DNA from: a bacterium
GTDB lineage: Bacteria > Zhuqueibacterota > Zhuqueibacteria > Residuimicrobiales > Krinioviventaceae
Length of the DNA stretch: 64,000 nt
NCBI GenBank assembly: GCA_963674595.2
Contig: CAXXFV010000004.1
Location: 160,001-224,000 of the forward strand
Direction of reading: 5' to 3'
Positions 1 to 64,000 of the stretch are shown piece after piece. The position numbers and the translations under genes are program-made. Each line of letters begins with the position of its first letter. The first letter of the stretch is position 1. The notes beneath the pieces were generated by a model, which saw only the letters and a list, made by a program, of their open reading frames with translations, was not told where the DNA came from and did no database searches.

Positions 1-2
1 TT

Positions 3-137
3 TCATTAAATAAAAGTAATTCCCTTATTTGGGATGGAACGGATAGTGAAGGCAAAATTGTAAACAGCGGGCAATATTTTATCATTTTATCCAACTCTCA
101 AAATCGCTTTGTTAAAAAATGCCTTTTCATTAAATAA
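3..137 (+). CDS. 3' end of a T9SS type A sorting (FlgD-Ig-like C-terminal) domain protein, truncated by the window start
   Basis: Not in the ORF track. Frame 3 reads SLNKSNSLIWDGTDSEGKIVNSGQYFIILSNSQNRFVKKCLFIK*, the typical WDG.D..G..V.SG.Y...K.L..K sorting tail. Confidence 0.85.
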   Translation, partial: SLNKSNSLIWDGTDSEGKIVNSGQYFIILSNSQNRFVKKCLFIK

Positions 138-175
138 AGAGCCGGCTTGTAATTTATTAAAATTTTACCCAATAA

Positions 176-208
176 AAAAGGCAGTCGATGATATATCGAC
201 TGCCTTTT
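176..208. terminator. Bidirectional intrinsic terminator
   Basis: Perfect 14-bp stem AAAAGGCAGTCGAT-gatat-ATCGACTGCCTTTT between convergent genes. Confidence 0.85.
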
Positions 209-232
209 GTGTTTTGTTTATTTAAACAGATC

Positions 233-3200
233 TTATTTTACCAAAAGCATTTTAATTGTTTTATCAAAATTGTCTGCCTGAATTCTGGCAAAGTAAATAC
301 CTGCCGCTACAGTGAGTCCGTTATTATCCTTCCCATCCCATTGAACATAATGTGTACCTGCCTGGAACCTCTGATTATCGATTGTTTTGACATATCTTCC
401 AAGCGCATTAAATATGCTTATAGATACATTTTGGACCTGAGGTACGGAAAAGGAAATGGTTGTTGTCGGGTTAAAAGGATTCGGATAGTTTTGATATAGG
501 GTAAACTTTTCCGGAATCTGAGTTGTTTCAGAATTTTCCACATCTGTCGGCAGAATATCATCAATGCTGCCATCTTCAACCATAATATCGATATCTGTGG
601 TTGATGCATTTGAATAAACCTGAACACCCTGCGCCATTGGCGGAATTTCCTCACTAAAAGGCAACGGCAAATAATAAGGTAACATTGAGGTATTAAAATC
701 ATTAGGCGTTCCGTAACTTGATAGTCCGAATAAAAACTGCTGAATATCAAAATTCATAGCTGCCGGTACGTTTTTATACCAATAATCCTTAAAGACATTT
801 AAAGAAAATTCGGAAAAATCAAGACCATCGCCTAATATAGACGCCAGATCAAAACCTTCTGAAAATCCGGTTACCATGTTTAATAATGCAGAAGCCTGAA
901 TTAAAGAGGTCATGGCAACAGTGCGAATATAATAAGTTCCGGGATTAAGCCCACTGATGAGGTATTGTCCGGTTTCCGAAAGTGAAATTTCTTTCAAAAC
1001 ATCATAATCTGAAAAAGCAAAACCAACAGGATGACCGGATGCATCATAAGCCACAACCATAATCATGGAAAGAGCTGCACCAGTCTGCCGATGCGTAATA
1101 TGGCCCTGAATAGAGCCGGTTGCCTGTGTCAATGTCAGATCAATGTCCTTAACATCACCATAGTCCACCGTGACAATTTGATTTAAAGCGTCGTTAAACG
1201 TATTTCCGCCGCCATAATAAGTCGTTGCAAAGTCAGAAGGCATGGGGATGGCAGCGATTTTATAATCACCAGGCACTAGATTTGAAACCCTGTAACCGCC
1301 ATTAAACTGTACCCAATCGTAACTGGCTAGCGCGCCGGTAACTGCATCGTAAATAACAACAGGAAAACCATAAAGTGTATCAGCACCGGCATATACATCT
1401 TGTGCCTGTTTTGCCAGGCTAACAAATCCCTGAATTGTTGCACCCTGGTCCAGGGCAATATCAATACCTGTCAGCACAGGGCCGTTTAATTGTAAAACCG
1501 TTGCATTTTCAAAGGTTCTCTTGTTATTATAAAATTCCGGCAAATATTCAATCCCACCTTCGGACCCTGGTAAAGCCAATAATTTATAATCACCTGTAGG
1601 CAATGGGCCGAGAACATAATTACCGTCATCTTCAATTTGTGCCCAGGGAAGATATGGAAATCCGGATGTTGTATCCAAAGCGACGATAATCAAATCAGAA
1701 AAGGGCGCACCGTTTTGAGCAATCGTTACTTTACCGGAAATAAACCGTGCTGCATCGAGAGAAAAATTAATATTAGCGGTTTCTTCAGGAACAACAACAG
1801 ACACTTTAGTAGATTCATTAATTTTTAAAATATTATGTACACCACCATAATACTCATCAACCACGTTTTCTGCATGTTTTCCCTGTATAATCAATTCACC
1901 CCCATCCATCAAACTGGCAAGGTCCGGATTGAGAACAAAGGAAGAAATGGTTCGTAAATAATAATCACCTGTTTGTAAACCGGTAATCTCATATTCTCCA
2001 TCTGTATTGGTAACAGCAGCACCTATTTGCATATTTGCCAAAAAGGGTTCACCGGTAGAATCAGATAAAACATTATTAATTGCAACAACCATCAAAGAAT
2101 CCAATGGTTGGCCAAATTCATCCGTTACGGTTCCGGTAATTGAAGCACCCGGTTCCAGGACAAAATCGATATCTTCAGTCAACACTCCTGCATTAACAGT
2201 TACAGGCTGGGCCTCACCAATGGAATAGGCATCACTAAAATATTCACCCAAAAAGTTACCGGTTCCCAATAAACTTCCGGTATAATCGTTGGCATAAATG
2301 TAATACTCTCCTTCGGCCAAACCGTTTATTTCATAGGCGCCTAAAATTCCGAGCCCTAATCCGGCAAAAGAAGAATCCGCAACATCAAAAGCGGCAATAA
2401 CAGACAAAAATGCCGGCATGGGTACAAAACCGCCCTTGACAGAAATTTTACCGGTAACACCACCGGTCAGTTCTTCCTCCGGTATTGCAGCCATGTTAAA
2501 GTTTACGTTTGTTAAATAATCATCATAACTATTTATGGAAATAACATCAGCCGCTTCCCAGGTTTGCTGCTGGGTATGCCATGACAAATTATATCCTTCA
2601 GCATAGGCCACCGCTTTAAAATCACCCAAAACAGGAACACCAACACTGTCATATTTTCCATTTTCAAGATCTACAATTTCCTCATAAAGAGGGATGGGCT
2701 GATCAGCCCGAAATAAAACGATGGTTGCATAATTATTATCAACAGGTGTAACGCCATCCTCATTAAAAATCGTTCCGGCAATAAACGCACCTGTTTCCAA
2801 ATCAAAATTTACATTTGCCTGGTTTGTAACAACTTTTTGGGCCTGTCGCCAGGTTTCCAGAGAAGACAGGGGGGCTTTAACATCATCATACAATTCATCA
2901 ATATAGTGACGACTCAGAGTCAGCACATAAAAAGAATCACCGGATGTTGTTTCTATCTCATAACTTCCATCCTGATTGGAGACGGTATCTATACCGGCAA
3001 AATAACCATGATCATCAAAAGCCAGCATGATAACAGGGCTATCCGGCACATTCCCTTCAACGGTTACAGTCCCGCTAATTGTACCGACATCGAATGTTAT
3101 ATTTTGTTCATACTCATTAGCTAATGCTAAAGCAGACACATCCTGTTGCTGTAATTGTTTTAAAAAAGTCGGAACCAATACATCGGGACGACTGTGAAGT

Positions 3201-3454
3201 GTGATTTCCTTTTTTATTTTATCTGTTGTTGATTGAACCTTGAGGTTTTCTATCAACTTTTGTTCAACTTGCGATATTTCCTTAATGTGATTCTTTGTTT
3301 TTGCGAGTTCGTTTGTTGTTTGTGCTTTTGAAATTTGCTGAGAAACGAGTAAATATCTTTGCATCTTAACTTCACCGTCTTTGGGAAATACTGTGGAAAT
3401 AAAAACAAATAATATTCCACAATAAACACCAAAATATTTTAACAATCTTGACAT
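233..3454 (-). CDS. Secreted T9SS-CTD protein with about 7 tandem carboxypeptidase-regulatory-like (beta-sandwich) modules
   Basis: N-terminal signal peptide; repeating G.I.G.V...G.Y.I..L..G.Y...EYY...A..V...IDF.L modules; C-terminal LYQNYPNPFNPTTTI...WDGKD...AGIYF...KMLLVK. Confidence 0.85.
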   Translation of the reverse strand: MSRLLKYFGVYCGILFVFISTVFPKDGEVKMQRYLLVSQQISKAQTTNELAKTKNHIKEISQVEQKLIENLKVQSTTDKIKKEITLHSRPDVLVPTFLKQLQQQDVSALALANEYEQNITFDVGTISGTVTVEGNVPDSPVIMLAFDDHGYFAGIDTVSNQDGSYEIETTSGDSFYVLTLSRHYIDELYDDVKAPLSSLETWRQAQKVVTNQANVNFDLETGAFIAGTIFNEDGVTPVDNNYATIVLFRADQPIPLYEEIVDLENGKYDSVGVPVLGDFKAVAYAEGYNLSWHTQQQTWEAADVISINSYDDYLTNVNFNMAAIPEEELTGGVTGKISVKGGFVPMPAFLSVIAAFDVADSSFAGLGLGILGAYEINGLAEGEYYIYANDYTGSLLGTGNFLGEYFSDAYSIGEAQPVTVNAGVLTEDIDFVLEPGASITGTVTDEFGQPLDSLMVVAINNVLSDSTGEPFLANMQIGAAVTNTDGEYEITGLQTGDYYLRTISSFVLNPDLASLMDGGELIIQGKHAENVVDEYYGGVHNILKINESTKVSVVVPEETANINFSLDAARFISGKVTIAQNGAPFSDLIIVALDTTSGFPYLPWAQIEDDGNYVLGPLPTGDYKLLALPGSEGGIEYLPEFYNNKRTFENATVLQLNGPVLTGIDIALDQGATIQGFVSLAKQAQDVYAGADTLYGFPVVIYDAVTGALASYDWVQFNGGYRVSNLVPGDYKIAAIPMPSDFATTYYGGGNTFNDALNQIVTVDYGDVKDIDLTLTQATGSIQGHITHRQTGAALSMIMVVAYDASGHPVGFAFSDYDVLKEISLSETGQYLISGLNPGTYYIRTVAMTSLIQASALLNMVTGFSEGFDLASILGDGLDFSEFSLNVFKDYWYKNVPAAMNFDIQQFLFGLSSYGTPNDFNTSMLPYYLPLPFSEEIPPMAQGVQVYSNASTTDIDIMVEDGSIDDILPTDVENSETTQIPEKFTLYQNYPNPFNPTTTISFSVPQVQNVSISIFNALGRYVKTIDNQRFQAGTHYVQWDGKDNNGLTVAAGIYFARIQADNFDKTIKMLLVK

Positions 3455-3600
3455 TTTATACTCCTTGGCTTTATAAAAATAATTATTAAAATCCTTATCA
3501 CGTTACAAACATGTATAAAAAATTAAATATTTCGCAATATAATTTTTAAACATGCTAAATTTAAAAGAAATGGAGCTATACCATTTGATACAAATCACAA

Positions 3601-4275
3601 CTATTTTAAAAACTGTAATTGTTTTGTTGAATTGATCACAAAATCATCGGATTTTAGAGAAAAATCCTTGTCACCAAAACCTAATACGTCAATTAAGACA
3701 TTAAACAGTTTTCCCCTTCTCACATGTTTTGGTTTTCCCTGCAAATCAGGAGAAGAACGTCCTTCAAGCCAATCTTTTAATTCGTGATAAGTTTCAGCAG
3801 AAACAGGTTGGTAAGATATTTCAATGCTGATATAATATTTCGCACCGATCTCCAACTCTGACAAGCTCAAAACCGGAAAATCAATTCGTTGCGAACAAAG
3901 CTTCTGGACCGAAAGCACGTCGCCGGTCAGGCGCCGTTCCGTTTCTGTAATAACTGTAAATTTGTCTTCCCAATTGTCATAATAAATTTTTACAGGTATT
4001 ACATACTCTTTTACTATGCCGCTGAAAATGGCTTTTTTCTTCCAAAGACGAATATGATGGATAATTTCTGAAGTAAACCCTCTTTCAAGTCCCTGCACGG
4101 TTTTTTTATTCATTAAACCGTCAATATGATACCCCAGGACCAACTGCTTTTCATGAATAACCAGGCTATCCAAAACAATTTTACGCTCAACAGCAAACAA
4201 AGAGTGCCCATAAAAAAGCACGAGTAAAAAGAAGGCTTTAAAAAGGCACTTTTTCATATATATTCTTTTTTTCAA
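3601..4275 (-). CDS. DUF4390-family exported protein
   Basis: Signal peptide; GLERGFTSEI...I.YDNWE pattern resembling DUF4390; 4-nt overlap with prmA. The true start may be the second Met (MKKCLF). Confidence 0.6.
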   Translation of the reverse strand: MKKRIYMKKCLFKAFFLLVLFYGHSLFAVERKIVLDSLVIHEKQLVLGYHIDGLMNKKTVQGLERGFTSEIIHHIRLWKKKAIFSGIVKEYVIPVKIYYDNWEDKFTVITETERRLTGDVLSVQKLCSQRIDFPVLSLSELEIGAKYYISIEISYQPVSAETYHELKDWLEGRSSPDLQGKPKHVRRGKLFNVLIDVLGFGDKDFSLKSDDFVINSTKQLQFLK

Positions 4276-5150
4276 GTACTTTTATAAGCGGAAAATGCAA
4301 CCCATTCATCTTCAGCCAAAACTTCATTAATCACCAGTTTATTGTCTTGTAAAGCATGTTTAATTAAATGCTCTTCGGTTTTTAATATTCCGGATAGTAA
4401 AAGGATATTCTGATAATCTAACATTTTTGATAATAATGGCAAGATATTTAATATAACAGTTCTGTTAACATTTGCCATAATCAAATCAAAAGGAGATTTA
4501 TTTATCGCATCAAGGGTTCCGGTAAAAAATTCTATTGAAACAGGAACATGATTCAATTTTGAATTTTTTCTGGCAGTTTCAGAAGCAATCGGATCAATAT
4601 CAAAAGCCGTAATTTTTTTTGCGCCGATTAAAGCCGCAGCAATAGCCAAAATTCCTGTTCCCGTACCGACATCCAGAATATTTTCGTTTTTATCAATATA
4701 TTTTTCAAGCAGTTGCAATGTCAGCCGGGTGGTTGCATGGGTTCCCGTTCCAAAAGCCATCTCCGGATCAATTTCGATGACAACAGGCGGTGCATCATCA
4801 GGTGTTTCCAACCAGCTTGGGCGGATCATTAGTTTATCTGAAACTCGCAAGGGTTTGTAATTCTTTTTCCATTCAGAGTTCCAGTCTATATCGCGAATAA
4901 GATTTATTTCAATTTTTGGAAACGATTCCTCTCCGGTCTCCACAAACAGGTGATTTAGAGAGGTTTTTATTTTATTTTTTAACTCATCCGTGGAAATTTC
5001 AACAGGTATATAACCTGTAATTAAATCATTCTCTTCGATGATACCGTTTGCATTTAACCCGAAAAGAACATCACTGATAATTTCCGAGGTTTCCATATTT
5101 GCCTGAATTTTTATTTCATACCACTCTTTATTTGGAACGTATGTATTCAT
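4272..5150 (-). CDS. prmA: Ribosomal protein L11 methyltransferase
   Basis: DW..EWKK, IDPEMAFGTGTHATT, LDVGTGTGILAI, DIDP and LLLSGIL motifs. Confidence 0.95.
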   Translation of the reverse strand: MNTYVPNKEWYEIKIQANMETSEIISDVLFGLNANGIIEENDLITGYIPVEISTDELKNKIKTSLNHLFVETGEESFPKIEINLIRDIDWNSEWKKNYKPLRVSDKLMIRPSWLETPDDAPPVVIEIDPEMAFGTGTHATTRLTLQLLEKYIDKNENILDVGTGTGILAIAAALIGAKKITAFDIDPIASETARKNSKLNHVPVSIEFFTGTLDAINKSPFDLIMANVNRTVILNILPLLSKMLDYQNILLLSGILKTEEHLIKHALQDNKLVINEVLAEDEWVAFSAYKST

Positions 5151-6073
5151 TAAAGGCCCTCATAAATTAAAGACACAATCAAATCACCCACTTTTTGCAG
5201 ACTTTTATCGGAGCATTTATCCGGTGTATCCTCAACAGTATGCCAATATTTGTAATCAAAATCTATCAAATCAATACAGGGTATCCCTGCTTCCAACAAA
5301 GGAATATGATCGTCAAATATGGCATATCCGGTTTCCGGTACAAACTCGATTATTCCCAAATCCTGGGCACGCTTCCAAACCTGGTCTACAATCGTTGGAG
5401 CATATTGTTGTGAATACGCTTCTTTATAAACAGACAAATCTTTATCCCCTATCATGTCCAGCAGAATACCAAAATATGGAGGCGTTATTAAATTCATTTG
5501 CGCGGCAAAAGCCGCCGAACCCTGTGCATAACTGCGATTTTTATCGTGCTGTCCGGCATCTTCGCCGTCAAAAAGGACAATATCAATACCAACAGGTGGT
5601 ATATTTTGGTGAAGGATATGGGCAATTTCCAGTAAAACAGCAACACCGGAAGCACCATCATTGGCGCCTGCAATTGGTGTGTTTTTATTGGCAGGATTCG
5701 GGTCCATATCGGCCCAGGGCCTTGTATCCCAATGAGCACATAATAAAACACGTTGTTTGTTTTGGGGATTAAAAGCGGCAATGATGTTATTTGCAGATAC
5801 GGTTTGTGCAGGGCTTCCAAAAGTCAATAAAAAGGATTGTGTTTTTACATCAGCGCCAAAATCCTGTAATGTTGAACACAAATAATCCAAACACTTTTTA
5901 TGGCCTTCAGAACCCGGATTCCGGGGGCCAAAGTCACATTGCTTTTTTAAATATTGAAAAGCCTGTTGACCATTAAACTTTGGAGTTTGACAAAAAGAAT
6001 TATTAACGCTTGTTAAAAAAAACAGGGAGATAAATAATAAAAATTTGACTTTAAATGACAAAAAAAAATCCAT
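5150..6073 (-). CDS. M28-family zinc enzyme of the glutaminyl-peptide cyclotransferase (glutaminyl cyclase) type
   Basis: AHWDTRPWAD, GANDGASGVAVLLE, FDGED, LLDMIG, DDHIP and WHT..D motifs; N-terminal export signal. Confidence 0.8.
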   Translation of the reverse strand: MDFFLSFKVKFLLFISLFFLTSVNNSFCQTPKFNGQQAFQYLKKQCDFGPRNPGSEGHKKCLDYLCSTLQDFGADVKTQSFLLTFGSPAQTVSANNIIAAFNPQNKQRVLLCAHWDTRPWADMDPNPANKNTPIAGANDGASGVAVLLEIAHILHQNIPPVGIDIVLFDGEDAGQHDKNRSYAQGSAAFAAQMNLITPPYFGILLDMIGDKDLSVYKEAYSQQYAPTIVDQVWKRAQDLGIIEFVPETGYAIFDDHIPLLEAGIPCIDLIDFDYKYWHTVEDTPDKCSDKSLQKVGDLIVSLIYEGL

Positions 6074-6097
6074 AAGATTTTACCTTATATTGGAAAA

Positions 6098-9000
6098 TTA
6101 GTTACCCCGGATAGCAATATTAACATCAATACCTAACTCTTTATAGGAAGAGTCTCCAACCAATTTGTTACTGGTTTTTCCGATTTCAAAATAAGCCCCA
6201 CCTTTAACACGATCACTAAAGCTATAACTCATATTAGGTTTCAAGAACCATTTACTTGTTTCACTGGTAACAACAAAATCTTCATCTTTTCTGTTTTTAT
6301 AGGTTATATTATCACCCATATTAAAAGTCAATGAAATATCAACACTGTTTTTTAATCGTTTGTTAAAAAATGGTAGCGGAATTCTGAAATTACCACGTTT
6401 GGTGTATCGGGCGGATATTGACAGATCTGTACTTGTGTTTTTCTGTCCACCGGAACCACCTTTTAAAGTATAAGTCGTTCTTTCTGTACTATTATATTTA
6501 ACAGCCATGGAGATACCATTCTTCCATGAAAATGTCAAACCAATTAATGGCCGAAAACTTATATCAGTCGCCTCTTTTGTCGGTGTTTTAACTCCGGCAT
6601 CTACATCATAATTTCCAGAAATCTTGCCTGAATAATTATGATCAAAAGAAACCCGGCTCATATATTTATTCAGAAAGGGTAACTTTTCCATTCCACTGAC
6701 ACGTACCGTCCAGTCAGGAAACGGCATGCTGACATCTTCACCAAATTTCAACCAACTTTCACTTGTTTGTCCGCTGGTCGTGGTTGAACTTGAGTTTTCG
6801 GATGCACTGTTATCATATTTTAAACTTAGTTTTACATTACGACTCAAACTAAAGCCTGAAGAGACCTGCAAACTGGTGCTTTGGCTTTCGGAATTTTTTT
6901 TACCCGATGTGTTTCCTTCATAAATTTCCGAAGGAACACCTGTATCTTTACTAAAACCGAATTGAAAAGCTGTTGTCGGAACGCCTGCCAAATCGTAAGC
7001 ACTCATTTGAGTTCGTTCGGAATAACTAATGCTAAAAGGATCAAATATATTAAAAAATCCGGAAAAAATTCCTAATACAGAAAATCCTCCTCCGGAATTA
7101 TTATCAGTCTGTTGTGACTGTTTTGATTTAGCGCCAGGCGCTTGTCTTCTTGAAGTGGAACGTCTTTGTCCTCCACGTGAAGGACGATAAATTGAACTAA
7201 ACAAAGTCCCAAGTTTAACCGAACCCGAAGCCATATAATTAATACTTTGGGTTGCGCTTCGAGGCCTTACGGATTGCTGCCGGTTAAAATTAAACTTGTA
7301 AGTGGTGCTATATGAAAAATTACTGGTCATCCAGGAAAACAGTTGCGGCCTGTATTTTACGCCAAAATTTTGATCGACACTGGTCAACAGACCCATTTTA
7401 AATTGTTTTAACTGTTCTTTTAAAGTATCTGTATCAACATCTCGTAAATCATTGACATAAGAACGACTGATATCAACCTGGACACTTTCCGTTACATCCA
7501 TTGTGCCACTGACATTTCTACTAACATTAAAGCTGCTGTTTTCTGTTTCAATTCCGGATCGTAATAATGTGTTGTTCTTAGATCGGGTACCGCTAATTTT
7601 TGTGTTGATTGTTCTGGGCGTATAATAAAGTTTCATTTCTGCAATTCGTGTTACAAGTCTTCCTTTTCCAAGCCAACTGAACGGACGAATATAGTTATTA
7701 TTACTAAAATTAACACCCCAATTCATACTACCGGATTCATTTTTCGTATCTGCGGCTTTTGTTGTGGAACTACGGCTGTGACCAAGATTTTGACTATAAT
7801 TGGCGCTAAATTTTGATAACAGATGTTTTACAACAAAGTTCTGAGATCGGGAATTAATTCGAAATGAAACACTCATTCCTCGTTGTTCACTTATAGTTTG
7901 TGTTTTTTCAATAGTAGAATCCGGCAATGAATCTGAAATCTGCACATCCGTACCCGGAATATATTTTGGTGTTGATTCACTTCGTGAATAATTAATACTT
8001 ACCGGTAATGCAATCCCCAGTTGTGACGGTAAAAATTTATCCACATTAAAACTGGTAGTAAACCGACCACTTAATTTATTATTACCATCACCAAATCGTG
8101 TTTGTATATCATGAAAATCTGCATCTTTTTTTTCCATTTCGCCACTAAAGCGCGCCAGGTCAGCCAAGGAAAAATCCATCTTGGCCCTATAGGCCATACC
8201 TTTGTCTTTTTTTACATTTGACAATCGAAGTTCATTAACCCATACTTGACCGACAAAAGGCATCAAATCATTGGCCTTATCTCCCAATTCGTCCTGACCA
8301 AGGTTTTTAACACCCATAACCAGTTGACGGATGTTTCTTAACGCGGGGTTACCCTTTACAGTAATAAAATGCCCGTCTATTGTATCGACACGAACAGTAA
8401 CCGTAGAGTTTTCATCTTCTACCAGGGTGCCTGTATATTTAACTTGTGATAATTTAACCAAATCAATTTCAATATTGTTCTTTGTCCAGCCGGGAAACAC
8501 AGGCCGCCGGATTTCATAATAATTGTTTTTATCTGCACCTAATCGTAGAAAAAACTCTATTCGTGTCGAATCATTTGTAATGTGCTGTCCAAAATCATCC
8601 TTACCATAGACAAACATCTTTAGGGTATTATAATTAATATAGTCTTGTGCTTCATAAAAGGTCTTAATTATCGTACCGTTATATCCGGGATTCAGATTGT
8701 TTACCTTTATAACCAGAGATTGTTCCCGCTGCTGAACCTGAGTTACACGGTCTACAACACCTTGCACACCGGGAGGCGCCAAACCGGCAGCATATTCCGG
8801 ATTATCATGTGTGTTGATAACTGTTACGGCAATAACAGAATCCTGAGTTATTTCATATTCTTCAGGAAATTCCGGGGAAGCAATTCCCATCTCTTTCCAT
8901 TCACTACCGACAAGGTTAACTTCTGCAATTTGAATGGTATAATAGCTATTTCGGTCTATTTTTTCAAAACCATCCATCCAGATACGAATATATTCAATCT

Positions 9001-12000
9001 GGGAAAAGTTGGGAGAACCAATAACAGTTTTAGTTGGTTCAGGTGCGTTTAAAGGGATTCGATATTGACGCCAGCCGTAACTACCAGAACTACCGGAAAT
9101 AAACGCCGTATCCGGGTGGTCCGAACGTAATGAAAAAGTATATTCAAAATAATCATTCCGAAGATCAACATCGCCGTTACCGTTCAAATCTTCCGTATCA
9201 GGAATTCGACCACCGGCATCATCGGCATTTCCCTCTGTTCCATTAACATTTAAAAAGTTATAGTTCCTGTTTTGTTCCTGGCTGTAACTGTAATCATCGT
9301 TACTAAAGGGTTCACCATAATCCCTTTTCTCGTTTCTATTTATGTCCCAAAAATCGCCGCCATACTTTTGTGCAATCGGACTGTTGTTGGCCATACCATC
9401 AAGGCCTACATCTTCACCGTCATCTAAAATACTGTTTCGTATAGAATTGACTTCTTTATCTTCAGTGTCATATTCTCCATTGGGAATAACGTCTTCAGAA
9501 ATTTGGCCCATATCAATATGCAACGTTCCTGTTGTATGGCGTTGGCTTTCCGGAATTTTAACCCAAACTTCAAGATACTTGGCTTCAGTTTGATCGCTGT
9601 ACCCCGATGATAGTGCTTTTTGAATTCCGTTCCATGATGACCGCACATCATCCACCGTATCCGCAGGAGTAAATTGCAACATTAAAGTTGCAACAGACTT
9701 GGCAACATCTCCGCTAATATCACGTTCCGGCCAAATTTCTTTCATAGATGTTTGTACAACTGGATTATCATATATCAGCTTTCCACGGTGTTCAAGTGTT
9801 ATATCATTTTTACCTTCGTATAACTCACTTTTTGGATAAGACGAATAACTCCAGCTTCTTCGGGTAATAGGAATAGGTGTAACCTGTTTGGATGCTTCAA
9901 AATCGTCAATATAGGCAACACCATCATTATCACCGGTTGATTCATTGTTCCTGGTATTTGGATTCGGTAAAATTTGAGCAACTTCACCTTCAAAGTTAAT
10001 TTTTGATTCTGCTCGGGTATCCACAAACGGTAAATAATTTGCCGCCTTTGTCAGAAAAAAAGGTGTAAACGTCAACTTTGAACTCAAGTCCCAAATCATG
10101 TTACGCATGGGTCCTTTGCCAACACGCACTTTTTGGTCCAGGGTACGTTCATTTAAATAAGTAAAAACACCTGAAATATAGCTGTCATCCCACAAATTAT
10201 ATTTTGCATAAGCTCCCATCATGGTCTTTTTGTCAATTTGAAACAATTGATTGCTTTCATAAGAAATTTCGATCTGTGCATTTGCCGCTGTGGCGTCTGC
10301 AGTCAATAATCGAAGCGTTCCAGTGAAATAATCAATCGTATAATCTGTTCCCCGGTTTAAAGTTCTGCCGTTTAAAAGGACTTCTTCAGAATTTTCGATA
10401 ACATTCATACCCAGACGATATTCCGAACTACGGGTTTTAGAGGTATATTGAATATAAAACTGGCTTGCTTCATTAATAACAGTCTGCACAGTGGTGTCGT
10501 ACAACGCCGAAGCCCAATTATCTTCCGGTAAAAGTTTCTTAACTTCTTCCAACTGCGGATTAAAAGGCGTGAGATCCGGAAAATACAACTCACCGAGAGC
10601 AAAATTAATAATATTTTGATTATCATCAATAATATTGTCCGGAGTCTTAATTCCAGCCTCATTCACCCTGTCTAATCCAAATACCTGTAACCATGTTTTC
10701 TTGCCTTCAGGTGTATCTATTGTTTCAATTGGATCTCCCGAGGCAGGTTTATATAATATTTTTAAATCAAATCCGTCTCTCGGAATATTAGAGGCGCCCA
10801 GACTATACACATTTTTCCATTCAAGATACCACGACCTGTTGGAAGGCTGTGGATTTTTGCCCTTAATCATCCTGAGAACAATATTTTCATCTGTTTCAGG
10901 GTCAAAATAAACATCACCCATTTCATGGCCCGAAGTATCGCGAAAAGCGACAGCCAAAACTTCTTCAGAGTTAAGGGGGGATTTTAGCCGAACATAACCC
11001 ATTTGTTCATCAAAAACATAATCTTCTTTTTCTAAACGTATGAAATATCCACTATAGTGGTTGGCATCTTCATCATCGTTCTGTTCAAGTCGAATCGTGG
11101 CCCAATCTTGCTGATCAGCAGTTGGAGCAATAGCAAAACCTTTTACAGATTCAGCATACATTGTATTATAATTTCTGCCTGATTTATAAAATTCAAATTT
11201 TGAAAGAACTTTGGAAGGATCATAAGTCGGATTACCACTTGCATCTTTGTTTAAAAAATTAAGACGATAATAATCATCAATAAAGAAATAAACATTTCTC
11301 AGGTAATTATAATCTTCAATTCTTTTTTCACTTTCTGATGCACCACCGCTAAGTGACAATTTCTTTTTTTCACCCTTTTCCTGGCTGGCAATTGCCTGCA
11401 ACTCTAAATTACCGATCTCGGCTGTCACTTTAATACCAAATAACCCCTGGCTTGATCCTCCGACAAAACGCGTTCCCGATAATGAAAGACTGGTATTACC
11501 CGCTTCAATAGACTTGATAATCTCATCAGGATGGCCTTTATAATTCAAGTGGAGATTGTTTTCAAATTCAAAGGCTCGTTCCGAATCCTGATCCACACCG
11601 ATTGTAACTTTATCACCAATTTTTCCGTCAACACGGAATCTTTGGGTTTGTTCCATTTTAAAACTGTTGTCGGAACCGCTGTTATAGGTTGTTTTTACCT
11701 GGCTTTGTTTCTCATTACGAAATCCCCCTTTAATTGTAATATCACCAGAAACATCCAGGGCAACCGTTCCGGTTCCGAAAACTTTTTGAAAAGCTTTATT
11801 TTTAATTTCGACGGGAATTTCCAAACGGATAGCACTACCGGCCCCGGACCGGCCTGTTTCTACACCAATGCCACTGACAACAGACTTTCGCCACATTTCG
11901 TTCAGATTATTTTGTCTTCTTTTTTCCACATAATCAGAAAGTTTTAAAAATGTAGGTTGTCGAAAATCAAAATCTCCGAGTTTTTCCGTCAAATTAACAT

Positions 12001-12286
12001 TTTGTCCGGTCGTATCGATTAACACTTTACGGCTAAAACTGGTAAACTTGCGTTTTAAAATCGGCGTACGAACCCCATCAATAAACATCCCCAAATAAGG
12101 CATTTCTTCAGAAATAGAAACACAAGGATCTGCTATAATAGACGCACGTATCCCTATATAGGATGAACGAGTCGATTGAGAAAAAGATATACTCGAAGGA
12201 AATATTCCTAAAATAAAAAATAAAAAAACCCCAAAAATATAGGATTTCACTGTCAATTTAAGCCGTTTAAATGTCATTAATTGCAA
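6098..12286 (-). CDS. sprA: Type IX secretion system outer-membrane translocon SprA/Sov
   Basis: 2062 aa; V.GKIGDK, L.Y.G..DEIIKSIEAGN, GLFGIK, NSEEVLLNG..L..GTDYTIDY..G, AYIDDFE, PDTEDLNGNG and VWVNELRL motifs; beta-strand-rich C-terminus. The TTG start is uncertain. Confidence 0.9.
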   Translation of the reverse strand: MQLMTFKRLKLTVKSYIFGVFLFFILGIFPSSISFSQSTRSSYIGIRASIIADPCVSISEEMPYLGMFIDGVRTPILKRKFTSFSRKVLIDTTGQNVNLTEKLGDFDFRQPTFLKLSDYVEKRRQNNLNEMWRKSVVSGIGVETGRSGAGSAIRLEIPVEIKNKAFQKVFGTGTVALDVSGDITIKGGFRNEKQSQVKTTYNSGSDNSFKMEQTQRFRVDGKIGDKVTIGVDQDSERAFEFENNLHLNYKGHPDEIIKSIEAGNTSLSLSGTRFVGGSSQGLFGIKVTAEIGNLELQAIASQEKGEKKKLSLSGGASESEKRIEDYNYLRNVYFFIDDYYRLNFLNKDASGNPTYDPSKVLSKFEFYKSGRNYNTMYAESVKGFAIAPTADQQDWATIRLEQNDDEDANHYSGYFIRLEKEDYVFDEQMGYVRLKSPLNSEEVLAVAFRDTSGHEMGDVYFDPETDENIVLRMIKGKNPQPSNRSWYLEWKNVYSLGASNIPRDGFDLKILYKPASGDPIETIDTPEGKKTWLQVFGLDRVNEAGIKTPDNIIDDNQNIINFALGELYFPDLTPFNPQLEEVKKLLPEDNWASALYDTTVQTVINEASQFYIQYTSKTRSSEYRLGMNVIENSEEVLLNGRTLNRGTDYTIDYFTGTLRLLTADATAANAQIEISYESNQLFQIDKKTMMGAYAKYNLWDDSYISGVFTYLNERTLDQKVRVGKGPMRNMIWDLSSKLTFTPFFLTKAANYLPFVDTRAESKINFEGEVAQILPNPNTRNNESTGDNDGVAYIDDFEASKQVTPIPITRRSWSYSSYPKSELYEGKNDITLEHRGKLIYDNPVVQTSMKEIWPERDISGDVAKSVATLMLQFTPADTVDDVRSSWNGIQKALSSGYSDQTEAKYLEVWVKIPESQRHTTGTLHIDMGQISEDVIPNGEYDTEDKEVNSIRNSILDDGEDVGLDGMANNSPIAQKYGGDFWDINRNEKRDYGEPFSNDDYSYSQEQNRNYNFLNVNGTEGNADDAGGRIPDTEDLNGNGDVDLRNDYFEYTFSLRSDHPDTAFISGSSGSYGWRQYRIPLNAPEPTKTVIGSPNFSQIEYIRIWMDGFEKIDRNSYYTIQIAEVNLVGSEWKEMGIASPEFPEEYEITQDSVIAVTVINTHDNPEYAAGLAPPGVQGVVDRVTQVQQREQSLVIKVNNLNPGYNGTIIKTFYEAQDYINYNTLKMFVYGKDDFGQHITNDSTRIEFFLRLGADKNNYYEIRRPVFPGWTKNNIEIDLVKLSQVKYTGTLVEDENSTVTVRVDTIDGHFITVKGNPALRNIRQLVMGVKNLGQDELGDKANDLMPFVGQVWVNELRLSNVKKDKGMAYRAKMDFSLADLARFSGEMEKKDADFHDIQTRFGDGNNKLSGRFTTSFNVDKFLPSQLGIALPVSINYSRSESTPKYIPGTDVQISDSLPDSTIEKTQTISEQRGMSVSFRINSRSQNFVVKHLLSKFSANYSQNLGHSRSSTTKAADTKNESGSMNWGVNFSNNNYIRPFSWLGKGRLVTRIAEMKLYYTPRTINTKISGTRSKNNTLLRSGIETENSSFNVSRNVSGTMDVTESVQVDISRSYVNDLRDVDTDTLKEQLKQFKMGLLTSVDQNFGVKYRPQLFSWMTSNFSYSTTYKFNFNRQQSVRPRSATQSINYMASGSVKLGTLFSSIYRPSRGGQRRSTSRRQAPGAKSKQSQQTDNNSGGGFSVLGIFSGFFNIFDPFSISYSERTQMSAYDLAGVPTTAFQFGFSKDTGVPSEIYEGNTSGKKNSESQSTSLQVSSGFSLSRNVKLSLKYDNSASENSSSTTTSGQTSESWLKFGEDVSMPFPDWTVRVSGMEKLPFLNKYMSRVSFDHNYSGKISGNYDVDAGVKTPTKEATDISFRPLIGLTFSWKNGISMAVKYNSTERTTYTLKGGSGGQKNTSTDLSISARYTKRGNFRIPLPFFNKRLKNSVDISLTFNMGDNITYKNRKDEDFVVTSETSKWFLKPNMSYSFSDRVKGGAYFEIGKTSNKLVGDSSYKELGIDVNIAIRGN

Positions 12287-12575
12287 ACAGAGTAGCTATA
12301 CTCATTCCTGTAAAGAATTCAAAAATAACAAAAGATATTTCATTTACCGTATCAATAACTTTTATAAGCTTCTCCATTATTTTAGGTTTTATAGGCAGGA
12401 TTTTATATTTAAATTAATTCTATGCCGGAACTGCTTTAGGCAATATTCGTTCAATTTATTAAAACTAGATGTTAAATTCAATATAAAAAAATTGTATTGC
12501 AGCATTCAAATCATTATATTTTATCGTTTACTGTTGTGATAAGTTCCATTTTTTTTCAAAAAGAAAGAGAAAATC

Positions 12576-13982
12576 GTGCTTATTTTATGGCGCTACATAA
12601 TTAAAGAACATATAAAACCTTTTTTCTTTGCTATCAGTGTTATTACTCTTGTATTTCTACTGAATCTTGTTTTCCGTGAGTTAGGTCGTATTTTAAGCAG
12701 AGGTCTCAGTTTTCCGCTGGTTGCCGAATTCTTTTTTTTAAACCTCGCTTCCATTATTGCTCTATCGGTGCCCATGGCTGTGCTGGTTTCAACATTAATG
12801 GCATTTGGCCGACTTTCCGGGGACAGTGAAATTATAGCTATGAAAGCCAGCGGTGTCAGCATTATTCGGATCATGTTGCCTATTCTGTTTATGTCGTCCC
12901 TTCTGGCTATTTTTTTAATGTGGTTTAATAATCAAATACTACCGGACTTTAATCACCGTTCACGCCTTTTGGCAAGTGACATTGCCAGGAAAAGACCCAC
13001 TCTCAACCTTGAAGCAGGCGTCATCTATAGAGACATTCCTGACTATAATATTCTGGTACAGTCTATTAAAGAAACACAGGATACGGCTTTTGTAAAATCA
13101 ATCTTTATCGAAGAAAAAAGCGACCCAACCAAAAGTCTGATTATTTTTGCTGAACATGGAAAAATCTTTTCTCAGGAAACCAGAGGACTTATTTACCTGA
13201 TTTTGTATGATGGAGAAATGCATGAGATGGACCTTGAAAAGATGGACCATTATCGCAAACTGGAGTTTCCAAAACAAATTTTAACCATTAACATCCCGGA
13301 AATGATACTACACCGAAGTGATTCTGAATATCGTGGTGACCGGGAAAAAAGCGCACAACAAATGCACAAAGAAGTTCAGGAAAACAGAAAATCCATTAAC
13401 GAAAGAAAAGTAAATATAGCAAACGCTATAAACAGACATTTTGAAAAATATTTTCCTTTAAAAGCCCAAAATATTAAAACACAAAAAGTTGAGGAGCTTG
13501 AACCGGACACTTACCGGCAACTGTCCCTGCCTGTAAAAAACAATGAAAAACAATTAATCGGAAAAATCAGAAGAGACCATCAAAATCTTTTACAACAGAT
13601 TAAAAGTGAACGACATATTATATCACAACTGGAACGAGGCAATTCCGGTCTTTTGGTTGAAATACATAAAAAATATTCAATCCCAATTGCCTGTATTGTT
13701 TTTATTCTGATTGGTTCTCCATTGGGAATTATGGCAAGAAAAGGAAATATGGCTGTTGCCACCGGCATAAGTTTTGTCTTTTTTCTTATCTATTGGATAT
13801 CACTCATCGGAGGAGAAGACCTGGCAGATCGTCAAATTATCTCTCCTATTATTGCTATGTGGGGGGCCAATATTATTGTAGGCATAAGCGGACTATATCT
13901 TGTTATACACTCTATACGTGAAACCACATTTGTTAACTGGACAGCCTTGCAAAACTTTTTTACACGAAAGAAAAATAAATGA
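12576..13982 (+). CDS. lptF: LPS export ABC transporter permease LptF (YjgP/YjgQ family)
   Basis: PMAVLVSTLMAFGRLSGDSEIIAMKASG and EIHKKYSIP..C..F.LIG.PLG motifs; 3+3 TM layout. Confidence 0.9.
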   Translation: MLILWRYIIKEHIKPFFFAISVITLVFLLNLVFRELGRILSRGLSFPLVAEFFFLNLASIIALSVPMAVLVSTLMAFGRLSGDSEIIAMKASGVSIIRIMLPILFMSSLLAIFLMWFNNQILPDFNHRSRLLASDIARKRPTLNLEAGVIYRDIPDYNILVQSIKETQDTAFVKSIFIEEKSDPTKSLIIFAEHGKIFSQETRGLIYLILYDGEMHEMDLEKMDHYRKLEFPKQILTINIPEMILHRSDSEYRGDREKSAQQMHKEVQENRKSINERKVNIANAINRHFEKYFPLKAQNIKTQKVEELEPDTYRQLSLPVKNNEKQLIGKIRRDHQNLLQQIKSERHIISQLERGNSGLLVEIHKKYSIPIACIVFILIGSPLGIMARKGNMAVATGISFVFFLIYWISLIGGEDLADRQIISPIIAMWGANIIVGISGLYLVIHSIRETTFVNWTALQNFFTRKKNK

Positions 13983-15055
13983 CCCTGCTTGATCGCTATA
14001 TATCAAAACGCTTTTTACAGGTTTTGTTTTTTTCTCTGTTTGCATTTTTAACTGTATTTGTGGTCGTTAATATGATTGAAAAGATGGATGACTTTTTAAA
14101 TCAGAACGTCCCCAAATTTGTTATTATGCAATTTTATCTCAGCTCACTTCCATATTTTGTTGTGCTTTGTTTACCAATTTCAATGCTGTTGGCAAGTTTA
14201 TTTAGCGTCGGCAACATGACAAGACAAAATGAAATAATGGCCATGAAAGCATCCGGAATTTCTCTTTACCGAATCTTTTTGCCGCTATATTTTATCGGAT
14301 TTCTGGTCAGCATCGGGGCATTTTATTTTGGAGAATATGTCGTTCCTTATGCCAGTGAAAAAAGGGAATATATTAAAGATGAGTATATGGAAAAACATCG
14401 TGAAAGCTGGCGAAAATCCATCAAAGACGTTTATGCGCGCGATAATATGGACCGTTTGATAAATATTCGCTCTTATAACACAGCCAGAAATGTCGGCAGA
14501 ATCGTCAGCGTTCGAAAATTTGAAGGGGATGAACTTGTTAAAAGGATTGATGCCAAAACCATTACCTGGAAAGACAGTTCCTGGATTCTTCATGACGGCT
14601 ACCAAAGATCTTTCCCGGAAAGCCCTGAAAATACCGGTCCATTCCGGGAAATGCATCTGCAAAATTGCAATTTAACCCCAAAAGACTTTGCTAAAAACCT
14701 GAAACTTCCTGAAGAAATGTCATCAGTAGAACTTGGGGAGTTTATTAAAGAAGTCGAAAGAAACGGCAGTAATCCGGAAAAATGGCTGGTAGATTATTAT
14801 TTAAAATTTTCTTTTCCCCTGGCAAACCTGATCATAGTCCTTTTTGGTGCACCTTTTTCATCTCAAACCCGCCGTGGCAGTGCCGCAACCGGTTTTGGTA
14901 TAAGTTTACTTGTCTGCTTTGTGTATTTTGGTATTGTAAAAACATCCCAAGCTGTTGGTCACAACGGCTATTTGCCGCCGCTTATTGCTGCCTGGCTGGC
15001 AAATATCGTATTTCTGGTCGGGGGTGTTTTTGTAACTTTTAAAGCACCCAAATAA
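13979..15055 (+). CDS. lptG: LPS export ABC transporter permease LptG
   Basis: LLDRYI, LPISMLLASL, NEIMAMKASGISLYRI and AAWLANI motifs; ATGA overlap with lptF. Confidence 0.9.
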   Translation: MTLLDRYISKRFLQVLFFSLFAFLTVFVVVNMIEKMDDFLNQNVPKFVIMQFYLSSLPYFVVLCLPISMLLASLFSVGNMTRQNEIMAMKASGISLYRIFLPLYFIGFLVSIGAFYFGEYVVPYASEKREYIKDEYMEKHRESWRKSIKDVYARDNMDRLINIRSYNTARNVGRIVSVRKFEGDELVKRIDAKTITWKDSSWILHDGYQRSFPESPENTGPFREMHLQNCNLTPKDFAKNLKLPEEMSSVELGEFIKEVERNGSNPEKWLVDYYLKFSFPLANLIIVLFGAPFSSQTRRGSAATGFGISLLVCFVYFGIVKTSQAVGHNGYLPPLIAAWLANIVFLVGGVFVTFKAPK

Positions 15056-15059
15056 GTAG

Positions 15060-16055
15060 TTAACTTCCACTATTTGTTAAAGTATATAACAATTTTTCAA
15101 CTTTTTTGGCAATTTCAGACGAATCTTGAGACACATCAACCGGCAGTTTTTCACCATTTTGGTTCTGGAAATAGATGGCATTTAAAAAATCCTGTAATAC
15201 ATCTTTGGGCAGTTTTGCAGAATATATAAAAATCCGGTTTCGTCTGTTTGTGCGGCTCATTTCAATTTTTTTCGCTCCAATTGGTGTGAGTAGCGTAAAC
15301 TCGTTTTTGGGAGATATTTGCTTCTTTTCTAAAAAACGTTTATCAACAAGTTTATTTAGGACAATATCAAGTTCAGATCTTGTCATTCCGCCAGTGGTAT
15401 CAAATTGTGCAAAAATGTCCAGGTCTGAAACCTCACCCTTTTCATAGATAACACTCATGGCTTGCATCTCTTTCTCATCAGGGAAAAAATCAAGTTCCGG
15501 ATTCGTATTTTTGGGTAATATCTTTTCTTTTACAGCCTTTAAGCCTTTAAATAAAAGATAAGGTACGTCAACAGTTTGATCATGTCCGGTTTGCTGTTTT
15601 TTAATATTTTGTTCAATTTGGTCATTAATTAAGGCAGGGTTCGGCGCCTTATTGCCGGAATTGGTTAATAAATCAGCATTAAATCGATTGGATGTTTTTA
15701 CCGTGTCCTTAAAATTTTGAAAATGAAATTGAGGCTGCAAGGCAAACAACCGCTCCCGAACGGATTGTTTTACAGTATCCTGAGCCGCAACCTTTTCAGG
15801 CCTTAAAACCGGCTCAATAAATGATTCTTTTTCCAGGTCCTTTATAACCGGTTCAGTCGGTTGCTTAAATACAGAACGTGGTGCCGGCGGCGTAACAAGG
15901 GGTTTTTCAATAATGGCAGGTGGTTCATTCATGAGTGAAATATCAAACTTTAAATATTTTATCTTTTTTTCAGGTACATTTATACGGCCAAGCAATAATA
16001 CAATTAAAACATGAAAAAGCAGTGAACAAACAACAGCAATATGGAAAGGTTTCAT
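15060..16055 (-). CDS. Hypothetical membrane-anchored protein: TonB-like anchor, Pro-rich linker and putative BlaI/MecI-like winged-helix domain
   Basis: N-terminal TM with SxxxH (SLLFH); PPAIIEKPLVTPPAP linker; aa ~190-292 resemble the penicillinase-repressor wHTH (by eye). Confidence 0.6.
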   Translation of the reverse strand: MKPFHIAVVCSLLFHVLIVLLLGRINVPEKKIKYLKFDISLMNEPPAIIEKPLVTPPAPRSVFKQPTEPVIKDLEKESFIEPVLRPEKVAAQDTVKQSVRERLFALQPQFHFQNFKDTVKTSNRFNADLLTNSGNKAPNPALINDQIEQNIKKQQTGHDQTVDVPYLLFKGLKAVKEKILPKNTNPELDFFPDEKEMQAMSVIYEKGEVSDLDIFAQFDTTGGMTRSELDIVLNKLVDKRFLEKKQISPKNEFTLLTPIGAKKIEMSRTNRRNRIFIYSAKLPKDVLQDFLNAIYFQNQNGEKLPVDVSQDSSEIAKKVEKLLYTLTNSGS

Positions 16056-16211
16056 AATTCAAATGTGCCCAACATGACCCGAAAAAAACATTTAATTATT
16101 AATACGTTTTTTACCCAAAACAGTTCCCTCGATTTCGATAAATAACTTGCTTTTTATTATGTTATAGACTAAGTTTTTAATCAATAAAAAATTGTTTTTA
16201 AAGGAATATTC

Positions 16212-16529
16212 ATGGACTCTTTTATTCTTGTATTCAGCACATTTAGTTCTGAAGAAGAAGCAAAAAAAATCAGCAATCAGGTTGTAAAAGCAAGGCTGGC
16301 CGCCTGTGCCAATATAGTACCTAAGGTACACTCTATATTTCACTGGAAAAACGAATTATCGCATGAAGATGAAGTTATAGTTTTAATGAAAACACAAAAA
16401 AAACATTTAAAAGAACTTGTACTATGGATACAATCGCACCATAGCTATGAACTTCCCGAAGTGATAGCGTTACCGATTATCGGCGGTTCAGAAGAGTATT
16501 TAGACTGGATTAAAGAAGAAACATCCTGA
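16212..16529 (+). CDS. cutA: Divalent-cation tolerance protein CutA
   Basis: LAACANI, SIFHW, HSYELPEVIALPI..GS.EYLDWI motifs. Confidence 0.95.
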   Translation: MDSFILVFSTFSSEEEAKKISNQVVKARLAACANIVPKVHSIFHWKNELSHEDEVIVLMKTQKKHLKELVLWIQSHHSYELPEVIALPIIGGSEEYLDWIKEETS

Positions 16530-16544
16530 CCCATAGGAAATATA

Positions 16545-17300
16545 TTGAAACTAACAATATTAGGTTCCGGTACCTGCGTGCCTGTAAAAAATCGTTCCTG
16601 CGCATCATATTACATACAATTTGAAAACCAACACCTGATTTTTGACATCGGTTGCGGAACGTTGCGGCGGATGGCAGAAGCCGGGGTTCCCTATTCTGAA
16701 ATCGATAGTGTGATGATTACCCATACTCACCCGGACCATGTGTCGGACCTTGCGCCGTTTATTATGGCACTTAATCATACACCCGGCCTGCACAGGACAA
16801 AACCGTTAAATCTTTATGGACCTGCCGGATTTACCGATTTTATCAACAACCTCAAAGAAACATTTGGGACAAGTTTGCTGGAACCCAAAACATTTCAACT
16901 GAACATTATTGAAATGGAAAACGAATCTATTCAGAACTCTGATTATAAACTGGCAGCCTTAAACCTTAAACACAGCCGGAATACAGTCGGATATCGTTTG
17001 GAACATAAACATAAAGTTTTCGTTTACTCTGGTGATACCGAACTCTGCGATAATATTATCAAACTGGCACAAAACGCCGATATGGCTTTGCTGGAATGCT
17101 CTGCACCGGACCATGAACCTTTACCGGGACATTTAACGATTTCACAAACTTTGGATATTGCAGAAAAAGCAGGCTGCAAAAAACTCATTTTAACCCATTT
17201 TTATCCGGCAATGGAAGAAATTCAATTAACCCGGGATTATGAAAAAAAATTCTCCGGTGACATAATAAAAGCGCAAGATTTTTTAATTACAAACGTTTAA
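16545..17300 (+). CDS. MBL-fold metallo-hydrolase, RNase Z/BN-like
   Basis: LTILGSGT, THTHPDH, YSGDT and LILTHFYP motifs. Confidence 0.85.
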   Translation: MKLTILGSGTCVPVKNRSCASYYIQFENQHLIFDIGCGTLRRMAEAGVPYSEIDSVMITHTHPDHVSDLAPFIMALNHTPGLHRTKPLNLYGPAGFTDFINNLKETFGTSLLEPKTFQLNIIEMENESIQNSDYKLAALNLKHSRNTVGYRLEHKHKVFVYSGDTELCDNIIKLAQNADMALLECSAPDHEPLPGHLTISQTLDIAEKAGCKKLILTHFYPAMEEIQLTRDYEKKFSGDIIKAQDFLITNV

Positions 17301-17320
17301 ACCTCTAAAAAGAACTTGGA

Positions 17321-18283
17321 ATGCCCCTTTTCATTCAAAAACATTTTACAAAAATAGCAATTATTGTTTCTATTATCCTGCACTTATTGTTTTTCCTGAC
17401 ATACAGGTATTGGGCTAATATGTTTGGCCTTTTATCCATTCTTAAAAATCTGGAAGCAACAACTGAAGTTGAACCTATCGAGTTTGAACTTGTTGATCCG
17501 GCGCCTCCCCCAAAAAGAAGTAATGAGATTATAGAAACCCCGGATGAAGCAAAGATTGATGCCCCGTCCCCTAACGCTAAATATGCTTCCGACAAAAACA
17601 CACAAGCCCAGGACCTTTATGAAAATAAGGATTTACCGACAGGAGAATCTTATTCTAACGGAATTTCCAAATATCATCTGTTTGCCGGTGGAGGAATGCC
17701 GCAGGAAGTAAATCAATCCCAAAAACAGGAAAATGAAGGGACAGAGGGAGAGCAAAGCAGAAATCAGGAAAACAATAAGGGTGAATTTGCGCAAACACAG
17801 GAAGGAGATATCGATTTAGGATCTGTTCAGCGGCAATCGAGCAGAACATCCCGGTTTACCAAAGAACTGTTATCCGGTAAAGGCAATATCCAAAATCAAC
17901 ATACACAAGCGTTCAGCGACGATGCTGACTGGAAAAATATTGATACAAACGCCGATGTATTGGGCGGTATTTCTCTTAGCGCCTACGATTGGGATTTTGC
18001 ACCCTATATTCTATACCTTAAAAAGCGTATACGTCAACACCTTTATCCTCCTGCTGCATTTTATCGAATGGGAATGATAAGCGGCGAGGTGACAATAAAA
18101 TTTAGAATACACCCCGACGGTACATTATCCGATGTGGAAGTTGTTTCCACCAAAGGACACAAAGCGTTTGTGCCGCCAAGTGAAAATTCCATTATTGCAT
18201 CAAGCCCGTTTCGGCCGTTGCCTGACAGTTTCAAACACCCTTTTTTAGACATTACAAGTACCTTTATGTTTAACATATATTAG
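17321..18283 (+). CDS. tonB: Energy transducer TonB/TolA-type protein
   Basis: N-terminal TM with SIILH, low-complexity linker, C-terminal domain (YPP.A...G.V.I.FRI.PDG...SPF.PLP); directly upstream of exbB/exbD. Confidence 0.8.
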   Translation: MPLFIQKHFTKIAIIVSIILHLLFFLTYRYWANMFGLLSILKNLEATTEVEPIEFELVDPAPPPKRSNEIIETPDEAKIDAPSPNAKYASDKNTQAQDLYENKDLPTGESYSNGISKYHLFAGGGMPQEVNQSQKQENEGTEGEQSRNQENNKGEFAQTQEGDIDLGSVQRQSSRTSRFTKELLSGKGNIQNQHTQAFSDDADWKNIDTNADVLGGISLSAYDWDFAPYILYLKKRIRQHLYPPAAFYRMGMISGEVTIKFRIHPDGTLSDVEVVSTKGHKAFVPPSENSIIASSPFRPLPDSFKHPFLDITSTFMFNIY

Positions 18284-18322
18284 AATAAATTTACTTTCAA
18301 CCTACAAAAGGACCGACAATTC

Positions 18323-18943
18323 ATGAATCAAGTTATTTCAACACTGGCTCGCGGCGGCATTGTAATGATCCCGCTGGTTCTCTGCTCTATCATCGGCCTT
18401 GCCGTTGTTATTGAAAAATTTTACAATTTGAGAAAAAATAAAATCCTGATACCGGAAATTATTTCGGTCATCGAATCCATTAAAAGCCTTCAGGACGTTA
18501 AACTGGCCACAACAATATGTGAACGCAATAACGGCCCGTTTCCAAATATTATCCTTTCAGGCCTGAGAAACCAGAACCTTGAAATGGAAGAAATTAAAGA
18601 GCTTATAAACGACGAAGGGCGTCAACAGGTGAGAACGCTCGAACGCGGTCTGCCGGTCCTTGAAACCGTAGCAAGCATAGCGCCCCTGCTTGGACTTTTG
18701 GGAACTGTTCTTGGTATGATCAAAGTGTTTACTGTTATCTCAACACAAGGTACCGGACAGGCAAGCCTTTTGGCCGGAGGTATTTCGGAAGCGCTTATCA
18801 CCACCGCAACCGGACTTGTTATCGGTATCCCTTTGCTGGTGGCTTTTAATTATTTTACAAACAAGGCAGAAAATTTTATCATGGATATTGAAAAATATTC
18901 AACAGACCTGCTGCAAAAAATTCGCTTAATTAATGAGAAATAA
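18323..18943 (+). CDS. exbB: MotA/TolQ/ExbB proton channel
   Basis: LETVASIAPLLGLLGTVLGMI and GISEALITTATGL motifs. Confidence 0.92.
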   Translation: MNQVISTLARGGIVMIPLVLCSIIGLAVVIEKFYNLRKNKILIPEIISVIESIKSLQDVKLATTICERNNGPFPNIILSGLRNQNLEMEEIKELINDEGRQQVRTLERGLPVLETVASIAPLLGLLGTVLGMIKVFTVISTQGTGQASLLAGGISEALITTATGLVIGIPLLVAFNYFTNKAENFIMDIEKYSTDLLQKIRLINEK

Positions 18944-18946
18944 TTT

Positions 18947-19353
18947 ATGCAGTTTAAAGAAAAAAAGAAAAAAGCACACGGTATTAATATTACATCATTA
19001 ATTGATGTTATGTTTATCCTTTTAATATTTTTATGGTTTCTTCGAGTTTTGTAGAACAACCGGGAATGAAACTTGAACTGCCCACCATAAAATCAAAACA
19101 AGTCGCACGTATTGAAAATTTGGTCATTTACATATCCAAAGACGATCAAGTTTATTTGCAAAACCAAAAAGTCGAACTTGAAACCCTTGGTGAAGCAATT
19201 AAAAAGCAAATCCCCAATCTTGAAGAAAAAACACTGGTATTAAAGGCAGATAAAGAAGCAGAGCATGGTATTGTCGTTCAGATTATGGATATTGCCAAAC
19301 AAAGTGGTTTGAAAAAAATCGTCATAGGAACCCGTATTGAAGGTGAAGGTTAA
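18947..19353 (+). CDS. exbD: ExbD/TolR biopolymer transport protein, with a one-base frameshift at the T-run 19028-19032
   Basis: ATG at 18947 gives MQFKEKKKKAHGINITSLIDVMFILLIF (ExbD TM with the conserved Asp). Adding one T joins it in frame to FMVSSSF...LKADK...MDIAK..G. The ORF track shows only the 19033-19353 part. Confidence 0.88.
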
Positions 19354-19367
19354 ACCTTTCACCTTCA
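19338..19367 (+). terminator. Hairpin overlapping the exbD stop, possible terminator
   Basis: TGAAGGTGAAGGT-taa-ACCTTTCACCTTCA (one bulge); T-run shortly downstream. Confidence 0.5.
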
Positions 19368-19477
19368 TGAATGCTGTTTTTTTCCAGCTTGTTTTAAAAA
19401 AAGATAGCACCCTCGCAACTTTTTTAATATATTATTCCTTCCGGTATAATTAAAAAAATAAAACAACAACTAATGCT

Positions 19478-21370
19478 ATGGGAAAAATGGTTTTCAAAAA
19501 TCGATATATCATTTATTTATATCCGGCATTTACCTGCCGGCATTTTATTCGAATTTTTCTCATAACAGTATTTATTTTTCTGTTTAACATAAAAACCACA
19601 GGTGCACAACCGCATGTTCACTCACAGGACAGTTATCTCAACCGGCAGAATTACGGATACCTGCTTAAACAGAATAATAATATAAATATCTGGTGGTGCG
19701 ACGCTACCCAAAAAATCGGTAAACACCGACCGGTTCCTTATGAAAAAAGTAAAACAATATCCTGTTCCGCAGCAAAAAACGAATTCGAACCTGTTCAGTT
19801 GGTGGTTTATCCGGAAACCGACCTTGCCGGGCTAAAAATCAGGGCCGGCCGTTTAAAACACACATCCGGGTACAAACTGCCAATGGATGCTGTAAAAATT
19901 TATCGTGTAGAGTATGTGAATATTGAAAAACCGACTGATGAAATTGGTACGGTCGATGCCTGGCCTGATCCGTTACCGCCGGTTTTGCAGCCGGTATCGA
20001 TTCATAAAAATGAAAACCAGCCTTTCTGGATATTGATTCAAATTCCTGAAAAGGCCAAACCCGGAAATTATAACAGTACCATTTACCTGGAAACAGAAAC
20101 CTGGCAGGATTCGGTCCACCTTGATCTGCATGTTTGGGATTTTCAACTGCCCCACAAAACCCATCTGCAAACAGCCTTTGGTTTTAATCCCTGGCTTGTC
20201 AGAGACTATCATAATTTCCCGGACAACCGGGATTTTGAAAAAGTTATGGATAAATATTATCAAAACTTTGCCCGGCACCGCATTTCACCCTACGATCCCT
20301 TTACCTTTGGCTATTTTAAAGAACAATTTGACACCACAGCGTTAAAAGTTCATATAGATTTTGGAAAATTTGATGCCCTGGCAAACCACTTTTTCGATGA
20401 GCTGGGTTACAACAGTTTCCGGATGCGTTTAAAAGGCCTGGGAAGCGGAACATTTCATTCCCGCCGGAAAGGTAAAATAGCCGGATTTGAGCAGGGCACA
20501 CCGCAATATCAAAAATTGATGTTTGATTATCTGGCGCAAGTTGAGCAGCATTTGGATAAAAGAGGCTGGCTGGACGAAGCCTATATTTACTGGTTTGACG
20601 AACCAACAGAAAAAGATTATGACTTTGTCAAAGAAACCATGAATATGATCCATCAGGCGGCCCCCCGTCTGACGCGTATGCTGACCGAACAACCGGAACC
20701 GGAACTGTATGGCTCTGTGGACTTGTGGTGTCCTATAACAGCCCATTATGATCACGAAATTGCCGAACAACGCCGTGCCAAAGGAGAGCGCTTCTGGTGG
20801 TACATTTGTACCGGGCCAAAAGCGCCCTATTGCACCCTGTTCATCGACCACTATGCTGTTGAACTGAGAACATGGTTATGGCAAACATGGAAATATGGTA
20901 TTGAAGGGATTCTCATCTGGCAAACCAACTATTGGACCAGTCCGACGGCTTTTCCAAAACCGCAAAAACAAAACCCGTATCAGGACCCCATGAGTTATAG
21001 AACAGGTTATGGTATGAAATCCGGTGAAATCGGTTATTGGGGAAACGGTGACGGACGTTTTATCTACCCGCCGGAGTCGGTTTTCAGTTCATCAGAAAGA
21101 TGTTTTCAGGGACCTGTCAACTCGATTCGTTTTGAAATGCTGCGTGAAGGTATTGAAGACTGGGAATATTTCTGGATATTGCGTGATCTGATACAAAAAA
21201 TCGAAAAGGAAAAACCGTCATTTCCTTATTTAAAACAGGCAAAAGAATTATTAAACGTCCCGGAAAGCGTTACGACATCATTGACGGAATTTTCTCTTTC
21301 CCCGGAACCCATTTACACACATCGTCAAAAAATAGCTGAAATGATCGAATTTTTGAACAGAGGTCTTTAA
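19478..21370 (+). CDS. DUF4091 / glycoside hydrolase family 123-like protein
   Basis: AAKNEFEPVQLV, WPDPL, YWFDEP, WWYIC, GDGRFIYP and SIRFEMLREGIED motifs; signal peptide ending TTGA|Q. Confidence 0.8.
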   Translation: MGKMVFKNRYIIYLYPAFTCRHFIRIFLITVFIFLFNIKTTGAQPHVHSQDSYLNRQNYGYLLKQNNNINIWWCDATQKIGKHRPVPYEKSKTISCSAAKNEFEPVQLVVYPETDLAGLKIRAGRLKHTSGYKLPMDAVKIYRVEYVNIEKPTDEIGTVDAWPDPLPPVLQPVSIHKNENQPFWILIQIPEKAKPGNYNSTIYLETETWQDSVHLDLHVWDFQLPHKTHLQTAFGFNPWLVRDYHNFPDNRDFEKVMDKYYQNFARHRISPYDPFTFGYFKEQFDTTALKVHIDFGKFDALANHFFDELGYNSFRMRLKGLGSGTFHSRRKGKIAGFEQGTPQYQKLMFDYLAQVEQHLDKRGWLDEAYIYWFDEPTEKDYDFVKETMNMIHQAAPRLTRMLTEQPEPELYGSVDLWCPITAHYDHEIAEQRRAKGERFWWYICTGPKAPYCTLFIDHYAVELRTWLWQTWKYGIEGILIWQTNYWTSPTAFPKPQKQNPYQDPMSYRTGYGMKSGEIGYWGNGDGRFIYPPESVFSSSERCFQGPVNSIRFEMLREGIEDWEYFWILRDLIQKIEKEKPSFPYLKQAKELLNVPESVTTSLTEFSLSPEPIYTHRQKIAEMIEFLNRGL

Positions 21371-21374
21371 TTAT

Positions 21375-22318
21375 ATGCAAAATATTATTTTTACATCCAG
21401 CATTGTTATGCCGGTATTTTTACTCGTCTTTTTAGGCGTGTTTTTAAAAAAGAAGAATTTAATCAACGAAGCATTTATGCAGGTTTCATCAAAGGTTGTG
21501 TTTCGGGTGGCGCTTCCTTCTTTGGTATTTCAAAAAATTTCATCAACAGATTACAGCAAAGTACTAAATCCGAAACAAATAGTTTTTGCGGTTGTTTATA
21601 TTATACTTTTTTGTCTGTTTGCAGGTATTGTTACATATTTTTTCACGAAAAACGGAAAAACCCAGGGAGCTGTTATCCAGGCAAGTTTTCGGACCAATTT
21701 TTCCATTATAGGCTTTGCATTGATTTTTAATGCCTTTGGAGAAATGGCCCTGGCAAACGCCGCTATCTTACTTGCGTTTATTATGCCCCTGCTTAATATT
21801 TTGTCCGTATTTGCCTTGACAATCCCGTTGCATCGGGAAGGAAACGTTAACATAAAGAAAATTTTTAAAGATATTATTACAAATCCATTAATTATTGCAG
21901 CAATGGCAGCCGTACCATTTTCTTTTTTTCATATTCAGATACACCCTATTTTCAGTCGCACAATCGGTTACCTGGCAGGACTTACATTACCGTTAGCCCT
22001 TTTGTCAATCGGCGGTTCATTGAGCTTTCATAGTGTAAAAAAAGAGTTTTCAGCCGCTGCACTGGCAACTTTTTTTAAAATTGTGCTTATGCCGGCAATA
22101 GGAATGTTCCTGGCTGTTTATCTCGGGTTTCGGGAATGGAACTGGGTGTTCTTTTCTTTTTGTTTGCCGGTCCGACAGCCATAGCCAGCTACATTATGGC
22201 CGACGCCATGGGCAGCAACGGAGAGCTGGCCGGAAATATTATTCTCACAACAACACTTGGATCAATTGTTACGTTATCTTTAGGTTTGCTGTTACTAAAA
22301 ACACTGTCTCTCATCTAA
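21375..22318 (+). CDS. AEC (auxin efflux carrier) family transporter, with a one-base frameshift at the G-run 22132-22134
   Basis: VFRVALPSL, FRTN, NPLIIA and LPLALLSIGGSL motifs. The C-terminal part (MELGVL...PTAIASYIMA..MG) is in another frame; one extra G restores GFRGMELG. Confidence 0.85.
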
Positions 22319-22337
22319 TTAAAAGGAGATCACCGGT

Positions 22338-23698
22338 ATGCTTACAGTATCTCGAACAAAAAAACACTATATCATAGTTACGGTTTTTGTTTCCATTCTG
22401 GTTCTTGCTTCCTGTACAACTCCAAAAGTTACACCTGAAACGGCGTTACAAAGCTATTTGCAAACACCGGAACCGGATTACAACTGGAAAATAATCAAAT
22501 CAGATACGCTGGACGAAACAACAGTTAATTACCTGCTCCTGACATCACAAAGGTGGAGAGATACATTATGGACACATCAATTGGCCATTATTATCCCCAA
22601 ACACCTTAAAACCACCGATGCATCTCTGTTATTTATAACCGGCGGCAAAAATGACAACGGCAAGCCCAGATGGCGAAAAAATGAAGACAAGACAATTAAA
22701 AGAATGCAAAAAATTGCCGACGCCAATAAAGCCCCGGTTGCTGTTATATGCCAGGTTCCCAATCAACCTTTGTACGGCGGTAAAACCGAAGACGAATTGA
22801 TTTCCTACACATTGCACAAGTACAAAGAAACAAAAGATTTTACCTGGCCGCTGTTGTTCCGATGACAAAAAGCGCCGTCAAGGCCATGGACGCTGTTCAG
22901 GAATATTTTCAAAACGAACACGGACTTTTAATAGAAAGTTTTGTTGTATCCGGCGCTTCCAAACGCGGCTGGACAACCTGGCTCACCGGCGCCAGTGATC
23001 CCAGGGTCATTGGTATTGCGCCCATGGTAATTGATGTTTTGAACATGAGCGCTCAAATGGATTACCAGGTAAAAACCTGGGGTGATTACAGTCCGGAAAT
23101 TCAGGACTATGTAAATCTGGGAATTACGGATGAATTACAAACGGAAAACGGTAAAGAATTGACTGCCATGATCGATCCCTATTCCTATCGTGATAAAATA
23201 ACCATGCCGAAACTTTTATTCATCGGCACCAATGATCCCTACTGGCCGGTTGATGCCGTAAAAAATTACTTTAATGACCTGGTCGGATCAAAATATATAC
23301 ACTATGTTGCCAACGTTGAACATGGTCTTGGTGACGGTGTTCAGGCAACTCAGGCCCTCAGCTCCTTCTATGCCGCCTGTATCGCCAGCCAGCATCCAAA
23401 CCTGACATGGGAAACGACAACATCCAATCCAAGTGTATCTGTAAAAATAAATACGGATACACCCTATAATGCCGTAAAACTGTGGACATGTACCTCGCCG
23501 GACAGGGACTTTCGAAACGATACATGGACATCAAAAATCATAGACACAAAAGGGAATAATCAATTTACGGTTGATGTTGAATTGCCACAAAACGGTTTTT
23601 TAGCGTTTTATATTGACATTGTTTATAACAGCCTGGTGGGAGGAGAATACTCTAAAAGCACCAGAATGTTTGTAGCAGACAGTAAGGACATATTATAA
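22338..23698 (+). CDS. PhoPQ-activated pathogenicity-related (PqaA-family) alpha/beta hydrolase lipoprotein, with a one-base frameshift at 22859-22860
   Basis: LASC lipobox; LTSQ.W, VPNQPL, ED.LI.YT, GASKRGWTTW and IDPY.Y motifs. One extra C gives the continuous WPLLFPMTKSAVKAMDAVQE. Confidence 0.85.
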
Positions 23699-23714
23699 TC
23701 ACAAGGGTAAAAAT

Positions 23715-24191
23715 ATGAAAGTAGCACTCATGTCCGACAGCCATGACAATCTGGATGCATTACAGCGCGCTGTGGACTATTGTAACAACCAAAAAGTTGA
23801 TGCCGTACTTCATGCCGGAGACCTGGTGGCGCCTTTTGTCAAGCGGGTTTTAAAAAATTTAAATGCGCCGTTAACAATTGTTTTCGGCAATAATGACGGT
23901 GAGCGCAATGGACTGCGGCAGGTTTTTAGGGACATTATTTTTGAACCGCCTCACGAACTAACCATTGACGACCGTAAAGTACTGATGCTTCATGATCCGA
24001 TTTTATTGAATGTTTTAAAAGAAACCGACATGTATGACCTGGTATTATACGGACATTTGCATGAAATTGAAATCAGCAAAAATAAAAATTTGATTGTTAA
24101 TCCCGGCGAAATAGGCGGCTGGTTGACAGGAAAATCCACAATAGCTGTTTGGGACACAAAATTAAACGACGCCCAAATTGTAACTATTTAA
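23715..24191 (+). CDS. Metallophosphoesterase (YfcE/MJ0936 family)
   Basis: SDSHDN, HAGDL, GNND, YGHLH and NPGE motifs. Confidence 0.92.
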   Translation: MKVALMSDSHDNLDALQRAVDYCNNQKVDAVLHAGDLVAPFVKRVLKNLNAPLTIVFGNNDGERNGLRQVFRDIIFEPPHELTIDDRKVLMLHDPILLNVLKETDMYDLVLYGHLHEIEISKNKNLIVNPGEIGGWLTGKSTIAVWDTKLNDAQIVTI

Positions 24192-24211
24192 TCAATCTCA
24201 GGAATACAGAA

Positions 24212-25345
24212 TTGACACGACGCGAACGACTTTTGAACACGATACAGGGAAAACCGGTTGACAGACCGGCTGTTTCCTTTTATGAGATTAACGGATTTGA
24301 TGAGAATCCGACAAATGATGACCCCTTTAATATTTTCAACCATCCATCCTGGCAGCCGCTTATTCAACTTGCCGCCGAAAAAACCGACCGTATTGTTATG
24401 CGCGGCATCGCTTTTGACGACCGGCTGCCGGACCCGGTTGACGAAATTGCTGAAATAGAAACTTTAAATAAAAATGACAGTCTTTACAGCATTAAAAAAG
24501 TGAAAACATCCAAAGGTGTTTTAACAACACGAACAAGAAGAGACAAGGATGTTAAAACAACCTGGACAGAAGAACATTTGTTAAAAAACACCCAGGACCT
24601 GCAGGAATTTTTAACAGTGCCGCAAACTGCTGAATTTAACCTGCCGGATTTTGATGTCATATTAGAGGAAGAAAAACAACTCGGTGATACCGGCATAATC
24701 ATGCTGGATACCCCGGACCCGCTCTGTCTGGCAGCACTTTTGTTCGATATGAGCGAGTTTACCATCATTGCAATGACGGAACAAAAACTGTTTCATCAAC
24801 TTTTGGAACGTTTTCACGAACAACTTTTACCGAGGATCGAAGCAGCGGCAAAGGCGGTACCCGGGCGGCTTTGGCGGATCTATGGTCCCGAATTCGCATC
24901 AACACCTTATCTGCCGCCGAAATTATTTAATGAATATGTGGTCAAATATGATAAACCCATCGTTGATATTATTCATAAATACGGCGGTTATGCCAGAATT
25001 CACTCTCACGGAAATTTAAAAGCCATTCTGGATGATATTGTTGCAACCGGTTGTATGGGGCTCGACCCAATTGAGCCGGCGCCGCAAGGTGATGTGGAAC
25101 TAAAATATGTCCGGGAAAATTATGGCAAAGAACTGGTCCTGTTCGGCAACCTGGAAGCCAGTGACATTGAAAACCTGCCGACCCCGGAATTTGCCGAAAA
25201 AGTGAAACGCGCTCTGGACGAAGGAACAAGCGGCGAGGGCCGCGGTTTTGTTCTTATGCCTTCGGCATGCCCCTATGGACGAATTTTGACAAAACTGGCT
25301 ATGAACAATTATGAAAAAATGATTGAACTGGTTGATAAATTTTAA
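24212..25345 (+). CDS. Uroporphyrinogen decarboxylase (URO-D/MtaA-CmuA) fold protein
   Basis: TRRERLL..I.GKPVDRP.V start, P..F.EYV..Y, RIHSHG, G.DPIEP, YG..L.L.GN and GFVL.PS motifs. Likely TTG start at 24212 after AGGA; the ORF is open from 24149. Confidence 0.8.
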   Translation: MTRRERLLNTIQGKPVDRPAVSFYEINGFDENPTNDDPFNIFNHPSWQPLIQLAAEKTDRIVMRGIAFDDRLPDPVDEIAEIETLNKNDSLYSIKKVKTSKGVLTTRTRRDKDVKTTWTEEHLLKNTQDLQEFLTVPQTAEFNLPDFDVILEEEKQLGDTGIIMLDTPDPLCLAALLFDMSEFTIIAMTEQKLFHQLLERFHEQLLPRIEAAAKAVPGRLWRIYGPEFASTPYLPPKLFNEYVVKYDKPIVDIIHKYGGYARIHSHGNLKAILDDIVATGCMGLDPIEPAPQGDVELKYVRENYGKELVLFGNLEASDIENLPTPEFAEKVKRALDEGTSGEGRGFVLMPSACPYGRILTKLAMNNYEKMIELVDKF

Positions 25346-25376
25346 CTAGACTGCAATTTTTATAAAGGAAGAAAAA

Positions 25377-25808
25377 ATGTTAAAAGGTATTTCCCCGGTT
25401 TTTAGCCCGGAATTACTGGCCACAATTTATCGTATGGGCCATGGAGATGAAATTGTTTTGGCGGATGCCCACTTTCCGGGAGAAAGTGTCAACCCAAATG
25501 TCATCCGCGCAGATGGCATTCAAATTACGGACCTGCTGTCCGCCATTCTTCCGCTCTTTGCTGTTGATACCTATGTTGACGATCCCGTAGTGATGATGGA
25601 ACCTGTCCCGGGTGACCAGGCCGATCCGGCTGTTCATGCTGCCTATCGTGGTATCATTGACCAATATGCACCGGAAACACCGGAAACCGCTTTTATCGAA
25701 CGATTTGCCTTTTATGAACGCGCCGAAAAAGCATTTGTTGTGGTCCTTTCCGGCAGCGTAACAAAGTATGGAAATATTATTTTAAAAAAAGGCGTTACAC
25801 CTCTCTAG
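25377..25808 (+). CDS. fucU: L-fucose mutarotase (FucU/RbsD family)
   Basis: MLKGISP..SPELL..MGHGDEIVLADAHFP, ERFAFYERA and YGNIILKKGV motifs. Confidence 0.9.
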   Translation: MLKGISPVFSPELLATIYRMGHGDEIVLADAHFPGESVNPNVIRADGIQITDLLSAILPLFAVDTYVDDPVVMMEPVPGDQADPAVHAAYRGIIDQYAPETPETAFIERFAFYERAEKAFVVVLSGSVTKYGNIILKKGVTPL

Positions 25809-25904
25809 TTCGATATGAGGTCAAATTTTGTGATATTGTTTCGTTTTGTGATCGGTGACGGAATAATTTTGATCCGGAACAAGGCAAAAAATATCTGTTT
25901 AACC

Positions 25905-25930
25905 GGAAACAAAATTAAATATTTAACGTA
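25905..25930 (+). promoter_or_regulatory. Putative ECF sigma-factor promoter
   Basis: GGAAAC-N16-CGTA, 73 nt upstream of the S8 peptidase start. Confidence 0.5.
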
Positions 25931-26003
25931 CCTATATACGAAATAACATCATAAATATTATAACCTTGAACAAACAGTTCATTCAGAACTCATAGGAGGT
26001 TCC

Positions 26004-27866
26004 ATGAAGAAAATGTCAAGAATCATTACTCAACTCACTGTTATCGTTTTTATGTTAACATCGGTAGCATTGGCACAAAAGCAAAAAATCCAAAAGCTGG
26101 ATGACCTGCCCAGACATACCTATACGATTTCCGAAAAACTAGCAGATATTGTTTTAACAGATGAAAAATTTCAATCCTTTGGTGAACAGGTCAAAACGGA
26201 CATTGAAAACATTTTAAACTCCTATGAAATTGAAGACAAAACCACGTTAAAATCACTATACAGGACTCTCTTGCGTTTTGACATTTTAACAGGTGATTAT
26301 GATAAAGCTAAAGAAAAAATCGAACTGATAAAAACACTGGAAGAAAAACCGGCGGACAAATTACTCAGCAGTACATTAACATCCGCCCTGTTACAAGCCA
26401 TGCAGGAAACATCGGATGCCGACGAAATGCGATCCAAATTCGAAACATATTACAAAAACATCCTTAAAGATATGCCCTGGGACGTTGTTCAGGATGATGT
26501 TGAAGGTCAAAAAGGACAATTGGAAATTATCAGCCAAAATCTTATTCTAGGCCTCATTCAAAGTCAAATCGAACCGGCATTTGAAAAAACCGGCAACATC
26601 AGCCGTGATATTGCCCAACAGCTTGTAAGCTTTCATTATTGGATTAAAGTGTTGCTACCAGTTAAAGAAAATGCAATTGCCGTACTGCAGGATTATATTG
26701 ACACACATAAAGTAGAAAAACCGGATATTTGGAGCGATAGAAACGTGGAACTTGATCCGGCAGCAGGATTAAATCCCGTAATCGTTGGCATTTGGGACAG
26801 CGGTGTTGATACGGATATTTATAAAGGCCAGCTATTTGTTAATACCAAAGAAAAAATTGACAATGTTGATAATGATAACAATGGTTTTATTGATGACGTC
26901 AACGGTATAGCCTATAATATCGATATTGATCCGACAACGGAACTCTTGTACCCGTTACCCCCGGAAGCAAAAAACAAAATATCAGAAATGAAAGACCAGA
27001 TCAAGGGTTTGCAGGATTTACAGGCGGCCATCGACAGTCCCGAAGCCATTGCCCTGAAAAAGAAACTATCCGAATTGAAACCGGAAGAGGTCAAACCTTT
27101 TATTGAAGAACTGGGATTATTTGCGATTTACAGTCACGGAACACACGTTGCCGGTATTTCTGTTGAAGGGAATCCCTATGCGAAAATCCTGGTATCGCGT
27201 ATTACCTTTGATCACAGAATGATACCCATTCCACCGACAGTTGAACGAGCCAAAAAAGATGTCGTATCATTCCAAAAAAGTGTGGACTATTTTAAAGAAC
27301 ATAACGTTCGGGTGGTTAATATGAGCTGGGGTGGTTCATTAAAAGAAGTGGAAGGCCAGCTTGAGGCCAACGGCATTGGAAAAGATGCGGAAGAACGCGG
27401 CAAAATGGCCCGGGAAATTTTCGACATTGAAAAAGACGGACTTTATAATGCCTTAAAAAGCGCCCCGGAAGTTCTGTTTGTCATTGCCGCAGGCAACTCA
27501 GATAATGATGTAGCGTTCGACGAAGTCATCCCATCCTTTTTTGATTTGCCCAATATTTTAACCGTTGGCGCTGTTGACCAGGCAGGAGAAGAAACCTCCT
27601 TTACGAGTTTCGGCGAAAGTGTGGATGTCCATGCCAACGGATTTGAAGTAAACAGTTATGTGCCCGGCGGAGAAAAAATGAAAATGTCCGGCACTTCTAT
27701 GGCGGCCCCCAATGTAACCAATCTGGCGGCCAAAGTTTTGGCCTGTAATCCGGACCTGACCCCGGCACAAGTTTCAAAAATCATTATAGAAAATGCTGAT
27801 AAATCCGAGGATGGACGGCGGATTTTAATCAATCCGAAAAACACGATTAATAAAGTCAAAAAATAG
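26004..27866 (+). CDS. S8 (subtilisin-like) serine peptidase, secreted
   Basis: Catalytic motifs WDSGVD, HGTHVAG, AAGNS and SGTSMAAP; signal peptide VALA|Q; GGAGG RBS. Confidence 0.92.
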   Translation: MKKMSRIITQLTVIVFMLTSVALAQKQKIQKLDDLPRHTYTISEKLADIVLTDEKFQSFGEQVKTDIENILNSYEIEDKTTLKSLYRTLLRFDILTGDYDKAKEKIELIKTLEEKPADKLLSSTLTSALLQAMQETSDADEMRSKFETYYKNILKDMPWDVVQDDVEGQKGQLEIISQNLILGLIQSQIEPAFEKTGNISRDIAQQLVSFHYWIKVLLPVKENAIAVLQDYIDTHKVEKPDIWSDRNVELDPAAGLNPVIVGIWDSGVDTDIYKGQLFVNTKEKIDNVDNDNNGFIDDVNGIAYNIDIDPTTELLYPLPPEAKNKISEMKDQIKGLQDLQAAIDSPEAIALKKKLSELKPEEVKPFIEELGLFAIYSHGTHVAGISVEGNPYAKILVSRITFDHRMIPIPPTVERAKKDVVSFQKSVDYFKEHNVRVVNMSWGGSLKEVEGQLEANGIGKDAEERGKMAREIFDIEKDGLYNALKSAPEVLFVIAAGNSDNDVAFDEVIPSFFDLPNILTVGAVDQAGEETSFTSFGESVDVHANGFEVNSYVPGGEKMKMSGTSMAAPNVTNLAAKVLACNPDLTPAQVSKIIIENADKSEDGRRILINPKNTINKVKK

Positions 27867-27876
27867 GAAATTTCAC

Positions 27877-27908
27877 AGGAGAGTGGATTTTTTTCACTCT
27901 CCTTTTTT
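27877..27908 (+). terminator. Intrinsic terminator
   Basis: AGGAGAGTG...CACTCTCCT stem followed by a T-run. Confidence 0.8.
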
Positions 27909-27972
27909 ACTCAAGCACCTCTCAACCAGTTAATCCGGCTATTCCATTGAAACAACTCAAACATTTAAACAC

Positions 27973-28001
27973 TTGAAAATCTTTATAAAAATTATTACTA
28001 T
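27973..28001 (+). promoter_or_regulatory. Putative sigma70 promoter for the GH43 gene
   Basis: TTGAAA-17-TACTAT. Confidence 0.5.
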
Positions 28002-28012
28002 AATTTTTACTT

Positions 28013-28978
28013 TTGGAGATTTCTGTGAAACCTATATTTACCTATAAAAATCCTGTTTATTGCAAAAACATTGATGCCATACGTGACTGCCAGATCCTAA
28101 AACATAAAGATATATATTATCTCACCGGGACCTGCCCCCCATTTTGGCCGGGCCAGGGTGAAAATCCCGGCATAAAGCTTTATTCCTCCTCTGATCTTGT
28201 AAACTGGGAATTTGAAAATTACCTTCTCACCCGCGACCAATTTGATGTTGATAACTGGAGCCGCGACCGGTTCTGGGCACCGGAGATTCATTACATTAAT
28301 AATAAATTTTACTTGATTTATACCTGCTGGAATGAAAAAAACCGGTTTCCGCGGTCATGTGGAATGGCGGTATCAGATTCAATTACCGGTCCATTTAAAA
28401 TTTTATCAACCGATAAACCTCTTGTAGAACGGGGATGGGACTTGACTCTTTTTACAGACGACAAGGATGTTTTCTGTTACTGGACGGACGGATTTCATAT
28501 ATACGGTCAAAAAATTGATCTTGAAAATTACCAACTCATTAAAAGTCCTTTTGTTTGCATTCGTAATGAGAATGCAAAATGGGACAGTATCGGAATAGAA
28601 GGGCCCTGGCTCATTAAAAGAGACGGATTGTATTACATGTTTTACTCGTCCTGGACACGTGGATACGAAATTGGATACGCTACGGCAAACTCACCCAAAG
28701 GCCTCTGGACAAAAGCAGCCAACAATCCGTTTTTTGGCGCACAAAACAAAGATGTATGCAAAATGAATCGTCTGCCGTTTTCCGGTAATCCGAAAAGTCC
28801 GTTTATCGGTATCGGTCACAATGCCGTATTTACCGGGCCCGATAATCGAGACTGGATCGTATGTCATTACCAGGAAAAAGACAAACCGGAATCTTTGGGA
28901 TTTGATCCCATTACAATTTCAAATGGAATGATAATAAGCGACGGTCCCACCTGGACAGAACAACGTATTCAAATTTAA
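28013..28978 (+). CDS. Glycoside hydrolase family 43 protein
   Basis: IRD, S.DL.NW, FWAPE, GPF, IEGPW, YYMFYS and GHN motifs of the five-bladed propeller. The real start is probably GTG at 28025 after GGAG. Confidence 0.88.
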   Translation: MEISVKPIFTYKNPVYCKNIDAIRDCQILKHKDIYYLTGTCPPFWPGQGENPGIKLYSSSDLVNWEFENYLLTRDQFDVDNWSRDRFWAPEIHYINNKFYLIYTCWNEKNRFPRSCGMAVSDSITGPFKILSTDKPLVERGWDLTLFTDDKDVFCYWTDGFHIYGQKIDLENYQLIKSPFVCIRNENAKWDSIGIEGPWLIKRDGLYYMFYSSWTRGYEIGYATANSPKGLWTKAANNPFFGAQNKDVCKMNRLPFSGNPKSPFIGIGHNAVFTGPDNRDWIVCHYQEKDKPESLGFDPITISNGMIISDGPTWTEQRIQI

Positions 28979-29015
28979 CTATTATAAAATAAAACCTTAA
29001 ATTCGGAGAAAACCG

Positions 29016-30200
29016 ATGAGAAAAACTACTCTTCTCCTTCTGTTACCCCTTCTTTTGTGTTTTTGCTCAAAGAAAAACATACAAACGCCTCAAACCATTA
29101 TCAAACACATAACGGTTTACGGGAATGATAACGACTATTGTGCCTGGCCATCTATTGCCAAAACAGAAAACGGTGACATTCTGGTCGGTTTTTGCAAAAC
29201 CGAAGAGCATTTGGGGCCGGACGGGGCCATTGTTTACATGCGCTCAAAGGACAACGGTGAAACCTGGCAGGGCCCTGAGGTCCTTTTTAACAGTATTATT
29301 GATGACAGGGAAATTGGATTTACCGTTTCAAAAAACCATGCCCTGATTGCCCATATATGGTCCACCCATTTTACACCGGAATATTACGACAAGCTTTCAG
29401 AGAATTCTTATCAATCGCAGATAATAGAGCGCTGGAAAAAGCATGTTCAAACATCAGCCTATAAAAACGCCCAAAACCTGCAGGGTAGAACCATGGCCGT
29501 ATCAACAGATAATGGTATGACCTGGAAAGCAGGAGAACAAAAAGGAGCGGACTCTATTCATGGAGGGATTGAGTTACAAAACGGTACATTTCTGGTTGCC
29601 TCCTATCGTCAGGAAAAAGGCAAAATTGCCCTTTACAGTGCAAAAGATTATAATGCAGATTGGGAAAAAATTGCCGAGGTTGTCTGCCCGTCATCAGATA
29701 CACTGTCATTCGGTGAGCCGCATGTTTTGCAGCTTTCCACCGGACGAATTATTATGATGATTCGAACAACTGAAAAGCAGCCTTATAACGATCAGGGCGC
29801 AGATAATTTTTTATGGGAAACCTATTCAGATGATAACGGTAAAACCTGGATTGATGTATATAAAACATCGATATGGGGCTTTCCGCCTCACTTGCTTCAG
29901 TTAAGTGACGGCAGGGTATTATGTACCTATGGATACCGACGCGCACCATTCGGGCAGCGAGCATGTATAAGTAATGACGGCATTACCTGGAATGTTAAAA
30001 ATGAAATCATTCTCCGTGATGATGCTTATAATGGGGACCTAGGTTATCCGGCCTCTTTGGAAGTGGAGCCAGGTAAAATTCTAACGATCTATTACCAACC
30101 CAGACAGGAAGAAAAAGCCCCTGAAATGCACCCGCCCGATCCAAATCGCGCCAAACCGGATATTCTGGGAACGTTTTGGAACGTACCTGAAAAAATATAA
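29016..30200 (+). CDS. Sialidase-like BNR/Asp-box repeat protein (probable lipoprotein)
   Basis: Asp-boxes SKDNGETW, STDNGMTW, SDDNGKTW and SNDGITW; AWPS, EP and DLGYP motifs. Confidence 0.85.
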   Translation: MRKTTLLLLLPLLLCFCSKKNIQTPQTIIKHITVYGNDNDYCAWPSIAKTENGDILVGFCKTEEHLGPDGAIVYMRSKDNGETWQGPEVLFNSIIDDREIGFTVSKNHALIAHIWSTHFTPEYYDKLSENSYQSQIIERWKKHVQTSAYKNAQNLQGRTMAVSTDNGMTWKAGEQKGADSIHGGIELQNGTFLVASYRQEKGKIALYSAKDYNADWEKIAEVVCPSSDTLSFGEPHVLQLSTGRIIMMIRTTEKQPYNDQGADNFLWETYSDDNGKTWIDVYKTSIWGFPPHLLQLSDGRVLCTYGYRRAPFGQRACISNDGITWNVKNEIILRDDAYNGDLGYPASLEVEPGKILTIYYQPRQEEKAPEMHPPDPNRAKPDILGTFWNVPEKI

Positions 30201-30204
30201 AGAG

Positions 30205-30237
30205 AAAAGGCGATCAGATAAAATGATCGCCTTTTTT
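30205..30237. terminator. Bidirectional intrinsic terminator
   Basis: AAAAGGCGATCA-gataaaa-TGATCGCCTTTT between convergent genes. Confidence 0.85.
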
Positions 30238-30279
30238 AATAACAAATTTATCTTATAACCGGAAATTCAAAGTTATAAA

Positions 30280-31101
30280 TTAAGCAAACATAACCAAACT
30301 GACCGCCATAATTATCATCCCCGCGATTAATCCAAAGATCGCAATATGGTGTTCACCATATTCTTCAGCAGTCGGCAACAATTCATCAAGTGAAATATAA
30401 ACCATAATACCGGCAACACTGGCAAAAACCAAACCAAATGTCGCATCATTAAAAAAACTTTTTAATATAAAATACCCAACCAAAGCACCGACCGGCTCTG
30501 CAAATCCAGAAAGAAAAGAATAATTAAAAGCCTTCTTTTTACTTTTAGTAGCATAATAAATGGGTACTGAAACAGCAATTCCTTCAGGGATATTATGGAT
30601 TGCAATAGCAGCGGCTATACTGACTCCCATTTGGGGATCGTGTAATGCACCCATAAATGTTGCTAAACCTTCAGGAAAATTATGGATACCAATGGCTAAT
30701 GCCGAAAATATCCCCATACGCATTAATTTTCTATCGCTGTCATTATCATTTTCATTGCTTTTAAGGTTTTTCAACTCATGTGGATTTTCAAAAGAAGGAA
30801 CCATTTTATCTATAAGCGCAATGATACCGATCCCAATAAAAAAGGAAATAACCGTTGCCCAATATCCTGGTTTTTCTCCGAAAACAACCATTAATGAATC
30901 TTTTGCTTTAACAAATATTTCGACCAATGAAACATAAATCATAACGCCAGCGGAAAAGCCTAAAGAACCGGCAAGAAATTTAGGATTAAACTTTTTAGAG
31001 AAAAAGGCCATAATACTGCCAATTCCTGTTGATAATCCTGCGAAAAGGGCTAATCCAAATGCAAATAAAATATTTCCATGTTCCAAAATTTGCTCCTCCA
31101 C
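30280..31101 (-). CDS. zupT: ZIP-family zinc transporter ZupT
   Basis: AGLSTGIG, GFSAGVMIYVS, HNFPEG, HNIPEG and DELLPTA motifs. Confidence 0.93.
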   Translation of the reverse strand: MEEQILEHGNILFAFGLALFAGLSTGIGSIMAFFSKKFNPKFLAGSLGFSAGVMIYVSLVEIFVKAKDSLMVVFGEKPGYWATVISFFIGIGIIALIDKMVPSFENPHELKNLKSNENDNDSDRKLMRMGIFSALAIGIHNFPEGLATFMGALHDPQMGVSIAAAIAIHNIPEGIAVSVPIYYATKSKKKAFNYSFLSGFAEPVGALVGYFILKSFFNDATFGLVFASVAGIMVYISLDELLPTAEEYGEHHIAIFGLIAGMIIMAVSLVMFA

Positions 31102-31856
31102 TAATTGTTATCCAAACCAAAACGAAAAGAAAAACCAGCACCAATAATCAAATCGGCACTGTAATTGTTTAATCCTTTGCCTAAATATAAATCTAATTGT
31201 GCAACTGGTGTTAGCAAGTATGTGACACCACCATCAAAAACTGGTTGCCACGGTTCACTGTCAGGAACCTCTGCCAGTAATTCTATAAAAGTGCCCAATT
31301 TATCATTTATTTCGATTCCCAAAGCGACTGATGCCAAAGACATTATTTCTCTATCAGAACCGCCATCCGCCAAAATAGCCCCTAAATTTGCGCCCAATCC
31401 CATCCTATCATTCAAATTATAACTGCAGGCAAACTTGACACCTACTTGGGTAGCGTCAACAGAAACCTGTTCATCACCGGTCGGAAGTGTGGATACAAGC
31501 ATTAATGCCATAGGTACTTTTGCACTTGATGATGTGATTTGATATTTGGTTTCCAAAATTATATCATTTAAAAAAGTATTAGAGTTGCTACCGATTCTTT
31601 CATTCAGCCAACCAGAAAATCCCAAACGGACTTCGAGGTTATATCCAATACCAATACGGGCCAAAATGCTTGGGTATGAAAAAGTTGATACTGAATTAAA
31701 ATCTTCAAACTCAACACCACCTTCAAGTTGTATTATTTTCGGTGAAACGACAAACGCACTCTCTGTGAAATCAGGTCGATCTGTAACTAAATCCTGAGCG
31801 CTAGATATTGATAATATACCAAAAATTAAAAATATAATTAAAAAAAATTTATTCAT
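31101..31856 (-). CDS. Outer-membrane beta-barrel ('transporter', MetA-pathway/phenol-degradation-like porin family)
   Basis: Signal peptide ISSA|Q, then LVTDRPDFTES, QLE.G and LPTG; ends GAGFSFRF. Likely start MNKFF after GAAAGGA; overlaps the zupT start. Confidence 0.75.
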   Translation of the reverse strand: MNKFFLIIFLIFGILSISSAQDLVTDRPDFTESAFVVSPKIIQLEGGVEFEDFNSVSTFSYPSILARIGIGYNLEVRLGFSGWLNERIGSNSNTFLNDIILETKYQITSSSAKVPMALMLVSTLPTGDEQVSVDATQVGVKFACSYNLNDRMGLGANLGAILADGGSDREIMSLASVALGIEINDKLGTFIELLAEVPDSEPWQPVFDGGVTYLLTPVAQLDLYLGKGLNNYSADLIIGAGFSFRFGLDNN

Positions 31857-32014
31857 AATATTTCCTTTCCATCTGATTATTACGACATGCAAAATAAATA
31901 AATTATTCTATTACATGACTCAATAATAATTTAATGGAATAACAACAGAACAATGATATAAATTATTTCTTAATCTATATATTTTTTTAATCCGCCCTAT
32001 TTTTACAGCAAAGA

Positions 32015-32893
32015 TCAAGGTTCCCTATTTACAACCAACTGAGAAACCAGCATCCCGGCCAGCATCAACACACAGCCGACAAATCCGCGCAAAGAAATCA
32101 TTTCCTGCAGCAGCAACCAGCCGCCGAAAACGGCAAAAACAGCTTCAAGGCTCAATATAATGGCGGCATGACTGGGAGGCGTATGTTTTTGTGCAACAAT
32201 CTGTAAGCTATAGGCCACACCGACAGACATAATTCCGCCGTATAAAATAGGTATGGCAGCTTTGGTTATCAATTCCATGGAAAAAGACTCAAACAGCACA
32301 GCGGTTATTAAACTCGCCAAAGCACAGACTGCGTATTGAATAAAAGCAAGCTGACCAGACCGTATTTTTGGTGAAAAATGGGCGATAATGTGTACATGAA
32401 GCGCCCAAAAAAAGGCGCTCAAAAGTACCAAAAAATCTCCTTTTTGAATGTGCCACGCTTCATTAACCGAAAGCAAATACAATCCGATAACGGCAAGGAA
32501 CACACCAACCCAGTTAGCTTTACCTGTTTTATGACCGAGAAAAATCCCAAAGATCGGCACGATCACCACATATAGCCCTGTGATAAAACCGGCATTTCCG
32601 GCTGTGGTGTAAACAATACCCACCTGCTGCAGAGAAGACCCTAAAAACAACGCGATACCGGCATAAATACCACCGATTAAAGTTGTTTTAAAATTTTTTG
32701 TATTTTGATCTTTATTAAATAAAAAGGGAATGAGAACAAGCGCCCCTAAGGTAAAACGAATGCCGTTAAAAACAAAAGGTCCGATATGCTCCATACCGAC
32801 ACGTTGAGCAACAAACGCAAATCCCCAAATAGATGCAGTCAGTAATAGAAGGATATCATATTTTAAAACCTTCATAAGCCCCAACCGTATCAA
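32015..32893 (-). CDS. DMT/EamA family transporter
   Basis: IWGFAFVAQ, GNAGFITGLYVV.VP, GD.LVL and AAIILSLEAVFA motifs; 10 TMs. Confidence 0.9.
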   Translation of the reverse strand: MIRLGLMKVLKYDILLLLTASIWGFAFVAQRVGMEHIGPFVFNGIRFTLGALVLIPFLFNKDQNTKNFKTTLIGGIYAGIALFLGSSLQQVGIVYTTAGNAGFITGLYVVIVPIFGIFLGHKTGKANWVGVFLAVIGLYLLSVNEAWHIQKGDFLVLLSAFFWALHVHIIAHFSPKIRSGQLAFIQYAVCALASLITAVLFESFSMELITKAAIPILYGGIMSVGVAYSLQIVAQKHTPPSHAAIILSLEAVFAVFGGWLLLQEMISLRGFVGCVLMLAGMLVSQLVVNREP

Positions 32894-35800
32894 CTAAATA
32901 ATATTTCTATATCTTTTCTGGTCAAATTTTTGAAAAAATTGGTGTCGGTACTGATGAGATTTGATACCAGGTTTTTCTTTTTGGCCTGCAATTCAAGCAT
33001 TTTTTCTTCAACAGAATTTTTGGTAATCAACCGGTAAACAAAAACATTTTTTTGCTGCCCTATTCGGTGGGCACGGTCTGTTGCCTGCATTTCGACTGCC
33101 GGGTTCCACCAGGGATCATAATGAATTACATAATCTGCTGCCGTCAAATTCAGCCCTGTACCGCCGGCTTTGAGACTGATCAGAAAAATTCGTTTATCAT
33201 CATCATTTTGAAAACGGTCCACACACTCGTGACGGTTTTTTGTATGTCCGTCCAAATATTCATAGGGAATATTATTTTTATCAAGGTATTGCTGCATCAA
33301 TTTGAGCATTTTGACAAACTGGGAAAAAATAAGGACTTTATGTTTTTCCGACAAAATTTCATCAACAAACTCTTTTAACGCTTCAAACTTGCCGGAATCA
33401 TCCAGTGTGCTTTTGTCCACCAAAAAGGGGTGACAGGATATCTGGCGTAATTTGACCAGACCTTCCAGGATATTCATGTGAGATTTTTCAATCCCAACCG
33501 TATCAATTCTGTTCAGTAAAATAGCGCGATAATGGTCCCGCCATTGTTTATAAAGCTGTTCCTGTTTTTCATTCATGGAACAATAAACGGTTTGTTCAAA
33601 TTTTGGCGGAAGTTCTTTTGCTACATTTTCCTTTGTTCTTCGCAGGATAAATGGAAAAATAATCTGGCGTAAAAACTCTGCTGTTTCGGTTTCACCTTTC
33701 TTTTCTATCGGTGTTGAAAAGGAGCGTTTAAAATAGTTAATGGAACCCAGCAAACCTGGATTCAGAAAAGAAAACTGCGACCATAATTCCAACGTATTAT
33801 TTTCAACCGGGGTTCCTGTTAAAACCAGTCGATATTTTGCATTTAACAAACGGGACGCTTTGGCCGTTTGCGATATGGGATTTTTAATTTTTTGCGATTC
33901 GTCTAAAATTGCATAAAAAAAGTCGACATCTTTAAGCAGCACAATGTCCCGGCGCATAATTCCGTAGGTCGTTAAAACAATGTCATAATTATAAAACATT
34001 TTCGCATCAACAACACGATCCAACCCTGTGTGGATATGGACCTTGAGGTCAGGTGTAAATTTTTGAATTTCCCGTTCCCAGTTAAACACAACAGAGGTGG
34101 GGCATACTATAATACTGGGGATTTTGTTGCCCTTTTCTTTTTCCATCAACAACATGGTCAATGTTTGCAGGGTTTTACCAAGGCCCATATCATCTGCCAA
34201 ACAACCGCCAAAAGAATGGTCCTGAAGAAAATAGAGCCAATCATACCCTGCTTTTTGATAAGGCCTTAGCAGTCCGTTAATTTTAGACGGCAGTTTTTTT
34301 TGCCTGATTTGACTAAAATCTCTTAACCGCTGCAACCGGTTTTCAAACTCCCGGTCAGTCGTTTTGCTGGAAGCTTCTTCCAGCAGCAAATCAATCAGCG
34401 TCGCATGATACTGGGGAATTTTAATCTGCTCATCCTGAACATCGGTAAAATTAAACAAATGCTGAAATTTCTTATACCATTCTTCAGTCAACCGGGCCGT
34501 ACTGCCGTCAACAAGCTTTACATACCTCTTGTGATGGAACATGGACTTGCGTAACTCTTTCATGGACAGGCTGACACCGTCAATATCTATTTCCAGGTTC
34601 AGGTCAAACCAGTCAATTTGTGAAGAAACAGCAACTTTAACATTCGGTGACCCGGTGCGGACTTTATACTTTTTCAGGTCACCTTCTCCAAAAACAACAA
34701 ATCCTTTTCCAGAGAGTTTTGGAATATTATCAAACATCCACTCAAGCGCCTTGGAATCGATAATCCGCAATTCATTATTGGCATAATTTCTTAACCCTGT
34801 TTCCAATAATTCATTTCGAATGGACTCTTCCTTTTCCCGGTTTCGCACAATCTGAACGATACCGTTGCCATTTTTTCTTAAAATCTGATTATAAGGATTT
34901 TTATATTCAACTTTGAAATTGTCATAATCAAAGACAAGATCGATAAATAATTCTTTGTAACCTTCACGCAAATAAAGTTGGACCTGCTTTATTTCATTAA
35001 CCACATCAACAACAACGGAATCCGGTAAAGACAACGAAGTAAAATTTGCCAACTGAAAATATTTGTCCTGAACAAAATTTGAAAACTCGGACTTGGGAAT
35101 TTGCAAAGAGATACTGGACCGTGTAAACGGCACCAGGATGTCTGCAGAATCAAGATTATTAACACGATAGAGTCGATTTTCCCACAAAATCCAAACCGGA
35201 TTTTCGGATAAAATATAAAAATCAGGACTGATCTTTTCTCTGATATCCTTGAATACAAACTCGCAAACAAGCTCAAAGTCATCTTCAGTTTCATCAAACC
35301 ACAAATCTATAGAGCAGGATTCCGGTTCAAACTCAATATTTTGATTCAAGTCTGAATTTATGTATAAATCACTATCTGACAAAAAGTCCAATAAAGGGCC
35401 TAATTTGCTGCCGTATTTAAAATGAAAAACATGAGAATCAAAATAATTATTTGAACGATAATAGTTGTAATCATAAAAACTGTTATAGTGCTGTTCAAGG
35501 TTTTGCAAATAGGCAATAACAATAGGATCATTTTGAGAATAAACAAGAGAACTGTTTTGTGGATCAAATTCGCCGATATTCGTCAAACGCCCCAACGAAT
35601 TATCTTTTTTTATATAGGCTTTTTGCGGCATTATCGACCACGATTCGCTATTCAGTTTAACCAGGTAGATAATTTTCCATTTTTGAATTAATTTTGCCCC
35701 GTTTGTTTCAGAAACCTGATGGTTTTTTAAAATATCATCAAAGAAAATATTCCAATCCGGATTTGTTTCCTGGTATACAAGGGTCTCCCGGTTTTCATCA

Positions 35801-36066
35801 TACCACTCTTTGGCAGCCAACAGGGCGGCAATAACATGTTTGCATGTAGCCCAGTAAGGGCACGTGCAACTGGTTAAAAAATGTTCGTGTGTTAACTGTA
35901 CACTGACCTGGTAGGCAAAGCTTCCCTGAACAGTTGCTTCAAACTGTGTAAGATCTATTTTGTTTAATGTAACCCGACCTTGTTTAAAATAACGAAGACC
36001 GCGTCTATAAATCTCCAGGTTGACTATTTTTTTTATTTCACGTAATTCTATTTTCATTTTTATCAA
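32890..36066 (-). CDS. SWIM zinc finger-SNF2 family helicase/ATPase
   Basis: CTCP....CKH (SWIM); LADDMGLGKT, LDESQKIKN, LTGTP.EN, FSQF, SLKAGGTGLNL and QATDRAHRIGQ motifs. Confidence 0.93.
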   Translation of the reverse strand: MIKMKIELREIKKIVNLEIYRRGLRYFKQGRVTLNKIDLTQFEATVQGSFAYQVSVQLTHEHFLTSCTCPYWATCKHVIAALLAAKEWYDENRETLVYQETNPDWNIFFDDILKNHQVSETNGAKLIQKWKIIYLVKLNSESWSIMPQKAYIKKDNSLGRLTNIGEFDPQNSSLVYSQNDPIVIAYLQNLEQHYNSFYDYNYYRSNNYFDSHVFHFKYGSKLGPLLDFLSDSDLYINSDLNQNIEFEPESCSIDLWFDETEDDFELVCEFVFKDIREKISPDFYILSENPVWILWENRLYRVNNLDSADILVPFTRSSISLQIPKSEFSNFVQDKYFQLANFTSLSLPDSVVVDVVNEIKQVQLYLREGYKELFIDLVFDYDNFKVEYKNPYNQILRKNGNGIVQIVRNREKEESIRNELLETGLRNYANNELRIIDSKALEWMFDNIPKLSGKGFVVFGEGDLKKYKVRTGSPNVKVAVSSQIDWFDLNLEIDIDGVSLSMKELRKSMFHHKRYVKLVDGSTARLTEEWYKKFQHLFNFTDVQDEQIKIPQYHATLIDLLLEEASSKTTDREFENRLQRLRDFSQIRQKKLPSKINGLLRPYQKAGYDWLYFLQDHSFGGCLADDMGLGKTLQTLTMLLMEKEKGNKIPSIIVCPTSVVFNWEREIQKFTPDLKVHIHTGLDRVVDAKMFYNYDIVLTTYGIMRRDIVLLKDVDFFYAILDESQKIKNPISQTAKASRLLNAKYRLVLTGTPVENNTLELWSQFSFLNPGLLGSINYFKRSFSTPIEKKGETETAEFLRQIIFPFILRRTKENVAKELPPKFEQTVYCSMNEKQEQLYKQWRDHYRAILLNRIDTVGIEKSHMNILEGLVKLRQISCHPFLVDKSTLDDSGKFEALKEFVDEILSEKHKVLIFSQFVKMLKLMQQYLDKNNIPYEYLDGHTKNRHECVDRFQNDDDKRIFLISLKAGGTGLNLTAADYVIHYDPWWNPAVEMQATDRAHRIGQQKNVFVYRLITKNSVEEKMLELQAKKKNLVSNLISTDTNFFKNLTRKDIEILFS

Positions 36067-36180
36067 CTTGACTCAAAAGTACATAATCTTAATGTTACTT
36101 TATGTTGACTTAAAAATCAAGCTTAATTTTATCCGATCTGGTATTTTTAGGCGAAATGGAAGTTGATAATTTTCGTGTGA

Positions 36181-37983
36181 TTATGAGACTTTACGCTTGA
36201 TAATTTCCCGGTTATATGAATTGATCACATTTTCATGACTTAAAATTCCTATAACCCGATCTTCATCACGCATATCGACGACTGGAATCTGTTCGTATTC
36301 AAAATCTATAAACTTTTTTAAAGCACTTCGAAGGCTTTCTGCAGGTGTCACTGTTACCAAAGGACTCATTAAATCCTGGGCTATTAAAAACTGGCTCATA
36401 CCCTCTTCAAACAAAACGGTCCTGACGTTTTTAAGAGAAATGATACCTTTTAACTCTCTATTATTATTTATTACAGGGAAATAGCTGCCTTCCCATTGCA
36501 ACATGGCATTTTGTATCTCCTGTAAAGGAGTATGTTCATATATAATTGGAATGGATTCATATTTTTTAAAAGCCTGTTCCACAACCAATTTATCCAAAAC
36601 ATCTACTGTAAAATCTCCCATATGGGAAGGGGAATCAGCCATACGATTGACCTGTTTTTCATACAAAGTTGTTTTGGAAAGTGTAACATAAGCTGTTGAA
36701 GAGGATAACATCATCGGCACCAAAAGATGGTAACCTCCTGTCATTTCACTGACCATAATCATGGATGATATTGGCACTTTGGCTGCTCCGGCAAAAAAAG
36801 CGCCCATACCCACCAGTACAAAAGTCTCAGGATTACTTATAACTCCGGGAATCAATTGATCAATGATCTGTCCATAAGCCCCACCAAGCATCCCGCCGAT
36901 AAACAGAGAGGGAGCAAAAACACCGCCGCTACCGCCGGAACTAATGGTAAAGGATGTGGCAAAAATTTTCACAACAGCAGCAATAAGCATAAAATGTATT
37001 GTTAATTGACCATTCATTGCCTGTTGCAAATATCCATATCCCGAAGCCAAACAATAGGGTGCAAATGCGCCCAATATTCCAATCATCAAACCACCAATAG
37101 CCGGCTTTAAATGTGGAATAACAGGTAAGACTTTAAAAAAATGGTCACGTAATCCATAAAAAATTTTGATATAAATATAACCCACAAAGGCACAGACCAA
37201 TCCAAGACCTGCATAGAATAATAATTCAACCGGATTTTGAAACATAAAATCCGGTGTTTTAAAAAGCATTCCCCAGCCGTATTTGGAGGCAAAAATAGAA
37301 TAGGCGACAATTGAAGAAACAAGAGCAGGAATAAGGGCCTTTGCCTCAAAATCTCTTTTATACAGGACTTCTACAGCGAATAAAGCGCCTCCCAAAGGTG
37401 AACGGAAAATAGCACCGATACCACCGGCCGCACCGGATATCAACAGGATACGTCGTTCATCATCATTCAGGCGTAATAATTTACTTACATAAGCTCCGAA
37501 TCCGGCACCAATCTGCGCAATAGGGCCTTCTCGACCGGCACTTCCACCTGTACCAATAGTAATGATTGAACTAATTGTTTTGATAAGAGGAACACGTTTC
37601 CGTATGTATCCGCGTTTTTGGTGAAAGGCTTCTATCACAGCGTCTGTTCCGTGACCTTCAGCTTCCGGGGCAAATTTGAAAACCAAAAATCCGGATACAA
37701 GCCCGCCAACAGCCGGAGCGATGATAAGAAACCACCAGCGAATTTGCCCGCCAACAGGTTCAAAACCACTCATTTCCCCTTGAGGTTCGGGTGGAAAATA
37801 ATTACATATAACATGAAGGCAATTATGAGTAAGCCAGTTTAATAACGAAAAAAATAATATAGCTCCGAGCCCAGAGACAATTCCAACAATCATACTGGTT
37901 AAAAAAAGCCGTCCCGTTGAACGGAAAGCCATACGATTAAAAAGATTTATAATCCGGGACACTTTTTCACTCCAAACGCTCAA
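36181..37983 (-). CDS. CLC-family chloride channel / Cl-/H+ antiporter with C-terminal CBS pair
   Basis: EAEGHG, GGSAGREGP (gating Glu), FAVEVL (proton Glu) and GGVFAPS motifs; CBS domains. Confidence 0.92.
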   Translation of the reverse strand: MSVWSEKVSRIINLFNRMAFRSTGRLFLTSMIVGIVSGLGAILFFSLLNWLTHNCLHVICNYFPPEPQGEMSGFEPVGGQIRWWFLIIAPAVGGLVSGFLVFKFAPEAEGHGTDAVIEAFHQKRGYIRKRVPLIKTISSIITIGTGGSAGREGPIAQIGAGFGAYVSKLLRLNDDERRILLISGAAGGIGAIFRSPLGGALFAVEVLYKRDFEAKALIPALVSSIVAYSIFASKYGWGMLFKTPDFMFQNPVELLFYAGLGLVCAFVGYIYIKIFYGLRDHFFKVLPVIPHLKPAIGGLMIGILGAFAPYCLASGYGYLQQAMNGQLTIHFMLIAAVVKIFATSFTISSGGSGGVFAPSLFIGGMLGGAYGQIIDQLIPGVISNPETFVLVGMGAFFAGAAKVPISSMIMVSEMTGGYHLLVPMMLSSSTAYVTLSKTTLYEKQVNRMADSPSHMGDFTVDVLDKLVVEQAFKKYESIPIIYEHTPLQEIQNAMLQWEGSYFPVINNNRELKGIISLKNVRTVLFEEGMSQFLIAQDLMSPLVTVTPAESLRSALKKFIDFEYEQIPVVDMRDEDRVIGILSHENVINSYNREIIKRKVS

Positions 37984-38003
37984 TCTGCAAATACGTGCAA
38001 TTT

Positions 38004-38459
38004 CTAATCTTCAGCTTCTTCAAAAATCTTTCTAACTTCTACGGGTGTTTGTGCTTTTAAAAGTTTTTGCCTTATTTTATCCTCTCGTAACAGTTTAGAT
38101 AGCCGGGCTAAAACTTTTAAATATTCCCCAACGGCTTTAACGGGTGTTGCAAGTAAAAAGATTAACCTTACATTTTCTTTATCTTCAGCGCCAAAATCAA
38201 CGCCTTCTTTTAGCCGAGTCATGGTGATTGTAATTTCATCAACATTTTGTGTTCGAGCATGAGGTAAAGCGACACCACGCCCGATACCGGTACTACCTAA
38301 ACTTTCGCGCTGATAAACTTCCTGCAAAAATTTCGAAGCATTTGCTAATACATCACATTTCCCCATGAATTCAACTGTTTTAGCAATAGCCCCCACTTTA
38401 TCCGGGGCATCTATATCGAGAAAAATTAAACAATCCCGAAAATAGTCTGATAACCTCAA
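38004..38459 (-). CDS. Stand-alone PTS EIIA (Ntr/Fru-type) protein
   Basis: RESLGSTGIGRGVALPHAR phospho-His motif, GVDFGA.D, YLKVLARLS. Confidence 0.9.
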   Translation of the reverse strand: MRLSDYFRDCLIFLDIDAPDKVGAIAKTVEFMGKCDVLANASKFLQEVYQRESLGSTGIGRGVALPHARTQNVDEITITMTRLKEGVDFGAEDKENVRLIFLLATPVKAVGEYLKVLARLSKLLREDKIRQKLLKAQTPVEVRKIFEEAED

Positions 38460-38552
38460 TGAATCTCCTTTAATGCATCACTGCCAAAGTCTATTTTATA
38501 AAGACAATCTAACTAAATTTTGACTAATTAATTAACAATTATTCAAGTATTA

Positions 38553-38581
38553 AATGTAATGATTACAATAGTAAAAGTCAA
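38553..38581 (-). promoter_or_regulatory. Putative sigma70 promoter of the EIIA-CLC operon with an overlapping inverted repeat
   Basis: Minus strand TTGACT-17-TACATT; palindrome TGTAAT-G-ATTACA at 38555-38567 overlaps the -10. Confidence 0.5.
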
Positions 38582-38631
38582 TATGAATTAAAATGATATA
38601 TGTTTCATCGGCAAGTCATGCCCGAATACGA

Positions 38632-38796
38632 CTAGAAAACAAACCAAGTATATCCAATAAAATACAAAACATTACCTAAATCCACTGTTCCATGGGGCAG
38701 CTTGCGTGGTGCAGCACCCCGAACTATTATCGTTTTAAAATCTTATATTTTTGTCAAACCATTTGTTTATGAATCCGGATAAACAAAGTGATCTAA
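38632..38796 (-). pseudogene. Eroded 5' remnant of a conserved hypothetical (probably ASCH/PUA-like) gene
   Basis: Minus frame reads LDHFVYPDS*TNGLTKI*DFKTIIVRGAAPRKLPHGTVDLGNVLYFI..., with two in-frame stops. It resembles a family I recall as MDHVVYLD...KTMIIRGAAGRKLPYGRV..GD.LYFI. Confidence 0.55.
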
Positions 38797-38806
38797 AAAT
38801 CCAAGT

Positions 38807-39337
38807 CTAAATGTTTAGTTTTATCATCGCCTTAAACTCACCCCGAATCGGGACTATTTTTTTGGAAACCGGGTTTGATAATTTCCCGCTAAATGTACCC
38901 TCAACAGCACTATTTGTAACTTTAGTAATTTTTAATGTTCCCTGAGAGTTTAAAGGCGTTGTGTTTGGTGCAGCCGTAAAAGCCAGAAAATCAAGAGGAA
39001 ACGTTTGCCCCTCCCACTTTTTCAGTTCACTTTCTTTATAATTGAGATTGATAATAAACTGAGGATATTTATCAGACCCTATATTATAATTAAAAAGCTG
39101 CAAATTATCATTTTTAAACAATTCACCTCTTGGCGTAAACTGGGCGATAAAAAATTTGTCGTGCATGGCTTTGTCTTTGAGTTTAAAGCGCAGCATACCG
39201 CCATTTGGTTCACGGTCGGATTTATCAGGTTCCGATACCTGAAAAGATCCCTGGGGCCGAAGGACCGGTTGTTTCTTTTTCTCACAGGCAAAAAAACCAA
39301 CCAATATTATTAAAACAAAAAAAATCTTTGTTTTCAT
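38807..39337 (-). CDS. Hypothetical lipoprotein
   Basis: MKTK + hydrophobic stretch + FFAC lipobox; C-terminal G.LKITKV....VEGTFSG.L...I.GEF beta-sandwich pattern. Confidence 0.75.
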   Translation of the reverse strand: MKTKIFFVLIILVGFFACEKKKQPVLRPQGSFQVSEPDKSDREPNGGMLRFKLKDKAMHDKFFIAQFTPRGELFKNDNLQLFNYNIGSDKYPQFIINLNYKESELKKWEGQTFPLDFLAFTAAPNTTPLNSQGTLKITKVTNSAVEGTFSGKLSNPVSKKIVPIRGEFKAMIKLNI

Positions 39338-39470
39338 AAATTTATCCTTAAATTAAGATTCAATATATGGGCAAACAAAAAACATTAACTCGAAATATTA
39401 TCTAAATTTACAATTTTTGTTATGAATAGCAAGCTTTTGAAAATGATATATTATGTGAAAGGAGATAAAT

Positions 39471-40718
39471 ATGACAAACAAGAACTATTCTTGTGTTGAA
39501 CGTTTTCTCGAATACATAAAATTTGACACACAATCCTCAGAAGAATCCGAAACATTCCCAAGCACCGACAAACAAAAAGATTTGGGTAAATTCCTGGTAA
39601 AAGAATTAAAGGACATGGGTATCAACGATGCCGCAATCGATGAACATGGTTATGTTACAGGAACACTGGAAGCAAATACGGACCATAAAGTTCCGGTTAT
39701 CGGATTAATTGCCCATTTAGACACATCTCCCGATGTTTCCGGTAAAGATGTTAAAGCAAAAATCCATAAAAACTACCAGGGTCAAGACCTGGAGTTATCA
39801 CCGGAATCCGGTGTTATCATAAAAGCCTCAGAAAATCCGGCCCTGGCAGAACAAATCGGTAACGATCTAATCACGTCCGACGGAACAACATTATTAGGTG
39901 CAGACAATAAAGCGGGTATTGCAGAAATATTTAACGCTGTTGAATATCTAATTAACAATCCTGAAATAAAACACGGCACTATAAAAATTGCCGTAACACC
40001 GGATGAAGAAGTCGGCAGAGGAACGGAACATTTTGATGTAAAAAAATTCGGCGCTGATTTTGCCTATACCATAGACGGAGAAACACTGGGTGAAATAGAA
40101 GACGAAACCTTTTGCGCGGATGCAGTTACCATGACAATCCAGGGTGTTAATGTCCATCCGGGATATGCCAAAAATAAACTGATAAATTCCATTAAAATAG
40201 CCACCGAAATCATTGACAAACTGCCCCCGAATGCACTTTCCCCGGAAACAACCGAAAAAAGAGAAGGATATATTCATCCGCATGCCATTAACGGCGGCGT
40301 GGAACAAACCGTTATTAAATATCTGATTCGTGATTTTACCGAAGAGGGCCTGAAAGAAAAGGAAAAATTCCTTAAAGAAATTTCAGACAATGTCATGGAA
40401 AAATATCCCAAAGCTGTTTTGGATTTTAAAATTGACGAATTCTACAGAAACATGAAATATCAATTAGATAAAGATGCACGAGTGGTGGATTATGCAGTTG
40501 AGGCGATTGAACGCTCCGGCATTGCTCCCAAAAAGAACATTATTCGCGGGGGTACGGACGGTGCCCGGCTTTCCTATGAAGGTCTGCTGACACCCAATAT
40601 TTTCACAGGCGGGCATAATTTTCATTCACGACAGGAATGGATATCGATTCAGGACATGCAAAAAGCAGTTGATGTTATCATTAACCTCGTACAGGTTTGG
40701 GAAGAAAAAAGTCGTTAA
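39471..40718 (+). CDS. pepT: Peptidase T (tripeptide aminopeptidase)
   Basis: ERFL.Y..FDTQS, AHLDTSPD, LLGADNKAG, TPDEEVGRG, IRGGTDGA and NFHS..EW motifs. Confidence 0.95.
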   Translation: MTNKNYSCVERFLEYIKFDTQSSEESETFPSTDKQKDLGKFLVKELKDMGINDAAIDEHGYVTGTLEANTDHKVPVIGLIAHLDTSPDVSGKDVKAKIHKNYQGQDLELSPESGVIIKASENPALAEQIGNDLITSDGTTLLGADNKAGIAEIFNAVEYLINNPEIKHGTIKIAVTPDEEVGRGTEHFDVKKFGADFAYTIDGETLGEIEDETFCADAVTMTIQGVNVHPGYAKNKLINSIKIATEIIDKLPPNALSPETTEKREGYIHPHAINGGVEQTVIKYLIRDFTEEGLKEKEKFLKEISDNVMEKYPKAVLDFKIDEFYRNMKYQLDKDARVVDYAVEAIERSGIAPKKNIIRGGTDGARLSYEGLLTPNIFTGGHNFHSRQEWISIQDMQKAVDVIINLVQVWEEKSR

Positions 40719-41404
40719 TTTTAAACGAATATGTTATCAGCCTTATGCATTTTGATTTTTTTGTAACCAAAAAACAACTGAAAATAAAATATAAAATACT
40801 GATTGTATTTTTATTTATCATATTTTGCTGGATGATTCGAAAGCCGGTTTTAACAGCACTCGGACGATATCTGGATATGCCTTCTTCAACCGCAGTATGT
40901 GATGTTGTCGTTGTGGAAGGCGGTCCGACTGTGGCCCGTCAACGTGTTGAAGCGGCTGTTAAATTGTATAAAACAAAACAAGCAAATTTTATCACCATCA
41001 CCTTAACCGGTTATGACAATGCTGTTGATGTTTTTGCACTAAAAAATTATACAAAAGCCGTCATGAAAGGACTGGACTCTCTGGGTGTCCCGCAAAATAG
41101 TTATCTCATAAAACATCTCAAAATCAAAGATCCGTTTACATATAATACCGCCCGGGCTTTGGCCCCGGAATTTAAAGACCGGGGTTTCACATCCCTCTTA
41201 ATAATAAACGACAATTTTCACATACGCCGCAGCTACCGGACATTTAAACACGTTATGAAAGCGCAGGGTATTTCGGTACATCCTTATACTGTGCCTATTT
41301 ACATAGACGCAACAAACTGGTGGCTGGCAGCCAACGGGTGGCGGCGTGTATTTTCAGAATATCTCAAGCTTGCATTTTATGGCTTCAAAGGTTATCTTGA
41401 TTAA
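40697..41404 (+). CDS. YdcF/DUF218 family protein
   Basis: N-terminal TM; DVVVVEGG, R..AA..LY, NT...A, ND.FH.RRS and EYLKL motifs. The true start is probably downstream of 40697. Confidence 0.75.
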   Translation: MGRKKSLILNEYVISLMHFDFFVTKKQLKIKYKILIVFLFIIFCWMIRKPVLTALGRYLDMPSSTAVCDVVVVEGGPTVARQRVEAAVKLYKTKQANFITITLTGYDNAVDVFALKNYTKAVMKGLDSLGVPQNSYLIKHLKIKDPFTYNTARALAPEFKDRGFTSLLIINDNFHIRRSYRTFKHVMKAQGISVHPYTVPIYIDATNWWLAANGWRRVFSEYLKLAFYGFKGYLD

Positions 41405-41432
41405 AACGTGAATTTGTAACAAAAGGAGCAGC

Positions 41433-42674
41433 ATGGCATTAAAAAAACTTTCTCTGACGACATGGATTTTTATCGGTATCTTTTTAGGGATTTTAGCCGG
41501 GTGGATTTTCGGGGAACCAATAATAGTCATAGCAGAACCAATGGCAAATTTGTTTTTAAGACTGTTACGTATGACAATTATGCCGCTCATTGTCACTTCT
41601 ATTTTGTCCGGAGTTTTAAGTGTTGGTACAGCAAAAAACCTGGGACGTTTGGGCATAAAAACATTTCTTTATTATACAACCAGCACCATCCTTGCCATCA
41701 TAACAGGTCAAATTTTGGTGAATATTTTTCGTCCCGGTATTGGGGCAAATGTTGGTCTCGAACAAAGTGTTGAAACAGTACATGCTGCAGAACAAAGTAT
41801 TGGAGACATGCTTTTCCGAATCATTCCTGAAAATCCTTTTCAATCAATGGCCCAGGGTGATGTATTACCTGTCATTTTCTTTTGCATTCTTTTGGGATTT
41901 TTTATCACACGGCTGAATGAACATCACAGACAACACATGACGGATTTTATTCAGGCCGGTTTTGATGCCATGATGAAAATGGTCCATTTGATTATTTGGA
42001 TGGCCCCCATAGGCGTTTTCGGAATCAATGCAAAAATAGTAGCAACTACCGGATTTAGTGCTTTTAAATCCCTGGGATTTTATTTTATTACGGTTGTTAT
42101 TGGTTTAGCTATCCACGTATTATTAACATTACCAATGCTGCTAAAATTTGTTGCCCGAGTTAATCCTTTTAAACATTATAAAGGAATGACCTCAGCAGTG
42201 TTAACAGCGTTTTCCACAAGTTCCTCAATGGTTACACTTCCCTTTAACCTGGAATGTGTGACAACCCGTTCACGTGTGTCTAAAAAAGTTGCCGGCTTTA
42301 TGCTGCCGATAGGTGCAACAGTAAATATGGACGGAACAGCTTTATACGAATGTGTTGCCACAATTTTTATAGCCCAGGTTTATGGAATTGACCTGAGCTT
42401 TACACAACAATTGCTTGTAGTTATAACAGCTTTGCTGGCGTCCATTGGAGCAGCAGCCGTACCAATGGCCGGTCTGGTTATGATGTCGATTATTCTTCAA
42501 GCTGTCGGATTACCACTGGAAGGTGTGGGAATTATTCTGGCTGTGGACAGAATTCTGGATATGTTTCGCACAACTGTCAATGTACTCAGCGATTCATGCG
42601 GCGCTGTCCTTGTCGCCAGGCTTGAAGGTGAATCCCTGGACAGAATGGGAGAACCGGCCGACGAAGAAGATTAA
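41433..42674 (+). CDS. Dicarboxylate/amino acid:cation symporter (GltP/DAACS family)
   Basis: AFSTSSS..TLP, LPIGATVNMDGTALYE, VPMAG and DRILDMFRTTVNV motifs. Confidence 0.93.
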   Translation: MALKKLSLTTWIFIGIFLGILAGWIFGEPIIVIAEPMANLFLRLLRMTIMPLIVTSILSGVLSVGTAKNLGRLGIKTFLYYTTSTILAIITGQILVNIFRPGIGANVGLEQSVETVHAAEQSIGDMLFRIIPENPFQSMAQGDVLPVIFFCILLGFFITRLNEHHRQHMTDFIQAGFDAMMKMVHLIIWMAPIGVFGINAKIVATTGFSAFKSLGFYFITVVIGLAIHVLLTLPMLLKFVARVNPFKHYKGMTSAVLTAFSTSSSMVTLPFNLECVTTRSRVSKKVAGFMLPIGATVNMDGTALYECVATIFIAQVYGIDLSFTQQLLVVITALLASIGAAAVPMAGLVMMSIILQAVGLPLEGVGIILAVDRILDMFRTTVNVLSDSCGAVLVARLEGESLDRMGEPADEED

Positions 42675-42788
42675 ATTTTGTTTGTTTAGCACAAAATAAT
42701 CCTGATAATAAAAAAAGTGAAACAAAATTCATTAAAAACCAGTAAAATACCCTGTTATATAAAAAATAAACTATTTTACGGTTACATA

Positions 42789-43970
42789 ATGAAAACTATT
42801 ACATACAATCTGGCCGCAGCAGAAAAAAACTCGGACAATTATTATCAGGATGTTCGTTTATTTACAGAACAGGTTTTACACGCAACAGAACCGGAAATAA
42901 TGTCTTTTGTAAACGGATTTGTTCAATATATTAACAAAACACATTGCGAACCAACGAGAGCAGAAAAAGAATATATTTTTGATATATTGACATTAGGCGT
43001 ACTTTGGAACATTTACAGTGGCAATGCCTTACAGACATCAAAATCCGTTAATCGTTTTTTAGCTTTTCTATACCATTTCAGAAGAAAACACCCCAAATTA
43101 AAATCCTCAATTGATTCCGTCAGGGGCATCCTTTCAACTCTTTATTTAACGCAGCGAAAAATTCATGCTGAATATCTATCTCTAAACAATGCAAAAAAGC
43201 TGATCGTATGGCTTGATGCAACAGGAGAGTTCCGCGAAGAAGTAAAAAGAATACAATTGATTCTAAATTATATGGAAACCTTTCCTGAAAAGAAACAGGG
43301 ATTTTATTTTGCTGTCTTTACAGACTTTGCATTTTGGTTCCAGAAAAACAGTCCATATTTTCTTGAAAAATATACAATTCATGTTGCTGACTTTAGGAAA
43401 ACCCAGCTTTCTTCTCATAAATGGAAGGAAGACTATATATTTTGTGGACGGCATCAAACAGAATATCATCTGAGCATGGTTGGCGCTGAATTGATGAACC
43501 AGGCCTTTCGGGCAGATTTTTCAAAAACACAGCGCAAAACAGTGCTTGTCCCTGCCTGTATGCGTAAAAATCAGCCACAAACATGTAAAGCAAAAAAAGT
43601 ATCGCTTGATTATAAATGCTCCGGCTGCACGCAGGATTGCCGCGTTAACAAACTTCGATTATTAGGTCTAGAACACAAATTCGATGTCAGCATTATTCCC
43701 CACTCTTCGGATTTTTCAGCCTGGTTAAAAAACTGGGCTGCCGGCAAAGAAATCGGTGTTGTCGGAGTGGCCTGTCCTTTAAACCTCATAACCGGCGGGT
43801 TGGAGCTTCGTGCATTAAACATCCCGGCCCAATGTATCTTGCTGGATTATTGCGGATGTAAAAATCATTGGCACAAAATCGGTTTCCCGACAGAAATTAA
43901 CACAGAGGAACTGCTCAATTTACTTGAAATTAAAAAACCATCTATAAAGCCGGTATTATTGGCAAGCTGA
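42789..43970 (+). CDS. DUF116 domain-containing protein with a long N-terminal extension
   Basis: C-terminal Cys-rich PACMR...C.A...CSGC...C, VVGVAC and LL...GC pattern. Likely start MKTITY; the ORF is open from 42717. Confidence 0.75.
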   Translation: MKTITYNLAAAEKNSDNYYQDVRLFTEQVLHATEPEIMSFVNGFVQYINKTHCEPTRAEKEYIFDILTLGVLWNIYSGNALQTSKSVNRFLAFLYHFRRKHPKLKSSIDSVRGILSTLYLTQRKIHAEYLSLNNAKKLIVWLDATGEFREEVKRIQLILNYMETFPEKKQGFYFAVFTDFAFWFQKNSPYFLEKYTIHVADFRKTQLSSHKWKEDYIFCGRHQTEYHLSMVGAELMNQAFRADFSKTQRKTVLVPACMRKNQPQTCKAKKVSLDYKCSGCTQDCRVNKLRLLGLEHKFDVSIIPHSSDFSAWLKNWAAGKEIGVVGVACPLNLITGGLELRALNIPAQCILLDYCGCKNHWHKIGFPTEINTEELLNLLEIKKPSIKPVLLAS

Positions 43971-44066
43971 TAAAAAGACTGACAATTTTTACGATTCCGG
44001 ATTGTATTTTAAAATAAAAATTCTTTTATTGGTGCATGAAACACGAGTATTAAAAGAAAGATATTC

Positions 44067-45059
44067 ATGCCCATGCGACCCTTTAACATATCCCGCCTTT
44101 CCTCGGGTGGATTAATCACCAACTATTACTGCTCTTCTGCCTGCCGGCACTGCCTGTATCGTTGTCATCCCAAATGGCCCAGGAAATATATTACCCGGGA
44201 AACGGGTGAAAAAAACCTGCAAAAAATTTCCGGCATGGGCTGCCGCTCCATACACATCGGCGGTGGCGAACCCATGTTAAACATCCCTGGCCTGCTCGAT
44301 GTTCTGGATATAGCAAAATCCAATGGAATTTACATCGACTATGTTGAAACCAATTCCTCATGGTATAGTGATCACGACTCCTGCTGCCGAATCCTTGAAA
44401 AATTACCCCGGCAGGGCGTATCTACCCTACTTGTCTCCATCAGTCCCTTTCATAATGAATTCATCCCCTTTTACAAAGTCAAAGGTGTTATACAGGCCTG
44501 TCGCAGTACCGGCATCCAGGTTTTTCCCTGGATAAGTGATTTTTATTCCGAAATGGACCAATTGGATGATAGCCAAAAACACGCCATGCAGGAATATGCA
44601 GAACTGTTTGGTCCGAATTATGAAAAACAATTGTTAAACCGTTATTGGATATCTCCGGGCGGCCGGGCTTTAGATTTGCTTCGCCGTCACAAACCTAGTT
44701 ATACCGTTGATGAAATACTGGCAGCTAATCCAATGGGCTGTTCTGAACTGACGGATGTCAGCCATTTTCACATAGACCTCTACAATAATTATATCCCAGG
44801 GTTATGTACTGGACTTGCCATACACAGAGAAGACTTGGGAAAACCGCTTTTGCCCCAGGAATATCCTTTTTTAAATATTCTTTACAATAAAGGCATACAG
44901 GCCTTTTTTAAATATGCACAGGAAAACACAGGCTTTACCCCAGGCAAAGACACATATATTAATAAATGTGAATTGTGTTTCGAGATCCGATCCTGTTTTA
45001 TAAACGCTAAAAACATTACCTCTAAAGAATTGCAGCCGGTTCAACACTATATGATATAA
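44067..45059 (+). CDS. Radical SAM protein
   Basis: CSSACRHC (CxxxCxxC), HIGGGEP, ETNSSW and SISPFH motifs; C-terminal KCELC. Confidence 0.88.
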   Translation: MPMRPFNISRLSSGGLITNYYCSSACRHCLYRCHPKWPRKYITRETGEKNLQKISGMGCRSIHIGGGEPMLNIPGLLDVLDIAKSNGIYIDYVETNSSWYSDHDSCCRILEKLPRQGVSTLLVSISPFHNEFIPFYKVKGVIQACRSTGIQVFPWISDFYSEMDQLDDSQKHAMQEYAELFGPNYEKQLLNRYWISPGGRALDLLRRHKPSYTVDEILAANPMGCSELTDVSHFHIDLYNNYIPGLCTGLAIHREDLGKPLLPQEYPFLNILYNKGIQAFFKYAQENTGFTPGKDTYINKCELCFEIRSCFINAKNITSKELQPVQHYMI

Positions 45060-45125
45060 ATCAGATAATGATCTGTCAAAAAAGATCAAGCAAACACATT
45101 TTTAAGCTGTTTTTTTCAAAAAAAG

Positions 45126-45151
45126 TAAAACTTTTTTCCACCGTTTCCGTA
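45126..45151 (+). promoter_or_regulatory. Putative ECF sigma-factor promoter
   Basis: TAAAAC-N16-CGTA upstream of the methyltransferase, same geometry as 25905-25930. Confidence 0.4.
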
Positions 45152-45195
45152 TCTTTTATCGATTGTAAAATAAATACTAGTAATCAGGAGAAATT

Positions 45196-45753
45196 ATGGC
45201 AGAAAATCATGTTTGCCCTGTTTGGATAGGATACTTGCTGGCAAGTCCACTTAGAAAATTATTTCAAAATCCGGAAAAAATTTTAGCGCCATTTGTTAAA
45301 AAAGGAATGACAGTAATGGATATTGGCAGCGCCATGGGTTTTTTCAGCATACCGATGGCAAAAATGGTAGGATCGAATGGTAAAGTGGTTAGTGTGGACT
45401 TGCAGGAAAAAATGTTAACATCACTTAAAAAGAAAGCAACTAAAGCTGGTTTGGTAAATAGGATCGAAACACGTCTTTGTCAGAACGATACATTGGCAAT
45501 TGACGATTTTGAAGAAAAAATTGATCTTGTTCTGGCTTTTGCAGTTGTTCATGAAGTTCCGGATACACGTGCGTTTTTTACGGAGATTTATCCGGTCTTA
45601 AAAAAAGGCGGAACCCTTTTAGTAGCTGAACCCAAAGGTCATGTATCAGATAATGATTTTAAAGTAACGTTGGGAATTGCTAACGATGCTGGATTTAAAC
45701 TGGTAGATAATCCGGGGATTCATAAATCAAGAACAGCCGTATTACAAAAATAA
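45196..45753 (+). CDS. Class I SAM-dependent methyltransferase
   Basis: HVCP.W, DIGSAMGFFS, VDLQ, VVHEVPD and LK.GG motifs. Confidence 0.9.
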   Translation: MAENHVCPVWIGYLLASPLRKLFQNPEKILAPFVKKGMTVMDIGSAMGFFSIPMAKMVGSNGKVVSVDLQEKMLTSLKKKATKAGLVNRIETRLCQNDTLAIDDFEEKIDLVLAFAVVHEVPDTRAFFTEIYPVLKKGGTLLVAEPKGHVSDNDFKVTLGIANDAGFKLVDNPGIHKSRTAVLQK

Positions 45754-45780
45754 TAAAGCCGGTTTAAAACCGGCTTTATT
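45752..45780. terminator. Bidirectional intrinsic terminator
   Basis: AATAAAGCCGGTTT-a-AAACCGGCTTTATT between convergent stops. Confidence 0.85.
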
Positions 45781-46481
45781 TAAATTCGAAAATCCTGATA
45801 CTCTTCATAGAGCCTTTGTATTGCGGGAACATATTCCTGCGTCTCCCTCGCCAGAATTCCATGCTTTTTCCCACTGTCAAGCCAAAGAGCGGCACGCCGT
45901 TCACCTCCATTATAAGCTGCCAATCCGCCATCCACATCGTAAATTTCAATAAGAGACGAAAGATAACGCGAGCCGATGCGGATATTATAAATCGGATTAT
46001 ATAAAACCTCATCCGTTGATGTCCAGCTTATGTTTTCATAGGCGGCAACAAACATTCCGGTTGTCGGCATAATCTGCATTAAACCTTTGGCCCCAACCGG
46101 AGACATAACTTCAGGGTCCCAGGTTGCTGCGGATTCATGCGTGATTGTCGCACAAATCAAATCGACATTCAGGTTACTATACTTGTTTGCCATTCTTACA
46201 ATTTCTTCGGCAATCTCATATTTTTGGTGGTTTGGCATCTCTGTGTTAAACTGATCAATAATGGCAATAATTTTATGAATTTGATACTGCCGAATACTGT
46301 CCACCTGAATAGCTGATTGCATATTTTGCAAAAGGTTTTCCAATTCGGCAATTTTGTTTTCATTCTGTTTGTCGTTCAGGTACTTGAGCCCGGAAAATAT
46401 TCCGGTTATTAAAAATAAAATCACAAGAGATCTTGTGACGAAATTGGAAAAAATCAAACTTTTTATCGTGTGTTTTTTCAT
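45780..46481 (-). CDS. Membrane-anchored lytic transglycosylase (SLT domain)
   Basis: ITHES, S.VGAKGLMQIMPTT, NIRIGSRYL, LAAYNGG and ETQEYV motifs. Confidence 0.92.
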   Translation of the reverse strand: MKKHTIKSLIFSNFVTRSLVILFLITGIFSGLKYLNDKQNENKIAELENLLQNMQSAIQVDSIRQYQIHKIIAIIDQFNTEMPNHQKYEIAEEIVRMANKYSNLNVDLICATITHESAATWDPEVMSPVGAKGLMQIMPTTGMFVAAYENISWTSTDEVLYNPIYNIRIGSRYLSSLIEIYDVDGGLAAYNGGERRAALWLDSGKKHGILARETQEYVPAIQRLYEEYQDFRI

Positions 46482-46696
46482 TTTTAACCTAACATTAATA
46501 AAACTATCTTTTTAAAACAGTTTGAAATATACAAAACAAAAATACGGAAATCAATAATAATTAAAACTATTAACGTTAATTACGGATAATTTGTTTCAAT
46601 TTAGTAAACTATTAAAAAATAATTATGATTTTTATCACTTTTTCCCACGCAAATTAAGACAAATGTAGTACTTGTTAATGATTATAAAATTCCAGC

Positions 46697-46725
46697 TTGA
46701 TTTTGGATTCCTATTGTATTACATT
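46697..46725 (+). promoter_or_regulatory. Putative sigma70 promoter of RHH-sat-cysC
   Basis: TTGATT-17-TACATT, followed by an AGGAG RBS. Confidence 0.55.
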
Positions 46726-46747
46726 TATACTCTTTTAGGAGTGTTAT

Positions 46748-46975
46748 ATGAGCGCAAAATCAAACGATAAAGTTACTATCAAAATACCCCGTATCCTTTA
46801 TGACCGTCTGGCAAAGATCGTAGATGATAGTGGTTTCAATTCCGTGACGGATTTTGTAGTCTATGTTCTTCGGGACCTGGCCTCAACAAAATCTCAATCT
46901 TTGGATGACGGTACACTATCCAAACAGGAGATTGATGTCATTCGAAAAAGACTGGAATCTCTGGGATATTTTTAA
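46748..46975 (+). CDS. Ribbon-helix-helix (CopG-like) protein
   Basis: VTIKIP beta-strand, then LYDRL...SGFNSV.DFVVYVLR helices; C-terminal RKRL.SLGY. Confidence 0.8.
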   Translation: MSAKSNDKVTIKIPRILYDRLAKIVDDSGFNSVTDFVVYVLRDLASTKSQSLDDGTLSKQEIDVIRKRLESLGYF

Positions 46976-47038
46976 GTTGAAAATCGGGGCATAATATATT
47001 CTTTGAATTCATTTTATTAATAATAACAGGAGTATTAT

Positions 47039-48208
47039 ATGACGACAAAACTGGTTCCACCACATGGCGGTGTTTTAAAACCTCTAATGCTTGAAGGTGC
47101 TGAATTACAACAGGAAATTGAAAAAGCAAAATCTCTACCACAGGTCCGTCTTTCATCTCGTGAAACTTCAGACCTGATTATGATGGCCGTAGGCGCATTC
47201 AGTCCCTTGACAGGGTTTATGAAAGAAGCAGATTATAAAGGTGTAGTTGATAAAATGCGTATACAGGACGGCACATTATGGCCTATTCCTATTACACTAT
47301 CTGCACCAAAAGAACAGGCTGATTCGTTGGCCATCGGCTCAGAAGTCGCTCTCGTCGATGACGAAACCAACGAACTGATGGGCAGCATGGTTATTGAAGA
47401 AAAATATACTTATGATAAAAAGCACGAAGCAAAAATGGTTTTCCGTACGGAAGATGAAGCGCACCCAGGTGTCGCCAAAGTATATGCTCAACATGATATT
47501 TTATTAGCTGGTCCGGTAAAAGCTTTCAGCGAAGGACCTTATCCGAAAACTTATGGTGAACATTATGGCCGCCCGGCAGAAACACGCAAATTGTTTGAAG
47601 AAAAAGGATGGAAAACAGTTGCCGCTTTTCAAACAAGAAATCCTATTCACAGATCTCATGAATATTGCACGAAAATCGCCCTGGAAGTATGTGACGGACT
47701 TTTTATTCATCCATTGGTCGGTAAATTAAAAGCCGGTGATATTCCCGGTGAAATCCGTATGAAATGTTACGAAGAGTTGTTGGATAATTATTATCCCCAG
47801 GAACGTGTTGCTCTTAAAGTTTACCCTATGGAAATGCGTTACGGTGGTCCGCGTGAAGCAGTGTTGCACGCTGTTTTCCGTCAAAATTACGGATGCAGTC
47901 ATTTAATTATCGGTCGCGATCATGCCGGAGTCGGCAGCTATTATGGACCATTTGATGCACAAACGATATTTGAAGAAATTGATCGAGATGATTTGTATAT
48001 TAAACCTTTGAACATAGACTGGACATTCTGGTGCCATAAATGTGACGGCATGGCGTCCATGAAAACCTGTCCGCACGGAAAAGACGACCGCGTTCTTATC
48101 AGCGGTACCAAACTGCGGGAAATGCTGGACAATGGTGAAATGCCTCCAAAGGAATTCACCCGACCGGAAATTGGTCAAATACTAATGGATTATTACAAAA
48201 CGTTATAA
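47039..48208 (+). CDS. sat: Sulfate adenylyltransferase (ATP sulfurylase)
   Basis: [39 protein letters not shown] and GRDHAGVG motifs. Confidence 0.97.
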
Positions 48209-48219
48209 ACGGAGATAAC

Positions 48220-48828
48220 ATGGCACAACAAAAAGCAACAAATATAACGTGGCACGATGGTGCAATTACACGCGACGATCGTCAAAGACTCCTGGGTCAA
48301 AAAGGAGCTGTTATTTGGTTTACAGGGCTTTCCGGATCAGGAAAATCCACATTAGCGAATGCTGTTGAAGAAAAATTGTTCGAAGCAGGAAATTTAACGT
48401 ATGTTTTGGATGGTGACAATATCCGACATGGACTTAATAAGAACCTTGGTTTTTCACCGGAAGACCGGGAAGAAAATATTCGCCGAATCGGTGAAGTTGC
48501 CAAACTTTTTGCCGACGCCGGTGCTATTACAATGACGGCTTTTATTTCTCCCTACCGTGTAGACCGGGACAAAGCCCGTGCACTGCTCAACGATGGTGAA
48601 TTTATTGAAGTTTTTGTCAAAGTTCCTCTGGAAGTTGCAGAGCAACGCGACACCAAAGGACTTTATAAAAAAGCGCGTGCCGGAGAAATTAAAGAATTTA
48701 CCGGTATCTCCGCACCCTATGAAGAACCGGAAAATCCCGAGCTCGTTGTTGACACCAGCAAACTTTCACTTGAACAGAGTGTAGACCAGGTTCTGGACTA
48801 TTTGAAAGCAAACGGATTTATAAAATAG
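48220..48828 (+). CDS. cysC: Adenylyl-sulfate kinase
   Basis: [34 protein letters not shown] and FTGISAPYE motifs. Confidence 0.97.
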
Positions 48829-48829
48829 T

Positions 48830-48856
48830 AAAAGCCCGATTTTTCGGGCTTTTTTT
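48830..48856 (+). terminator. Intrinsic terminator
   Basis: AAAAGCCCGA-tttt-TCGGGCTTTTTTT right after the cysC stop. Confidence 0.88.
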
Positions 48857-48916
48857 ATTTTAGCATGTTTTAAACATTTTTTTATGACATGAACTTAATT
48901 TTTAGTACTTTACCCC

Positions 48917-49837
48917 ATGCAAGAATATTATACTTTTTCAAAATTTTTAAAAGAAAAATACAAAGAAAAAGTCTGGAAAGTCAGCATCGACGCCGGTTTT
49001 GAGTGCCCGAATCGAAATGAAAAATCCGGACGCGGCGGTTGTATTTTTTGCAGAATGGACAGTTTTTCCAAGTGCCAATCCGAATATAATATCAACATAT
49101 ACGATCAAATCAGAGAAGGCATTGAGCTCGGCCGCGAACGCCTGGGCATTGAAAAATATATTATTTATTTTCAGGCATCTACAAATACAAACGCACCGGT
49201 AGAAATCCTTAAAGAATTGTATGAAAAAGCGATTGATTTCGACGGAGTGGTTGGCCTTTCTATCGCTACCCGCCCGGATTGTCTGGAAAATGATGTTGTC
49301 AGTCTTATTAATGAACTGGCCCATAAAGTTGATGTCTGGGTGGAACTGGGTTTACAAAGTGCTCACAATAAAACATTGGAATTGCTGAACCGCGGACACA
49401 GCTTTGAAGATTATGCCGTAGCGGTCGAAAAACTGTCCAAACTTCCTGTTCGTATTTGCACGCACATTATGCTGGGTTTGCCGGGTGAAAACCGGCAGGA
49501 TGTTTTGCATACGGCAAAAATCCTGGCGCACTCTCCTATTCATGAAGTTAAACTGCATCCTTTGCTGGTGTTAAAAGACACCATATTAGCGAAAATGTAT
49601 GAACAGAAAAAATTCAAAAGTCTGGAACTGGAAGAATATGCATCTCTGGCCTGCGATTTTATTGAACAGTTACCGGCTAATATGGTGATTCAACGGTTAA
49701 CTGCCGAATCACCGCATGATATTCTTTTAGCCCCGCTTTGGACAAAAAATAAACATGCGGTTATTAACAGTATTCGTCAGGAATTTAAAAATCGTCAAAC
49801 CTATCAGGGCTTTTTCTTAAACACACCATCAAATTGA
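48917..49837 (+). CDS. TIGR01212 (YhcC-like) radical SAM protein
   Basis: DAGF.CPNR....GGCIFC, YFQ..TNT, TRPDC, ELGLQS and NRGH motifs. Confidence 0.9.
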   Translation: MQEYYTFSKFLKEKYKEKVWKVSIDAGFECPNRNEKSGRGGCIFCRMDSFSKCQSEYNINIYDQIREGIELGRERLGIEKYIIYFQASTNTNAPVEILKELYEKAIDFDGVVGLSIATRPDCLENDVVSLINELAHKVDVWVELGLQSAHNKTLELLNRGHSFEDYAVAVEKLSKLPVRICTHIMLGLPGENRQDVLHTAKILAHSPIHEVKLHPLLVLKDTILAKMYEQKKFKSLELEEYASLACDFIEQLPANMVIQRLTAESPHDILLAPLWTKNKHAVINSIRQEFKNRQTYQGFFLNTPSN

Positions 49838-49915
49838 TCAAAATGATAATTATTTTGTGTTTTATCGGATTTCTTTTTACATTTATTTCAACCATGACTA
49901 AAAAGAGAGAAAAAA

Positions 49916-50902
49916 ATGAAATATAAAGTCGGAATTGTAGGCGTCGGAAAACTGGGATCTTTTCATTGTAATTCTTTATCTCAAAACCCAAAAGCCGAAC
50001 TTGCAGGAGTTTATGATACGGACCAAACTCGTGTCGATGAAATCACATCAAAATTCAAATGTCAGGGATTTTCTAATGTAGACGACTTGATTGAAAATTC
50101 GGACATTGTCGGTATTATCGTGCCGACAACGCTGCACCTGGATATCGCTAAAAAAGCCATTCAGGCAAAAAAGCCGATTTTCGTTGAAAAGCCAATTGCA
50201 TCATCTGTGGAAGAAGCAGAAATAATGGTTAAATTGGCCGATGAAATGAACGTCCCCATACAGGTCGGTCATATCGAACGTTTTAATCCGGCCATACGGG
50301 CGGTTGATAAAAACGGCTTTAATCCCATGTTTATCGAATCTCACCGGCTGGCGCCATTTGATCCACGCGGAACAGATGTGGCTGTTATACTCGATTTGAT
50401 GATCCATGACATTGATATTATTCTCAGCCTGGTAAACAGCGATCCGGTGCAAATAAACGCCAATGGAGTTGCGGTTGTTTCCGATGAAATCGATATTGCC
50501 AACGCCCGCATTCAGTTTGAGAACGGTTGCGTCGCCAACATTACTGCCAGCCGTATTTCACAACGTAAAATGCGTAAAATGCGTTTGTTTCAAAAAGATT
50601 CTTATACTTCAATCGATTTTTTACAACGTTTGACCGAAGTATTTAAACTCGTGGATGAAAACAGTGGTCTTCCCAATACGGTTGTTCTGGGACAAATTGA
50701 TAAAGGTAAACATAAACGACATATTATTTATGATCAACCGGAAACGCCGGAACAAGATGCCATGCAGGCCGAATGGCACAGTTTTTTCAATGCTCTGGAA
50801 ACAAATACACCACCGATTGTCAGCGGTCATGACGGGTTAAAAGCCCTTCGCGTGGCATCTGAGATAATGCATATTATCGCAAAAAATCCGATAAAAGAGT
50901 AA
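49916..50902 (+). CDS. Gfo/Idh/MocA oxidoreductase, GnnA-like (UDP-GlcNAc 3-dehydrogenase candidate)
   Basis: GVG.LG..H, EKP, QVGHIERFNPA, DV.V.LDLMIHDID and ANITASRIS motifs; directly upstream of lpxB. Confidence 0.8.
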   Translation: MKYKVGIVGVGKLGSFHCNSLSQNPKAELAGVYDTDQTRVDEITSKFKCQGFSNVDDLIENSDIVGIIVPTTLHLDIAKKAIQAKKPIFVEKPIASSVEEAEIMVKLADEMNVPIQVGHIERFNPAIRAVDKNGFNPMFIESHRLAPFDPRGTDVAVILDLMIHDIDIILSLVNSDPVQINANGVAVVSDEIDIANARIQFENGCVANITASRISQRKMRKMRLFQKDSYTSIDFLQRLTEVFKLVDENSGLPNTVVLGQIDKGKHKRHIIYDQPETPEQDAMQAEWHSFFNALETNTPPIVSGHDGLKALRVASEIMHIIAKNPIKE

Positions 50903-50981
50903 GTTAAGATAGATTGTGTTATTAAACAGGGATGTTTGTCATAGGATGATCATCCCGTTTTTATTATTAAATTGAGGCAAA

Positions 50982-52109
50982 ATGTCCAAAAAAATAATGA
51001 TCATTGCCGGTGAAGCGTCCGGAGACCTTTACGGCGGGCAACTGGTCAAAGCACTATTTGAAAAAGACCCAAATCTGGAAATTTTCGGCGTAGGCGGCGA
51101 CAACATGAAATCAGCCGGAATGGAATTGTTCTACCACGTTGACCAGATGGCTATTATTGGTTTTATTGAAGTTGTTAAACATTTCCGGTTTATTAAAAAC
51201 GTTTTTTATCATTTATTGGCTGTATTGAAAAAGCGCAAACCGGATATCGTGGTGCTTATCGATTATCCGGGATTTAACCTGAGATTTGCAAAAAAAGCAA
51301 AAAAACACGGTGCAAAAATATTCTATTTTATAGCCCCGCAAGTTTGGGCCTGGGGACAGGGACGCGCCCCCAAAATGGCCAAATATATAGATAAGATGGG
51401 TGTTATTTTTGATTTTGAAGTACCGTTTTTCAGTAAATTTGGTTTGGACACCGAGTTTGTCGGGCATCCTCTTGTAGAAAAATTAAAAACCGTCAAAACG
51501 CGGCAAGAATTTTTTAATGACGAAAATCTGGATATGGAAAAACCGTTGCTTGGCCTTTTCCCAGGCAGCCGAAAACAGGAAATTGAAAAACTATTACCGG
51601 CTATGCTGCAAACCGCACAAACAATAAAAAGCAAACACCCAAACATACAGGTTGCCGTCAGCAAAGCCCCGACGATTTCATTGCAACATTTAAATCAATT
51701 TTTAAACACATTCCCGGATATTAAAATTATCAGCGGTGAATCCTATGATCTCATGAAATATTCTTCAGCCGCCATTGTCACCTCGGGCACGGCTACACTG
51801 GAAATGGCATGTTGGCATACGCCGTATATTATCATTTATCGCGTTTCAACCCTTTCCTATTTAATTGGAAAAAAAGTAATTAAAATCAAAAATATCGGCC
51901 TGGCAAATGTAGTTGCCGGGAAAGAACTTGTTAAAGAATTTATCCAGCATGATGCTGTTCCGGAAAAAATGGCGCCGGAGGTGGAAAAGCTTTTATTTGA
52001 TGCAAAATATAGAGAGGACCTTGTGTCATCTTTAAAAACCATAAATCAAAAGCTGGGGTCGGCCGGAGCTATTAAAAGAACCTCGGAAATCATAATCAAC
52101 ATGCTTTAA
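50982..52109 (+). CDS. lpxB: Lipid-A-disaccharide synthase
   Basis: IAGEASGD, IDYPGFN, PQVWAW, FVGHPL, PGSR..E and SGTATLE motifs. Confidence 0.96.
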   Translation: MSKKIMIIAGEASGDLYGGQLVKALFEKDPNLEIFGVGGDNMKSAGMELFYHVDQMAIIGFIEVVKHFRFIKNVFYHLLAVLKKRKPDIVVLIDYPGFNLRFAKKAKKHGAKIFYFIAPQVWAWGQGRAPKMAKYIDKMGVIFDFEVPFFSKFGLDTEFVGHPLVEKLKTVKTRQEFFNDENLDMEKPLLGLFPGSRKQEIEKLLPAMLQTAQTIKSKHPNIQVAVSKAPTISLQHLNQFLNTFPDIKIISGESYDLMKYSSAAIVTSGTATLEMACWHTPYIIIYRVSTLSYLIGKKVIKIKNIGLANVVAGKELVKEFIQHDAVPEKMAPEVEKLLFDAKYREDLVSSLKTINQKLGSAGAIKRTSEIIINML

Positions 52110-52166
52110 TATCTTTTTATAAAAGAATTAAATGTGATATAAAGCACATTCATCTACTATTTCAAT

Positions 52167-52838
52167 TTGTATTTTAATATGCTAAAATCGAAAAAAGAAT
52201 TTTTATCATATTTGGGCATCAAGCTCGCTTGGCTGCTCATTTTGTTCTTTGGAAAAACCGGAAGGATTTCCATTAAAAACCGCCACTATTTAAGACAAGC
52301 TGTGAAAAGCGGCAGACCTGTTATTTATGTGGTCTGGCATGGAAGAATGCTGCTGCCGATTTACATTCACAGAAAAGACGGTATTTGTGCCATGGTCAGT
52401 GAACATGGCGATGGCGAAATTATTGCCAAAACAATAGAACGGCTGGGATATACAACCGTACGCGGTTCCAGCACTCGCGGTGGAAGCAAAGCTTTTCGGC
52501 AAATGCTTAAAGTACTTAAAAATGGAACGCCCTGCACTATTTTACCGGACGGTCCACGCGGACCGCGTTATGAATTCAAAATCGGCGCCGTTTCCCTGGC
52601 ACAACGCTCCGACGCCCTGATTTTGCCGTTGTCGTTTTCATCTTCCAATCCTATTGTTCTTAAAAGCTGGGACCGTTTTACATTATGGAAACCATTTGCA
52701 AAATTATATGTAGTTTATGGAAAACCAATGATCGTTCCCAGGAAAATTTCTCAGGAAGAGCTGGAAGCATACCGTATTAAAATTGAAAATCAAATGAACG
52801 ATTTGCAAGAGCAGGCAGATGCAATTTTTTCAAACTAA
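52167..52838 (+). CDS. DUF374 lysophospholipid acyltransferase-family protein (LpxJ-like)
   Basis: WHGR, S.H.DGE, RGSS.RGG, PDGPRGP and SWDRF..PF motifs; lies between lpxB and lpxK. Confidence 0.85.
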   Translation: MYFNMLKSKKEFLSYLGIKLAWLLILFFGKTGRISIKNRHYLRQAVKSGRPVIYVVWHGRMLLPIYIHRKDGICAMVSEHGDGEIIAKTIERLGYTTVRGSSTRGGSKAFRQMLKVLKNGTPCTILPDGPRGPRYEFKIGAVSLAQRSDALILPLSFSSSNPIVLKSWDRFTLWKPFAKLYVVYGKPMIVPRKISQEELEAYRIKIENQMNDLQEQADAIFSN

Positions 52839-53829
52839 ATGGCCGGCTATTCTCTTGAGGCCTTTTTCCTTCCTTTTTGGAATAGTTATCAGGTTTCGTA
52901 ATTTTCTATATGATTTTCAGATATTAAAAAGCACTCATATAAGCTGCCCGGTAATCAGCATCGGTAACATTACTGTTGGCGGAACAGGAAAAACACCGAC
53001 TGTTTTATTTTTGGCAAAATGGTTAACAGAAAAATACAAAGTTTGCATCATTAGTCGTGGGTACAGACGAAACAGCACAGGACATCTTGTTGTTTCTGAT
53101 GGAGAAACAATCTCGAGTACGGTTCAGGAAGCCGGAGATGAACCCTTTTTGCTGGCCAAACGATTACCAAATACAATCGTAATCGTCAATTCAAATCGTG
53201 TCGAAGCTGCTTTAAGGGCATACCAGGATTTTCATCCTGATGTAATTTTGCTGGATGATTCTATGCAGCATCGAAAAATTTTCCGTGATATGGAAATTGT
53301 CACAATGCAGGGCGACAACTTTTTCGGTAATAAATTCATGCTTCCGGCCGGACCTTTACGGGAACAATTGTCCGGGCTAAAAAGAGCGGACCTTATTTGG
53401 ATAAATAACAGTAAAAACAATTTAAAGACGTTTAAAAACAAGCCTGTTATAAACGCACACTATCAGCCTGAAGGCCTCGGTGATTATGCCGGAACTGTTT
53501 TTAAAATAAGCGACCTGAAAACAAAAATAATAGCCGTCTGTGGTTTGGGCTCGCCGGATAATTTCAAAAAAACGCTCGAACAATATGGTGCCTATATTAC
53601 AAAATTTTTAACGTTTAAAGATCACCACGAATATACACTAACAGATATTCAAAATATTGAAAAACAGTTTAAACAAAACAATGCAAAACTTTTAGTGACG
53701 ACAGAAAAAGACTGGGTAAAAATTGCACACCTTGTCTCTCTGAAAAATAATTGGCGCTATCTGATAATAAACGCTCAACCGGATGACTTGGAAAAAATCG
53801 CAGAATTAATAGAGTCTGTATTAAGTTGA
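52819..53829 (+). CDS. lpxK: Tetraacyldisaccharide 4'-kinase
   Basis: PVISIGNITVGGTGKTP, SRGY, GDEP, LDD..QH, LPAGPLRE, DHH.Y and TTEKD motifs. Confidence 0.96.
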   Translation: MQFFQTKWPAILLRPFSFLFGIVIRFRNFLYDFQILKSTHISCPVISIGNITVGGTGKTPTVLFLAKWLTEKYKVCIISRGYRRNSTGHLVVSDGETISSTVQEAGDEPFLLAKRLPNTIVIVNSNRVEAALRAYQDFHPDVILLDDSMQHRKIFRDMEIVTMQGDNFFGNKFMLPAGPLREQLSGLKRADLIWINNSKNNLKTFKNKPVINAHYQPEGLGDYAGTVFKISDLKTKIIAVCGLGSPDNFKKTLEQYGAYITKFLTFKDHHEYTLTDIQNIEKQFKQNNAKLLVTTEKDWVKIAHLVSLKNNWRYLIINAQPDDLEKIAELIESVLS

Positions 53830-53857
53830 AGTGTATCACAATAGAACAAAAAATTAC

Positions 53858-53886
53858 TTGATATTTAACCAAATATTTGCTAGTAT
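53858..53886 (+). promoter_or_regulatory. Putative sigma70 promoter
   Basis: TTGATA-17-TAGTAT, then a GGAG RBS before the regulator. Confidence 0.5.
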
Positions 53887-53925
53887 TTTAGCGATTGTAA
53901 AAAAATAATTTTTGGAGAACACCAA

Positions 53926-55308
53926 TTGGGTAATCAAACCAAAAGACCTCAAATACTCATCGTTGACGATGATAAAAATATTTGCAAAATGATTGAGGCC
54001 AGTCTTCGCAAGGAAAGGAAATATGAAATTTCCACGGCTTTAAGCGGCGAAGCTTGTCTGGCGTACATTCGTGAAGAGGTCCCAGACCTTGTTTTAATGG
54101 ACATACAAATGCCGGGTATTGACGGCATTGAGACCTTGAAACAGGTAAAACAGGAAGATTCCAGGATACCAGTTGTAATGATGACAGCACACGGCACCAT
54201 TGAAAGAGCTGTCCAGTCCATGAAACTTGGTGCATACGATTTTATTACCAAACCTTTCGCCCGCGACCGACTGCTCGTAACAGTCAATAATGCCCTGGTG
54301 AACAGTTCTCTTCGTAAGGAAGTGGATGAATTACGTTCTGAATTAAAAGACAAATATCAATTCGAAAACATTATCGGTGAAAGCGGGGTCATGCAGGATG
54401 TTTTTCGTGCTGTTGAAAAAGTAATCGACAGCAATGTAACGGTTATGATAAATGGAGAAAGCGGTACGGGTAAAGAATTAATTGCCCGAGCCATCCATTT
54501 TCACTCAACAACCCGCGCCGGTAAACCTTTTGTGGCCGTTAACTGTTCCGCATTACCGGAATCTTTGCTCGAAAGTGAATTGTTCGGACACGAAAAAGGG
54601 GCCTTTACCGGTGCATCCGGAAAACGTATCGGTAAGTTTGAACAGGCCAACGGTGGAACGATCTTTCTGGACGAAATCGGGTTGATGACACCCGCAACAC
54701 AATCCAAAATTTTACGCATTCTTCAGGAACGGGAATTTGAACGTGTCGGCGGCAGCGAACTTGTTAAAGTTGATGTTCGTATTATCTCGGCGACAAACAA
54801 AGACCTTGAAGAAGAGATGAAAAAAGGCAGTTTCCGCGAAGACCTTTATTATAGAATTTCTGTTTTTCCCATCAAATTGCCGCCTTTACGGGACCGTAAA
54901 GATGACATTCCCAAGATCGCAGCTTTCTTTTTAAATAAATATGCCAACCAGGAAGGAAAATCGATCGATTGTATTTCTCCGGACGCCCTGGATCTGTTAA
55001 TGGCCTACAACTGGCCGGGCAATGTCCGTGAACTGGAAAATGCTATTGAAAGGGCCGTTGTTTTGGTTAATGGAGATGAAATCTCTGCCAAAGAACTACC
55101 TTCATCTGTCCGGGCGCTGGGCGAAAAAAGAATTTATGAAGCTGACAATACTCTGGCAAACTGGATTGAAAAGCTTGAAGAAGATGCCTTGAAACAGGCG
55201 TTGTTGGAATGTGAAGGCAATATATCAAAAACCGCCAAAAAGCTGGGAATCGGCCGGGCCACCATCTACAGAAAAGCCAAAAAATACGGCCTTCCTATGG
55301 TAAAATAA
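53926..55308 (+). CDS. Sigma54-dependent response regulator (NtrC/AtoC family)
   Basis: Receiver domain (DDD, D..MPG.DG, KPF); GESGTGKE, GAFTGA, FLDEIG and WPGNVREL motifs; C-terminal Fis-type HTH. Confidence 0.96.
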   Translation: MGNQTKRPQILIVDDDKNICKMIEASLRKERKYEISTALSGEACLAYIREEVPDLVLMDIQMPGIDGIETLKQVKQEDSRIPVVMMTAHGTIERAVQSMKLGAYDFITKPFARDRLLVTVNNALVNSSLRKEVDELRSELKDKYQFENIIGESGVMQDVFRAVEKVIDSNVTVMINGESGTGKELIARAIHFHSTTRAGKPFVAVNCSALPESLLESELFGHEKGAFTGASGKRIGKFEQANGGTIFLDEIGLMTPATQSKILRILQEREFERVGGSELVKVDVRIISATNKDLEEEMKKGSFREDLYYRISVFPIKLPPLRDRKDDIPKIAAFFLNKYANQEGKSIDCISPDALDLLMAYNWPGNVRELENAIERAVVLVNGDEISAKELPSSVRALGEKRIYEADNTLANWIEKLEEDALKQALLECEGNISKTAKKLGIGRATIYRKAKKYGLPMVK

Positions 55309-55313
55309 ATTTT

Positions 55314-55342
55314 AAAAAGCGGATGAATATCCGCTTTTTTTT
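55314..55342. terminator. Bidirectional intrinsic terminator
   Basis: AAAAAGCGGAT-gaat-ATCCGCTTTTT between convergent genes. Confidence 0.85.
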
Positions 55343-56084
55343 ATAATAACCCTGAAAAATGATGATCGCTGAAAAGTTTGACCGGATCATTAACTTTTAT
55401 AGGTTCCCGCACATAAAATGGCTCACCATAAGCAGAACCGATTTTATTTCCCCAATACTGTCCCCGTGTAATTATGGATTGTAAAAACTCTTTTGTCGCG
55501 ATATAGGTTGCTTCGTTGCCGGTTTCCTTATTATTTTCCGAATAAAACTGTGATTCATAGGCTTTCATGGCTTTAATTTTGTCGTCAAAGGAATCTGATA
55601 CATCAACAATAAAAGACGGATCAAAGTCATATAATTCCATGTAATAAATTGTTTTGTCAGGACGAAATTTTTCCTGTCCGGTACTAATATTTATAAGGCC
55701 GGAATAAAACGATGCCTCACGAACCAGGCTGGAACAATGGCTGTGGTCCGGATGCCGGGTCTTCCAATAGGGTGCAAAAACAATTTTTGGGCGATATTTA
55801 CGGATCGCAGAAATGACTTTATTTCGGTTCACTTCTGTTACCTGCACTTTACTGTCAGGTATATCAAGAATTTCATTTGCTGATAACCCCATTATCTGAC
55901 TGCTGTTTTCAAACTCTTTTCGGCGAATTTGTACGGTCCCTCTGGTGCCCATTTCACCGGCAGTTAATGAAACCACGCCTACTTTATATCCTTCACGACT
56001 TAGTTTTATCAAAGTCCCTGCACACATTAATTCAACATCATCCGGATGAGCACCGAATGCCAAAACATCAAGCGATAGACTCAT
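55341..56084 (-). CDS. bshB1: Bacillithiol biosynthesis deacetylase (PIG-L family)
   Basis: LAFGAHPDDVEL..AGT, GE.GTRGT...R..E, RHPDH, AY.SQF and EPF motifs; next to bshC. Confidence 0.9.
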   Translation of the reverse strand: MSLSLDVLAFGAHPDDVELMCAGTLIKLSREGYKVGVVSLTAGEMGTRGTVQIRRKEFENSSQIMGLSANEILDIPDSKVQVTEVNRNKVISAIRKYRPKIVFAPYWKTRHPDHSHCSSLVREASFYSGLINISTGQEKFRPDKTIYYMELYDFDPSFIVDVSDSFDDKIKAMKAYESQFYSENNKETGNEATYIATKEFLQSIITRGQYWGNKIGSAYGEPFYVREPIKVNDPVKLFSDHHFSGLL

Positions 56085-56087
56085 AGG

Positions 56088-57695
56088 TTATAACTCCAGA
56101 ATTTTATGTTCCGGTTTTTCAATATCAATAGCGTCATAAATTTTATGAAAAATATCAAAATTATATTTGGTTATAAAAGACAAAATATTAACCATCCGCT
56201 CCTGCAATTTATGTTGAGGAAGCAGATTGATTTGAATGCTGCCAAGTTGGTCTGAAACTGTTTTTTCACGCTGTTCAAACATTCGCAAAATTTTAGTTTC
56301 CAATTGATCATGCTGTTTTATAAAATTTGCCCGTGTTTTTTCAATAATTTGTTCCATTGAAGGATCAATGCCGGATAATGAACGGCCCAATTGTTCATAT
56401 TCATTTGTAATATGGTGCTTTATTGACGACAATTGTTCGTTAATATTATCCGGTATTAACCGGGAGGAAATTTCTTTTACTATTTTTTCCGGCTGAGTTA
56501 TAAACTCTAAAACAGAGATATTAAATTTCGCCAAATGTCGCTGAACTTTAGGCTCAACAAGGGTAAACCCGGCCCTGGGCATAACAACCGGCATGGACAT
56601 TTTAAAATTTTCATACACAGGTTTTAACTGGGCCCAATAGGAAATTTCTCCCGGCCCGGCGACATAGGCAACCGTCGGCAGTAATGTATCCTGAACAATG
56701 GGACGTAACGCAACTTTCGGACTTAACTTTTCCAGCCCTGCCAATAACTGTTCACTGGTATATTTCTCACCGGAAAACATGTTTTGAAAAAGATCACCCG
56801 CTTTTTGCAGACTGTGCCGACCCCGGTCCAGCATAAAAACATTGGGACGATCATTAATAAAACTAATTTGCCGGTGATAATCTTTTTGTTCTAATCTCTT
56901 ATCAGAAACGGATAAACCTTTATTTGTCAGGTCCTCGTTTAACTCTTTTTCAAAAACAGGCAGCATATACTTTTTCAAACGGTCATCGGAACTGTCCAGT
57001 AAAATAATGCCATACTCTGCAAAAAGATAAGAAAACCAGCGGGCAAACGCGGTATGAAAACTTTCACCTGAATGATAGCATTCACCCAATGTTTTAAAAA
57101 CAGATTCTTTAAATTCGGTATCCGGCAACATATTATCAAGCTGCCGAATCAATTCATAAATTGTATCGTTCAGCTTTATATCACTTACGGGCGTCCGTTG
57201 ATTTTCCGATTCCGAATTATATACCAATTTTTCAAATTGGTTCGCCCGGTTAACAATTCCGGTCCATTGTACTTCTTCAAAATCATGGTCCTCACTCACT
57301 AAATAAAAAATCGGCAGTACATTTAAATTTAATTTCGCTGATAAATGCTCTGCAAGCTTTATAGTCGTTAATGCCTTATAAAAAGTATATAATGGTCCGC
57401 CAAACAATCCAACCTGTTGTCCGGTTACAACAGCCAGGGAATCCGGGTTTTTTAATTTTTGAATATTTTCCAGTGTTTTTGGACCGCAATGAAAAGCCAT
57501 GTTCTGGGAATATAAAATATCAACAATGCTTTCCCGGTTGTCCCAGGATTTTGTTAAAACATTATCAGCCTGTTTTTTATAATCCGAAATTTTTCCAAAA
57601 TCACCATTAAAAAATTCAGCAACACGGTCAAAATCATTCACATAATCTTTAACCAGCGGCATATAGCCGGGTAATTTTTCCACAGGAACTATCAT
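56088..57695 (-). CDS. bshC: Bacillithiol biosynthesis cysteine-adding enzyme
   Basis: VVTGQQ.GLFGGPLYT.YK, SEDHDFEE, SP.V.LRP..QD.LLPT.AYV.GPGE.SYWAQL and LQER motifs. Confidence 0.93.
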   Translation of the reverse strand: MIVPVEKLPGYMPLVKDYVNDFDRVAEFFNGDFGKISDYKKQADNVLTKSWDNRESIVDILYSQNMAFHCGPKTLENIQKLKNPDSLAVVTGQQVGLFGGPLYTFYKALTTIKLAEHLSAKLNLNVLPIFYLVSEDHDFEEVQWTGIVNRANQFEKLVYNSESENQRTPVSDIKLNDTIYELIRQLDNMLPDTEFKESVFKTLGECYHSGESFHTAFARWFSYLFAEYGIILLDSSDDRLKKYMLPVFEKELNEDLTNKGLSVSDKRLEQKDYHRQISFINDRPNVFMLDRGRHSLQKAGDLFQNMFSGEKYTSEQLLAGLEKLSPKVALRPIVQDTLLPTVAYVAGPGEISYWAQLKPVYENFKMSMPVVMPRAGFTLVEPKVQRHLAKFNISVLEFITQPEKIVKEISSRLIPDNINEQLSSIKHHITNEYEQLGRSLSGIDPSMEQIIEKTRANFIKQHDQLETKILRMFEQREKTVSDQLGSIQINLLPQHKLQERMVNILSFITKYNFDIFHKIYDAIDIEKPEHKILEL

Positions 57696-57696
57696 A

Positions 57697-58431
57697 TTAA
57701 TCCTTTTTACCTATCATAATAAGCCGGGGAGAATCCGGCGTAAAAGCGCCTCCATTATAATCACCATACACAGCCGTACACATCAGGCCGGCTTCTGCAA
57801 ACATGCTTCCCAACTCAATAATTCCATAAACACGAACCGATTCTAAATATTCCCGTGTGTTCCGCTGATCGGAAATTGTTATCTTTTTTTCAAGCCGAAA
57901 AGAATGAGGATTAAAATTACGTTCCTGAACCAACTGCACCCCATGCTGTTCTTTTTTGTCTTTGGGGACCAAATTTTTTAAAGCATATTGTAAATTTAAA
58001 TAATCGAGCAGAAACAAACCATTTGGTTTAAGCGCACCCGAAACCGCTTTCAAAACCTTGACATTATCCTCTTCCTTTTCAAAATACCCGAAACTGGTAA
58101 ACAGACTCACCACGGCATCAAATGCGTTGTGATGGGGAATATCTTTCATATCTCCTCTGATAACATGAAAAGAATTCTGTGTCTCGCCGGACTTGATCTT
58201 GGCCATTTTAACAAAAACCGGTGACAGGTCCAGGCAGGTGACTTTGATATTATATTTACTAAAATGCACGGCATTCCGACCATAACCACCGCACAAATCC
58301 AATACCTGCTGCCCCGGTTCCAATCCCAAAACATTAACGCTAAATTTAACAAGCTGCCGGGCCTCTTTATCATCCCGATGCTGATAAACCTGCAAATAAT
58401 CTTTACCAAATGATTTTTTATACCATACCAT
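57697..58431 (-). CDS. Class I SAM-dependent methyltransferase; candidate N-methyl-bacillithiol synthase (NmbA-like)
   Basis: WY..SFG.DYL.VY.HRD..EA, LDL.GG.GR, DLS, LFTSFGYF, DYLN, ESVR.Y and SPRLI motifs; 1 bp upstream of bshC. Confidence 0.8.
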   Translation of the reverse strand: MVWYKKSFGKDYLQVYQHRDDKEARQLVKFSVNVLGLEPGQQVLDLCGGYGRNAVHFSKYNIKVTCLDLSPVFVKMAKIKSGETQNSFHVIRGDMKDIPHHNAFDAVVSLFTSFGYFEKEEDNVKVLKAVSGALKPNGLFLLDYLNLQYALKNLVPKDKKEQHGVQLVQERNFNPHSFRLEKKITISDQRNTREYLESVRVYGIIELGSMFAEAGLMCTAVYGDYNGGAFTPDSPRLIMIGKKD

Positions 58432-58512
58432 AATATTTCAATAAATTATTAATTAAAAATTTTCATAATGTATGAAATATAATGGATTTTAAAAAGGTTT
58501 TACAGCAAAACC

Positions 58513-58541
58513 TTGATATTCGCCGACAATTTTAGTACCTT
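58513..58541 (+). promoter_or_regulatory. Putative sigma70 promoter
   Basis: TTGATA-17-TACCTT, then an AAGGAG RBS before the TTG start at 58577. Confidence 0.5.
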
Positions 58542-58576
58542 TAAGACTATTTAATTGCCTTAGAAAGGAGTACTTT

Positions 58577-59260
58577 TTGAATAAACTTGATGTTATACTT
58601 TTTGATCTGGATGGAACACTATTAGATACAATCCCGGATGTTCATGATTGTGCCAATCAAACCCTGAAACAAATGAATTTCCCCACCTTGCCCGTCGAAC
58701 AAATACAAAAAGCCATCGGACCCGGACCCGGCGTTTTTGCCAAAATTGTTCTGGGCGAAAAACATACGCATCGTATTGACGATTTTTTTGAAATTTTCCG
58801 TCCGCTTTATCATGACCATTGCATCAACAGCACCCGGCCTTTTCCGGGAATTATGGAGCTGTTGGATAAATTTGATCATTACAAAATGGCGGTTGCATCC
58901 AATAAACCCAAGTTTATGAGCACCCGAATTTTAAAAGGACTTGATTTATATGATCGGTTCGACCTGGTTATCGGACCGGAATCGGTAACAAACGCAAAAC
59001 CAGAACCGGATATGATCCATTTTGCGGCCGAACATTTTAACGTCAACGTTGAACAGACCATTTTGATAGGTGATACGGATAACGATATTTTGGCTGCCAA
59101 AGCAGCAGGCTGTCACAGCATATTAGCCGGCTGGGGCTATTCACACGAATTAGATCAACTTAAAAAAGACGCCTCTTTTTATGCCGAAAAACCTTTGGAT
59201 GTCATTCCGATTATTCATAATTTAACACAAACAAAACCTATAGAAACGGTTAATGTCTAA
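58577..59260 (+). CDS. HAD-superfamily hydrolase (phosphoglycolate phosphatase-like)
   Basis: FDLDGTLLDT, ASNK, KPEP and IGDT.ND motifs. Confidence 0.9.
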   Translation: MNKLDVILFDLDGTLLDTIPDVHDCANQTLKQMNFPTLPVEQIQKAIGPGPGVFAKIVLGEKHTHRIDDFFEIFRPLYHDHCINSTRPFPGIMELLDKFDHYKMAVASNKPKFMSTRILKGLDLYDRFDLVIGPESVTNAKPEPDMIHFAAEHFNVNVEQTILIGDTDNDILAAKAAGCHSILAGWGYSHELDQLKKDASFYAEKPLDVIPIIHNLTQTKPIETVNV

Positions 59261-59276
59261 AGAATTTGGATGAATT

Positions 59277-59765
59277 ATGAATAATATTAAAAATTATCTT
59301 CCAACCTATAAAGGCTGTTTTATTTGCGGCCAAAAAGATGAAAATCCATCTACTATGAATGTTCGTTTTCAAGTGACGGAAGATGGGGTACAGGTGCCGT
59401 TTAAACCGGATAAAACCCGGGAAGGTTATAAAAATATTGTACACGGGGGTATTTTATGCGCCCTGCTGGATGAAACAATTGGCTGGGCCGCTGCCGTATC
59501 CAGACAGCGTTTTTTTATGACCATGGAACTGAATGTCAAGTTTGTCCGTCCGGTGGAAACCGACAAGGAATATCTGGTTAAAGGACGACCGACTGAACAT
59601 AAATCCAGGTATTCACTTGCCGAAGGAGAAATTGTTGATTTAGAGGGCACAGTTTACACCAAAGCAACCGGAAAATTCTTTTTAATGCAGGACGAACAAG
59701 CCCGAAAAGTCAACGATTATCTGGAATATAAGGAAAACGATTTGGATATTTTTATCCAATCTTAA
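59277..59765 (+). CDS. PaaI-family thioesterase
   Basis: CFICG..NP, HGGIL.ALLDE and ELNVKF.RP motifs. Confidence 0.88.
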   Translation: MNNIKNYLPTYKGCFICGQKDENPSTMNVRFQVTEDGVQVPFKPDKTREGYKNIVHGGILCALLDETIGWAAAVSRQRFFMTMELNVKFVRPVETDKEYLVKGRPTEHKSRYSLAEGEIVDLEGTVYTKATGKFFLMQDEQARKVNDYLEYKENDLDIFIQS

Positions 59766-59802
59766 AACCAGAAATAAAACATCTATAGCAAAAGCCGGAA
59801 AA

Positions 59803-60387
59803 ATGAATATCTGGGACCTTAAAGCTCCGTTTTACCATATGTTTCGCAAGATGTGGCCCCTTAACCTGATCCATAAAAAAGAGACCACATCCATACAAAC
59901 GTTGTTATCATCCATCGGGGACCGGCAAGATGTTGTCCTGGACTTGGGTTGCGGCTGTGGTGATTCTTTTCATTTAGTCCAAAATGCAAAGCACATCTTC
60001 GGCATGGACCAAAGCCTGGTAATGGTTAAACGATACCGTAACAAAACCCAAAGACCGGTTTTTGTAGCCAAAGCTGAACACCTTCCCTTAAAATCAGGTT
60101 CCGTCTCATTATTCTATGTTATCGGCGTTTGTGAATATATAAAAGAGCTTTCTATTACTTTAAAAGAATGGAAACGATCATGCCGGCCAACCGGGAACGT
60201 TATTCTGACCTCTTCACCTCCGGTTTTATTCAATAAATTGCGAATAATCGGCGGCAATAGACTCTATCTTCGCACGAGCAATGTAATGAAAAACCTGATA
60301 AAGCTGTCAGGTTTTTATGTACAAAAAAATTTAAATTCCGGGTCGCAGCAAGCGTTTCTGTTATCAATTAAAAATCCCGGGAAATAA
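59803..60387 (+). CDS. Class I SAM-dependent methyltransferase
   Basis: VLDLGCGCG, GMDQS..M and AEHLPL motifs. Confidence 0.8.
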   Translation: MNIWDLKAPFYHMFRKMWPLNLIHKKETTSIQTLLSSIGDRQDVVLDLGCGCGDSFHLVQNAKHIFGMDQSLVMVKRYRNKTQRPVFVAKAEHLPLKSGSVSLFYVIGVCEYIKELSITLKEWKRSCRPTGNVILTSSPPVLFNKLRIIGGNRLYLRTSNVMKNLIKLSGFYVQKNLNSGSQQAFLLSIKNPGK

Positions 60388-60451
60388 TTAATAAATAAAG
60401 AGAGCTTTTATACTAAAATAAAAGCCCGAAATATTCAACCAGAAATATTTT

Positions 60452-61876
60452 TTATTCTGCCATTACCCCATGGGGACGAAGATTTGCCTTGAGTTCGGCG
60501 TCAAAAGCAAGACCCTTTTGTTTTAGTTTTTCAGCAATTTCAGGGTATTGTGAAATCAAATTCGTTGTTTCACCTATATCTTTTTCCAAATCATAAAGCG
60601 CCCAGTCTGTTTTCAAATGATCTAATTTTGCGGGCATACCACCGGTTCCGCCCGGTCTTCCGTTCAGGGACCTGTATTCATGAGGAAAATGAAATTTCCA
60701 ATTCCCCATACGCACGGCTTCCAGATCATCCAGCCAATAAAAATACAACGCATCATGCGGGGACGCAGCACCGGACTCACCGGCCATCAAAGGCCATATA
60801 TCCAGTCCGTCTATGATATGATTTGGTAACTGCCCGCCGATTAAACCGGCAATGGTCGGAAAAATATCAATATTCATCACAGGTTCGGTACATAGTGAAT
60901 TTTCTTTAATCTTGCCGGGCCAGCGCATAATGCAAGGCACACGATGTCCACCCTCCCAGGTGGTCATTTTTCCTTCCCGCAATGGTTTGGCAGAACCGGC
61001 ATGGTCTCCATAAGAAAGCCACGGACCATTATCGGATGTGAATATAATTAATGTATTCTCATCCAGACCATGCGTTTTTAAAGCCTGCAATACCTGCCCG
61101 ACAGACCAGTCAATTTCCATAATAACGTCACCATACATTCCCTGCTCGGATTTGCCTTTGAACTTGTCGGAAACACCCAGCGGTACATGAGGCATGGAAT
61201 GGGCCAGATAAAGGAAAAAAGGTTTTTCCTTATTTTTTTCAATAAACTGAACAGCCCGTTCCGTATAACGGGTCGTTAACGAATTCATATCCGGATTATA
61301 TTCAACAACAGTATCGCCGTCAAAAAGCGATAAATCAGGAAAGTTTTTTCCGGCAGTCGGATGAAAGGGCCACATGTCATTACTATATGGTAAACCAAAA
61401 TATTCATCAAATCCATTCTGTAGCGGCAGATAGGGTTCTTTGCAGCCCAGGTGCCATTTACCAAATATTCCGGTCGTATAACCTTTTTGCTTGACCAGTT
61501 CTGCCAGGGTCATTTCATCCTTATGAATTCCATAGCCGCTATTGGAATTGAGTGCACCACGAATGCCGATACGATTGGGATAACAGCCGGTCAACAATGC
61601 TGCCCGCGAAGCACTGCAAACCGGTTGGGCCGCATGATAACTTGTAAACCGCATTCCCTGATCGGCCATGCCATCCAAATTTGGTGTTGTAAATCCTTCA
61701 GCCCCAAACACACCAACATCTGCATAACCCTGGTCATCGGTGTAAACAATAATAATATTTGGCAAGCTTGAGTGTTGGGTATTTTTAAAACAGCCCAATC
61801 CACCCAGGGCGGTTAAAGAAGCCCCTTGTAAAATCGTACTTTTAATAAAGTGTCGTCTCGATAATGTATCTGCCAT
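60452..61876 (-). CDS. Cys-type sulfatase (arylsulfatase A-like) with twin-arginine signal
   Basis: SRRHFIK Tat motif; [33 protein letters not shown] and LYDL..D.GE motifs. Confidence 0.94.
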
Positions 61877-61938
61877 TATGACCTCACTTGTTTAGTAAAA
61901 AATACTATTTTTAATAAAACATATAGATTTTGCTTAAC

Positions 61939-62195
61939 TTGTCAACACTTGTTCACATTATCCACAATTTGTTCACATGGTGTTCAAATAACATGTGGGA
62001 AAAATTATGATTCATTTTTCAATTAAAACAAAGGGTTATCAACAAATCATAACAACATAAATTTTATAATTTTATGCCACGAAAAACTTATCCAATGCAA
62101 CTCTAATAAAATAAACAGCACTATTAAAAATTTTTATTAATCAAAAACATATTAACAAAATGCTTGCAATTTTCACAATCCACAAGTTATCCACA
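61939..62195. other. DnaA-box cluster; candidate chromosomal replication origin (oriC)
   Basis: Perfect TTATCCACA at 61958 and 62187. Variants: TTGTCAACA 61939, TTGTTCACA 61949 and 61969, TGTGGGAAA (reverse) 61994, TTATCAACA 62036, TTATCCAAT 62088, ATTTTCACA 62169, CAATCCACA 62176. All lie in a 400-bp AT-rich non-coding gap. Confidence 0.7.
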
Positions 62196-62278
62196 TTTAA
62201 GTTTGCCCTTTTCATTATACAATTTAATCATCGTTACTGTCAAGAATAGGACACGTCTTTATTTCTGTTAAAACAATT

Positions 62279-62845
62279 TTACAGATTATCAAGAACTCCT
62301 GTTTCCTTTGCTTCCAGCAAGGCATCTATATAGGGTTTGTATAACTTTCTGCAATGATAATCAGGCGGCAGGTATTTTTTATCCAGTAAAAATTCTCCAT
62401 CAACCTGATGTTCAATTGCCTTAAATAATGCGGATAAAGGGACCCATACATAAAATCCCCGTTCATTATAGATACCACCCTCCAACGAGGTATTAATAAT
62501 TTCAAAAACAGAAACATAATCAACAGGCACAAAAAATGTTACAAATTTTTCCTGTTCAACTTTACCATTTAATCGGTTTTCAATATGTTGAGATAAAAAA
62601 ACATTTTTTGTTTCTTCATGAAACTCCCGAACAGCTGTCTGTTCATTGGTTTCCCCGGGTACATGTTTTCCACCAAAACTCGCCCATCCCCTGTCTTTAA
62701 ATTGATGATCGGCAATCAGAATAAAAGTTTGACCACCGCTTTTAAAATAGGGAACAATTCCCGCATTTTTTTGGGCCAAACAGATATTAACTAAAGATAG
62801 CAGAATAAAAACAGACAGGATATAAGGCACATGTTTTTTCATCAA
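62279..62845 (-). CDS. Exported NUDIX-fold hydrolase
   Basis: Signal peptide ICLA|Q; AGIVPY strand; W..FGG....GE....TA.REF.EET Nudix box. Confidence 0.8.
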   Translation of the reverse strand: MMKKHVPYILSVFILLSLVNICLAQKNAGIVPYFKSGGQTFILIADHQFKDRGWASFGGKHVPGETNEQTAVREFHEETKNVFLSQHIENRLNGKVEQEKFVTFFVPVDYVSVFEIINTSLEGGIYNERGFYVWVPLSALFKAIEHQVDGEFLLDKKYLPPDYHCRKLYKPYIDALLEAKETGVLDNL

Positions 62846-62909
62846 AAACCTCGTGGTTTGTTATGAAGGATTTAAGGAAGATAATGGAGATGTGAATAAT
62901 TGTTTACAT

Positions 62910-62954
62910 AAAAAAAGCCCCAAAGACCTTAATCAAAACGATCTTTGAGGCTTT
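62910..62954 (-). terminator. Intrinsic terminator
   Basis: Minus strand AAAGCCTCAAAGATC...GGTCTTTGGGGCTTTTTTT (G-U pairs allowed) after the T9SS cargo gene. Confidence 0.8.
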
Positions 62955-62967
62955 AAGTTAATAAAAA

Positions 62968-63999
62968 TTATTTAACCAGTAAACACTTTTGTGATAAAAT
63001 TTGGTTTGGGGTAACCAAACGATACAGATAAACACCGGAAGAAACTTTTTGATTCAGCATATTTGTTCCATCCCATGACATGGTGTGTAGACCTGTTGAC
63101 AGGCGTTGATTTTGGACCAAACTTTTAATTAAAACACCATTACTATTGTAAACATTTAAAGTTACAGTTTGATCGGAAGGTAACCGGAACTCGATGGTGG
63201 TTGTCGGATTAAAAGGATTGGGATAATTTCCTAAAGCATATGCCTGAGGAAGCTGTGCGTCGGGCCGGTCAGTGACCTCAACATTACGATCATAAGTATA
63301 AGTAGTTCGGTATACTTTAAGCCAGGAGTTTAAAAACCAGGTATAACCAATCTCTACACTGACCCAATTATCGTCATTATATGTGTATTCTGATTTTGTT
63401 CCTATAAAAACAACCCACTGAGTTCCATCCCACGTCGAATACATATATTCGGACTCATTTCCATGAGCATCATAGCTATATTCGTATTTGTAGCTATTGA
63501 CCCATTGAGAACCATTCCAGTCTTCAGTGAGCCACAATGTCCAATTCTGACTTGTTCCATCATAAGTAAACGTGTCACGAGCACTCTTTTGCCATGCAGA
63601 TCCGTCCCATAAAAAATAAGTGGTTACTCCCTGTCGGCCCTGAGCATCGTTTGTTGTTTCATAACGTTCGGTATTGACATAAGCAGCCCCATTCCACATT
63701 TGTACAACTTCTACTTCTTTACCGCCTTCTACAGAAAATGTTGTTTTGGACATTTGGCCCCATGCCTGAGTAACGGGATTCCACATTTCCGTGTACATTT
63801 CAGTAGTATTGCCGGACCCATCATAAACCACAGTGGTTTTACTACCTCCGATCATCGTTCCATTATCATACGAGCTGGAAGTCATGGTAACCGGCAAACC
63901 CTGAGCATTATAGGTGTTCAGCATTTCTAAAAAAAGTACCCAGGAACCGCTTTCATAACTATATTGTTTCATGGAAGATATTCCATTAGCCGAATTATA
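62968..63999 (-). CDS. T9SS-CTD protein with tandem ~31-aa Trp/Tyr beta-repeats (DUF3836-like); 5' end lies beyond the window
   Basis: The frame stays open to the window edge (YNSANGISS precedes the track's Met). Repeats W(N/D)G..W....(K/R)..Y.YD..GN; C-terminal GNYPNPFNPTTTI...WDGTN...SGVY.Y...KCLLVK. Confidence 0.85.
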   Translation of the reverse strand, partial: YNSANGISSMKQYSYESGSWVLFLEMLNTYNAQGLPVTMTSSSYDNGTMIGGSKTTVVYDGSGNTTEMYTEMWNPVTQAWGQMSKTTFSVEGGKEVEVVQMWNGAAYVNTERYETTNDAQGRQGVTTYFLWDGSAWQKSARDTFTYDGTSQNWTLWLTEDWNGSQWVNSYKYEYSYDAHGNESEYMYSTWDGTQWVVFIGTKSEYTYNDDNWVSVEIGYTWFLNSWLKVYRTTYTYDRNVEVTDRPDAQLPQAYALGNYPNPFNPTTTIEFRLPSDQTVTLNVYNSNGVLIKSLVQNQRLSTGLHTMSWDGTNMLNQKVSSGVYLYRLVTPNQILSQKCLLVK

Positions 64000-64000
64000 A

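Follow-up and report, generated by a model that had tools for sequence, protein, structure and literature searches.

Gene X, on the reverse strand of the window (the whole stretch of 64,000 nucleotides analysed here), encodes a protein in which a TonB-type SxxxH membrane anchor and a Pro-rich spacer are followed by a BlaI-like winged helix with an insertion in its wing. Our analysis confirms this architecture, which an initial annotation had read from the sequence, and demonstrates the homology of both ends of the protein, their conservation, and the synteny of the gene with a divergently transcribed cutA-MBL-tonB-exbB-exbD cluster (Table 1). We propose that X is a transducer of the TonB/TolA type, coupled to ExbBD and bearing a winged helix repurposed as its head, a proposal that in our judgement stands on an even balance; motor binding, force transduction and a partner for the head are the elements of it that we infer. 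The initial annotation knew this architecture from no described system, and we found no description of it in the openly accessible literature searched, a scope outside which subscription-only papers lie.

Table 1. Gene X, its parts and the neighbouring genes (positions are those of the window)
Feature	Position	Strand	Basis
Gene X (P0001), 331 aa	15060-16055	-	ORF, ATG start
Transmembrane helix, aa 4-24 (S11 and H15; L22 at H+7)	15984..16046	-	model helix
Motor-box-like alternating hydrophobic strand, aa 33-42 (KYLKFDISLM)	15930..15959	-	sequence pattern
Disordered Pro-rich linker, aa 43-186, with two helices (146-156, 164-179) before the head	15498..15929	-	pLDDT, Pro content
BlaI/MecI-like winged helix-turn-helix, aa 187-283	15207..15497	-	pLDDT > 90, fold and profile matches
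Wing insertion, aa 247-275, extra beta-hairpin and short helix	15231..15317	-	alignment gap relative to BlaI
Two C-terminal helices, aa 284-331 (helices 284-299, 312-328)	15063..15206	-	pLDDT 89-96
X-cutA divergent intergenic region	16056..16211		AT-rich, low-complexity inverted repeats only
cutA	16212-16529	+	Pfam CutA1, E 5e-36; conserved beside X
MBL-fold hydrolase	16545-17300	+	Pfam Lactamase_B_2, E 1.7e-20; conserved beside X
TonB-family transducer (S17, H21, motor box PIEFELV, TonB_C head)	17321..18283	+	Pfam TonB_C, 28.5 bits
ExbB/TolQ-type stator subunit	18323..18943	+	Pfam MotA_ExbB, E 3.3e-35, 121 bits
ExbD/TolR-type stator subunit, frameshift-split	18947..19353	+	Pfam ExbD, 73 bits

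Anchor, linker and motor genes

The initial annotation placed an SxxxH motif, S11-LLF-H15, in the single transmembrane segment of X, and the two residues do lie within a hydrophobic stretch that is helical in the AF2 model. The motif is carried by 89 of the 150 representatives of the X family, in which Ser and His are the sole polar residues of an otherwise uncharged helix core. When the X helix was compared by hhalign with the family of the neighbouring TonB, Ser and His fell in register (probability 81%, E 1.2e-5), over a match of just 25 hydrophobic columns whose composition may inflate the score. Pairwise identity of family members to X is ~20-33%, and conservation of the two residues at this distance suggests selection within the membrane. 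The second Ser of the SHLS motif is not conserved in the X family; bioRxiv 10.1101/2024.10.08.617233 describes it as not conserved in TonB either, and describes the Ser and His of solved Ton/Tol motor complexes as making contacts with TM1 of ExbB/TolQ. X has, in short, the SHLS-motif Ser-x3-His helix of TonB/TolA-type force transducers.

The helix of TonB and TolA is followed by a short beta-strand, the motor box, which is thought to contact the ExbD dimer (PMC12204202). A matching pattern occurs no more than 35 residues after the helix in 83 of the 89 anchored members of the X family, compared with 47.9 +/- 4.3 in shuffled sequences and 18-38 of 89 in windows placed further along the chain, and its register is fixed at S+25/+27/+29. 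The AF2 model of the isolated X chain contains no strand at this segment, and prediction of a complex between two ExbD periplasmic domains and X residues 22-64, run without controls, scored 0.32, 0.28 and 0.29 against a mark of 0.32, values that weigh on neither side of the question of binding. The Pro-rich spacer noted at the outset is borne out by pLDDT values of 44-68 at residues ~25-140, rising to 73-84 beyond residue 140, and by a Pro content across the family of 11% over the 110 residues after the helix. The linker of X corresponds in these respects to the Pro-rich, disordered, periplasm-spanning domain II of TonB/TolA-type transducers.

The tonB-exbB-exbD operon reported beside X is present at the positions first given, with Pfam matches to all three products (Table 1), and the neighbouring TonB has the motif S17-IIL-H21 that had been ascribed to it. 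SxxxH is kept in 22 of 26 orthologues of this TonB, whose profile also matches the solved TonB C-terminal domains 5lw8 and 6sly. In the neighbouring ExbB (206 aa), the TM1 Ser (S22) and the TM3 Pro are conserved, and the alignment places a Leu at the position of the E. coli ExbB Trp that contacts His20 of TonB (bioRxiv 10.1101/2024.10.08.617233), a difference that weighs against the transducer reading. The exbD gene carries a one-base frameshift in a T run (19028-19032) in this assembly; contigs from two other public runs (X3 and X7) have one more T at this run, which restores the frame, so that the neighbouring motor is probably intact.

Of 167 genomes from the phylum KSB1/Zhuqueibacterota, 154 carry a member of the X family, as do 101 of the 105 that are of high quality. 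An exhaustive homologue search returned 189 cluster representatives at E <= 1e-3; in a word-indexed search, the single sequence retrieved X only, and the profile X and one other protein. A survey of homologue neighbourhoods, which the initial annotation had recommended, links the anchored forms to motor genes. Among relatives of the same order, cutA and/or tonB-exbB-exbD lies divergent from X in 29 of 32 loci. At 40 further loci sampled across the phylum, the cluster lies within 4 kb of 17 of 20 helix-anchored forms (14 of 17 with SxxxH and 3 of 3 with AxxxH), as against 4 of 20 forms that begin with a signal peptide. X thus shows the linkage to exbB and exbD seen for transducers of this type, and its homologues retain both the Ser/His pair and the common architecture, two of the three points on which the original reading had been staked. 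The four signal-peptide forms near the cluster imply that synteny does not require the anchor and may in part reflect inheritance. In one genus, the cutA-tonB-exbB-exbD cluster is retained in two genomes (G021, 97% complete, and G024, 94% complete) that have no detectable X, so this Ton cluster can do without X.

The BlaI/MecI-like head and its wing insertion

The C-terminal part of X had been likened by eye to BlaI/MecI/CopY, a likeness upheld by profile and fold comparisons. Pfam Penicillinase_R (PF03965) matches residues 194-251 with 18.8 bits (E 0.0022), below the curated cut-off of 22.6, and NCBIfam CopY_TcrY scores 16.9 bits against a cut-off of 121.95; across the family, Penicillinase_R is matched by 65 of 112 members at E <= 0.01 (best 1.5e-9). 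The family profile in turn matches CopR (2k4b, E 2.7e-5) and BlaI (1p6r, E 1.3e-4). The fold of the head was assigned from the full-length AF2 model of X. A search of 48,161 chains ranked MecI (1okr_A) first, with Z 11.1 and an rmsd of 1.9 A over 87 residues within model residues 187-299, and the M. tuberculosis BlaI homologue Rv1846c (2g9w) second, with Z 10.4; Foldseek assigned the model to BlaI/MecI with a probability of 1.00. Model prediction followed by Foldseek, proposed earlier as a check, thus returns the expected winged helix. There was no usable ESM Atlas match for the whole of X or for residues 140-331. TonB_C and TonB_2 were not found in X with Pfam or NCBIfam, nor vWA with Pfam. 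Although its score lies below the Pfam cut-off, the sequence of the head supports homology with BlaI and CopR at the superfamily level. The structural alignment with MecI extends to model residue 299, into the C-terminal helices, which in the model appear to take the place of the region through which BlaI and MecI dimerise.

Aligned with BlaI, residues 189-243 of X correspond to BlaI 3-59 and residues 273-285 to BlaI 64-76. The intervening gap places about 25 extra residues in the wing of X, in accord with the basic insertion of ~25 residues perceived in the initial annotation; its size in the head is ~25-30 residues and its net charge, counted from the translation, is +5. In the AF2 model it forms two strands (252-257 and 260-265) and a helix (268-272). 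Most of the invariant residues of the head, as judged from a 112-sequence alignment, concentrate in this insertion, which contains the invariant S248, P249, E265, N270 and N273, the near-invariant S267 and a near-invariant N-R-R-N-R motif. The near-invariant Y278 lies just past it, in the last strand of the wing.

Signal-peptide forms, topology and function of the head

An N-terminus resembling a signal peptide takes the place of the anchor in 39 of the 150 representatives (about 30% of homologues), and in 26 of these 39 the hydrophobic stretch is followed by a small residue and then Gln. On the tree of the domain there are 10 changes between anchor and signal peptide, at least five of them forced by well-supported branches. 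Signal-peptide forms are nested among anchored ones (P0009, for example, is sister to P0008 with an SH-aLRT of 99), and one large clade of 28 representatives has signal peptides only. The genome that carries X encodes a signal-peptide paralogue as well (C15:308408-308872; Penicillinase_R 26.5 bits), and the invariant residues of the head are common to anchored and signal-peptide forms. From the existence of signal-peptide forms of the same domain, the BlaI-like head of X is almost certainly periplasmic. Among anchored members, the net charge of the helix flanks, counted from the observed uncharged core, is +2.66 on the N-terminal and +0.73 on the C-terminal side, and the N-terminal value is the higher in 66 of 89; X itself, with +2 and +3, is among the 8 of 89 that oppose the family trend, and a cruder count of K and R, with the helix taken as S-8 to S+13, runs the opposite way (1.01 versus 2.35). 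The nested signal-peptide forms, the register of Ser and His with those of the TonB anchor and the family-level net charge together sustain the periplasmic C-terminus that had been deduced from the anchor motif.

The repeated replacement of the anchor by a signal peptide indicates that the head can work without anchor or motor, which is not expected of a TonB or TolA head and counts against a transducer. A rather unlikely but serious possibility is that the head is a module for binding or scaffolding in the periplasm, with no need of a motor, and that the anchor only tethers it to the inner membrane, perhaps next to the Ton complex, or competes with TonB for the motor, without transmitting force. 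Such a head might bind a component of the cell wall, a lipid or a glycan, or might act as a Ton accessory factor, and the invariant polar residues of the wing (E, S, N, R, N, R and Y) would fit a small ligand of polar or anionic character. The frequency of the signal-peptide forms and their repeated origin from anchored ones would be expected of a module of this kind, as would the coexistence of both forms in one genome, their shared invariant residues, and the four signal-peptide forms that still adjoin cutA-MBL-tonB-exbB-exbD. A pure tether, however, should not keep Ser, His and a strand-like pattern at a fixed register 25-29 residues after the Ser at such low identity, and the motor genes lie near most anchored forms but few signal-peptide forms. 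The genes neighbouring the signal-peptide forms (OsmC, HAD hydrolase, MacB/FtsX, HlyD, NAD-epimerase and aminotransferase) gave no consistent functional lead.

Winged helices often touch the DNA backbone through the wing, and the head of X could bind a periplasmic nucleic acid or another polyanion in this way, in DNA uptake or in association with eDNA or polyphosphate, whether or not it is coupled to a motor. The insertion is basic in the family as well as in X (mean net charge +1.7, at least +2 in 55% of 112 members) and includes the N-R-R-N-R motif. The recognition helix, alpha-3, points the other way: its net charge is zero or negative in 93% of the 112 members, with a mean of -1.56, and its consensus reads T-A-E-D where BlaI has S-P-K-T. 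This argues against DNA binding by the head, which on sequence grounds appears unlike that of a soluble cytoplasmic DNA binder with a basic recognition helix. The winged helix as a whole has a net charge of only +0.8 on average (-5 to +7), and conserved genes for competence or nucleases are absent beside both anchored and signal-peptide forms. Of the nucleic-acid- or polyanion-binding head first suggested, action through the usual recognition helix is not supported, and binding through the basic wing insertion we consider improbable.

The initial annotation also offered a regulator tethered to the membrane and set free by proteolysis. In the form considered here this would be a BlaI-type repressor of cutA-tonB-exbBD, inserted N-out/C-in and released or inactivated by cleavage; the homology to BlaI is real, regulators are commonly encoded divergently from the operon they control, the pairing of X with cutA is conserved, the flank charges of X taken alone are compatible with a cytoplasmic C-terminus, and the genome has two M56 genes on other contigs, each adjoining a canonical BlaI gene as a sensor-protease pair, but we judge this reading very improbable, since it conflicts with the same domain lying behind cleavable signal peptides in forms nested among anchored ones, with the acidic or neutral alpha-3, with a family net charge that favours a cytoplasmic N-terminus, with the Pfam scan of the neighbours of X, which found no M56 gene at the locus, with scans for inverted repeats and promoters between X and cutA, in which no palindromic BlaI-type operator stands out, and with a Pro-rich linker of ~145 residues for which it has no obvious role.

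If X is an ExbBD-coupled transducer, its N-terminal helix would dock through S11 and H15 at the rim of the proton motor, ExbB5-ExbD2, whose genes lie on the other side of the divergent promoter. The predicted strand at residues 33-42 would touch the ExbD dimer in the periplasm, the role proposed for the motor box in TonB and TolA. The disordered Pro-rich linker, ~145 residues long, would span the periplasm. The head would be a winged helix of BlaI/MecI descent that has lost DNA binding, its enlarged wing (SP...EMS..NRRNR.Y.Y) holding a putative envelope partner on which the motor acts. With slightly less than even confidence, we suggest further that X may found another class of PMF-driven periplasmic transducers, in addition to TonB/TolA and the class proposed with vWA heads, in which the head is an exported BlaI/MecI fold converted from DNA binding to the binding of an envelope partner and the ExbB-ExbD motor is shared with a conventional TonB; X would then be a core envelope component throughout an uncultured phylum.

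Relation to known systems

The BlaI/MecI fold is otherwise known from cytoplasmic antibiotic-resistance repressors, and X may represent a new envelope force transducer. If this is true, X widens the range of tasks powered across the periplasm by 5:2 proton motors, a range reopened by the vWA proposal of 2025, and presents a "transcription factor" fold of the BlaI/MecI type at work outside the cytoplasm. With the head outside the cytoplasm, automatic annotation as a repressor would be wrong, a risk that extends to the family members that match Penicillinase_R. The near-universal presence of the family in KSB1/Zhuqueibacterota suggests that X probably marks a basic feature of the cell envelope there, and the pairs of anchored and signal-peptide forms that occur naturally are a ready comparison for what motor coupling adds to the function of the head.

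X resembles TonB and TolA in its Ser-x3-His helix, putative motor box, Pro-rich or disordered linker, globular C-terminal head and adjacent exbB-exbD genes. It departs from them in the head itself, which is a BlaI/MecI-type winged helix and not a TonB_C or TolA fold, and the X family differs further in having anchor-less signal-peptide forms, in having no known partner of the TonB-box type, and in that its motor coupling is putative. A parallel in logic is offered by the force transducers with a vWA head that Williams-Jones et al. put forward in 2025 (PMC12204202). According to that paper, these have an SHLS helix, a predicted motor box, a linker of ~100 residues and synteny with tolQ/tolR-like genes, carry a head that is unrelated to TonB_C and has no assigned function, and range over Proteobacteria, the PVC group, Bacteroidetes and Rhodothermaeota. 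X shares with them a TonB/TolA-like helix, a putative motor box, a linker, synteny with motor genes and a head other than TonB_C; it differs in its winged-helix head and in the divergence of its gene from a cluster that has a TonB of its own. In the main text of PMC12204202, "winged", "Penicillinase" and "KSB1" are absent, and "BlaI" is only the surname of an author in the references.

Compared with the BlaI/MecI/CopY (Penicillinase_R) repressors, X has a homologous winged helix followed by helices at the position of the dimerisation region. X differs from these repressors in its anchor or signal peptide and long linker, which almost certainly make it extracytoplasmic, and also in its acidic recognition helix, its wing insertion of ~25-30 residues with invariant positions, and the lack of an adjacent M56 (BlaR1-type) gene. 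BlaI- and TonB-family modules are paired once more in the same genome, where a BlaI gene stands beside one for an M56 peptidase fused to a TonB C-terminal domain (C16:438354-440085); M56-TonB pairs are common in Bacteroidota. In that pair BlaI is a free cytoplasmic protein of 133 residues and the TonB part is a C-terminal head on a BlaR1-like protease, whereas X has the reverse order, TonB contributing the N-terminal anchor and BlaI the head.

Anchor, linker and winged-helix head

Checks of the ORF and its residues showed that the initial annotation had read the coordinates and residues of X, the SxxxH-anchored protein with a BlaI-like head, and of its TonB neighbour correctly throughout: S11-LLF-H15 lies within the hydrophobic N-terminal helix of X, the Pro-rich spacer is present, and the TonB neighbour carries S17-IIL-H21. 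The N-terminal module of X is TonB-like in three respects, namely Ser-x3-His, a motor-box-like strand and a Pro-rich disordered linker. Ser-x3-His occurs inside an otherwise uncharged helix core in 89 of 150 representatives, and in a profile-profile comparison the X helix and the helix of the TonB neighbours align with each motif residue, S and H, matched to its counterpart (25 columns, probability 81%, E 1.2e-5). An alternating hydrophobic pentad lies within 35 residues after the helix in 83 of these 89 members, compared with 47.9 +/- 4.3 in shuffles and 18-38 in later windows of the same proteins, and the strand register is fixed at S+25, +27 and +29. Two reports describe a motor-box beta-strand for TolA and TonB (PMC12204202) and give the TolA motor box as IDAVMVD (bioRxiv 10.1101/2024.10.08.617233). 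Judged from its sequence, the putative X strand is a candidate counterpart of this element. The family linker is disordered, with 11% Pro.

The proposed likeness of the C-terminus to BlaI/MecI/CopY is real, as the family profile, Penicillinase_R matches and fold search agree. Penicillinase_R matches X itself weakly (Pfam; residues 194-251, 18.8 bits, below the 22.6 cut-off). The family comprises 189 cluster representatives at E <= 1e-3; among the 112 aligned members, 65 match Penicillinase_R at E <= 0.01 (best 1.5e-9), and the profile of all 112 matches the solved DNA-binding domains of CopR (2k4b, E 2.7e-5) and BlaI (1p6r, E 1.3e-4). An AlphaFold2 model of X built on the 112-sequence alignment (mean pLDDT 77.6) exceeds 90 at about 190-330 and falls to 44-68 over the linker. 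Against 48,161 representative solved chains, its best fold match was MecI (Z 11.1, rmsd 1.9 Å over 87 residues, model 187-299), followed by the M. tuberculosis BlaI homologue Rv1846c (Z 10.4); Foldseek returned BlaI and MecI at probability 1.00. The BlaI alignment is interrupted at X 243-273, where BlaI has five residues, and this gap bears out the suggested insertion of about 25 residues in the wing, modelled as a beta-hairpin (252-257 and 260-265) and a short helix (268-272).

Locus, motor and distribution

Features of the X locus (positions in the window)
Feature	Coordinates	Strand	Remarks
T9SS translocon SprA/Sov	6098-12286	-	2062 aa; TIGR04189, E 2.6e-265
lptF-lptG	12576-15055	+	convergent with X
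X	15060-16055	-	ORF, 331 aa, ATG start
cutA	16212-16529	+	Pfam; first of cluster divergent from X
MBL-fold hydrolase	16545-17300	+	Pfam; divergent cluster
TonB-family gene	17321-18283	+	Pfam; divergent cluster
exbB	18323-18943	+	Pfam; divergent cluster
exbD	18947-19353	+	Pfam; divergent cluster; frame split in assembly
GH123 glycosidase	19478-21370	+	Pfam; divergent cluster

The family profile matches 154 of 167 genomes of the phylum, a tally that takes in the unpublished genomes G158 and G162, both matching (152 of 165 without them), and 101 of the 105 with completeness of 90% or more and contamination of 5% or less. When narrow patterns were scanned across the genomes of 185,579 species, 19 loci were found, and every one that could be cross-matched lies in this phylum. 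The link of X to tonB-exbB-exbD is supported: cutA and/or tonB-exbB-exbD is divergent from X at 29 of 32 loci in relatives of the same order, and at 40 further loci in the phylum the cluster lies within 4 kb of 17 of 20 helix-anchored forms (14/17 SxxxH and 3/3 AxxxH) and of only 4 of 20 forms with a signal peptide. The neighbours of the remaining signal-peptide forms were varied, with no informative pattern.

In one family of the phylum (L078-L080; genomes G086, G083 and G084) A-x3-H replaces the S-x3-H anchor; the His remains, and cutA-MBL-tonB-exbB-exbD is still nearby. Two genomes of genus g14, which belongs to the same order as the window (G021:C162, locus L113; G024:C224, locus L114) have an intact cutA-tonB-exbB-exbD, an NAD-dependent epimerase gene at the position of X, and no X homologue detectable in the genome. 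Just downstream of X lie sprA and lptFG, an order kept within the window's family of genomes and not across the order.

A one-base frameshift in a five-T run (19028-19032) breaks exbD in this assembly, so that its N-terminal helix and its periplasmic domain are read in different frames. In contigs from two other public runs, which match this stretch at more than 99% identity, a sixth T keeps the frame intact, and the contigs of the two remaining runs stop exactly at the T run. Because of the sixth T, the break is probably a homopolymer difference at the assembly or strain level and not a dead motor. According to bioRxiv 10.1101/2024.10.08.617233, TonB Ser16/His20 of E. coli is contacted by an ExbB network of TM1 Ser, TM3 Pro and Trp, the TM1 Trp contacting the His. 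By alignment, the window's ExbB keeps the TM1 Ser and TM3 Pro and has Leu (L26) in place of the TM1 Trp, which Serratia ExbB has.

Six genes of the ExbB type and twelve matches to TonB_C occur in the genome itself, and a strict SxxxH-anchor filter passes four proteins only: X, its TonB neighbour and two transducers adjoining other motors. A signal-peptide paralogue of X lies on contig 15 (Penicillinase_R 26.5 bits, above cut-off). At G000:C16:438354-440085 (L103) a canonical 133-aa BlaI stands beside a 555-aa M56 (BlaR1-like) peptidase ending in TonB_C, so TonB and BlaI modules have been combined in more than one way in this lineage; a second BlaI and M56 pair is at G000:C14:92076-93377. Two further Ton-like clusters have SxxxH transducers (G000:C4:396743-399588, L061; G000:C14:47110-48946, L062), in one of which exbB is followed by a pair of exbD genes and the transducer, of 350 aa, matches TonB_C only weakly; neither has tolB or pal beside it.

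Membrane side and surface of the head

In 39 of 150 representatives a signal-peptide-like N-terminus, cleavable in appearance, replaces the SxxxH helix, and 26 of these have a small residue then Gln after the hydrophobic stretch, which may reflect the 'Q-rule' that signal peptidase I substrates follow in Bacteroidota. On a domain tree (C-terminal 175 residues, 129 rows) a single clade holds 28 signal-peptide forms, and others nest among anchored ones (for example P0009, P0040 and the P0060 group), P0009 being sister to the anchored P0008 with SH-aLRT 99. The tree has 10 changes of anchor type, of which well-supported branches force at least five; judged from the N-termini, a few of the 'B' labels within the anchored clade are near-misses of the motif rule (P0028, SMALH; P0050, S-x4-H; P0076, H to Q; P0140, S to A). 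A protein whose signal anchor is replaced by a signal peptide stays in its compartment, and both forms have the invariant head residues in common, which argues for a periplasmic head. Net charge flanking the helix averages +2.66 on the N-terminal and +0.73 on the C-terminal side (N > C in 66 of 89), although a cruder count with K+R only and wider helix limits gave the opposite trend (1.01 vs 2.35), and X itself (+2 vs +3) is among 8 exceptions of 89. The bias of the TonB neighbours is clearer and in the expected direction (1.77 vs 0.82). From the signal-peptide forms, the tree and the family flank charges, we place the head in the periplasm with high, if not full, confidence, as had been proposed.

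Across the 112 sequences P192, S248, P249, E265, N270 and N273 are invariant, and Y215, T225, L233, S267 and Y278 reach at least 90% conservation; most of these residues lie in or beside the wing insertion (SP.NEF...EMS..NRRNR.Y.Y), whose mean net charge is +1.7. The counterpart of the BlaI recognition helix has a net charge of zero or below in 93% of members (mean -1.56) and begins with the consensus T-A-E-D, compared with S-P-K-T in BlaI. It therefore seems that the head has lost the surface with which such folds usually read DNA and that it works through its enlarged wing instead.

Readings of the architecture and comparison with known systems

In the best-supported reading, to which we would give an even chance, X is a transducer of the TonB/TolA type that carries a new head. 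Its helix would dock on ExbB, its motor-box-like strand would engage ExbD and its linker would span the periplasm, while the BlaI-derived winged helix might hold an envelope partner via the enlarged wing. In the main rival reading, possible but less likely, the head would be a periplasmic binding module that works independently of the motor, with the helix as a mere tether. Repeated loss of the anchor across the family, the anchorless paralogue in the same genome and the retention of the Ton cluster without X in genus g14 (G021, G024) all favour the tether or weaken the transducer reading. That the head binds a periplasmic polyanion via its basic wing is unlikely, and possible as a statement on the partner. 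A tethered cytoplasmic repressor is highly improbable, since neither the signal-peptide forms nor the acidic counterpart of the recognition helix fits it. The initial interpretation thus stands in part, as to architecture, periplasmic placement and motor link; its released membrane-tethered regulator is not supported, on those same two grounds, nor is nucleic-acid binding through the usual recognition helix, in view of that helix's charge.

TonB and TolA have the N-terminal module in common with X but not the head. BlaI, MecI and CopY have the head fold in common with X, but as soluble repressors of the cytoplasm, with a basic recognition helix and an M56 sensor-protease encoded alongside, they differ from X in every one of these features. 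The nearest conceptual precedent is the vWA-headed transducers proposed in 2025, which, as PMC12204202 describes them, combine an SHLS helix, a motor box and a linker with a head that is not of the TonB type, and are encoded in synteny with motor genes; the words 'winged', 'Penicillinase' and 'KSB1' are absent from that paper's main text. In the literature searched we found no description of a winged helix carried on a TonB-type anchor, an architecture that in X is conserved across a whole uncultured phylum.
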